Notes: generated by a model from the letters alone, not told the origin. A stretch of 37,040 bases of DNA from a virus (IMGVR_UViG_3300032373_000055:1-37040), one strand, 5' to 3'. Counted from the first letter of the stretch, positions 1-37,040 are shown. Translations and numbers: made by a program.

Positions 1-40
1 GACCAAAGGGGTGTGCATGAGTACTATAGCGCCTCAGCCA
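1..40 (+). promoter_or_regulatory. Probable sigma70 stable-RNA promoter of the tRNA gene
   Basis: -10 TACTAT at 22-27 followed by GC-rich discriminator AGCGCCTC; GACC at 1-4 lies 17 bp upstream, consistent with a TTGACC -35 cut by the window edge. Confidence 0.5.
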
Positions 41-48
41 ATTACTGA

Positions 49-124
49 TCCCCGATAGCTCAGTTGGTAGAGCAGTTGACTGTTAATCAATTGGTCGGTG
101 GTTCGAGTCCGCCTCGGGGAGCCA
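49..124 (+). tRNA. tRNA-Asn (GTT)
   Basis: 76-nt cloverleaf: acceptor TCCCCGA/TCGGGGA, D arm AGCTCAGTTGGTAGAGC, anticodon GTT at 82-84, GGTTCGAGTCC T arm, encoded CCA. Confidence 0.98.
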
Positions 125-125
125 T
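78..125 (+). repeat. att core, left copy (48 bp, 3' half of tRNA-Asn from the anticodon arm)
   Basis: GACTGTTAATCAATTGGTCGGTGGTTCGAGTCCGCCTCGGGGAGCCAT identical to 36914-36961. Confidence 0.97.
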
Positions 126-132
126 ATAAAAC

Positions 133-172
133 AAAGAGTTACAATCTTTAGCCCCGTAACTCTTTTAATTTT
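133..172 (+). terminator. Hairpin downstream of tRNA (possible terminator)
   Basis: AAAGAGTTAC (133-142) / GTAACTCTTT (156-165) perfect inverted repeat followed by T-rich tract. Confidence 0.55.
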
Positions 173-192
173 CCTAAAAACCTTCCTAAAAA
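171..192. promoter_or_regulatory. Putative integrase arm-type binding sites
   Basis: TTCCTAAAAA at 171-180 and 183-192; same motif near the other end at 36813-36821 and 36865-36874. Confidence 0.6.
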
Positions 193-207
193 GAATCTTC
201 AAAACCG

Positions 208-1299
208 TTATCTAGTCGGTAAAACTTCGTTTTTCTTGCGGTCGTATACATTCGCGGCGGCGTCGGTTTTGTGGCCTGTTGCGTCTTTTATGTTGCCTTC
301 GTAATCGCTTGCGCCTTTGGCTTTTATGTCGTGGAAGGTGAAGCGGGTAAATTCTATTTCTCGTTTTTTTGCTTCAATTTCGGCGGCGTCCATTAAGCGC
401 TTCCATGCGGTAGTAAAGGCTTCTTCTTTTATCTCTGCGCCGTGAGCATCGGTAAAGATGGGTGATTTTGTTTTATCAAACCGTACCAGGTTACGCGGGC
501 GATTTAAGCCGGTGTCTACTGCTGTGCGTAGTCGGTTGCTCCATAGGGTTATCGCGTCGTTTGATCCCTTTACGCGGCGCGTGTCGAAGCCTACGGGGAG
601 AATGTCGGATTCTGCGCTTTGGCGGATTTCTATGCGGCGCATACGGCACAGGTAGGCCATTTCCATAAAAGGGCGAATATACCAGGCGCGTGCGCCTGCT
701 AGCTCATACACAAGATCATACCAAGCATCTTTAATGTATAGGTCGCGTGATTTTTCTTTGTTGCGGGTGACGCCGACGCATGGGTTTATCATGCCTTTGG
801 GTAGCTTGTCGCGGTTATAGGCCCAACTGTAGGCGGCGGATATAAATGCACGCTCTCTGTTGCCGCTTTTGGGTGCGCCCATTTCAGCGCGTCTGTCGAG
901 GTAGCCGCGAATAGTGCCGGGGGTTACTTCTCTAAAATCAGCATCACCAAAGAGTGAGCCGTCTGCGAGTTCGGTTTTAATGATTCGTGCGCTTGCACCT
1001 TTGTATTGCGCTTGTGTGGATTTTGCGCGCTCTTGAAAGCTGGGGGATTGAATGAATGAGGTTAATAAATATTTGAGCGCATGAATGTCTGTTTCTGTTT
1101 TCTGAATTTTGGCCTCGTAGGCTTTCCAGATATCAGATATGGGCGTGTTTTTATCGCCACCGCACAGGCGGATTTCTTTACCGAATTTTGTTTTACCATT
1201 CGAGCGTCCGAGGTAGGGCTTATAAAACCACCGTCCTTTTGCAAAATAGGTGTAAGGCGGTAGTTTGTCGTCTGCTTTTTTATCGCGTTTTCTGGCCAT
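208..1299 (-). CDS. int: Phage tyrosine integrase
   Basis: Box I LCRMR, box II FHDIKAK...GHKT...VYDR; basic N-terminal arm-binding region; adjacent to att. Confidence 0.95.
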   Translation of the reverse strand: MARKRDKKADDKLPPYTYFAKGRWFYKPYLGRSNGKTKFGKEIRLCGGDKNTPISDIWKAYEAKIQKTETDIHALKYLLTSFIQSPSFQERAKSTQAQYKGASARIIKTELADGSLFGDADFREVTPGTIRGYLDRRAEMGAPKSGNRERAFISAAYSWAYNRDKLPKGMINPCVGVTRNKEKSRDLYIKDAWYDLVYELAGARAWYIRPFMEMAYLCRMRRIEIRQSAESDILPVGFDTRRVKGSNDAITLWSNRLRTAVDTGLNRPRNLVRFDKTKSPIFTDAHGAEIKEEAFTTAWKRLMDAAEIEAKKREIEFTRFTFHDIKAKGASDYEGNIKDATGHKTDAAANVYDRKKNEVLPTR

Positions 1300-1370
1300 G
1301 TTGATTGCCTTTTTTGCCGTATAGCGCGCGGAAATTGCGGGTTATATGGTGATTGTCCTTCTAGTTATAG

Positions 1371-1541
1371 TTATATTTTTCTTAGTCTCATGTACACATC
1401 CAGCGCGACGCCACACCTTGCCGCCGCTACCTGCGAATCAGCCTCAAGCGGGAGATCTTCTGATTCAGCATTACTATCAATCGCAATGCTGGATAAGTAA
1501 TCAAGCAGCTCGTTTATCTTTTTTCGCTCTTTCTTCGTCAT
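1371..1541 (-). CDS. Hypothetical 56-aa protein (cassette-like gene, below ORF-track cutoff)
   Basis: MTKKERKKINELLDYLSSIAIDSNAESEDLPLEADSQVAAARCGVALDVYMRLRKI; AGGGG RBS; co-oriented with neighbours; stop lies in an ATATAAC core. Confidence 0.65.
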   Translation of the reverse strand: MTKKERKKINELLDYLSSIAIDSNAESEDLPLEADSQVAAARCGVALDVYMRLRKI

Positions 1542-1558
1542 AACTGTAATCCCCTAAA

Positions 1559-1627
1559 ATATAACTACACGCTCTAGGCCCGACAGTCTCGCTGCCGCTC
1601 GCCTACGGCTAAGCTAAAACGTTATGT
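1559..1627 (+). other. Integron attC-like recombination site (69 bp)
   Basis: R'' ATATAAC 1559-1565, 5-bp spacer, L'' GCT[C]TAG, central CTCGCTGCCGCTCG, L' CTAAGC 1609-1614, 6-bp spacer, R' GTTATGT 1621-1627; one extra C giving a bottom-strand extrahelical G. Confidence 0.75.
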
Positions 1628-1885
1628 GCTTACGCTGAGGCGTCTGTGTGTGGAAAGCAGAGCAGACTTACTCTTACCTAGCCAATAAAAAATATCGTGT
1701 GGCGTTTGTTTCGCTACTTCACCTGCTATTAACATTATTTCTATTCCATGTTTACGCTCAGCCGCTGCAAGCTCATATTCCAGCATGCGCGTTCCCGATG
1801 CGGTTTTACTAAAAGATGATGCCATTGCGCGTAACAAGTCATCCTTGTGGGCGGGCGTTGTCGGTGCTGTTTCCTTTTGCTTCAT
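1622..1885 (-). CDS. Hypothetical 87-aa protein (cassette-like)
   Basis: AAGGGG RBS; start codon inside the attC-like element 1829-1914; stop inside the core at 1621-1627. Confidence 0.65.
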   Translation of the reverse strand: MKQKETAPTTPAHKDDLLRAMASSFSKTASGTRMLEYELAAAERKHGIEIMLIAGEVAKQTPHDIFYWLGKSKSALLSTHRRLSVST

Positions 1886-1914
1886 AGTGCTACCCCTTAA
1901 TTTAAGAGTTAGAT
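1829..1914 (+). other. Degenerate attC-like site (86 bp)
   Basis: GCGTAAC-AAGTC-AT left end; CCCCTTAAT-TTAAGA-GTTAGAT right end with 6-bp spacer; the L boxes no longer pair. Confidence 0.5.
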
Positions 1915-2133
1915 TTAGTGCTGTTCTTCTAGTATTTGATGCCCTACGCCGATATGCATGGCTCTAAGTAGCGCCCACACTTCAGGAGGTACATTTTTTT
2001 TAACTTCGGTTTTTCGTTCTTTTACTAGTCCGATGATATCCGTATCAGGGGAGTGACCGGCTATAAGAAGTTTTTCGGCTTCTTTTATGTGCGCGTTCCA
2101 GCTTGTATTTGGAGGGGTGGTTTTCATAATCAT
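1915..2133 (-). CDS. Hypothetical 72-aa protein
   Basis: ATGA overlap with upstream gene; stop abuts the core at 1908-1914. Confidence 0.6.
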   Translation of the reverse strand: MIMKTTPPNTSWNAHIKEAEKLLIAGHSPDTDIIGLVKERKTEVKKNVPPEVWALLRAMHIGVGHQILEEQH

Positions 2134-2375
2134 TCAGTCGTTGGGTTTGGTTTAATGTTGTATGGGTCGTCGTAAATAATAATTGGTTTTGGTTCTTTTT
2201 TAGGTAAAAACTCTATGATGGTAAGGTGTTTTTTTCGCCTCTGGAGTGTTGCGCCGCTTTTATTGATAACAAGAACTTTCTTGCCTGCGTTGAGGGCTGT
2301 TTCTTTTATTAGGTGTGCCGCGTGGCTTTTTCCTGCTCTTCTTTCATGCATGGTCATTAACTCCGGCGTTATCAA
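2130..2375 (-). CDS. Hypothetical protein (true start may be ATG at 2357 or later)
   Basis: Overlaps both neighbours in a leftward operon. Confidence 0.6.
   Translation of the reverse strand: MITPELMTMHERRAGKSHAAHLIKETALNAGKKVLVINKSGATLQRRKKHLTIIEFLPKKEPKPIIIYDDPYNIKPNPTTE
2357..2374 (+). other. Right half of an attC-like site
   Basis: TTAAC-TCCGGC-GTTATCA fits L'-6 bp-R' geometry; complementary TTGATAAC at 2263-2270 but no pairing L'' box. Confidence 0.4.
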
Positions 2376-2668
2376 TCTAGTCTAAGATTGGATATGAATC
2401 CTTCAAGACTCATCGGGCCTTCTTCGTGCACCTGTTTTCTCACTGTTGCAGGCTCAATTATCAGGCCGGGGAATATGTCAATTACTTGCGTTAACTCCTC
2501 TAAGTCCGCGCTTCCTTTTTCGAAAATCTGAGCTACCGCTTTTCCTTCGTCTGTATATTCTCTGCCTTTGTGGGGCTGATAGTGAAAGGCGCACGCTTTG
2601 TCAATTTTACCGGCTAGCGCGGGATCAATTTTTTGATCAAGCAGGTAATTTAGTAATGAAAATTCCAT
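2372..2668 (-). CDS. Hypothetical 98-aa protein
   Basis: Open frame in operon; TGA stop overlaps the core at 2368-2374; ATG lies in a GTTATGG on the minus strand. Confidence 0.6.
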   Translation of the reverse strand: MEFSLLNYLLDQKIDPALAGKIDKACAFHYQPHKGREYTDEGKAVAQIFEKGSADLEELTQVIDIFPGLIIEPATVRKQVHEEGPMSLEGFISNLRLD

Positions 2669-2705
2669 AACGCTATATAGATAGCGTCTATTTCCATTTT
2701 TTCCT

Positions 2706-2903
2706 CTAAAACGCGATTGTTTTCTTTTCTTGCTTTTCGCCTAAGATGCCACGGTCAACCGCTGCTTGCGTGGTGCAGATCGTGCCGCCTTTTCCGTAGT
2801 CGAAAGGGATTTTCTTTCTAGTCAAAAATTTCTCGATATCGGCGGGGCGCTGGTAGCCTGTCCACTCTTCGAGGTCTTTTTGATTAAGGAGTCCGGCGGC
2901 CAT
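2706..2903 (-). CDS. DUF4224-like excisionase-type small DNA-binding protein
   Basis: L..kDLeeWTGYqR...iekFL....IPF...kGG pattern typical of DUF4224 proteins found next to phage integrases. Confidence 0.7.
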   Translation of the reverse strand: MAAGLLNQKDLEEWTGYQRPADIEKFLTRKKIPFDYGKGGTICTTQAAVDRGILGEKQEKKTIAF

Positions 2904-2911
2904 GATGTGGG

Positions 2912-3169
2912 TTAGGCGGTTGCGTGCGCGGTTGTGGTGATGGCTGATTGGTCTACCTGTATGAGCTTAATGCGCGGCATCCAGAACAGTTTTTTCTCGT
3001 TATAGTCGCGCGCTAGCAGGTTGTGCGAGCAGCTATACGCATAACGCGCTATCGGCGGTTTTGCGCCTGGTGCGAGGGTGATTGTTGTTCTGATCTTGTC
3101 GCACGCTTCTTTCGTCTCTTTGAGGCGCTGAATGCGTGCGAGTGTGTTTCTGATGATAGTGGCTAGCAT
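2912..3169 (-). CDS. Hypothetical phage protein
   Basis: AAAGGGAG RBS, ATG, operon context. Confidence 0.65.
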   Translation of the reverse strand: MLATIIRNTLARIQRLKETKEACDKIRTTITLAPGAKPPIARYAYSCSHNLLARDYNEKKLFWMPRIKLIQVDQSAITTTAHATA

Positions 3170-3224
3170 GATGATCTCCCTTTAGTGGTCTGTTGGTGTT
3201 GCGTTGGTTGTGTGGTGTGAGCCG

Positions 3225-3611
3225 CTACCACCTGGGGCCGCCCGCGCGCACGGCGTAATACATTGCCTTTGCCTTAAGTTTTGGCACGTCATCGGCAATC
3301 ATCGCCTCGTAAAACATTTTATGAACGGCTCTATGCGGTAGTGTTTTTGATGCGCAGTAAACATCATGGATGACAGAGGGGCGTCTGTATTTTCCAACGA
3401 AAGGCGAGCCGATGAAGCGCCAAAAGAATCGTGGAATACTTGCACCGTCAACGATGTCGCCAGCTTGTGCGCGCCATGTTGTGCCGGTTGAGTCTGTATA
3501 GCTTAGGCTTTCTATTAGCCGCATTTTTCTTTCGTCGTCATTTAGCCATTCGACTTTCACGCTGTTATCAAAGGTCATTAATGTTTGGTCGTTCACTTTA
3601 AATTGCCTCAT
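3225..3611 (-). CDS. DUF1353 family protein
   Basis: DGASIPRFFW..IGSP..GKY...SVIHD..C and MYYAVR.GG motifs. Confidence 0.85.
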   Translation of the reverse strand: MRQFKVNDQTLMTFDNSVKVEWLNDDERKMRLIESLSYTDSTGTTWRAQAGDIVDGASIPRFFWRFIGSPFVGKYRRPSVIHDVYCASKTLPHRAVHKMFYEAMIADDVPKLKAKAMYYAVRAGGPRW

Positions 3612-3906
3612 CTTTGCGTGGGTTGCTGCCTGCTAATGTGAAATCGCGAAATCTAACTTTGACTTCACCGAATTGCACGAGTTGCCGTGCGCGGTGAATG
3701 AGTTTCTTGAGAAACTTTTTCGCGTCTTTCTCTGTTGCGTTGCTGCCAACTGTTGTGACGCCTTTATACTGAATGCGGTAGGCGAAGCGGTGCGATGCGA
3801 TGCGGATTGACGGTGCCCAGCTGGCTTTATCAATCGGGCAAAGATCCGCTTTAATGCCTGCCTCATCAACAGTGATGGGCTTTGATGGTTTTCGCCTCGC
3901 TGTCAT
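3598..3906 (-). CDS. Hypothetical basic protein
   Basis: ATG at 3906 overlaps the ParB stop (ATGA) with GGAG RBS. Confidence 0.65.
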   Translation of the reverse strand: MTARRKPSKPITVDEAGIKADLCPIDKASWAPSIRIASHRFAYRIQYKGVTTVGSNATEKDAKKFLKKLIHRARQLVQFGEVKVRFRDFTLAGSNPRKDEAI

Positions 3907-5519
3907 TGGGTGTTCTCCGTTGTGAGTTTTTCCCACGCCCAACGGATGCCGGGCGGCACTCCTTTTATCTCGCTGCTGATGGCGTCTAGTTCTTCACTAG
4001 CATATTCGGGCGCGTGTTGTTTGCGGTATTCATCGTTGACTCGATAATCGGCGATGGTGATGCGGCGTGACTTGATTAGGCGCGCCAATGCTTTGTTGTG
4101 GGTTTTCGCTACGTGGATTTCGACTAGCTGAGGCAGTAAGTCGCCCACCATGTGGCTGCCCAGAAATTTGTCTGCTGTTGTCAGGTCAAGTTTTTGCAGC
4201 TTGTCGAAAAGGGTTGTTTCTTCTTCGTCGCTCCAGTATTGGTCGTGATCGCAATAATCGGTATCTAGTGTTTCTCGAGAAACGCCGTTAGGTGAGCGTG
4301 CGATAACCCACAATAAAAAATTAATACTGTCATCGGGGTCGGCTGATAGAGCGTTGGTTATATGTTGCTTTGCAAAGCTGATGACTAAATCGGTGTCGGT
4401 GCGCGCGGCGGTGTTTTTAATGTCAAAGCACGCGGTATTAAAACAGCCTTGAATGGTCTCGTTTTCGGTTGAGTCGTAAGCGGGCAGATTGTGGGCGCAA
4501 CCGTTGCATTTGGCTGGGTTGAAGCTGGCGTTTTCTAGCGGTAGCCAGTCTCGATGGCGGTAAAGTTCTTTCGCTGCAAGATCAACGCGACCCTGTTCAT
4601 CGGTTTCTATGATCGGCGCTGGCTTTGCCTCTCTCTCTTTTTGTTCTCTCTGCGCAGCTTTATTGTTTTTATTTTGTGCTGCCTCTGCCTTGGTCTTTTT
4701 GGTTTTAAAGCAGTCGTTGTCAAGGCAGAAAGTGCCGCTTCGGTTGTGTGTGCCAGTGACCTTGCGCATTTTTTGGCAGCCGACTTTTTTAACGCATTCC
4801 GTCTGGTAGTTGAAGGGCACCATCCACTCTTTGGTTAAATCTTGATGGAAGCGACTGAAAAGATCGTAGATTTCATCTTGTAGCTCGCGGGTATTGGGTT
4901 GCCATGGATCATCACCCGTAAGCAGGGTTTCTAGCTTATCCATTACGGTGGGGCTGTAGAGGGCGGGTAGTATGTATTTGCCGTGTGAGCCGGTTAGCTT
5001 GTTGTTTCGGATAAGGTCTTGCGCCCATGCTGGCAGCTCTGACAAGCGTGATATGTTGCTGATGTACGAGCGGCCCATATCATTAATGCCCTGCGTGGCT
5101 AGTAGTTTTTCAATTTCGGTGTATTTGAGCTTGTGCGTTTTGTGCAGCTCTTTGAAGAAGTTCGACCACTCCATCGGGTTCAAGTCCTGGCGTAGGCAGT
5201 TTTCTTTTACCTGGTCAACCAGGCGTGTGATTTCGTCGGTGGCTTCGCCATCGTAAAGCAGGCAGGGCACGGTCTCTTTATTGGCCATGCGGCTTGCGCG
5301 GTGTCTACGTTCGCCGTACACAATATAATAGGTGCCGGGTATCGTGGCGTTTTCACGAATGGTAATCGGTTGCTGTACGCCACGCCCTTTGATGTCTGTT
5401 GCCAGGCTGGAGAGTGCGACAAGATCAAAATCTTTTCGTGGTTGCGCTGGATCTGGTGTTACTAGGTCTAACGGCAGATGCGCAACAACGCCCGCTTTGA
5501 TTGTGGTGGTCTTGCTCAT
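3903..5519 (-). CDS. ParB/RepB/Spo0J-family protein with long Cys-rich C-terminal extension
   Basis: QPRKDF, GVQQPI, YGERRHRA (GxxRxxA), EN..RQDL, central HTH; two CxxC/CxxxxC clusters. Confidence 0.9.
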   Translation of the reverse strand: MSKTTTIKAGVVAHLPLDLVTPDPAQPRKDFDLVALSSLATDIKGRGVQQPITIRENATIPGTYYIVYGERRHRASRMANKETVPCLLYDGEATDEITRLVDQVKENCLRQDLNPMEWSNFFKELHKTHKLKYTEIEKLLATQGINDMGRSYISNISRLSELPAWAQDLIRNNKLTGSHGKYILPALYSPTVMDKLETLLTGDDPWQPNTRELQDEIYDLFSRFHQDLTKEWMVPFNYQTECVKKVGCQKMRKVTGTHNRSGTFCLDNDCFKTKKTKAEAAQNKNNKAAQREQKEREAKPAPIIETDEQGRVDLAAKELYRHRDWLPLENASFNPAKCNGCAHNLPAYDSTENETIQGCFNTACFDIKNTAARTDTDLVISFAKQHITNALSADPDDSINFLLWVIARSPNGVSRETLDTDYCDHDQYWSDEEETTLFDKLQKLDLTTADKFLGSHMVGDLLPQLVEIHVAKTHNKALARLIKSRRITIADYRVNDEYRKQHAPEYASEELDAISSEIKGVPPGIRWAWEKLTTENTQ

Positions 5520-5812
5520 GATGCGGCCTGCTTGTTTGCGTTTTCGATGTATTCCATGGCAGTGCTCACGGCGGCCTGATAATCACTGCCGCGCCCTAGT
5601 AGCTGCCAGCTGGCAAAAATGGCTTCGTTGACGGTAGTGACGGGCGTTTTTGCGGGTGCGTTTTTAATCACGTAATCGGCGAGGTCGATTTTGCATAGTG
5701 CTAGCCGCGCTAGCTGGCGTTTTCGCTTGGTCATTTGGGTGATGTTGGAAGCCACTGCGGCGGCGCGGTTGTCGTTTTGAATAATCTGGGTGGTGCTGTT
5801 TTGTGTTGGCAT
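5516..5812 (-). CDS. Hypothetical phage protein
   Basis: GAGGGAG RBS; ATGA overlap with ParB start. Confidence 0.7.
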   Translation of the reverse strand: MPTQNSTTQIIQNDNRAAAVASNITQMTKRKRQLARLALCKIDLADYVIKNAPAKTPVTTVNEAIFASWQLLGRGSDYQAAVSTAMEYIENANKQAAS

Positions 5813-5832
5813 TGTTGGCTCCCTCTCTGGTT

Positions 5833-6012
5833 TTAGTTTTCAGGCCGAAAGCGGCGGTTAAAATTTTCTCTGCTGAATACGCGCTCTTGATCGCATACCA
5901 CGTGGTCTTGACTGGTGGCGCGTACCTCTGCTCGCGTGCCGTTCCCGTCTACGTACCACTGCCCTATACCTGGCCGTGGAGTGGTGTATTGGCGCGATTG
6001 GTCGGGCTGCAT
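5833..6012 (-). CDS. 59-aa phage protein, DUF4222-like (below ORF-track cutoff)
   Basis: MQPDQSRQYTTPRPGIGQWYVDGNGTRAEVRATSQDHVVCDQERVFSRENFNRRFRPEN; fills the gap between flanking genes. Confidence 0.65.
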   Translation of the reverse strand: MQPDQSRQYTTPRPGIGQWYVDGNGTRAEVRATSQDHVVCDQERVFSRENFNRRFRPEN

Positions 6013-6013
6013 G

Positions 6014-6244
6014 CTAATTAACCTTGTGCGCTTCTATGTCTGGTGCGCCGCTTTCCCAGTAATCGAGCATGCGTCGAATTTCTCTGGTGCTGTCTGCTCT
6101 ATCGCATGAGCTGATGTATTGGGCGCGGCCTTCGGTGAAGATCATCAGCGTGAAAGCAACTTTTTCGCCTGCGGCTTCATCAATGAGCCGGTCAACCTCT
6201 TTCGCGATATCTGGTAGTTTTCTGCTTATCTTTTCAATTAACAT
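6014..6244 (-). CDS. Hypothetical 76-aa phage protein
   Basis: MLIEKISRKLPD...EAHKVN; ATG 2 bp after upstream stop with AAGGA RBS (the track's 178-aa extension overlaps another gene). Confidence 0.7.
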   Translation of the reverse strand: MLIEKISRKLPDIAKEVDRLIDEAAGEKVAFTLMIFTEGRAQYISSCDRADSTREIRRMLDYWESGAPDIEAHKVN

Positions 6245-6246
6245 GG

Positions 6247-6624
6247 CTACCATCCTTTGTGGTGGGTTAGTAGGGCGGTGGTAACGGCCATCTGGTCGGC
6301 ACTTAGCACGGATGGCAGTTTGCCTAGTGTGGTGCCGCTTTTGATCATGAGCTTGTTGCCTTCGGTCTCGTTGTACATGCTGACCATGACCGCTAAAAAT
6401 GTTGCGGCTTGCGTTGGGCGGTTTGCGATGGCTTTGCGGATAAGCGGCATATCGGGGCTGAGTTGGCGGTGGTGGGTGGCGCGTACCAGGAAGCCAACGC
6501 CGCCCGCATGAAATAGCGACGGCCCCGCTAATGCAGCGCCGCGTTTCCATGCCGCTAGAAAATCCGGGTTCCCGGTTGTCTTTGCTTGCCCGCCTAAGTC
6601 TGCCTGTGCTGCTGATGTGGTCAT
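6247..6624 (-). CDS. Hypothetical protein, first gene of the PL operon
   Basis: GAGGGTG RBS; ATG about 30 bp downstream of PL; ends in GW. Confidence 0.7.
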   Translation of the reverse strand: MTTSAAQADLGGQAKTTGNPDFLAAWKRGAALAGPSLFHAGGVGFLVRATHHRQLSPDMPLIRKAIANRPTQAATFLAVMVSMYNETEGNKLMIKSGTTLGKLPSVLSADQMAVTTALLTHHKGW

Positions 6625-6654
6625 GTTTTCACCCTCTGCTGATGCGCGATGGGT

Positions 6655-6697
6655 GAAGTAAAGCACACTTAACCTTTTAGGGTCAAGCCTACTTAAC
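6655..6697 (-). promoter_or_regulatory. PL promoter with two operators (OL)
   Basis: Operators GTAAAGCACACTTAAC 6658-6673 and GTCAAGCCTACTTAAC 6682-6697; minus strand TTGACC-18 bp-TTTACT with TGn extension. Confidence 0.75.
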
Positions 6698-6756
6698 TTG
6701 TTATGTGGTAATTTTAGGTTTGAATATTTGTTTTTTCGTATATAGGGAGTTCTCTA

Positions 6757-7227
6757 GTGGGATGTAAAAAGTGTGGTCTTGATCTAACGAAGGCTGAAGA
6801 AAATACCGGGTTGTGCTTTAAGTGCGAGGGCAGTCTAACTGAGGAAGAGACAGTTGAGCTGCGGCGGACGCAGCTCCTGCGTGATCAGGCTGTTGGTGGG
6901 GTGATGTTGACGACGGAAACTTACTCGCCTGATTTGGTGATTGATGAGCGGCTGGATGTGGTGACAGCTGAGTGTGTGTTTGGGATGAATATCTTTCGTG
7001 ATTTTTTCGCTAGTGTTCGGGATATATTTGGTGGCCGGAGTGCGGCAACACAAAATGTGCTGCGAGATGCCCGAACGATGGTGCTTAATGAGTTGAAAAA
7101 GGAAGCAAAGGCGGTTGGTGCTAATGCGGTAGTCGGCGTTCGCCTGGATTATAGTGAGATATCAGGAAAGGGAGCTTCAATGTTGTTTGTGGTTGCTAGC
7201 GGGACGGCTGTGGTGATAAAGAGCTAG
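6757..7227 (+). CDS. YbjQ/UPF0145 family protein with N-terminal CxxC-CxxC zinc ribbon
   Basis: [39 protein letters not shown] motifs. Confidence 0.9.
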
Positions 7228-7406
7228 TTACCGTTAGCTGTGACTCATAATATTGACGGCTTCGACAATGGTGCGTCCTTTTGGTGGGCAGCCCCTCATG
7301 GGGGGTAGTGTCATTACGCTATATTTCTTGCTATTAACCCCTGTTACAGCCTATTATGACTTATATAATACCTCTCGGGTATTTATGAAATATGAATAGC
7401 TATTAA

Positions 7407-7419
7407 TATCAATATGTTA
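7407..7419 (+). promoter_or_regulatory. IHF-consensus site in AT-rich promoter region
   Basis: TATCAATATGTTA matches WATCAANNNNTTR exactly. Confidence 0.4.
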
Positions 7420-7505
7420 CAATAAGCTTAAGCCCTCAGCCTTTTGGTTGTGGTGCCGATATATATGATATAGAATGCACCACTATTTTTGCGGGGGCAT
7501 TTTGA

Positions 7506-7817
7506 ATGGAATTATCAGGGTTATATTATCGGATAATTGAGGTAGCGAACTTCTTTTTAAGAAATGCATCTCATTTAACGATAGATGCATTGAAAGACTT
7601 TGACCCAAGCGTTGAAGTGATCGCCAAAAACATGCGCACACTAGCTACGATTGTTAAGGATCTTGCTGGTGATAATTATGATGACGAGAACATGGCAATT
7701 AATGCCTTTCAGTGCTGTCTGATAATGGAAAGAATCGCTGATATTGTCGCTAAAGGCGAAGGCGACGATTTAGATAGTTTGGTTAAGCAATTAGAGTTAC
7801 ATACAAAGGTTCCTTAG
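7506..7817 (+). CDS. Hypothetical acidic helical protein (accessory gene)
   Basis: 103-aa ORF, GGGGG RBS, AT-rich upstream region with TAGAAT. Confidence 0.8.
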   Translation: MELSGLYYRIIEVANFFLRNASHLTIDALKDFDPSVEVIAKNMRTLATIVKDLAGDNYDDENMAINAFQCCLIMERIADIVAKGEGDDLDSLVKQLELHTKVP

Positions 7818-7834
7818 TAGAAGGAGAGATAGAG

Positions 7835-7969
7835 ATGAAGAGAATGACTGACAAAGAGAAAGAGATATTAATTGCGCGTGCGCATGGCCTGTTAGATGAG
7901 GTTGAAGCATGCCTCCATTTTATCGTTTCTTCCATCAAAGAGAAAAAGGAATATCAGAAGGCGGCATAA
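7835..7969 (+). CDS. 44-aa helical protein (below ORF-track cutoff)
   Basis: MKRMTDKEKEILIARAHGLLDEVEACLHFIVSSIKEKKEYQKAA; strong AAGGAG RBS at 7821; followed by terminator. Confidence 0.7.
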   Translation: MKRMTDKEKEILIARAHGLLDEVEACLHFIVSSIKEKKEYQKAA

Positions 7970-7992
7970 GCGCCACTTACAATATGCGCCAT

Positions 7993-8015
7993 AACCCGCC
8001 AATGGCGGGTTTTTT
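7993..8015 (+). terminator. Rho-independent terminator
   Basis: AACCCGCC-AAT-GGCGGGTT then T run. Confidence 0.85.
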
Positions 8016-8047
8016 ATTGCCTAATTTTTAGAGTCCCGCCTCCTTCT

Positions 8048-8284
8048 TTATCGACTATGAGTATTGATGCCATTACAACGCATTCTTGTTGTTTTTAGCA
8101 TGCTGGTTATAGCTGTCTTTTCTTGTTGATTATTTAAAGGGTTAAGGTATTTTTGCCTCTCTAGCTCTACGTGCATGCAGATAATGTCTAATGTAATGCC
8201 CCGCGTGTTTGTCTCAATTCCGATTTGTTGACGTTCAAATTCCGTTAGTGTTGTTTGCGGGGCAAGCGGTGCTATCGCGCCCAT
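8048..8284 (-). CDS. Hypothetical protein downstream of repressor
   Basis: AGGAGG RBS before ATG at 8284. Confidence 0.55.
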   Translation of the reverse strand: MGAIAPLAPQTTLTEFERQQIGIETNTRGITLDIICMHVELERQKYLNPLNNQQEKTAITSMLKTTRMRCNGINTHSR

Positions 8285-8465
8285 GCCAGCCTCCTGATTG
8301 TGGTTCAATATATTGTTTTCTTTCTGAAAAGACCGGATCAGGACGGGACGCTGTGCGCCGCGTAATGGCGGCGCTTAGCGAGAAAGGATGGTTAGACTAT
8401 GACGCTCGGTGGGGCGTAGTCTGTGAACAAATTAACCGGGGACGTGTGATGTATGCCCTTGACTT

Positions 8466-8942
8466 TTACGAGGTGCGTTTTTTGCGTGAGGTTACGGCGG
8501 GTTTGGCTTGAATATATTTATCTAGCACGCCGGATTTTATGATTTCTTCTATTTTCTTCATATCCGGTTGGTCATCTTCGGTGGTGGTAGCGGCCTGTTT
8601 TGCGTGAGAAATAGCCATGAAAGCAATCATCTCCTCAAGGTTTGCGACGGCGGCAGTTGGTAGCAAATCGAGCGCGTCTGTGATGTTCTTGTATTTTTCG
8701 TATGATGCTGAAGGTTCGCTTACGCCGATCTGTTTACGTTTTTTCCCGTACTGAATTTCTTCAGGCGTCACTCCAAGTGCGCTGGCGATTTTGGTAAGTG
8801 TGCTGCCTTTTAGTGATTTAGTTTCGCCTGTTTCAATTTGCGATATAGCGGACTTGGTAATTCCGGTTTTGTTTGATAGTTGCAGCTGGGACAGCCCTGC
8901 GGATTTTCTTAGCTCCCTTATTATTTCGCCTGTTGTCTTCAT
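8466..8942 (-). CDS. cI: CI-like XRE-family repressor without S24 peptidase domain
   Basis: IRELRKSAGLSQLQLS..TGITKSAISQIETG HTH; divergent from cro across operators; start placed at MKTTGE. Confidence 0.88.
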   Translation of the reverse strand: MKTTGEIIRELRKSAGLSQLQLSNKTGITKSAISQIETGETKSLKGSTLTKIASALGVTPEEIQYGKKRKQIGVSEPSASYEKYKNITDALDLLPTAAVANLEEMIAFMAISHAKQAATTTEDDQPDMKKIEEIIKSGVLDKYIQAKPAVTSRKKRTS

Positions 8943-9012
8943 AGCGTTAACTATACTTAACTTATGGTTAAGTGTGCTTGATTTATCTGGTTTAGCGTGC
9001 TTTACTTTAAGC
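8943..9012. promoter_or_regulatory. OR region: three operators with PRM and PR
   Basis: GTTAACTATACTTAAC 8946-8961, GTTAAGTGTGCTTGAT 8967-8982, GTTTAGCGTGCTTTAC 8990-9005; PR TTGATT-17 bp-TTTACT; PRM -10 TATAGT on minus strand. Confidence 0.8.
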
Positions 9013-9252
9013 ATGATGACAAAAAAAGAAGCGATTGGGTTGTTCGATGGTGAGCGCCATAAGCTTGAGAGCGCTGTAGGCGTAACAAAGGCTGCTGTAT
9101 CGCAGTGGCCGAATCCGCTTCCGGAAAGGATATCTGATCGAGTCCTTGGTGCTGCTGTTAGAGCGGGCAGGACTCAACAGGTTTTGTGTTTGTTGAAATC
9201 GAAAGCCTGCAATTCTCGTGGTGATCTGCGAGATAAAAAAGATGCGGCTTAA
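9013..9252 (+). CDS. cro: Cro-like regulator
   Basis: MTKKEAIGLF....KL..AVGVTKAAVSQWP..LP pattern; first gene after PR. Confidence 0.88.
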   Translation: MMTKKEAIGLFDGERHKLESAVGVTKAAVSQWPNPLPERISDRVLGAAVRAGRTQQVLCLLKSKACNSRGDLRDKKDAA

Positions 9253-9260
9253 TTTCTTTT

Positions 9261-9411
9261 GCGCTCGTATACCGGGTTCCTCTCCTTCCTGGTGTGCGAG
9301 TGCTTTTTTATTCGTGGTTTTCCGATGAAGCCCATCAATCGAACCGCTCACCCGGTGGTTGCTCAGTCCCTCTGGGTGGCTCCCTCTCCTTGCTGGGTGA
9401 GTGGTTCGATT
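9261..9411 (+). ncRNA. Structured cis RNA element (tR1-like hairpin plus branched stem)
   Basis: 16-bp stem 9261-9276/9288-9303 plus 6 T; 19-bp stem 9337-9355/9393-9411; all non-Watson-Crick pairs are G-U on the + strand. Confidence 0.55.
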
Positions 9412-9465
9412 TGTGTGTTTGTTTGTGATCATAAAAGAAATATAGCAAATGGAGCTTAAATAGCG

Positions 9466-10056
9466 ATGTCGAGCGTTTTACAGCTAGAGCCTGAACATTG
9501 GGTTATCCGTAACTATGTGATGGCTTTGGTGGACAGTAAAGATGAGCCGGTGGACTGGATGGAGCTGCGTGATGCGTTTGTGCCGGTGTACCTAATGATG
9601 ATTCCGCCGGGTGATGATGTGCCTGAGTTTCACCTGGTGCATCGGCATGACTCGGTAGATGAGATGCGCAAAAAGAACGCTAGAAACTATAACAAGCTCT
9701 ACCGCGCGATTGCTGGCGGTGTTGCTTTTCCTATCTGTTACCGATTGCCGCTCATTGCCGCGCTGGAAGTATTAAAGCCCGGCCTTGGTGTTGGGTTACG
9801 CAAGGCGCTACTGCGCAACGCGGGCTTGATGCACATGGTGCTTGATGTGGCGGGCAGCGCTGAATTCTTATATGCCGAAATTTTGCAGGCGTTTTCTACG
9901 GCTAACGCGCACCTCGTATCTGACATTAATGATGATGGACGCTTGAATGGTAAGCAAACCGAAGAGGCGCTTTTAAGTTCAATTGAGGTTCATAAGGCCG
10001 CATTAAAACAGGTGCGTGAAAACATGGTGAAAGATAAGGAGCGAGGCAATGAGTAA
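9466..10056 (+). CDS. Regulatory protein in CII/YdaT position
   Basis: GGAG RBS; synteny after cro; helical composition; function inferred from position. Confidence 0.6.
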   Translation: MSSVLQLEPEHWVIRNYVMALVDSKDEPVDWMELRDAFVPVYLMMIPPGDDVPEFHLVHRHDSVDEMRKKNARNYNKLYRAIAGGVAFPICYRLPLIAALEVLKPGLGVGLRKALLRNAGLMHMVLDVAGSAEFLYAEILQAFSTANAHLVSDINDDGRLNGKQTEEALLSSIEVHKAALKQVRENMVKDKERGNE

Positions 10057-10306
10057 TTCACAGCAGCTATCTCAACAGCAGCGGGCGCGTACAACCAGAA
10101 CGTATGCGGCGGATATTTCACGCCCTAGAAAGGTGTTGATTTTAACGGCTATCGGCGAAGAAGAAATTGAGCCGGTTGAGGCGGTATTTTTCACCATGAG
10201 GCGCAATGGTGCGGTGTGCGCCTGTTGCGAAGGGGCTATTTTTAAAGGGTCTGAGTATGTTTACCACCGTGCAATGTATTGCATGGGGTGTGCTGATTAT
10301 CACTAG
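10049..10306 (+). CDS. Small zinc-finger protein
   Basis: CACC...CMGC; GAGG RBS; overlaps upstream stop. Confidence 0.7.
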   Translation: MSNSQQLSQQQRARTTRTYAADISRPRKVLILTAIGEEEIEPVEAVFFTMRRNGAVCACCEGAIFKGSEYVYHRAMYCMGCADYH

Positions 10307-10317
10307 CGAGGTGCAAC

Positions 10318-10485
10318 ATGGAATATGCAGTTTTGTTTTTGTTTGTTGTTTTGGTGCTGGGTGTTTTAGCGGGTGGCACCGGTAGTTTTTCTCGCGCCGC
10401 TGAGGCGTCAACGATTGCGCGTAACGCGCGTGCGTGTAGCAGAGATGAGCATGAAGCGGCGTGTGATCCTGTAGGAAAGCAATAA
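10318..10485 (+). CDS. 55-aa protein with N-terminal hydrophobic helix (below ORF-track cutoff)
   Basis: MEYAVLFLFVVLVLGVLAGG...; GAGGTG RBS. Confidence 0.55.
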   Translation: MEYAVLFLFVVLVLGVLAGGTGSFSRAAEASTIARNARACSRDEHEAACDPVGKQ

Positions 10486-10509
10486 TAATTATAAAGGGGC
10501 GAGGGAATA

Positions 10510-11544
10510 ATGGGTGCGTTAATAGAGGGTGAACCACGAACGCTTGATGATGTGTTTGTGCTAGCTGAGAGCATTGGATTGTTAGTTGAAATATTCGAGA
10601 TTGATGGTACCTGGTATCGTGTGCCGCTTGATGGCGGTAAGCCTAGTGATTTATCGGGCGCATATTGTTTAAGTGAGTTTCTGCTTGGTTCAGGTGTGCG
10701 CGTTATTGTGGGCATGCTTTGCAACTGGAAGCTAGGCAGGGAAGAGCGGTTAACGCTTGAGGGTATAAAGGGCGTTTCGGCGGAGGACATGAGGGAGGCC
10801 CGCAAGCGTAGTCGAGAGGCCGTTGAGGCTGGGAAAGTAGCGAAGGCATTGCAGCATGAAGAAACGGCGGCGCGTGCTGATAAAATATGGGCGGGGCTTC
10901 CTGATGAGGGGCGTTCTCCTTATCTGCAAAGTAAAGGGGTGAAGGCTTACGGGCTGAGATTTTCGCGCGGGTCTATTGTTGTACCGGCGCGTGATATAGA
11001 CGGCAAGCTTTGGACGCTGCAATTTATTAATAAAGATGGTGGTAAGTTATTTTTAAGCGGCGGAGCGAAGCGAGGCCGGTTTCATTTAATAGGTCGCTTG
11101 CCCGATAAAGGGCAAGCTCTTTCTGCTGTTGGTGTTGCTGAAGGTTACGCAACCGCTGAAGCTGGTTTTACTGCTGCTGCTAAGGCGTTTCCTATGGCCG
11201 TTGCATTTGATGCCGGTAATATTCTGCCTGTTAGCGAAGCTTTTCGCGCGCGCTATCCTGAGGCGCGAATTATTATTTTTGCAGATCATGACGTGCATAA
11301 AGGGTATCCGGTGGCGCTGATTAAGCGGCGCGATATAACGCCAGCATTGCAAGTGCAAATTGATCGGTTGGCCCGTGTTCGGCCTGATGTTGCGGTTGAG
11401 GTGGCTGCGAATGATGACCCGCGTTTTTCTGATAAAGACAAGCACTATAACGTTGGCGTGACTAAGGCGCTGATAGCCGCTGCGGCGGTTGATGGTGATG
11501 TGTTAGTGCCTCGTTTTGATCCGCTTAAAGAGGCGGCGTTATGA
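10510..11544 (+). CDS. Toprim-domain primase (P4 alpha/TraC-like)
   Basis: YLQSKG, LQFI..DG.K.FL.GG, AEGYATA, AFDAGN, FADHD motifs. Confidence 0.9.
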   Translation: MGALIEGEPRTLDDVFVLAESIGLLVEIFEIDGTWYRVPLDGGKPSDLSGAYCLSEFLLGSGVRVIVGMLCNWKLGREERLTLEGIKGVSAEDMREARKRSREAVEAGKVAKALQHEETAARADKIWAGLPDEGRSPYLQSKGVKAYGLRFSRGSIVVPARDIDGKLWTLQFINKDGGKLFLSGGAKRGRFHLIGRLPDKGQALSAVGVAEGYATAEAGFTAAAKAFPMAVAFDAGNILPVSEAFRARYPEARIIIFADHDVHKGYPVALIKRRDITPALQVQIDRLARVRPDVAVEVAANDDPRFSDKDKHYNVGVTKALIAAAAVDGDVLVPRFDPLKEAAL

Positions 11545-13046
11545 GTGGTCTGCCGACTGATTTTAATGATCAGATTAAGCGTGATGGTATTGCGAAGCTT
11601 GGTAGATTGGTTCTTGATGATCTGGCTGCTATTGATTTTGATAGGCGCAATATTGAACGAAGTGACCAAACAAAAAACCATCAAGTGGCGGAGCCTTTAA
11701 AGGGGGAGAAGCAGTATTTGCCATCCAGTGAGGCGGATGATTTACCGCCGCTGCCTGATGAGCGTGACGTGCCTGCTGATGATAGTGACGAGCATGACGA
11801 TTTGTGGGAAGAAAAGTTTGAGGAAACTGAGAAGGGCTTCCGTAAAGGCTCTGTGCGTAACGTTGAGCTGGTATTAGCGAATGATCCCGGCTGGCGTGGT
11901 GTGTTGGCTTATTGCTTGTTCAGTTACCGAATTTTGAAACGAAAGGCTGCGCCAACCGGTGGCGATGGTGATGAGTGGTGTGATGCTGATGCGGCGGCGT
12001 TGCGGGTGTGGCTTTCTTATGAGTACGGTTTTACGCCCAATCATACTGATGTGGCCGACGCTGTGAGCGTGGTTGCGCGTAAACGGGCATTTCATCCGGT
12101 GCGTGATTATCTGAGTGGTTTGAAGTGGGATGGTGTGCCGCGCCTTTCGACGTGGCTGGAGTGTGCGTTTAATTCCACGGATGATACGAGTTATCTGGAG
12201 GCGGTGGGTAAGCGTATGTTGATTGGCGCAGTGGCGCGAGTGATGCGACCGGGTTGCAAGATGGATACGGTGATGATCCTTGAGGGTAAGCAGGGCAAGG
12301 GTAAATCGACGGCAATTGAAGCGTTGTTTGGTGAGTTCTTCACTGATGCCCCGCTGCCGATTGGTGACAAAGATGCTTATCAGGTTATCCAGGGTAAATG
12401 GGGTTTCGAGCTAGCGGAGCTTGATTCGTTTAACAAAAGCGAATCGACAACATTAAAGCATTTCTTTTCTCAGCGTATTGATCGTTTCCGTCCTAGTTAT
12501 GGGCGAGTGGCGACTGATCATCCACGGCAAGTGGTGTTCTTTGGTTCCACTAATCAGGATTTCTATTTCCGGGATTATTCGGGTAATCGGCGGTTTTGGC
12601 CGGTTTATTGTGAGTCTGTTAATCGTGCCTGGGTATTGAAATATCGTGATCAGTTGTGGGCTGAGGCGTTGACGTTGTTTAAGGCTGGCGAACGGTGGTG
12701 GCTGAATCCTGAGCTTGAAGAAGATGCGGCGGTGTGCGAGGTGATTGTGGATATTCAGGATTCGCGCCTTCAGCGTGATCCCTGGGAAGATAAGTTGATT
12801 AAATATTTGAAGGGGATTAGTGCGCCCTGGATAACTATGGATGCTTTATTGACTGAGGGGCTAGAGGTGGCGACGCATAGCCAGCAGCCAATGCATGCTA
12901 ACCGCGTGGCTACTTTGATGCGCGCGCTCGGTTGGCGAGCTGAGCGAAAGCGTGTGGATGTGAATGGCGAGAAGCGACAGCAGCGCGTGTGGATCAATCC
13001 AATGGCTGAAGCGGGTGAATATCAGGCGGTGCCACTTGATTTGTAA
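11541..13046 (+). CDS. VapE (virulence-associated E) family helicase/ATPase
   Basis: FHPVRDYL..L.WDG.PR, Walker A GKQGKGKST, ELAEL, GSTN...D.SGNRRFWP. Confidence 0.92.
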   Translation: MSGLPTDFNDQIKRDGIAKLGRLVLDDLAAIDFDRRNIERSDQTKNHQVAEPLKGEKQYLPSSEADDLPPLPDERDVPADDSDEHDDLWEEKFEETEKGFRKGSVRNVELVLANDPGWRGVLAYCLFSYRILKRKAAPTGGDGDEWCDADAAALRVWLSYEYGFTPNHTDVADAVSVVARKRAFHPVRDYLSGLKWDGVPRLSTWLECAFNSTDDTSYLEAVGKRMLIGAVARVMRPGCKMDTVMILEGKQGKGKSTAIEALFGEFFTDAPLPIGDKDAYQVIQGKWGFELAELDSFNKSESTTLKHFFSQRIDRFRPSYGRVATDHPRQVVFFGSTNQDFYFRDYSGNRRFWPVYCESVNRAWVLKYRDQLWAEALTLFKAGERWWLNPELEEDAAVCEVIVDIQDSRLQRDPWEDKLIKYLKGISAPWITMDALLTEGLEVATHSQQPMHANRVATLMRALGWRAERKRVDVNGEKRQQRVWINPMAEAGEYQAVPLDL

Positions 13047-13061
13047 TAAACGCGCAGGTTT

Positions 13062-13304
13062 TGTGACACCTGTGCCACGCCTATGCGGTGTGGTGTCACA
13101 CGCTCAGGCCGCGTCACAGCTGCATTGTGACACTGTGACACCTGTGACACCCGATCCCGTAGGTAGGCATGCACGTGCGCGCGCGCGGGTGTGCGTTTTT
13201 TTATATGTCACATATGTCACAAGGCTATATGAATATATAGATCAATCGGTTAGGGCTGAGACGGCCCATATAGAGGCGTGTCACAGGGTGTCACAGGTGT
13301 CACA
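13062..13304. repeat. Iteron cluster, probable replication origin
   Basis: TGTGACA at 13062, 13126, 13134, 13143; its complement TGTCACA at 13094, 13206, 13215, 13279, 13289, 13298; AT-rich patch nearby. Confidence 0.75.
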
Positions 13305-13627
13305 TGATCTTTAATCGCGTTGGTAAGTATGTTTCTGCGTCCGATGAAGGTTATTCGATTTGTGCGTGCTGCGTTGTGGGTGGTTGGGCGTTCGTTGTGT
13401 TTGGGCCTGAGACTAAAGCGGTGCCTGGTGATTACAAGGTGAGGTATGCGCTAGGTGAGCGCGTGCCGCCGTCCTTTGGTTTTAAGCATAAGTATGTGAG
13501 TGAGTGCCTTGGTTCGTTTTTAGGGCGTGACTATGAGAATGAGGCAGCAGCGGCGCGTGAAGCGGCGGTTAGCTTTTGTGTAAAGCATTACAGTGAAGGG
13601 AGGTTGTCGGATGTTGAAGCAGCGTGA
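13304..13627 (+). CDS. Hypothetical phage protein
   Basis: Open frame between origin and Q-like gene. Confidence 0.6.
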   Translation: MIFNRVGKYVSASDEGYSICACCVVGGWAFVVFGPETKAVPGDYKVRYALGERVPPSFGFKHKYVSECLGSFLGRDYENEAAAAREAAVSFCVKHYSEGRLSDVEAA

Positions 13628-14069
13628 TTTGTTGATGATGAATGATGAGCAGTATGCAAAGACGTTGTTGCGTTGGTGGGGTGTTTGGCTTGACCAGGTG
13701 TCGAGTCGGCCGCCGGGTGGTTCGCTGGTGTCGGGTATCTATCATTCGTCGGGTGCGTCCAGTGTGAGAGCCGCACCTGTTGCTTGTCGTGATCCGTATG
13801 CGGAGCGGGTTGCTGCAATTATGGATTGGCTGCGTGAGAAGGATGAATGGACAAGGCAGTACATGGCGCTGGTATACGCTTATGAGAAAGGGTTGGAGGT
13901 GAAGCCTGCCAGTAATGAGATGAAGGTGTCAGAGAAAACGTTTAAGGGTTATAAGCGTGAAGGTGTGGTGATTGTAGCGGTTGAGTTGTCGAAGACGCGG
14001 CATAGAGGTTTGTGTAAAGTGCTCGACATTGAAAAAAAGATGTTGACAAGGGTACCCGCGATATTGTAA
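13611..14069 (+). CDS. Q-like late antiterminator/activator
   Basis: LL.WWG.W N-terminus, C-terminal HTH-like segment, GGAGG RBS; precedes late promoter and terminators. Confidence 0.6.
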   Translation: MLKQRDLLMMNDEQYAKTLLRWWGVWLDQVSSRPPGGSLVSGIYHSSGASSVRAAPVACRDPYAERVAAIMDWLREKDEWTRQYMALVYAYEKGLEVKPASNEMKVSEKTFKGYKREGVVIVAVELSKTRHRGLCKVLDIEKKMLTRVPAIL

Positions 14070-14073
14070 AAAT
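14043..14073 (+). promoter_or_regulatory. Putative late promoter PR'
   Basis: Perfect TTGACA 14043-14048; imperfect -10 (TGTAAAAAT). Confidence 0.5.
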
Positions 14074-14097
14074 GCGTTACGGTCTAACAACTGCGCA

Positions 14098-14132
14098 CAA
14101 AGCCTAACCATATCGGTTGGGCTTTGTTGTTT
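14098..14132 (+). terminator. tR'-like terminator 1
   Basis: CAAAGCCTAACC/GGTTGGGCTTTG hairpin then T-rich tract. Confidence 0.65.
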
Positions 14133-14144
14133 CTAGGGAAACAT

Positions 14145-14182
14145 AAAGCCTGCATCTCTCACGAGGTGTGGGCTTTTTTATT
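14145..14182 (+). terminator. tR'-like terminator 2
   Basis: AAAGCCTGCATCTC/GAGGTGTGGGCTTT hairpin then T run. Confidence 0.75.
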
Positions 14183-14191
14183 GGGATAATT

Positions 14192-14479
14192 ATGGCTGAT
14201 ACAGCAACGACAGAGCGGCTTAAAGCTATAGACGCGAAGCTCGGTCAGTTAAACGATCATGTTCTGACGACGTTAACCGCTCATGGTGTGCGTCACGATA
14301 GTCATACAGAGACGTTGGCGCGTCATGAGAAACTTCATGTTAAGGCTCAAGCGGACATTATTTTAATTAACCAGGCGCTTGCGGTTGGTAAGGTAAAGAT
14401 CGGCTATGGTGAGCGCGTATCGTGGATGTTGTTTTCCGCTGTTGTTGCTACTGGTGTTTACTACTTCAGAGGCGGATAG
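14192..14479 (+). CDS. Coiled-coil protein with C-terminal transmembrane helix (holin/XhlA-like candidate)
   Basis: First late gene; VSWMLFSAVVATGVYYF hydrophobic segment. Confidence 0.55.
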   Translation: MADTATTERLKAIDAKLGQLNDHVLTTLTAHGVRHDSHTETLARHEKLHVKAQADIILINQALAVGKVKIGYGERVSWMLFSAVVATGVYYFRGG

Positions 14480-14480
14480 C

Positions 14481-14888
14481 ATGGCACGCCGTGCGCCGAC
14501 TGCGTGTGTTCGTCCGCGATGTAAAGGGTTAGCTGATAAGGGTAATCTTTGCGAACGTTGCAAGGGTGAGCGAGACACGGCACAGGCTGGGCGTAAGCTG
14601 GTTGTTGATCGTGCCTATAATCGTCGGCGTGATGTATCAGATAAATTCTATGGCACGGCAGTATGGCGGCGGACACGCAATGCGTATCTTGCAGAGCATC
14701 CGTTGTGCGAGGGTGAGTGCGAGGGCTTCGAGGTGTTGACGCCAGCGGTGCTGGTTGATCATGTCATTCCGTTCAAGGAGCGCCCGGATCTAGGGCTTGA
14801 CCCTGAGAATCTGCGGAGCTTGTGTACTCCCTGTCATAACCGTATCGGCGCACGGGTGGGCTTGTCAGGCCGCCGAGATACGCACTGA
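14481..14888 (+). CDS. HNH endonuclease (HK97 gp74-like packaging cofactor)
   Basis: HPLC..C, VDHVIP, NLRSLCTPCHN; directly before terminase. Confidence 0.92.
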   Translation: MARRAPTACVRPRCKGLADKGNLCERCKGERDTAQAGRKLVVDRAYNRRRDVSDKFYGTAVWRRTRNAYLAEHPLCEGECEGFEVLTPAVLVDHVIPFKERPDLGLDPENLRSLCTPCHNRIGARVGLSGRRDTH

Positions 14889-14934
14889 TATGGTGCGGAA
14901 TTCACAGGCACCCCTCTCTTGCACTGAATGGGTG

Positions 14935-15045
14935 CGCAAGGGGAGGGGTACCCAAATCTTCAATCCGTCCGACTCTCGAACGAAAGGGTTAGTCACATTT
15001 ACGCGGCAGTTAGATTGAAAAGAAAAAACCCATTTAGAAACGCCC
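14935..15045. other. Probable cos region
   Basis: Non-coding gap between HNH and terS beginning with a G-rich run; inferred from position only. Confidence 0.35.
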
Positions 15046-15111
15046 TTGTGGATCGAGAGGGCGGTGATTTTCGGCGCGAAACAAAGCTGCGCTAATAGCG
15101 AGTTATATGCA

Positions 15112-15564
15112 ATGTCAAAGCCTGGGCCTAAGTCGGACTTAACAAACGTATCAGCGTTACCCTTGAGTGAAGAACCTCAGGCGGCGCATATCGCGAAGGC
15201 TGAAGCGTTACGCCCTGATGATTTGAGTCCTGAAGAGGTAGCGGTGTGGGATCGTCTCGCGCCGGTCTTGGTTATGGTTGGTAGGTTGCGCGCCCATTAT
15301 GTTGATGCGCTTGCGCAATATTGCGTTGTTTGCGTCCGGTTGAAAGAGGCTCGAAAAACGCTTGATAAAGAAGATTGGTTTTATGTAACTGAGGGCCGAA
15401 ATGGCAAGCAGCACAAAGCACGGCCTGAAGTCGCGCAGTTAAATGACGACTGGCGCAAGTGGCGGTCGTTGAATGGTGATTTTGGTTTGACGCCCTATAG
15501 TGAGCGCGTCCTGAAGGATGATGGTCAGCGTGGCTTGTTTGATGATGGTTTTGATGAGTTCTGA
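15112..15564 (+). CDS. terS: Terminase small subunit (P27 family)
   Basis: PGPK start, W.RL...L, LAQYC, FGLTP.. Confidence 0.88.
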   Translation: MSKPGPKSDLTNVSALPLSEEPQAAHIAKAEALRPDDLSPEEVAVWDRLAPVLVMVGRLRAHYVDALAQYCVVCVRLKEARKTLDKEDWFYVTEGRNGKQHKARPEVAQLNDDWRKWRSLNGDFGLTPYSERVLKDDGQRGLFDDGFDEF

Positions 15565-17264
15565 TGCGTGTCAATACAGCGGTCGCCGCTGCTGAGGGTC
15601 TAGCAAAGGCCAGTCAATACGCTGCTGATGTGTTAAGCGGTAAACAGGTTGTCGGTAAGCTAGTCCGGCTCGCTGTTGAGCGTGACCAGGAAGATTTAAA
15701 AGAAGCGCATAAGCGCGGCTTGATCTTTGACGATGAAGAGGCTGGGCGCGCCCTGGCAATGTTTGCGTATCTTCGGCATTCAAAGGGTGATTGGCGTGGC
15801 CAGCCGATAGTGCTTGAGCCGTGGCAGTGCTGGATTATCTCGCGCGTATTTGGTTGGGTGCATGAGGCAACTGGCTATCGTCGCTATAAAACAATTTATG
15901 AGGAAATCGCTAGAAAAAACGGTAAGACAACAAAGCTAGCGGGTGTGGCGCTTAAAGCGCTATGCAAGGATGGCGAAGGTGGGCCGGAAGTTTACAGCGC
16001 TGCTACCAAGCGTGATCAAGCGAAGATCATGTTTAACGAAGCGCGGCGAATGGCTAGACAATCAGCGCCACTTAAACGGCGTTTAGATGTTCAGACACAT
16101 AAAATTTTATATCCAAAAGCGGATGGTGAATTTGTGCCGCTCTCTGCTGACGGTGATGGGCTTGATGGCCTTAACCCGCACGCGGCGCTGGTTGATGAGT
16201 TGCACGCACATAAAACCTCTGAGGTTTGGGACGTTTTAGAGTCTGCGTTAGGTTCGCGTTCTCAGCCGTTGTTATGGGCGATTACCACAGCGGGCTTTAA
16301 TTTCGCGGGTATCTGTTATGAGGTGCGTGATTACGCAATCAAGGTACTAAACGGCGGGCTTGAAGATGATAGTTTTTTTGCCGCAATCTATACCATCGAT
16401 GATGATGATGATCATTTTGACGAAAAGAACTGGATAAAGGCTAACCCGAATTTAGGTGTGTCGGTTGGGCTTGAGTATTTACGTTCGCAGGCGCGTAAAG
16501 CAAAGGCGATGCCTCGCGCCCTGGTTAATTTCTTAACCAAGAATATGAATGTGTGGGTGGCTGGCGAATCGCTTTGGTGCAACGTGCCTAAGTGGAAAGC
16601 AGCCGGTAAAAAATACACCCTTGACGGTTTTATAAAGTGGGCGCGTAAGTTTGGCGCGGATGTGTATGGTGGATTAGATCTTGCGAACACTGAGGATATT
16701 GCGAGTCTAGGATTGATTGCGGTTATCCCTGGTGGCCGCTGGATAACGTGGTCAAAGCATTATTTACCTGAAGACACGGTAAATGAAAATATTAGAAAAA
16801 GCCCTGTGCCGTACAAGGTGTGGGAGCGCGAGGGTTGGTTAACGTTAACGCCTGGCTCCGTGTGTGATTACAACTACATTAAGGCTGATATTTTAGAGTT
16901 ACACGAAAAGATCGAGATACAGCAAATTAACTTTGATCGCTGGAATAGCTCGCAGCTCGTTAACGATCTGTTAGAAGAAAACATAAACATGGTTGGCTTT
17001 GGTCAGGGTTATGTATCGATGAACGCACCGATGAAGGAAATGGAGCGGCGCTACTTAACCAATCAAATAGTGCACCCGAATGATCCGGTGCTGAACTGGT
17101 CAATGAGCAACGTGGTTGCTCAACAAGATCCGGCGGGTAACATTAAACCGGCAAAAGATAAAAGCAAACAAAAAATTGATCCTTCAGTGGCGTTAATAAT
17201 GGCGGCGGGTGCAGCAATGCCCGCTAGTGAACCTGAACCTGAACCTGAGCTAGTGATATTGTAA
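15564..17264 (+). CDS. terL: Terminase large subunit
   Basis: LEPWQ, ARKNGKT, VDELHAH, ITTAG, GLDLA, KIDP. Confidence 0.97.
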   Translation: MRVNTAVAAAEGLAKASQYAADVLSGKQVVGKLVRLAVERDQEDLKEAHKRGLIFDDEEAGRALAMFAYLRHSKGDWRGQPIVLEPWQCWIISRVFGWVHEATGYRRYKTIYEEIARKNGKTTKLAGVALKALCKDGEGGPEVYSAATKRDQAKIMFNEARRMARQSAPLKRRLDVQTHKILYPKADGEFVPLSADGDGLDGLNPHAALVDELHAHKTSEVWDVLESALGSRSQPLLWAITTAGFNFAGICYEVRDYAIKVLNGGLEDDSFFAAIYTIDDDDDHFDEKNWIKANPNLGVSVGLEYLRSQARKAKAMPRALVNFLTKNMNVWVAGESLWCNVPKWKAAGKKYTLDGFIKWARKFGADVYGGLDLANTEDIASLGLIAVIPGGRWITWSKHYLPEDTVNENIRKSPVPYKVWEREGWLTLTPGSVCDYNYIKADILELHEKIEIQQINFDRWNSSQLVNDLLEENINMVGFGQGYVSMNAPMKEMERRYLTNQIVHPNDPVLNWSMSNVVAQQDPAGNIKPAKDKSKQKIDPSVALIMAAGAAMPASEPEPEPELVIL

Positions 17265-18517
17265 TGATGTTTCTTGGGAAACGAAAAAAGCAGGTTGCAG
17301 CGTTAGAAACGCAAGTAGCAGAGCTGACCGCTAAAGTTGCTAGTATTAGCAATTCGACGCCAATGCCGGAAATCGTGCGCGGCACTGATGTATTTTCCGC
17401 CTTCAGTGGCGCGCCTAGTAGCGCCGGGCCGGTCGTTAATGAACAAACGGCAATGTGTGTATCGGCGGTATATGCCTGCGTGCGTATTATTGCCGGTGCA
17501 ATTGCTGGCTTGCCTGTGCATGTGTTTGAAAAAAAATCAGGTCATCGTGAGCGTGTTGAGGATCATGATATTGCCTGGTTATTAAATAATCAGGCGAGCG
17601 ACGGCTGGACGGCGGCGGCGTTGTGGGAGTTTGTTATTTCATCCGTGCTATTGCCGGGTGATGGTTTCGCTGAAATCAAGCGGTCATATCGTGGTGATGC
17701 GCTAGCCCTTGAGCCTCATCACCCTCACCAAGTGCAGCCGTTGCGGCATGAAGGTCGAGTGGTCTATATCATTTATCCTGATGAGGGCGAAGCGTATGCG
17801 CTTGACCAGGATGACATGTTGCATGTGCCGGGGCTTGGTTTTAATGGCCTCTATAGTATGTCGCCAATCAAGTACGCCGCAAAACAGGCCGTTGGTATCG
17901 CGCTTGCTGCGGATCAGTACAGCGCTGAATTCTTCAGTAATGGCGCAAAGCCTGATTTTGCAATCACCACGCCGAATACGCCGGACGACAAACAAAAAAA
18001 CTTGCTGCGTGAGACGTGGTATGAAAAGCATCAGGGTGCCGGTAAACATCATCTTCCCGCGATTCTTGCGGGTGGTATGGATATCAAGCAACTAACGATG
18101 TCGGCAGAGGATGCGCAGCTAATCGCAACACGGCAGTTTCAGGTGGTTGACATTGGGCGCGTGTACGGCGTGCCGCCGGATATGCTTTCGGCGACTGAAA
18201 AAACAACCGCGTGGGGCACGGGCATCGAGCAGATGACTATCGGTTTTATGCGCTTTACCCTTCGCTCATATTTAACGCGCGCTGAACAAGAGGTAAACCG
18301 CAAGCTCTTTGGTCGCGGTAAATCATTTGCTGAGTTCAATGTGGATGGTTTGCTTCGTGGTGACTCTAAAGCGCAAGCAGAATATTACAAGGCGGCGCTT
18401 GGTGGCCCTGGTGCGCAAGGCTGGATGGCTCTCAATGAGGTGCGGCGGCGTCAAAATTTACCGCCGGTTAAAAACGGTGACGAAGTAATTATTTCGGGTG
18501 GGGCGAATGAAAAATAG
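17264..18517 (+). CDS. HK97-family portal protein
   Basis: SAVYACV, MSPI, FFSNGAKP, YGVPP, LLRGD motifs. Confidence 0.96.
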   Translation: MMFLGKRKKQVAALETQVAELTAKVASISNSTPMPEIVRGTDVFSAFSGAPSSAGPVVNEQTAMCVSAVYACVRIIAGAIAGLPVHVFEKKSGHRERVEDHDIAWLLNNQASDGWTAAALWEFVISSVLLPGDGFAEIKRSYRGDALALEPHHPHQVQPLRHEGRVVYIIYPDEGEAYALDQDDMLHVPGLGFNGLYSMSPIKYAAKQAVGIALAADQYSAEFFSNGAKPDFAITTPNTPDDKQKNLLRETWYEKHQGAGKHHLPAILAGGMDIKQLTMSAEDAQLIATRQFQVVDIGRVYGVPPDMLSATEKTTAWGTGIEQMTIGFMRFTLRSYLTRAEQEVNRKLFGRGKSFAEFNVDGLLRGDSKAQAEYYKAALGGPGAQGWMALNEVRRRQNLPPVKNGDEVIISGGANEK

Positions 18518-19235
18518 ACTGCTACAACTAGCGCTTGATAACAAGCAAATAAAGAGCGATTACAGAATCCAGGCATCCGAATCTGGCGAAGAAGCCACGG
18601 TGTATCTTTATGGGGCTATCGGTGAATATTTCGGTATTGACCCTGAGCAATTCGTGCGGGACTTTACGGCGATTACAGCGCCGGTGATTAAGTTGAGAAT
18701 AAAATCACCCGGTGGCGATGTGTTTGATGCGCGCGCGATTGCCTTGGCTGTAAAAATGCACACGTCAAAAGTAATTGGTTATATAGACGGGTTAGCGGCG
18801 TCGGCATCCACGTATATAGCGACTTCGTGTGATGAGTTAGAAATTGGTAACGGTAGTTTCTTTATGATCCACAACGGGTGGACGCTTGGCCTTGGTAATC
18901 GTCACGACTTCGCGAAGCTCGCGGGTTTTCTCGAAAAAGTAGACGGTACCATAGTGGATGACTATGAAGCTAAAACGTCACTACCGAGGGAGCAGCTCGC
19001 GTCCTGGATGGATGAGGAGACGTGGTTTACGGCAGCGGAGGCGGTGGAGCATGGTTTTGCTGATCGCTTATTTGGTGATGATGTGGATGCGGATGATTCG
19101 CCACAAGACAAATGGAACCTGTCGGCCTATGTAAACGCACCGAAAGCGCTTACAGAGCCGCCTGAGAAAGAAGAAATTGAACATGATCGTGCAGCGCTAG
19201 TCCGCCGCATGCACATGTTAAACGTGATTGGCTAG
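18507..19235 (+). CDS. ClpP-type (S14) prohead maturation protease
   Basis: SPGGDVF, GLAASAST, FMIHN, ETWFTAAEAVEHGFAD. Confidence 0.94.
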   Translation: MKNRLLQLALDNKQIKSDYRIQASESGEEATVYLYGAIGEYFGIDPEQFVRDFTAITAPVIKLRIKSPGGDVFDARAIALAVKMHTSKVIGYIDGLAASASTYIATSCDELEIGNGSFFMIHNGWTLGLGNRHDFAKLAGFLEKVDGTIVDDYEAKTSLPREQLASWMDEETWFTAAEAVEHGFADRLFGDDVDADDSPQDKWNLSAYVNAPKALTEPPEKEEIEHDRAALVRRMHMLNVIG

Positions 19236-19254
19236 CGGTTTCCCGCAAGCTGAA

Positions 19255-19281
19255 ACTTGCCCGCCGTGAGCGGGTTTTTTT
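19255..19281 (+). terminator. Terminator-like hairpin before capsid gene
   Basis: GC-rich stem ending GCGGG followed by a 7-T run. Confidence 0.5.
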
Positions 19282-19306
19282 GTACCCAACGAAGAGGAAA
19301 AAGACT

Positions 19307-20563
19307 ATGAGCATACAAGCTCTGCGGGAAAAGCGCGCGGCCGCTGGCCTTAAATTAAAAGCGCTTGTTGAGGTTGAGGACGGCGCGACGGCGAAGGCGA
19401 AGGCGTGGACGGCGGAAAATCAAAGTAGTTACGATCAGTTAGTGGCTGAGATTGAGGACATAGACGGCAATATTGAGCGCCATCAAAAGTCGCTCGATGT
19501 TGCCGCAAAGAGCGCTAATGAAATCCGCGCTATTTCTGAGAAGCGTGGAATCTCAGTTGATTACGCCGCTGAAGTTCAGCGCGAAGTTAGCAATATGCTC
19601 GCCGCGTGGGTGCGTAATGGTGTTGCGGGTTTGAATGAAGAGCAGGCGCGCATACAGCAGAGCCGTTTCCTTGAGATTCGCAACGTAATGTCAACGGGCA
19701 CGGGCGCTGAAGGTAGGTTTACTGTACCAACTGAAATGGCGCGCACTATGTCAGAAGCGATGGCAGCGTATGGCGGTATGCGTGAAGCTGGGGAAGTGTT
19801 TAGAACAGAGGGTGGTGCTGCTATGCCTTACCCTACTACTGATGGAACGGCTGAGGAGGGTGAGATTATTGCAGAAAATCAGACCGCTACTGATGAAGAT
19901 CCTAACTTTGGCACGCTCTCGCTAGACACGCATAAATTCAGCTCCAAGGTCATCACCGTTCCCTTTGAGCTTATTCAGGATAGCGCCTTTGATATTGAGG
20001 CGTTTGTGCGTGGACGTATTGAGCAGCGTTTGGGGCGCATTACGAACAGAATGTACACGGTCGGCACTGGTGTTGCTCAGCCAAACGGCGTAGTGACTGC
20101 GTCGCTAGCCGGTAAGGTTGGTTTGACTGGGCAAACGGCAAGCGTGATTTTTGATGACCTTGTGGATCTTGAGCATAGCGTTGACCCTTCCTATCGTTCT
20201 GCGCCTGGGTGCGGTTACATGTTTCATGATACGACCCTACGCGAGCTTAAAAAGCTTAAAGATACAACCGGCCGCCCGCTTTGGTTAGCGGGGCATGACG
20301 TTGCTGCGCCGGATTTGATTAATGGTAAGCCTTATCGTATCAATCAGGATGTAGCGCCAATGGCTGCAAATGCTCGGTCTATTTTGTTCGGTGATTTTAA
20401 GCATTACAAAATCCGCGATGTAATGGCAATACTGTTGTTTCGATTTAATGATTCTGCATATGCGAAGCTTGGTCAGGTTGGTTTTCTCGCGTGGATGCGT
20501 TCAGGTGGCAATCTAATCGATGTTGGTGGTGCCGTTAAGCACTACCAGAATCCCGCAACCTAG
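19307..20563 (+). CDS. Major capsid protein (HK97 fold with delta domain)
   Basis: Coiled-coil N-terminus, ELIQDS, GTG..QP.G, LKDTTGRPLW, FGDF; GAGG RBS. Confidence 0.96.
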   Translation: MSIQALREKRAAAGLKLKALVEVEDGATAKAKAWTAENQSSYDQLVAEIEDIDGNIERHQKSLDVAAKSANEIRAISEKRGISVDYAAEVQREVSNMLAAWVRNGVAGLNEEQARIQQSRFLEIRNVMSTGTGAEGRFTVPTEMARTMSEAMAAYGGMREAGEVFRTEGGAAMPYPTTDGTAEEGEIIAENQTATDEDPNFGTLSLDTHKFSSKVITVPFELIQDSAFDIEAFVRGRIEQRLGRITNRMYTVGTGVAQPNGVVTASLAGKVGLTGQTASVIFDDLVDLEHSVDPSYRSAPGCGYMFHDTTLRELKKLKDTTGRPLWLAGHDVAAPDLINGKPYRINQDVAPMAANARSILFGDFKHYKIRDVMAILLFRFNDSAYAKLGQVGFLAWMRSGGNLIDVGGAVKHYQNPAT

Positions 20564-20632
20564 TTAATTTCACAATCAGTATGCCGGGCGTTGTCCCGGT
20601 CATATTTTTCGCGTTTAAAAGGGGTAGTGGTG

Positions 20633-20956
20633 ATGAAAGTTAAAGTGATATTAGCAGTTGATTCTGCGCTTGGTAAGAAAGGTGCGTCCGTTGAGGTTAA
20701 TCAGGCAGATATCCCTCAGCTGGTCGCTGATGGCAAGATTGTTCAGCCGCAAGAGCTGTCTACTAATGAGAGTGTGGCGCGCAGCGGTAAAGCCGAAAAG
20801 GTAAAGGCGCGCGTTCTGGTTGATTGCGCTTTAGGTAAGGTCAACTCGCTTGCCTTGGTTGATTCTGATCAGGTTGAGCAGTTAAGGAAAGATGGGAAAA
20901 TTGACCCGTCAACGGCGGCGGTTGAATACGCGGAATCACTGAAGCGCGCTAAATAA
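20633..20956 (+). CDS. Small head-associated protein with two internal repeats
   Basis: VKVILAVDSALGKKG...LVADGKI and VKARVLVDCALGKVN...LRKDGKI. Confidence 0.75.
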   Translation: MKVKVILAVDSALGKKGASVEVNQADIPQLVADGKIVQPQELSTNESVARSGKAEKVKARVLVDCALGKVNSLALVDSDQVEQLRKDGKIDPSTAAVEYAESLKRAK

Positions 20957-20978
20957 TAAAGTCGGGTAGTTAAAACCA

Positions 20979-21006
20979 CAAAGCCGCGCAAGTCGCGGCT
21001 TTATTC
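20979..21006 (+). terminator. Rho-independent terminator candidate
   Basis: AAAGCCGCG/CGCGGCTTT hairpin. Confidence 0.6.
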
Positions 21007-21028
21007 CATTTACAGTATCGGGGGCATC

Positions 21029-21634
21029 ATGGCAGCAAAAACAGACACAGAAGAGAATGACCACATCCGCGCGGCATTCCGCTCACATGGTATTTTACCG
21101 TATCCGGGTGTTTCTGCCGCTGTCGCTGCGGGCGCTCGTTATTATGCAACTAACGTTTATGGCCCGTACATTCTTGAAGCAGAAAACAGCGGTACAACCA
21201 ATGCATCGGCGGAGCCTGCTTGGTCTGTCGGTCTTGGGGATATCACGCCTGATAACGACGTTAATTTTAAGTGTTATCACACCGGCACACTCAAGCGGCC
21301 TATATACATTGCATTGTTTACAGGCGCGCCGGGCGAAGCTGGCGGAGGTGTTGAGGTGGCAGGCGGCAGCTATGCGCGTGCGCAGTTAGACCCTGATGAT
21401 GCCAACTGGGCGGCACCTGTTGCCGGTAATGCGACTACGTCAAACCTTGCGCCGGTTACGTTTCCCGATCCATCGGCAGACTGGGGCAGCGTCACGCACT
21501 GGGCTGTAATGGACGCAGCAACGGGCGGCACTATGCGCAAGTATGCAGCGTTAATCGTACCGGCAGCTATTGCGCCGCCTTCGACTAATATCACGTTTGC
21601 GGCTGGCGCGTTGACATACCAAGAAGACAACTAG
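21029..21634 (+). CDS. Virion fibre-associated protein
   Basis: YIALFT..P...GGG.EV.GGSYAR...N...VTFP....DWG.VTH...DAATGG conserved phage pattern. Confidence 0.75.
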   Translation: MAAKTDTEENDHIRAAFRSHGILPYPGVSAAVAAGARYYATNVYGPYILEAENSGTTNASAEPAWSVGLGDITPDNDVNFKCYHTGTLKRPIYIALFTGAPGEAGGGVEVAGGSYARAQLDPDDANWAAPVAGNATTSNLAPVTFPDPSADWGSVTHWAVMDAATGGTMRKYAALIVPAAIAPPSTNITFAAGALTYQEDN

Positions 21635-21657
21635 CGCTACGCAACAAGGATTATTAA

Positions 21658-22467
21658 GTGCCTATATCAGAAAAGGTAATTGTCAATTTCCACTCGAGCG
21701 CGCCCGTGGCCGCTGAAGTTGCTAACAATATTGACGCTGTTATTGTCGGCACGAACGTGGCAGATCTTGTTGATATCAATAACGTCGCAACGGGGGTGTC
21801 GCTGTCTTGTGCTATTGCTGCTGGCAATCGCACCGCGCAGTGGGCTGGTACTGGGCGGGCAGTCGGTGCTGACCAGACGATTGCAGAGCTAAACGCAGAG
21901 GGGCAATCGCTGGCTGTATCAGCTGAGGGAGCGCCATTTGTCTGGGTGCTTCAGTTGCCGCCGTCACATGGCAACGTTGATATCGATATGGGTTGTTGTA
22001 CTACGTACGGCGGTCAAGTTGATATGCATTTTGCGGCGAACGGTGTCATATTAAATGTCGCCAGTGGTGTTGGTACAAACAACGTCACAGGCCAGATGTT
22101 TACATTATCAAACGTAGCGCCAGATGGATCAGATCAAATAGTTATTACATTAGACAACAATGGGCCTGTCGCCGATTTCGCGTACTTAAATGGCATTATT
22201 ATTCACCCGGTCAGCGCGCCGACTGGTAACAGTGCAACTGACACATTGCTGGATGGCGCAGATAATCCGATCGCATCGCAGACGCTAGATTTTTTCATGA
22301 CTGAGACATGGGGCGGCGCTGCGACTGATAGTGGTACTTTAACAACGAATGCAAGCGGGGTTTTTACTCTGTCGGGATTAACTGCTGCGGTCGGCAATAA
22401 CTGGCTGCACATTAAAAACCAGGCTGACGCTAACATTGTGTCGTCATTTATCGTCACGGTCACATAA
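21658..22467 (+). CDS. Beta-rich virion protein (lectin-like plus Ig-like domain, inferred)
   Basis: Acidic, Asn/Thr/Gly-rich; AAGGA RBS; within structural operon. Confidence 0.65.
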   Translation: MPISEKVIVNFHSSAPVAAEVANNIDAVIVGTNVADLVDINNVATGVSLSCAIAAGNRTAQWAGTGRAVGADQTIAELNAEGQSLAVSAEGAPFVWVLQLPPSHGNVDIDMGCCTTYGGQVDMHFAANGVILNVASGVGTNNVTGQMFTLSNVAPDGSDQIVITLDNNGPVADFAYLNGIIIHPVSAPTGNSATDTLLDGADNPIASQTLDFFMTETWGGAATDSGTLTTNASGVFTLSGLTAAVGNNWLHIKNQADANIVSSFIVTVT

Positions 22468-23927
22468 TGCCCCGCTATCTAAGAACAGCGCAGGGCGTTG
22501 GCGGTCGCCGACTGCAAACATCCCTGCAATCAGTCGGTGGCGGTAGCAGCTACGACGATCCATTTGATGGTACTGGCGCGCTAGATCCTAAATGGCTCAA
22601 CTATCAAGCGGCGGCAGTGCCTGGCGTGCAGCGAAATGCGGGATTTTATCGAGCCGACATCACAGACAACACCTCAGATGTTACTCTATGGTTTCACGGC
22701 AGCACTGGCAGATTCGACTATCAAGGCGTTACATTTCCGTTAGCAGGTGTTGATGAGTATGTTTTTAATGACGTAGGGATTGGCCCAACATCAAATCCAT
22801 CTGCCAATCACGTGTTTGCCTCTGACGCATTTAATTTTTGCGGCATTATGATACATAACGACAGTTTTTCCCTGCCAAACTATATGTTCCAGGTTGTCGG
22901 GCATCGAAGCTTTCTTGCACAATCGACATTAGAGCTTAAGTCTACAGTCGATGGTGGTAGTTCGATGTACGACGTAGGCACTGATGCTATCGGCGCTGGT
23001 GTTACGCATTGTGATATGCGTGTGCGACTACACAGCGATGGTGCAGTTGATTTTGCATATCGCGCCGTGGGCGGTGGCGGATGGACGCTGCCTGGTGGGG
23101 ATGGTTTAACGCCTACGCCCCGCCCCGCACTGGGCGCAGCTGGTGACACTGTTTACCTGGGTTTAATCACTTACGCACAAGATACGGCGGGGCTGCCGTT
23201 TGCTGGTACGGTCGATAGCGTATCGACGTTAGCGGGTGGCACAGCTGTCCCCTTATCTGGTGCGGCTGTATCGTTAGCAACGGCGGCGGGCGTAATCACA
23301 ACAAGTATGCCGATAACCGGCAGCGCTGCTAGCATCACAAACGCAAACGGCGCGCTCTCTGCAACAATTAACATTAATGGTGCGGCGGTAGCAGAGGCAA
23401 TAGCGGCGGCGGCACTATCATCAGGTATCGCGTTGGCGGGTGACGCGGTAGCTGCTGCAATAGCAACCGGCGGCCTCTCTATTAATTTAGGGTTAAATGG
23501 CAGCGCGGTAAGTGAAGCAGCTGCAAGCGGCGTTTTGTCATCATCGGGTGCGGTGTCATTATCAGGCAATGCCGCAGCAAGTGCGGATGCAAGCGCAGCG
23601 CTAACGATGGAGATCCCAATCAGCGGCGCATCAATGTCAACCAGCGGCGCAAGCGGTAGCCTCGGTGCAATATTTCCACTATCAGGTGGTGGTGCGTCGG
23701 TCACAACAGCAGTTGGCGCTTTAAATATAGGTTTTAATCTAGCAGGCAATGCTAATGCATCATCTTTGGCAGATGGCACAATCACTTTTCGCGTCAACCT
23801 TAGTGCGGCGGCGGTGTCTCAGGCATCGGCGGCGGGTGCGTTGAATCTTGGTGGTGATCATAAAAAGGCATCCTCGTCGCGCCTGTCTACTGTAAGGCAC
23901 GAAAGCCGACATGTTGTTGTTAAATAA
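22467..23927 (+). CDS. Fibre protein: N-terminal lectin-like domain plus Ala/Gly/Ser repeat stalk
   Basis: Repeats of roughly 21-22 aa (L.G.A...a.a.G.L) in the C-terminal half. Confidence 0.7.
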   Translation: MPRYLRTAQGVGGRRLQTSLQSVGGGSSYDDPFDGTGALDPKWLNYQAAAVPGVQRNAGFYRADITDNTSDVTLWFHGSTGRFDYQGVTFPLAGVDEYVFNDVGIGPTSNPSANHVFASDAFNFCGIMIHNDSFSLPNYMFQVVGHRSFLAQSTLELKSTVDGGSSMYDVGTDAIGAGVTHCDMRVRLHSDGAVDFAYRAVGGGGWTLPGGDGLTPTPRPALGAAGDTVYLGLITYAQDTAGLPFAGTVDSVSTLAGGTAVPLSGAAVSLATAAGVITTSMPITGSAASITNANGALSATININGAAVAEAIAAAALSSGIALAGDAVAAAIATGGLSINLGLNGSAVSEAAASGVLSSSGAVSLSGNAAASADASAALTMEIPISGASMSTSGASGSLGAIFPLSGGGASVTTAVGALNIGFNLAGNANASSLADGTITFRVNLSAAAVSQASAAGALNLGGDHKKASSSRLSTVRHESRHVVVK

Positions 23928-23941
23928 TCGCGAGTGATGGC

Positions 23942-24214
23942 ATGAAAACGTATGAAAAAAAGCCTGATGAGGTGCTTGATTATGGTTTCGACTGGTCAAA
24001 AGAATTTCCAGACGATCCCGTGCAGACGTCTACGTGGGTAATTGATGCAGGCTTAACGACGCATGATTTAACGCATGACGCGTCATCCACCACATTCTGG
24101 GCGTCGGGTGGTATGTTGCGCGCGAGATATTACGCTGTAAACAGGGTCACAACTGTAGGCGGGCGTACTGCGTCGCGCGATATGTTAATAGAAATAGTAA
24201 AAAGGCGCGGGTAA
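23942..24214 (+). CDS. Fibre adaptor-like protein
   Basis: KKPDEVLDYGFDW...STW...FW.SGG...Y...NRVTT.GGRT pattern. Confidence 0.75.
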   Translation: MKTYEKKPDEVLDYGFDWSKEFPDDPVQTSTWVIDAGLTTHDLTHDASSTTFWASGGMLRARYYAVNRVTTVGGRTASRDMLIEIVKRRG

Positions 24215-24792
24215 TGTCATATCGTCAAATAATTGGGCCGGATGATGAGCCGCTAGAGCCGAATGAAGTGATCAATCACCTTGAGCTTAATAATGCGCAG
24301 GCAGAAAAAGCATGGTCAAGAATACGCATGCTAATCGCTGTTGCGAGAGAAGAAGTGGAGGGTGAAATAAATCGCGCACTACTCACGCAAACGTGGGAGG
24401 CGCGCTTAAATAAGCTCTCGTGCCCGATTGTGTTGCCCGTGCAAAATGTACAATCGGTTGCGTCGGTTGTGTACCTGGATGCCGATGGTGTTGAGCAAAC
24501 GCTGGCGTCGGATCAATACAAGCTAACCGGCTGGGATAACCGCGAATTAATCCCGGCTTATAACGTCACCTGGCCCGCTGTGCGCGGCGATGCAGATTGC
24601 GTGACGATTCGATGGGTGGCTGGTTATGGTGATGACGGTGCTGATGTGCCGAAAAAAATAAAACAATGGATGCTGAATCGAATCGGTACGCTGTTTGAGC
24701 ATCGTGAGCAAATCATTGTTGCTGCGTCCGTCGAAAAAACACCATTCATTGATAATTTGCTCGATAAATTCCGCGTGTGTGAATACGGATGA
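24214..24792 (+). CDS. Head-tail connector/adaptor (gp6 or phiE125 gp8-like)
   Basis: EP....HL, RALLTQTW, AGYG....VP..IKQWML......EHRE. Confidence 0.9.
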   Translation: MSYRQIIGPDDEPLEPNEVINHLELNNAQAEKAWSRIRMLIAVAREEVEGEINRALLTQTWEARLNKLSCPIVLPVQNVQSVASVVYLDADGVEQTLASDQYKLTGWDNRELIPAYNVTWPAVRGDADCVTIRWVAGYGDDGADVPKKIKQWMLNRIGTLFEHREQIIVAASVEKTPFIDNLLDKFRVCEYG

Positions 24793-25322
24793 GGGCGGGG
24801 TTATTGCGTGATCAGCTCCAAGTGTGGGCGCTGGCTGGTAATCCCTGGGCTTCGGTTTTTGTTGATGATCTGGCGTGTGAAGTGCGCGCACCCAAAGGAG
24901 GCGGCGTGCAAGTTGGTTTGCGCTCGCCGGTTATTACAGAGATATTTGCGCGGAATAATTCGGGTGTTTCGGCGGGGGACTTTTTACGCACAGACGGCAG
25001 ACTGTGGGCGGTAGCAACGGTAATCGAAGGTAGGTATAAGACGGTTATCTCGGCGCATGAGCTAATCGGTGTTGATGCGCTTTATACGCCAGCGATTGGC
25101 GTGGCTTATACATTAAAAACATTCTTCGCAGAAAACGCGCCTCATTACGACGAAGGCGGCGCGGTTGGTTACGATCATATTATTGATGTACCTAAACTGG
25201 ATTTAGTAGCGAAGCCAGCGCGCGGCGATACCATCACCACGCGCGGCGTTGTTTGGTCGGTTGCGGGTCAGCCGGACGGCGGCGATGACGGCGCGGTGGT
25301 GCGGTTGATGGTGAATAAATGA
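24789..25322 (+). CDS. Head-closure (stopper) protein, apparently two domains
   Basis: MRAG.LR start; second half ends P.RGD.I...G..W.V. Confidence 0.75.
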   Translation: MRAGLLRDQLQVWALAGNPWASVFVDDLACEVRAPKGGGVQVGLRSPVITEIFARNNSGVSAGDFLRTDGRLWAVATVIEGRYKTVISAHELIGVDALYTPAIGVAYTLKTFFAENAPHYDEGGAVGYDHIIDVPKLDLVAKPARGDTITTRGVVWSVAGQPDGGDDGAVVRLMVNK

Positions 25323-25870
25323 TTAAAATTATCACTCAGCAGCACGGCAGCCTTGACGGCCTGTCGCGCGGTGTATTACGTGCCGCGCGAAACGGCATGA
25401 ACCGCTCCATAACAGTCGGTAAGCGCCATACGGCGGCAGAGATAGCGACAGGTACCGGCTTAAAGAAAAAGCAGGTGAGAGGCGCGCTAGCGAGCAAGCG
25501 CGCAGGGTCACGCAATCCCGCCGCTCGCCTGGTGGCATCGTCGCGCGGCTTGCCCGCAACCGATTATCCGGTAAGGGTTCAGCGTGTCGGTTACGGTAAA
25601 AACGCAACGCGGGGCCGTATTGTCTTGCCCTGGTTTGGACGCGAAAAAGTGGCGGCTGGTTTTATTAATCCGCTGGGGAAAAAGGGCGCGCCGCTTCGCA
25701 CGCGCAGCCATAAAGGTAAATTTACAAGACCACGGCCAGCGGTTGGCCCGTCCGTTGCGGCGGCGTTCACGGCAATGTCAAAAAGTCGCGTCACGAAGGT
25801 GACGCGTGATGCGACGGTTGAAAATATAAAAGCCGATTTAAAAAAGTTAGCAGCTAAAGGGTTGAAGTGA
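25319..25870 (+). CDS. Basic neck/tail-completion protein (lambda gpZ-like)
   Basis: Arg/Lys-rich, GPSV motif, synteny. Confidence 0.75.
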   Translation: MIKIITQQHGSLDGLSRGVLRAARNGMNRSITVGKRHTAAEIATGTGLKKKQVRGALASKRAGSRNPAARLVASSRGLPATDYPVRVQRVGYGKNATRGRIVLPWFGREKVAAGFINPLGKKGAPLRTRSHKGKFTRPRPAVGPSVAAAFTAMSKSRVTKVTRDATVENIKADLKKLAAKGLK

Positions 25871-26271
25871 GAATTACGCCAATCATTAATCGCATTAGAG
25901 AACAATGCCCGCTTTATGTGGCGGTGAATTTTCCTGATTCGTTGCTGCCCATTGATGAGATAGCCGATATCCCGGCGGCTTTTGTCTTTTGGGTTGAAGA
26001 GAAAAGTAGAACGCGCGATGTGGTTGTGACCGCTCAAAAACGCACTTATACCTTTCAGGTGATGACGGTCGGCCCGATGCCTAACCTTGAGCTAGATACC
26101 GACCTGCTAGACGATGCGCGCAACCAGTTAACCGCTGCATTGCTAGGCTTTTCACTTCCAGGCTTCGAGCCTATTACGCACGCGGATGCAGTCGTGGAAG
26201 AGATCAAGGGCGGCAAAGTTCAGGTAAAAGATTTTTTCGAGATAACAAAACAATTCCGCTCAACTAACTAG
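25867..26271 (+). CDS. Tail terminator protein
   Basis: II.RIR..CP, PAAFV, ALLGF..P...PI; synteny. Confidence 0.8.
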   Translation: MRITPIINRIREQCPLYVAVNFPDSLLPIDEIADIPAAFVFWVEEKSRTRDVVVTAQKRTYTFQVMTVGPMPNLELDTDLLDDARNQLTAALLGFSLPGFEPITHADAVVEEIKGGKVQVKDFFEITKQFRSTN

Positions 26272-26281
26272 GGGCAATTCA

Positions 26282-26437
26282 ATGGCGCAAGATAAATATG
26301 CCGGACAAGGTGGTAGGTACATTGTTGACCCGAAAACGGGTGAACGAACAAAAGTGGTAGAAGAGACCGCGCCGCCATTGGCAGCGCCTAACGTTGAAGT
26401 TAACGACGCTGAAGAGGTGACTGATGAACAATCGTAA
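26282..26437 (+). CDS. 51-aa protein preceding tail tube (below ORF-track cutoff)
   Basis: MAQDKYAGQGGRYIVDPKTGERTK...; AGGGG RBS. Confidence 0.7.
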   Translation: MAQDKYAGQGGRYIVDPKTGERTKVVEETAPPLAAPNVEVNDAEEVTDEQS

Positions 26438-27353
26438 ACGTATGCTTTTGGCAGTAATTCAGCCAACGCCGGGCCTTGATCCGGTGCCGGTGGTGGGTAC
26501 CGATGCGGTGCTATGTGGTGAAATTGAGATTACGCCGATGGCAGCGGACTATCAGGAACGTAACATTGTGCGCCCTAGCTTTGGTTCAGTGCAGAAGATT
26601 CCAACGGGCATTCATGTGACGCTTGATTTTCAGGTGGAGCTTGCGGGCATGATGGGCCTTGGTGTGCCCACGCCGGGGCTTGATGCGTTGTTGCGTTGTT
26701 GTGCGGCATCACAAAATGTTGTGCCGGTAACGAGCACCGAATATCTGCCGGTAGATAGCGCTTATGAGCTAGCGACGCTTTATTTTAGCATTGATAATGT
26801 GTTGCATAGATTGACAGATGCGCGCGGTAATGCGGTGCTGTCGCTAAGTGCAAATAAATTGCCGTCAATTAAGTTTTCAATCGTGGGATTGTTTAACCCT
26901 GTTGTCGATATTGTGCCGGGTGTGCCTGATTACAGTAATTTTCAATTGCCGGTTGAGGTGAACAGCACCAATACCACCGCTATCTCATTGCATGGTTTTA
27001 GCACGGGCGTGCTGGCCTCGCTTGAGATCGATCTAGGTACGCAGGTGAAGTACCGTGATTTCCCTGGTGGCACTAAAGAGATCCGCGTGCAGGATCGTCA
27101 ATCGACCGGCTCTATCTCATTAGAAGCAACAGACATGGCAACTAGAGACTGGTTTACCACGATTCAAGATTCAACCCTTGGCCCGCTGAGCATCACGCAT
27201 GGCCCGGCGGGTAATCGGGTTATTTTGGCGGCTCCAAGCGTTCAATTGACAGAGCCAAAATATGGCGATTCAGACGGTATCACAACAATTGATATGAATT
27301 TGACCTTGCTGCCGGTTGCGGGGAACGACGAATGGAGCATGATGTTTCTCTAG
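26424..27353 (+). CDS. Major tail tube protein
   Basis: Beta-rich 309 aa before the chaperones; GAGGTG RBS; no sheath gene present. Confidence 0.85.
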   Translation: MNNRKRMLLAVIQPTPGLDPVPVVGTDAVLCGEIEITPMAADYQERNIVRPSFGSVQKIPTGIHVTLDFQVELAGMMGLGVPTPGLDALLRCCAASQNVVPVTSTEYLPVDSAYELATLYFSIDNVLHRLTDARGNAVLSLSANKLPSIKFSIVGLFNPVVDIVPGVPDYSNFQLPVEVNSTNTTAISLHGFSTGVLASLEIDLGTQVKYRDFPGGTKEIRVQDRQSTGSISLEATDMATRDWFTTIQDSTLGPLSITHGPAGNRVILAAPSVQLTEPKYGDSDGITTIDMNLTLLPVAGNDEWSMMFL

Positions 27354-27391
27354 CGGGTGGCGTTTCATAATGACTAAAAAGAGGAAATAAA

Positions 27392-27766
27392 ATGTTTAAA
27401 GTTGATTTGTCGGCCACTTATCTTTGGCCCGTAAAAGTGCGCGTCCCTGGTGAGAAAAAAGGCAAGTTTGAAACGTTCTCGTTCTTTGCTGAGTTCAAGC
27501 GAGTTGATCAAGATCGTATCAAGCAAATGCTTCAGGAACTCAGGGCACAGGGTGACGCACCTGAAGGCTCTGTTGAATTAACGGATCGTCGTTTACTGGA
27601 TGAGGTGCTAGTGGGCTGGAAAGATGTGACCGATGCGAGCGGTAAACCGCTTGAGTTTAATGATGAAACGCTTGACGCGGTGTTGGCTGTTGGAGGCATG
27701 GAAGGCGCGTTTGTGGCTTCGTGGTTTGATGCAATCAATGGTTCGGGCGCTATCCTAAAAAACTAA
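27392..27766 (+). CDS. Tail assembly chaperone (gpG-like)
   Basis: VLVGW..V.D..G..LEF; ends KN-stop at slippery site. Confidence 0.88.
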   Translation: MFKVDLSATYLWPVKVRVPGEKKGKFETFSFFAEFKRVDQDRIKQMLQELRAQGDAPEGSVELTDRRLLDEVLVGWKDVTDASGKPLEFNDETLDAVLAVGGMEGAFVASWFDAINGSGAILKN

Positions 27767-27799
27767 AAGAGGCCGCCCGGCATTGGGCGCTGGGCGGTC
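27757..27799 (+). other. Programmed -1 ribosomal frameshift signal
   Basis: A AAA AAC at 27757-27763; stem GGCCGCCCGG/CTGGGCGGTC 7 nt downstream; -1 frame open to 28125. Confidence 0.85.
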
Positions 27800-28125
27800 A
27801 TGATAATTCAAAGCTTCAATCAGACCTTGCGGCGTTCGGTGTGGATGAATCCGCAAGTGATGCGTTTCTTGAGAAACAAAAAACCAATGACTTTTCTGTG
27901 TGGCCTGAAAACTGGCCAGCGGTGCGCGCGTTTCTGTCGTGCGCCACTCAGTGGCGTGAGGTGGTAATGCCTTGCGATAAAGGTATGACCACCGTGAAGC
28001 GTGGCTTGCGTTATGAGGCGTTAGAAAGCGCCTTGAATATGTGGGGTGTTAAGCGGCGGGATCGTGCGGAAATCTTCGAGGGTGTCAGGGTAATGGAGCA
28101 GGCAGCGCTAGAGGCGTGGGCCTAG
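27763..28125 (+). CDS. gpT-like frameshift extension (DUF1799-like)
   Basis: VWPENW.AV..F....TQWR...GL.Y......VME..AL. Confidence 0.85.
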   Translation, partial: LKEAARHWALGGHDNSKLQSDLAAFGVDESASDAFLEKQKTNDFSVWPENWPAVRAFLSCATQWREVVMPCDKGMTTVKRGLRYEALESALNMWGVKRRDRAEIFEGVRVMEQAALEAWA

Positions 28126-28272
28126 TTAGCTAAAAGCCCAGCCAATCAGGCTGGCAGCCCAGAGTAGCAGGGCAATCAAGGTAATCACAAAGAAAAAAGG
28201 CGTCACAGCAAAGCCAGCGATTCCGCTGGCTACGGCTGCGGCTACGTGTGTCATTGGGTGCGATAGGTTCAT
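28126..28272 (-). CDS. Antisense 48-aa hydrophobic membrane peptide (below ORF-track cutoff)
   Basis: MNLSHPMTHVAAAVASGIAGFAVTPFFFVITLIALLLWAASLIGWAFS; fills the gap between gpT and the tape measure gene. Confidence 0.5.
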   Translation of the reverse strand: MNLSHPMTHVAAAVASGIAGFAVTPFFFVITLIALLLWAASLIGWAFS

Positions 28273-28275
28273 TTT

Positions 28276-30885
28276 ATGTCCGAAGAGCAAGTTGGAATAC
28301 GCATAAGTCTAACCGGCGACGGTTCAGGCGTCAAAGCCGTGGTGCAAGGTGCGCGGCGTGATTTTGATTCCCTGGCGAAATCCGGCGTGCGTTCAGGCCA
28401 ACAAATTCATCGCCAGTTTGGCAATACGCGTGCGGGCCTTCAGTCGGTTAGTCAGCAGTTACAGCGCAGCAGGCAAGAACTGATTGCGTTTTTCTCGGTG
28501 CGCTATGCAGCGGGTCAGGCGCGTGCGTTGATTGATATAGCGGATGCCGCAAAGACCATCGATGCGCGTTTAAAGCTGGCAACAAAAACCAGCCAGGAAT
28601 ATGAGACGGCAAGCCGGGCTGTATTTGAAATATCAAAACGCTCACGTACTGGCATTCAAAGTACAGCTAATTTATACGCTAAATTAGCAGTGTCTATGCG
28701 GCAAATGGGCGCTAGTCAAACGCAGGTATTGGGCATCACTGAGTCCGTCACTCAGGCGATAAAGCTTAGCGGTGTTTCTACAATGGCAGCGGATGCGGCG
28801 GTCACGCAGTTCACTCAGGCAATGGCGTCCGGCGTGCTGCGGGGTGATGAGTTCAGATCGATCATGGAGCAAGCACCTCGCTTGATGGCGGCGCTCTCTG
28901 ATGGGTTGGGTGTTGCTCAAGGTGAATTACGTGGGCTTGCTGAGCAAGGGAAGTTGACTGCTGATGTGGTGATTAATGCGCTGAGTTCTCAAAGTGAGAA
29001 GCTAACGCAGGAATTCACGCAGCTTCCATTAACGGTCGGCGGTGCGCTAACCCAAATGCACACTGATCTGGTGCAAAACGTGGCCAGCCTGGATGCTGCG
29101 ACGGGTTCAAGTGCTGCCCTTGCTGATGGCATTCAGTGGGCTACGCAAAATATGGATCTGTTAGCCGGTGTCGTGGTGACTGTGAGTGCTGCCGTTGCCG
29201 GTAAATATGCCTACTCGATTGGTCTGGCGACGGCTGCGCAGGTCAAGCATGTGGCGGCTGTTCGATTGGCGGCGGCGGTTAAGCTTGAAAGTATGCAGAT
29301 TGAAGCAGCGGTTGCGGCGCGCCACTTACAGACCGCGCAGGCGCTCGCTGCTGAAACGCGTGGTTTCGCCAAATTAACAGCGGTTGAAAAGGTATGGGCG
29401 GCGCAGCGGCGGAATAACATGGCAGCTGAAGCGCTGGCGACTGCATCGACCGCACGCAAGGCGGCGGGGTTGGGTCGTCTGGCTGGTTTGTTGGCGATGG
29501 TCGGCGGCCCTGCTGGCTTGCTGGTTGGCGGCGCAACGGCATTAGCGCTCTGGAGTTTCAGCGCCGATTCGGCCGCTGAAAAAACAGGTGATTTAGCCGG
29601 TGAAACCAATGAACTCGCTAAGGCAATGGGGAATGTTCAGAGTGATGGTATTAGTCGCCAGGTGGAAAGCACTACCGCTGCTATCGCTAGTGCCGGTCAA
29701 AAAATAGACTGGTATCGCCAGCGTATCGAATTGATTCAAAAAAACGGTGGTAATCGTGCCGGTGTTGAGCATTTCCAGAATCAGATTGAACTGCAAAAAC
29801 AGGAAATCAGCAGTCTTAATCAGCAGCTGGATCAGTTAGCGGAAACCCGAAAACGGATTGACGGGATATCGGAAAGCGCAGGGAAGAAAAAAGGGCCGAA
29901 AGAGAAAAAGATTGATCTAAGTCAAACGTTGGCGGCGCTGGAATCACAACGCAAATCACTAGGTATGTCCCGCGCAGAATTAACCGTATATAACGCCGCT
30001 GTTGCCGTGGCGGGCGCTGAAAACAAAACGCTGGCGCTTGAGGTGTTGAGCAGCGCACAGGCGCTAGCAGCGGCACAGGAAAAGCTTGATAGTGAACAGC
30101 GCCTTGAACGTCAAAAACAGATATCCGCACAACGCTATGCGGGTGTAGTTCAATCGCTCTTCACTGAAGAGCAGGCATTAGCTGATTCATATCAGCGCCA
30201 GGCTGAAATTACGGTGTTGGCGCACGATGACAAGCTTATCTCTGAAACGCAGATGTACGAGCGTCTATTGCAGCTTGAGGGTTGGTACCAAAAGGAAAGT
30301 AGCCGCATTCAGCAGCAGGGCATGAATGCAGACCAAAAGCTTTGGGCTAGTGGCTGGAAAGGCAAAGCGCAAGTGCTGTCGCAGTCTATGGGGCAGGTGT
30401 CGCAGCTGATGATGGCTGGTAGTAAAAGGCAGTTTGAAATAGGAAAAAAACTTGCGCGGGCTAGTATCGGGGCAAGTACGGCGGCGGCCGTTATGAGTGC
30501 ATTAGAGGTGAAGCCTTATCCCTTGGGCGCGGCGTTGGCAATTGGTGCGGCTGCTAAGGGTGCGTTGCAGTTGCGTAACCTTAATTCCACAACGTTTGGC
30601 GGTGGCGCTGCGGTTAATGCGGGCGTGGCTAGCGCCGCATCCGCGCCGATACCTGTTTTCTCTGCGAGTCCGGCCACGGGCGCGCCGCTGCATTCGGGTG
30701 AGTCTGAATCGACTAGACGGCAGTTTCAAATAAACATGTATGGCGATCAGTATGGTGTCGATGATTTGCGCGCCATGATGGCGGATGTGTTGAAAGTGGG
30801 TATTGATGAGTTTGACATGGAAATCATTTCGCGTGATTCGCGGCAAATGGAAACGATCGTTTCAGCGGTAAATAGGGCGGCATAA
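28276..30885 (+). CDS. Tape measure protein
   Basis: QFTQAMASGVLRGDEFRSIMEQAP motif; Ala-rich helical 869 aa. Confidence 0.95.
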   Translation: MSEEQVGIRISLTGDGSGVKAVVQGARRDFDSLAKSGVRSGQQIHRQFGNTRAGLQSVSQQLQRSRQELIAFFSVRYAAGQARALIDIADAAKTIDARLKLATKTSQEYETASRAVFEISKRSRTGIQSTANLYAKLAVSMRQMGASQTQVLGITESVTQAIKLSGVSTMAADAAVTQFTQAMASGVLRGDEFRSIMEQAPRLMAALSDGLGVAQGELRGLAEQGKLTADVVINALSSQSEKLTQEFTQLPLTVGGALTQMHTDLVQNVASLDAATGSSAALADGIQWATQNMDLLAGVVVTVSAAVAGKYAYSIGLATAAQVKHVAAVRLAAAVKLESMQIEAAVAARHLQTAQALAAETRGFAKLTAVEKVWAAQRRNNMAAEALATASTARKAAGLGRLAGLLAMVGGPAGLLVGGATALALWSFSADSAAEKTGDLAGETNELAKAMGNVQSDGISRQVESTTAAIASAGQKIDWYRQRIELIQKNGGNRAGVEHFQNQIELQKQEISSLNQQLDQLAETRKRIDGISESAGKKKGPKEKKIDLSQTLAALESQRKSLGMSRAELTVYNAAVAVAGAENKTLALEVLSSAQALAAAQEKLDSEQRLERQKQISAQRYAGVVQSLFTEEQALADSYQRQAEITVLAHDDKLISETQMYERLLQLEGWYQKESSRIQQQGMNADQKLWASGWKGKAQVLSQSMGQVSQLMMAGSKRQFEIGKKLARASIGASTAAAVMSALEVKPYPLGAALAIGAAAKGALQLRNLNSTTFGGGAAVNAGVASAASAPIPVFSASPATGAPLHSGESESTRRQFQINMYGDQYGVDDLRAMMADVLKVGIDEFDMEIISRDSRQMETIVSAVNRAA

Positions 30886-31523
30886 TGAGAATTAGTTATC
30901 AGGCTAAGCGCGGAATCGTAAAGGTGCCGTTTGCCGTTTCGAGTGTGGATATATCGGCGGCGGTTGTGGATGGTTCATTCAATAGTGCGTCGGTGGATCT
31001 GTCTGGGTTAGTTGATGGTAATTATGTTGAGGTTGCTGGTTTTAGTGCGGCCGCGCTTAATGGTTGGCATTTGGTATCCGGTGCCTCTGTGGCTAATAAA
31101 ATAACCACATCTTCAGTGTTAGTAGATGAGGCGGTTGGCGCGTCCGTAACTATTCAGGGTTATGAGCATGGTTATGGAACGTCGTATGCTTTAGAGCAAA
31201 TTCACACGGGCGATGCGCGTTTTGAGTTGGGCGTAATTAAAGAACAGGTCAGGGCACGGACCGGTTATGCCGAAACTTTATTAAAACGCATCGATAAGAC
31301 CTGGACAGTCACTACTGACTGGATTGCGCAGGCGGATATCGTGTATTGGAGCGAGTGGATAATGTCGGTCGCGGCGGGTGAGTTTTTCACTGTCGATCCA
31401 TATGGCACTGCGGCAGCGCCAGATAATCCCGTGTTAGTTGAGTTATTAAAAAGCAACTTTCCATTCGCGCGCGTTGGCACGCTTTCTGAATTCAAACTAT
31501 CGTTTACCGTCCGTGAAATCTGA
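30885..31523 (+). CDS. Distal tail-like protein with inserted beta domain
   Basis: Directly after tape measure; function from synteny. Confidence 0.65.
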   Translation: MRISYQAKRGIVKVPFAVSSVDISAAVVDGSFNSASVDLSGLVDGNYVEVAGFSAAALNGWHLVSGASVANKITTSSVLVDEAVGASVTIQGYEHGYGTSYALEQIHTGDARFELGVIKEQVRARTGYAETLLKRIDKTWTVTTDWIAQADIVYWSEWIMSVAAGEFFTVDPYGTAAAPDNPVLVELLKSNFPFARVGTLSEFKLSFTVREI

Positions 31524-34500
31524 ATCTTCCACATATGCTGTTAAAAACAGCGATCAATCGAAAGAGCCGTTTGATGTTATTACGGTTGCCTTTGATGATG
31601 CAGAAACAGACCTGTTATATTTAACGAGTCATCCTGATGTGCCTGTGCCGTTTGGTGTTAACGTTATCCATGGCGTTATCGGCTCTATAGGGGCTATTAG
31701 TCAAACGCTAAATCCAGATAAGGCGCTTGCTGAAATCGGGTCTATTGACGCGGTGATTGTTGATAGAGGCGAGGCGTTTACTGATTATTTGCGCGTTAAA
31801 GATCAGTTGGGCTATAGCTTGCATGATAAAACGCTAAGGCATTACGCGGGTTTTCGTGGTATTCCGTTTGCTGATTTTTCAGCCTGGCAATCTCAAAAAA
31901 TTAAGCGCCTTTCATTCAATCCCAATGGTAGTTATCGAGTTGGCTGCGCGGATATTCAGCGCGCAATGCGAGATACAATATTTGAGCCAGTTAAAACAAA
32001 TTTGCTGGCGACAATTTCAGCCACGGCCACTGTTATTCCGGCTGCGATTACTGAGAAATTCCTCACGGTCGAGCATGGCGCGAGTTATTCAGACGCGCCG
32101 AATCAAACCGTGCTTTATATCAAAATTAATGATGAGGTCATTCGGGGTCAGAAAAATGATATCACCAATGAATTTATAAATTGTGTTCGCGGTGCAATGG
32201 GTACACGAGCTGCTGTACATGAAGTTGATCAAACGAAAAGCATCGAGCGCAGACCGGCAATCACTGAGTACATTTACCTTGAAATGCCTGCGTTAAAAAT
32301 CTTATGGGCAGTGTTAACGAATGAACTTTACGGTCAAGGTGGGGCGCGCCTGCCGGATCATTGGGGGCGCGGCATTGATCCCGCTTTGCTGGTTCAGTCT
32401 GATTTTATAAACAGCCATCCTGACTGGTGGGATATCGCCGATGATACGCGCGGGTTGATCTTTCGGTTTGATGGATTGACTAAAACAAGCGGAAAGCGTT
32501 TTGTTGAAGAAGAGTTGTGTTTCATTATGGGCGCATATACGCCGATCATTGGCGATGGGCGTTTGGCTTTTAGAAAAATGGCGGCTGTGTTGCCTGATGC
32601 GGCAACGGCGACAACGTTAACGCCAGCGAATATAGTTGATCATAGCGCCCTTGATTTTGATTTTTCATCCATGCATAACAGGGCTGAGGTGCGCTGGAGC
32701 TGGGATGCTGTCAACGAAGAGTATACGCGAAAAACGTTGATGGTTGACTGGGTTAGCGTTGGCAAATTTAAGGCTTCTGAGAAGGCGTACATTATCGAGG
32801 CTCGCGGTCTGCATGCCTCGAGGCTTAGTGATCAGCTTTTGCAATTAAGATTCGATTCGTGGCGAGATCGTTACAGCGTGCCACCTGTGCGCCTTACGCT
32901 CTCGGTGGTGCCATCCAAGAACGGTCTTGAGGTCGGTGACGTTGTTGAGGTTGACCACCCAGGGATTCGTGATTTTACTAATGATACGGTTGGGGTTAAG
33001 CGCGCTTTTGAGATCCAGCGCGTAAGAAAGCATGCAGCAAAAGGGGCGCTTGAGTTAGATTTATTTGGCTCAGGTGGCCCTGCGTCTGTGATGCCTTCGA
33101 CATCGGCTCAGGTGTCATTATCTGATAGTTTTATTACCTCGCGCGGTGTCGATATTGAAACGCCGCTGGTTACAGCGAGTGTTGGCGGTGTGATTACTGT
33201 GACGGCGAATGGCACGCTTGTTGGTGGCAATACGTTTGGCACTGGCATCTTTTTCGTTGCGGGTGATCTGGTGATTCCCGATGGCGTTACGATTACGATT
33301 ACGGGTAATGTTTTATTGTTGGTAATGGGTTTTTTTACGCTGAATGGGAAGATAAACGGCGTCGGTGGTGGGCATAGCGGCGCGTTGGCTGATCAACCTG
33401 GTGTGCCTGGTTTTCTTGGGAATTCGCGCGCCGGTGGCGGTATTGTTTTTTCAACTGGCCCAGGTGTGGGCGATGCGTATGACCCTTTCACAAGCGTGGC
33501 CGCGCCAGTGAATCAGGGCACGAATCCTGGTTCATTGCCGGTTTTGGAATTGGGCTATGACGGCGCGTCATTGAGTGGCATTGAGAAGCTGGACGCCCGT
33601 GGTGGTGGCGGGGGCGGCGGCTATAGCGTAAAAAATGACCAGGGCGCGCTATTAGGCGCTGGTGGCGCAGGCGGCACAGGCGGCGCGGCTTTTGCGGCCT
33701 CCTGTCGGGGCATGGCGTCGGGCGTTAATGGTGAGATTGATACAAGCGGGACACCTGGGGCGCTTGGTACAATTTATAACGTTGAATCGCGGGCTGGTGG
33801 TGGTGCGGGCGGTTTACCGGGTGCATGTTATATATTAATTGATGGCGCTACATTTTCGCTGCCCCTTAATGTGTTAACAGCAATGCGCGGTGCGACACCG
33901 ATCGGTGGTGATCCGCTCCCGTTGGTTGTTTTTAATTTCTATGATCATTATACGGGGCAGGTTAATCCGCCGTATCATAGTTATTACACTGGCACGCCCG
34001 CGCACAACATGTCACAAAGCGCGTGGCGCGTGCAGCGTATTCCTGCGCTAGTATCGTCTGAGCCAGATAAGCCTTCGGGTATCATAGACCCGCCTACCTC
34101 TGTCGTTCCTGCCAGCGGTAACGCACATATAGATACAAATAATGACGGTAGTTTAACCGCGTGGCTTGGTCTAACGTGGACGGCAACCGCTGATATCAGG
34201 GCGGTAGGTTATGAGATACAAATCCGCCGCGTGGGTGATCCAGACTGGTTGCCTGCTGTCTTTTTATTAGAGCGTGCCACTCAATCGGCGCGTCTTGGCC
34301 CCGTGCTTATTGGTGGCACTTACGATATTCGCATGCGCTCACGTGATGATAGCCGCCGCTTTTCCGATTGGGTATTGCCCGCGCCGCATCTTATCCAGGG
34401 GAAAACAACGCCGCCGGGCGATGTGCCGTGGATCGTCGCAATGCAGGCGGGCGATGTGGTGCTATTAAAGTGGGGCTTGATCAGCGATGTTGATCGTGAT

Positions 34501-35364
34501 GGCTACGATGCCCGCTTTGGCCCGCGCGGTAACACGTCATGGGAAGACGCAACGCCGGTCACTAACGACGTTTTATCCCGTGGCACCAACATCACAACAG
34601 CGACCATTCCACCTGGCGATTGGACGGTATTTATAAAGGGCCGTAATCGCAGTGGTGTCCAGTCAATAAATGCTGCTCAGGACAATGTAATCGTCACCTC
34701 GCGCTTTGATGTTGTGCATAAGCAGGCTAGCCATCCTTTTTCAAATGGCACGCTAACGGGCTTTGTGCGTCATTGGACGGGCGTGCTGTTGCCTGATTCA
34801 ACCAGGGCGGCAAGTCTGCATACTCGCGCGGAGTTATTTGAGCAGTTTGTGCCGTATCCGGTCGCTCAGTGCATTTATGAGGCACCTGAAATCGATATCG
34901 ATTTTGATGACACGGTGCGGATCTGGGGCGATATTGACTCGCACCTTGGCCCTGGCGTGGTGGGCGGTGTAGCGAATCCGCAATTTGAAATCGATTTTCG
35001 CACTGAGGCGGACGCATATGATGGTTTTGAGGCGTGGGGCATTGGCAACCGAATTGCGCGGTATGTTAAGCCGCGCATCGTGCTGAATACGTCCGAGGGT
35101 TTAGCTATCGTCACGGGTTTCGTTACTACAGTAGACAATCTTGAAGATGAAATTGAAATGACGGTTGATGTGGCACCGAGCGGCACTGATATCGTTTTTA
35201 GTCGTGCCTGGCACGTCATCCCGCACATAGAGCCACAATACATAGGCCCGAATGACTATCGCCCTGGTATCGACAATATCACCACTACTGGGTGTCGCGT
35301 TTACCTTTGGAATGCGGGCGCTAGTATCGCGGGCACCGTGAAATTAAAAATTAGGAGCGTTTAA
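31513..35364 (+). CDS. Central tail hub/host-specificity protein with Gly-rich and FN3-like regions
   Basis: About 1280 aa; LTW......GYEIQ...YDIRMR....SDW FN3 signature; start uncertain (GTG 31513 or TTG 31474). Confidence 0.85.
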   Translation: MKSESSTYAVKNSDQSKEPFDVITVAFDDAETDLLYLTSHPDVPVPFGVNVIHGVIGSIGAISQTLNPDKALAEIGSIDAVIVDRGEAFTDYLRVKDQLGYSLHDKTLRHYAGFRGIPFADFSAWQSQKIKRLSFNPNGSYRVGCADIQRAMRDTIFEPVKTNLLATISATATVIPAAITEKFLTVEHGASYSDAPNQTVLYIKINDEVIRGQKNDITNEFINCVRGAMGTRAAVHEVDQTKSIERRPAITEYIYLEMPALKILWAVLTNELYGQGGARLPDHWGRGIDPALLVQSDFINSHPDWWDIADDTRGLIFRFDGLTKTSGKRFVEEELCFIMGAYTPIIGDGRLAFRKMAAVLPDAATATTLTPANIVDHSALDFDFSSMHNRAEVRWSWDAVNEEYTRKTLMVDWVSVGKFKASEKAYIIEARGLHASRLSDQLLQLRFDSWRDRYSVPPVRLTLSVVPSKNGLEVGDVVEVDHPGIRDFTNDTVGVKRAFEIQRVRKHAAKGALELDLFGSGGPASVMPSTSAQVSLSDSFITSRGVDIETPLVTASVGGVITVTANGTLVGGNTFGTGIFFVAGDLVIPDGVTITITGNVLLLVMGFFTLNGKINGVGGGHSGALADQPGVPGFLGNSRAGGGIVFSTGPGVGDAYDPFTSVAAPVNQGTNPGSLPVLELGYDGASLSGIEKLDARGGGGGGGYSVKNDQGALLGAGGAGGTGGAAFAASCRGMASGVNGEIDTSGTPGALGTIYNVESRAGGGAGGLPGACYILIDGATFSLPLNVLTAMRGATPIGGDPLPLVVFNFYDHYTGQVNPPYHSYYTGTPAHNMSQSAWRVQRIPALVSSEPDKPSGIIDPPTSVVPASGNAHIDTNNDGSLTAWLGLTWTATADIRAVGYEIQIRRVGDPDWLPAVFLLERATQSARLGPVLIGGTYDIRMRSRDDSRRFSDWVLPAPHLIQGKTTPPGDVPWIVAMQAGDVVLLKWGLISDVDRDGYDARFGPRGNTSWEDATPVTNDVLSRGTNITTATIPPGDWTVFIKGRNRSGVQSINAAQDNVIVTSRFDVVHKQASHPFSNGTLTGFVRHWTGVLLPDSTRAASLHTRAELFEQFVPYPVAQCIYEAPEIDIDFDDTVRIWGDIDSHLGPGVVGGVANPQFEIDFRTEADAYDGFEAWGIGNRIARYVKPRIVLNTSEGLAIVTGFVTTVDNLEDEIEMTVDVAPSGTDIVFSRAWHVIPHIEPQYIGPNDYRPGIDNITTTGCRVYLWNAGASIAGTVKLKIRSV

Positions 35365-35365
35365 G

Positions 35366-36529
35366 ATGGTGGCGACATATAAACAGCCGAACACGGCGAC
35401 GACGGAGCAAACGGGCACGGAGTACATCGCAAACAACGATGCGGCGCATGAAGTTATAAAGATTGCGGCGGCCTTTGCCGTGCATGAGGCAGCTGTACCG
35501 GATATGACGGTAGTGGTCGATGCGGGGCGACTGCAATCAGGAGCAGCGCTAGTTGAGCAAGTGCAGCAAACAACAGGCGCAATCACTGCTCCGCTGGCTA
35601 ATCCTAGAAACGATATCGTTGTGGTTGATAATTCAACCGGAGTTGTGTCGGTCGTTGAGGGTGCTGAGGCAGCAAGCCCAGTTGATCCTGCTATTTTATC
35701 AGGCCAAACCCCGGTAGCTAGAGTAAGGCTTTTAACGTCTACGACAGCTATTGCTAATTCGGATATTGATGATCTGCGGCCGTTCATCAAGGGGTCATCG
35801 TCAAATAAACAAGGAGCTGATTTAGCAGTGGCAGCCGCGTTACCGCTTTTGGATGACGGTGATTGGAATTTTGTTGTTTCAGGTTCTGGTGGCAGTATTT
35901 CATCGTTTGACTCAGTAAGTGTGGGGGCAATGAAAACACTTGTTTTTGATGTCGACGCAGAGCTTGTGGACAGTCAAGATTTGGTACTTCCTGATAGCGT
36001 TGATATTTCCGTAGAGCAGGGTGCTGTTCTACAATTTGTCGAGTATGTGGCAGGCCGTTGGCTTTGCATCAGTTACCTTCCGGGTGGCCGTTCAAAGGGC
36101 AAGCTTGAATTTAAAGATAGTGATCAACCGTACTTAAGTACCACGTTAGCCGATGACCCTGAGCTTGCTGGCTACTTTTTAGCTGCTAATAGTCGTTATA
36201 AAGTGGAGGGGTATTTGCCCGTAGTGAGCGGGAACGCCAGCCCTGACTTTAAATTCGCATTCTCTGATTTGGGCGGCGGCGATGGAGGCTATATCTCGGT
36301 TAGAGCGATGACAGGGACGTCGCAAGCTGTATTTCAAGGGGAGGCGGATGATATTTTTACCGTCAATCTCTCGCAGAATATCTATACAGGTATACATATA
36401 AGTGGGGTTGTCAATGTAAGTACAGTGGCTCGTAATGTTACATTGCAGGCTGGTACAGTGTCGTCTAGTATCATTGCAATCCTGCGAGCGGGTGCTTATC
36501 TTAAGTTTAAAAAGATGCGGAAGGGTTAG
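35366..36529 (+). CDS. Tail fibre/receptor-binding protein
   Basis: PDMTV.V..G, NPR.D.V, D.RP N-terminal module; modular beta-rich C-terminus. Confidence 0.75.
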   Translation: MVATYKQPNTATTEQTGTEYIANNDAAHEVIKIAAAFAVHEAAVPDMTVVVDAGRLQSGAALVEQVQQTTGAITAPLANPRNDIVVVDNSTGVVSVVEGAEAASPVDPAILSGQTPVARVRLLTSTTAIANSDIDDLRPFIKGSSSNKQGADLAVAAALPLLDDGDWNFVVSGSGGSISSFDSVSVGAMKTLVFDVDAELVDSQDLVLPDSVDISVEQGAVLQFVEYVAGRWLCISYLPGGRSKGKLEFKDSDQPYLSTTLADDPELAGYFLAANSRYKVEGYLPVVSGNASPDFKFAFSDLGGGDGGYISVRAMTGTSQAVFQGEADDIFTVNLSQNIYTGIHISGVVNVSTVARNVTLQAGTVSSSIIAILRAGAYLKFKKMRKG

Positions 36530-36531
36530 CT

Positions 36532-36804
36532 GTGGCGGTTTACCGGGCGTATTGCATACGTATATTGCTAATAGTCACGCTTACGCAAATAGCTGGCTGC
36601 ACAATCAGCGCAGGCATTGCTGTGCATGATAATGATTTTGACTCATTTAAGACAAGTAACCCTATCGGTATAGTCAGAGGGGAAACAACAGCCAGGCTCC
36701 CATTTGGCGCAAAAGGTTTTTGTATGCATGCGTCCGGCATCCCTGATAAAGAGCGCGGTGGATATGGCCTTAATATGTGCGGTGGGGTGGTGCCAATATG
36801 GTAA
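36532..36804 (+). CDS. Small predicted lipoprotein
   Basis: Hydrophobic signal with lipobox IAGC; C-terminal Trp. Confidence 0.65.
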   Translation: MAVYRAYCIRILLIVTLTQIAGCTISAGIAVHDNDFDSFKTSNPIGIVRGETTARLPFGAKGFCMHASGIPDKERGGYGLNMCGGVVPIW

Positions 36805-36913
36805 AAAAGGTGTCCTAAAAAAAGTTATCGAGTCTATGAGAAACAAAGGGTTACGCTGGTGCTTTTCCTAAAAAAAACAACGTAAGCCATTGCTTTTAAT
36901 AATAAACAGGCGA

Positions 36914-36961
36914 GACTGTTAATCAATTGGTCGGTGGTTCGAGTCCGCCTCGGGGAGCCAT
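36914..36961 (+). repeat. att core, right copy (48 bp)
   Basis: Identical to 78-125. Confidence 0.97.
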
Positions 36962-37040
36962 TTCTAGTTAGTCTTTTAAAATCATCGTTTTATAGCTGTT
37001 GTTGGCGCAGTGGATAACGATGATTTCTGTTTTACCCTCG

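Follow-up and report, generated by a model that had tools for sequence, protein, structure and literature searches.

Integrons are regarded as bacterial devices, and the mosaicism of accessory genes in phage early regions is usually ascribed to illegitimate or homologous recombination. According to the available portions of the sources, IntI recombines the folded bottom strand of attC, flipped insertion through the top strand being 1000-10,000 times rarer (Nivina et al. 2016, PMC5027507), and integrons have lately been seen as stores of anti-phage genes (10.1101/2024.07.02.601686). Clusters of attC sites are already known from phages. Qi et al. 2023 (PMC9892861), as far as the accessible text goes, described 17 phage CALINs and found that IntI1 recombined 5 of 6 tested sites. 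The prophage insert described here shares the attC anatomy of complete integrons, but its genes run the other way and it lacks an integron integrase.

The prophage and its insert

The insert lies in a virus record of 37,040 bases, the whole of which was analysed and is referred to below as the window. Because attachment cores are present at both ends, we take the window to hold a whole 36.8-kb prophage despite an estimated completeness of 53%. The features discussed are the following.

49-124, plus strand: tRNA-Asn (GTT), the prophage insertion target
78-125, plus strand: attachment core of 48 bp at the left prophage end, a piece of the tRNA-Asn, repeated exactly at 36914-36961
208-1299, minus strand: phage tyrosine integrase of the ZF40/mEp390/ST64B type, not IntI (phrog_1, E 2.7e-27)
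1341-1376, plus strand: candidate attI-like docking site (GTTA box at 1341, CTA at 1361-1363, crossover between G1370 and T1371)
1371-1621, plus strand: cassette 1, intact, 251 bp, with a 10-base R'/R'' complement
1371-1541, minus strand: 56-aa gene of cassette 1, opposed to attC, with homologues at 82-86%
1556-1627, plus strand as top strand: attC site (37.2 bits, E 5e-7), extra bases on the left arm
1622-1908, plus strand: cassette 2, worn; right half ranked 2 of 316, no covariance-model match
1622-1885, minus strand: reversed 87-aa gene of cassette 2, its start and ribosome-binding motif within an attC remnant at about 1829-1914
1909-2368, plus strand: unit 3, a probable worn two-gene cassette; right half ranked 8 of 316, left half unrecognisable
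1915-2133 and 2130-2354 (or 2375), minus strand: reversed genes of unit 3, with an attC right-half remnant at about 2353-2374
2369-2671, plus strand: unit 4, with a reversed 98-aa gene at 2372-2668 and no attC behind it
2706-2903, minus strand: DUF4224 excisionase (PF13986 above cut-off; phrog_1266)
36914-36961, plus strand: second copy of the attachment core at the right prophage end, an exact repeat of 78-125

The integrase (Int) is 27-33% identical to the integrases of ZF40, mEp390 and ST64B. The excisionase gene of ZF40 and mEp390 lies directly next to int, and the 1.4 kb that separates the two genes in the window is therefore an insert. A preliminary description of this DNA had placed five small genes between the DUF4224 Xis-like gene and int, and five minus-strand open reading frames of 56, 87, 72, 74-81 and 98 aa were indeed found there, none of which matched a Pfam or PHROG family above noise. 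The same description held that Int, with HDIKAK as its box II, does not look like IntI. Box II was confirmed as HDIKAK, and the distinction held up when Int was compared with proteins chosen by IntI motifs: Int lacks both the IntI insert and these motifs, and gave no match to TIGR02249. No intI gene scored over the cut-off beside the array in the window record. Elsewhere in the prophage, large Ala-/Gly-rich open reading frames (201, 269 and 486 aa) at 21029-23927, between the capsid and head-tail genes, likely encode virion decoration or fibre proteins.

GTTA occurs on the plus strand of the insert at 1370, 1621, 1908 and 2368, only the one at 1908 conforming to the strict GTTRRRY consensus. 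The core's own TAA serves as the stop codon of two genes (1371-1373 and 1622-1624), a third gene stops directly beside a core (2372-2374) and a fourth three bases off (1915-1917), so that four of the five small genes stop in or against a TAAC core, as had been proposed; the end of the remaining gene (2130-2354) is the start of the next, and no core is present there. Outside the insert, TAAC was found within 8 bases of the stop in 3 of 43 called genes.

The element at 1559-1627 has the full attC architecture attributed to it, with R''/R' and L''/L' boxes, 5- and 6-base spacers and, in the L'' arm, an extra-helical base. The suggested covariance-model check, run with a model trained on the bottom strands of 70 bacterial attC sites, returned this element as the only significant match in the window (37.2 bits, E 5e-7; next best 12.3 bits), a result to be read as family likeness and not as a fully independent test because the pattern by which the training sites were collected was drawn from the L boxes of 1559-1627. 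With a simple scanner two sites in the window had 6/6 L pairs, and 1559-1627 alone also had TAAC and GTTA ends. Among 3000 first-order Markov copies of 1300-2750, none contained a site that ended in TAAC and GTTA and had 6/6 L pairs, the extra C and 3/4 outer pairs; when the extra C and the outer pairs were left out, 0.1% of copies did. Rfam gave no match to the element. Since the extra base and the 5-base spacer sit on the left arm, the attC top strand is the plus strand. The opposite reading of the array, in the direction of the genes with the minus strand as top strand, does not agree with the spacer lengths or with the arm on which the extra base sits, and was rejected. All genes of the insert are minus-strand frames, and the claim that each is reversed relative to attC therefore stands.

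Folding of the bottom strand, also suggested as a check, did not distinguish the element: in its integrated form the unconstrained fold was no better than that of shuffled sequences (z 0.76). The computed probability of the recombinogenic fold was 1.4e-4 for the integrated site, 2.6e-2 for the circular form and 0.075 for the related copy in a second prophage (L001, below). For the integrated site, both the fold comparison and the low probability weigh against activity. On sequence grounds we judge 1559-1627 to be a real attC, and the 251-bp cassette that it closes to be intact.

This cassette starts with ten bases (1370-1379) that are the exact reverse complement of 1556-1565 in its own R'', the sign of a once-circular unit that had been reported. 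The 56-aa gene is preceded by a purine-rich ribosome-binding motif at 1550-1555. In run X1, possibly the source sample, a 338-base contig matched 1370-1486 with 19 differences; its match starts exactly at the core (1370, between G and TT), and the bases preceding it read as the right half of a different attC. Of the listed differences, 9/12 are third-position changes when read in the minus-strand frame (p 0.004), and the coding strand of cassette 1 is therefore minus. A plus-strand open reading frame at 1346-1543 was rejected, since the same 9/12 would be second codon positions there. An excised circle or a joint skipping cassette 1 was not seen among the X1 contigs, a set that cannot show absence. 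Viral contigs held no relative locus for the int, 56-aa, 87-aa or 98-aa proteins, and the metagenome contigs searched for relatives of this phage held none for the 56-aa family; look-alikes of the 56-aa protein in the atlas scored 0.79-0.81, within chance. We read cassette 1 as a mobile unit with a reversed gene.

The units behind it show wear. In a ranking of 316 GTTA and 316 TAAC sites by a profile drawn from 378 attC halves of other loci, the GTTA at 1621 came first as a right half, 1908 second and 2368 eighth, while the left-half candidates (1832, 2267 and 2668) ranked 32, 155 and 191; by these half-site ranks attC decay increases away from 1370. No start/R'' complement in the later units is exact beyond 6 bases, and 1829-1914 and 2262-2374 both fail as whole sites, leaving one whole attC in the window. 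In cassette 2 the position of the 87-aa gene's start and ribosome-binding motif inside the remnant would explain the loss of the left arm. No homologue of the 87-aa protein was found, and blastn of 1915-2375 against GenBank phages gave no match. The 98-aa protein has four distant homologues (33-42%); with no attC behind its gene, unit 4 may be resident phage DNA where the array opens. Of the five-gene cassette array originally proposed, one intact cassette was upheld, and the later units are represented only by right-half remnants, strong at 1908 and weaker at 2368. As far as sequence can tell, the insert is one whole cassette, one clear remnant and one probable remnant.

Two further structures were noted in this part of the insert. 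The segments 2262-2270 and 2368-2376 are perfectly complementary over 9 bases in inverted orientation and include TAAC and GTTA cores, with no L-box pairing between them; the match is possibly chance. Between the 98-aa gene and xis, a short hairpin at 2662-2695 holds on its minus strand a CTA-N6-GTTA site whose core overlaps the start codon of the 98-aa gene; the hairpin may represent an attC that has collapsed, or else a second docking site in the opposite direction.

A second prophage and a survey of cassette arrays

The specific pattern of this attC retrieved one viral locus, two metagenome loci (one of them this contig) and no locus in bacterial genomes. The further virus record, L001/G001 (45.6 kb), comes from the same assembly as the window contig, and both were seen in run X1. 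It carries RecT, RecE-like, exonuclease and SSB genes and an integrase unrelated to Int, at tRNA-Val, and no intI over the cut-off. Its ssb-int interval (4988-6804) holds four consecutive cassettes with start/R'' complements of 9, 10, 9 and 11 bases. The four attC sites all score and differ in sequence type, and all genes lie opposite to the attC top strand; the start codon of the third cassette falls inside its attC, and the first attC is computed to fold with a probability of 0.22. With four attC sites and no intI, L001 falls under the CALIN definition. Its four-cassette array is a better test object than the window.

The only DNA common to the two prophages is the 82-base attC, 91% identical, after whose core the sequences diverge. 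We considered whether the left 1.6 kb of the window had been mis-joined to the remaining phage through a 37-base stretch common with L001. Public contigs do end at this repeat, which has two entries and two exits, and depths of 46, 33, 37 and 41 give no preference for the assembled pairing; the 48-base tRNA-Asn core recurs at the far end of the window, however, and a 52-base tRNA-Val core at that of L001, whereas the crossed pairings have just 10 and 11 bases in common. Because attachment cores recur at the far ends of both contigs, a mis-join is refuted.

Homologues of two L001 cassette genes occur in cultured phages (Shewanella phage KASIA, L269, 2501-2725; and L268). No attC was found around these homologues in the two phages, which suggests exchange between cassette and ordinary gene states.

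For a broader comparison, one strand-specific pattern, representing one attC subtype, was scanned over 128 viral stretches (about half of the collection) and 133 genome stretches (4/64 parts), giving 134 distinct viral and 154 distinct genome sites in records that are not independent. Sites without an 8-base cassette boundary (65 viral, 95 genome) were set aside, many of them having only 300 bases of flank taken. By a symmetric ORF window, the 68 bounded viral cassettes comprised 40 reversed, 5 forward, 19 ambiguous and 4 without an ORF, and the 58 bounded genome cassettes 9 reversed, 38 forward, 10 ambiguous and 1 without, so that reversed and forward genes stand at 40:5 in viruses versus 9:38 in genomes (Fisher 5e-12, with non-independent records). 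The reversed frame ended on the TAA of the starting core in 29/68 viral cassettes. Of the reversed frames, 19/67 matched PHROG families, as against 0/64 forward frames; the families included methyltransferases, PAPS reductase, tRNA-guanine transglycosylase-like, DHH, RNA ligase and HNH proteins. Extending the sites into chains, on the criteria of boundary and score, gave 83 viral chains (a count that includes the window, L001 and repeated L052 rows), of which 56 had two or more attC sites; the reversed-to-forward ratio was 116:17 among 180 viral chain cassettes and 11:75 among 103 genomic ones.

Seven bacterial genome loci were checked for phage genes: one reversed case, at 3461-3889 of L208, adjoined prophage tail genes, another had a methyltransferase as its neighbour, and the rest gave no sign. 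In MW202573 (L270), a record from Qi et al., the model placed four attC sites at 2069-3738, downstream of the excisionase and with their top strand opposite to the annotated early genes. Phage arrays are not all reversed, as TJE1 has three model-placed attC sites with forward cassettes.

It had been proposed that variable-gene breakpoints in relatives would coincide with GTT cores. Of 79 long matches between viral loci, 14 have an end that coincides with a junction in each of the two loci, and in 7/8 of the shared-cassette junctions displayed, identity drops from 35-40/40 to 5-19/40 at GTT; the L050/L074 junction (23 and 19 of 40) is ambiguous in an ungapped display. In other phages, and in the homologue break at 1370, the prediction was borne out.

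No IntI scored over the cut-off in the 48 virus records searched (from 50 of 76 loci), two of which hold intI fragments. One provirus record with a broken intI, L052 (G029), has five attC matches about 316 bases apart at 2748-4077. We asked whether cassette recombination might be a second function of the phage Int itself, which would account for the array beginning right upstream of int. The geometry is integron-like, with int divergent from the attC top strand and the first site 70 bases from the int start, and in L001, L042 and L044 the first site likewise has int or xis-int next to it. Set against this are the missing IntI insert and motifs of Int, the unrelated integrases of two prophages with a common attC, the arrays whose neighbours are holin-endolysin, small terminase, head-tail or ssb genes, and the lack of a PHROG-1 integrase in 12/15 near-complete array-bearing virus records. 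We consider such a role for Int very improbable. The features of Int and the 12/15 records instead favour an enzyme acting in trans.

The start of the array resembles attI, a likeness that the preliminary description did not note. In the window, CTA-N6-GTT at 1361-1372 is preceded by an extra GTTA 29 bases upstream, with the same 29-base spacing in L001. As a short motif it turns up six times in the window; it precedes the first cassette in 14/34 viral chains (12/32 without the window and L001), compared with 21/1254 other GTTA and 0/230 attC ends. The attI1 site of a plasmid record has CTA-N7-GTT, one base longer than the phage form, and a GTTA 32 bases upstream. Among five first sites adjacent to intI in genomes, L161 has CTA-N6, L141 an equally spaced TA, and in the other three the spacing is longer; the intI adjoining the L161 site (1804-2845) is frameshifted into two reading frames. 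Hairpins preceding the first site were not above controls (mean 6.2 vs 5.9). The published attG consensus, in the part of the source available (10.1101/2022.09.11.507474), is GWT only. We regard 1341-1376 as attI-like, with a putative docking function.

A simpler account is that a single cassette was dropped once at a secondary GTT, the other four genes being ordinary phage accessory genes and no reusable platform being present. The window has only one whole attC, the left halves (1832, 2267 and 2668) match poorly, and a refilled site was seen in no relative of this phage in searches of viral contigs and GenBank phages; IntI can also insert cassettes at bare GWT, according to the accessible part of 10.1101/2022.09.11.507474. 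Such a drop leaves unexplained the GTTA after cassettes 2 and 3, ranking 2 and 8 of 316 as right halves, and the enrichment of the first-junction motif at array starts, which is unexpected for bare GWT, while the co-occurring prophage L001 has four intact cassettes behind a similar site. We judge a single drop to be quite unlikely.

Alternatively, the sites may be real and swappable but worked by another recombinase, of a small or Xer-like tyrosine type and supplied by the host or a helper element. The absence of intI over the cut-off in the phage record would fit, as would the lack of bacterial genome loci with the specific attC pattern and the phage first-site spacing, one base off that of attI1, and a very small recombinase could slip past searches of virus records. 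The survey pattern, on the other hand, also retrieves bacterial arrays, 10 loci of which carry IntI motifs, and a model of bacterial sites gives the window attC 37 bits; in the available text of Qi et al. (PMC9892861), IntI1 itself acted on most of the phage sites assayed. Another recombinase therefore seems unlikely, if less so than a single drop.

A probable cassette platform served by the host

The reading that we think probable, given the observed sites, boundaries, coding strand, GTT breakpoints, absence of intI and recurring layout, is that an attI-like site and reversed cassettes, one intact and two or three worn, between xis and int form a platform on which host IntI inserts and removes cassettes in trans. 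A phage-borne cassette platform using host IntI had been the central proposal of the preliminary description, and the model match, the breaks at GTT and the dissimilarity of Int to IntI lend it support. A host integron integrase would act in trans on the phage-borne cassettes, and a circular cassette would recombine through its folded bottom strand between G1370 and T1371 in normal polarity. Because the attI-like core and the attC top strand lie on the same strand, insertion is canonical and it is the gene that is reversed inside the cassette, not the cassette. New cassettes would enter at the int-proximal, promoter-distal end and push older ones away, and the cassette genes would be read by a leftward early transcript of the phage from the xis side. 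We infer this transcript, as no promoter-like site was found in 1200-3300, where minus-strand terminator-like sites were also not found. The older, distal attC sites would decay, in part perhaps because the start and ribosome-binding site of a reversed gene land inside attC, by which the gene would become fixed in the phage. Such a platform would likely let the phage renew its early accessory genes by cassette swapping.

This arrangement makes two predictions: ordinary host cassettes inserted at 1370 would be antisense to the phage transcript and so silent, and reversed cassettes placed behind a chromosomal Pc promoter would not be expressed either. Speculatively, reversal keeps host defence cassettes mute in the phage and phage cassettes mute in the host. 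A wider and more doubtful proposal, which we offer tentatively, is that phages keep a reversed-cassette pool and attI sites of their own and trade early genes through host IntI, with reversal as a firewall and operons possibly making cassettes. Phage operons may make cassettes because 29/68 reversed genes end on the core TAA and homologues occur packed without attC. If so, the cargo traded between unrelated phages would be methyltransferases, DNA-modification enzymes, HNH nucleases and small unknowns.

The locus bears on how cassettes arise, the two prophages with one common attC being a concrete case. If the platform is real, it would provide a site-specific route to phage early-region mosaicism and an example of phages exploiting a host shuffling enzyme. 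The array would also mark small phage genes under selection for exchange, which would make good counter-defence candidates.

Comparison with known systems

Like the phage CALINs in the accessible text of PMC9892861, the window has small genes bounded by attC in a phage without intI. Those CALINs include DNA methyltransferases in their cargo, and MW202573 among them has the same layout as the window. That text puts capture down to off-target or illegitimate recombination and does not mention gene reversal or a phage attI-like site; in a literature search that covered sources outside subscription, we did not find the reversal and the docking site described. With one whole attC and no intI, the window strictly holds a single-attC element and therefore no CALIN.

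The window also resembles SALINs, as these are described in the available part of 10.1101/2022.09.11.507474, in its one whole attC, the lack of a nearby integron integrase and its probable expression from a resident promoter. The SALIN target is bare GWT without strand bias, whereas the junction in the window has a motif common to other phage arrays, and unlike in SALINs further worn units in one polarity follow.

With complete integrons, in the portion of PMC5027507 drawn on here, the window shares the attC anatomy, the 5- and 6-base spacers and the extra bases on one arm. The R'/R'' complement of a once-circular cassette, a first site like attI and what would be the newest cassette beside it are likewise alike. 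Unlike complete integrons, the window has no intI and no detected Pc, its genes are reversed and would be read from the far end, and start codons can fall inside attC. The array would work like an integron array, while being neither a complete integron nor, strictly, a CALIN.
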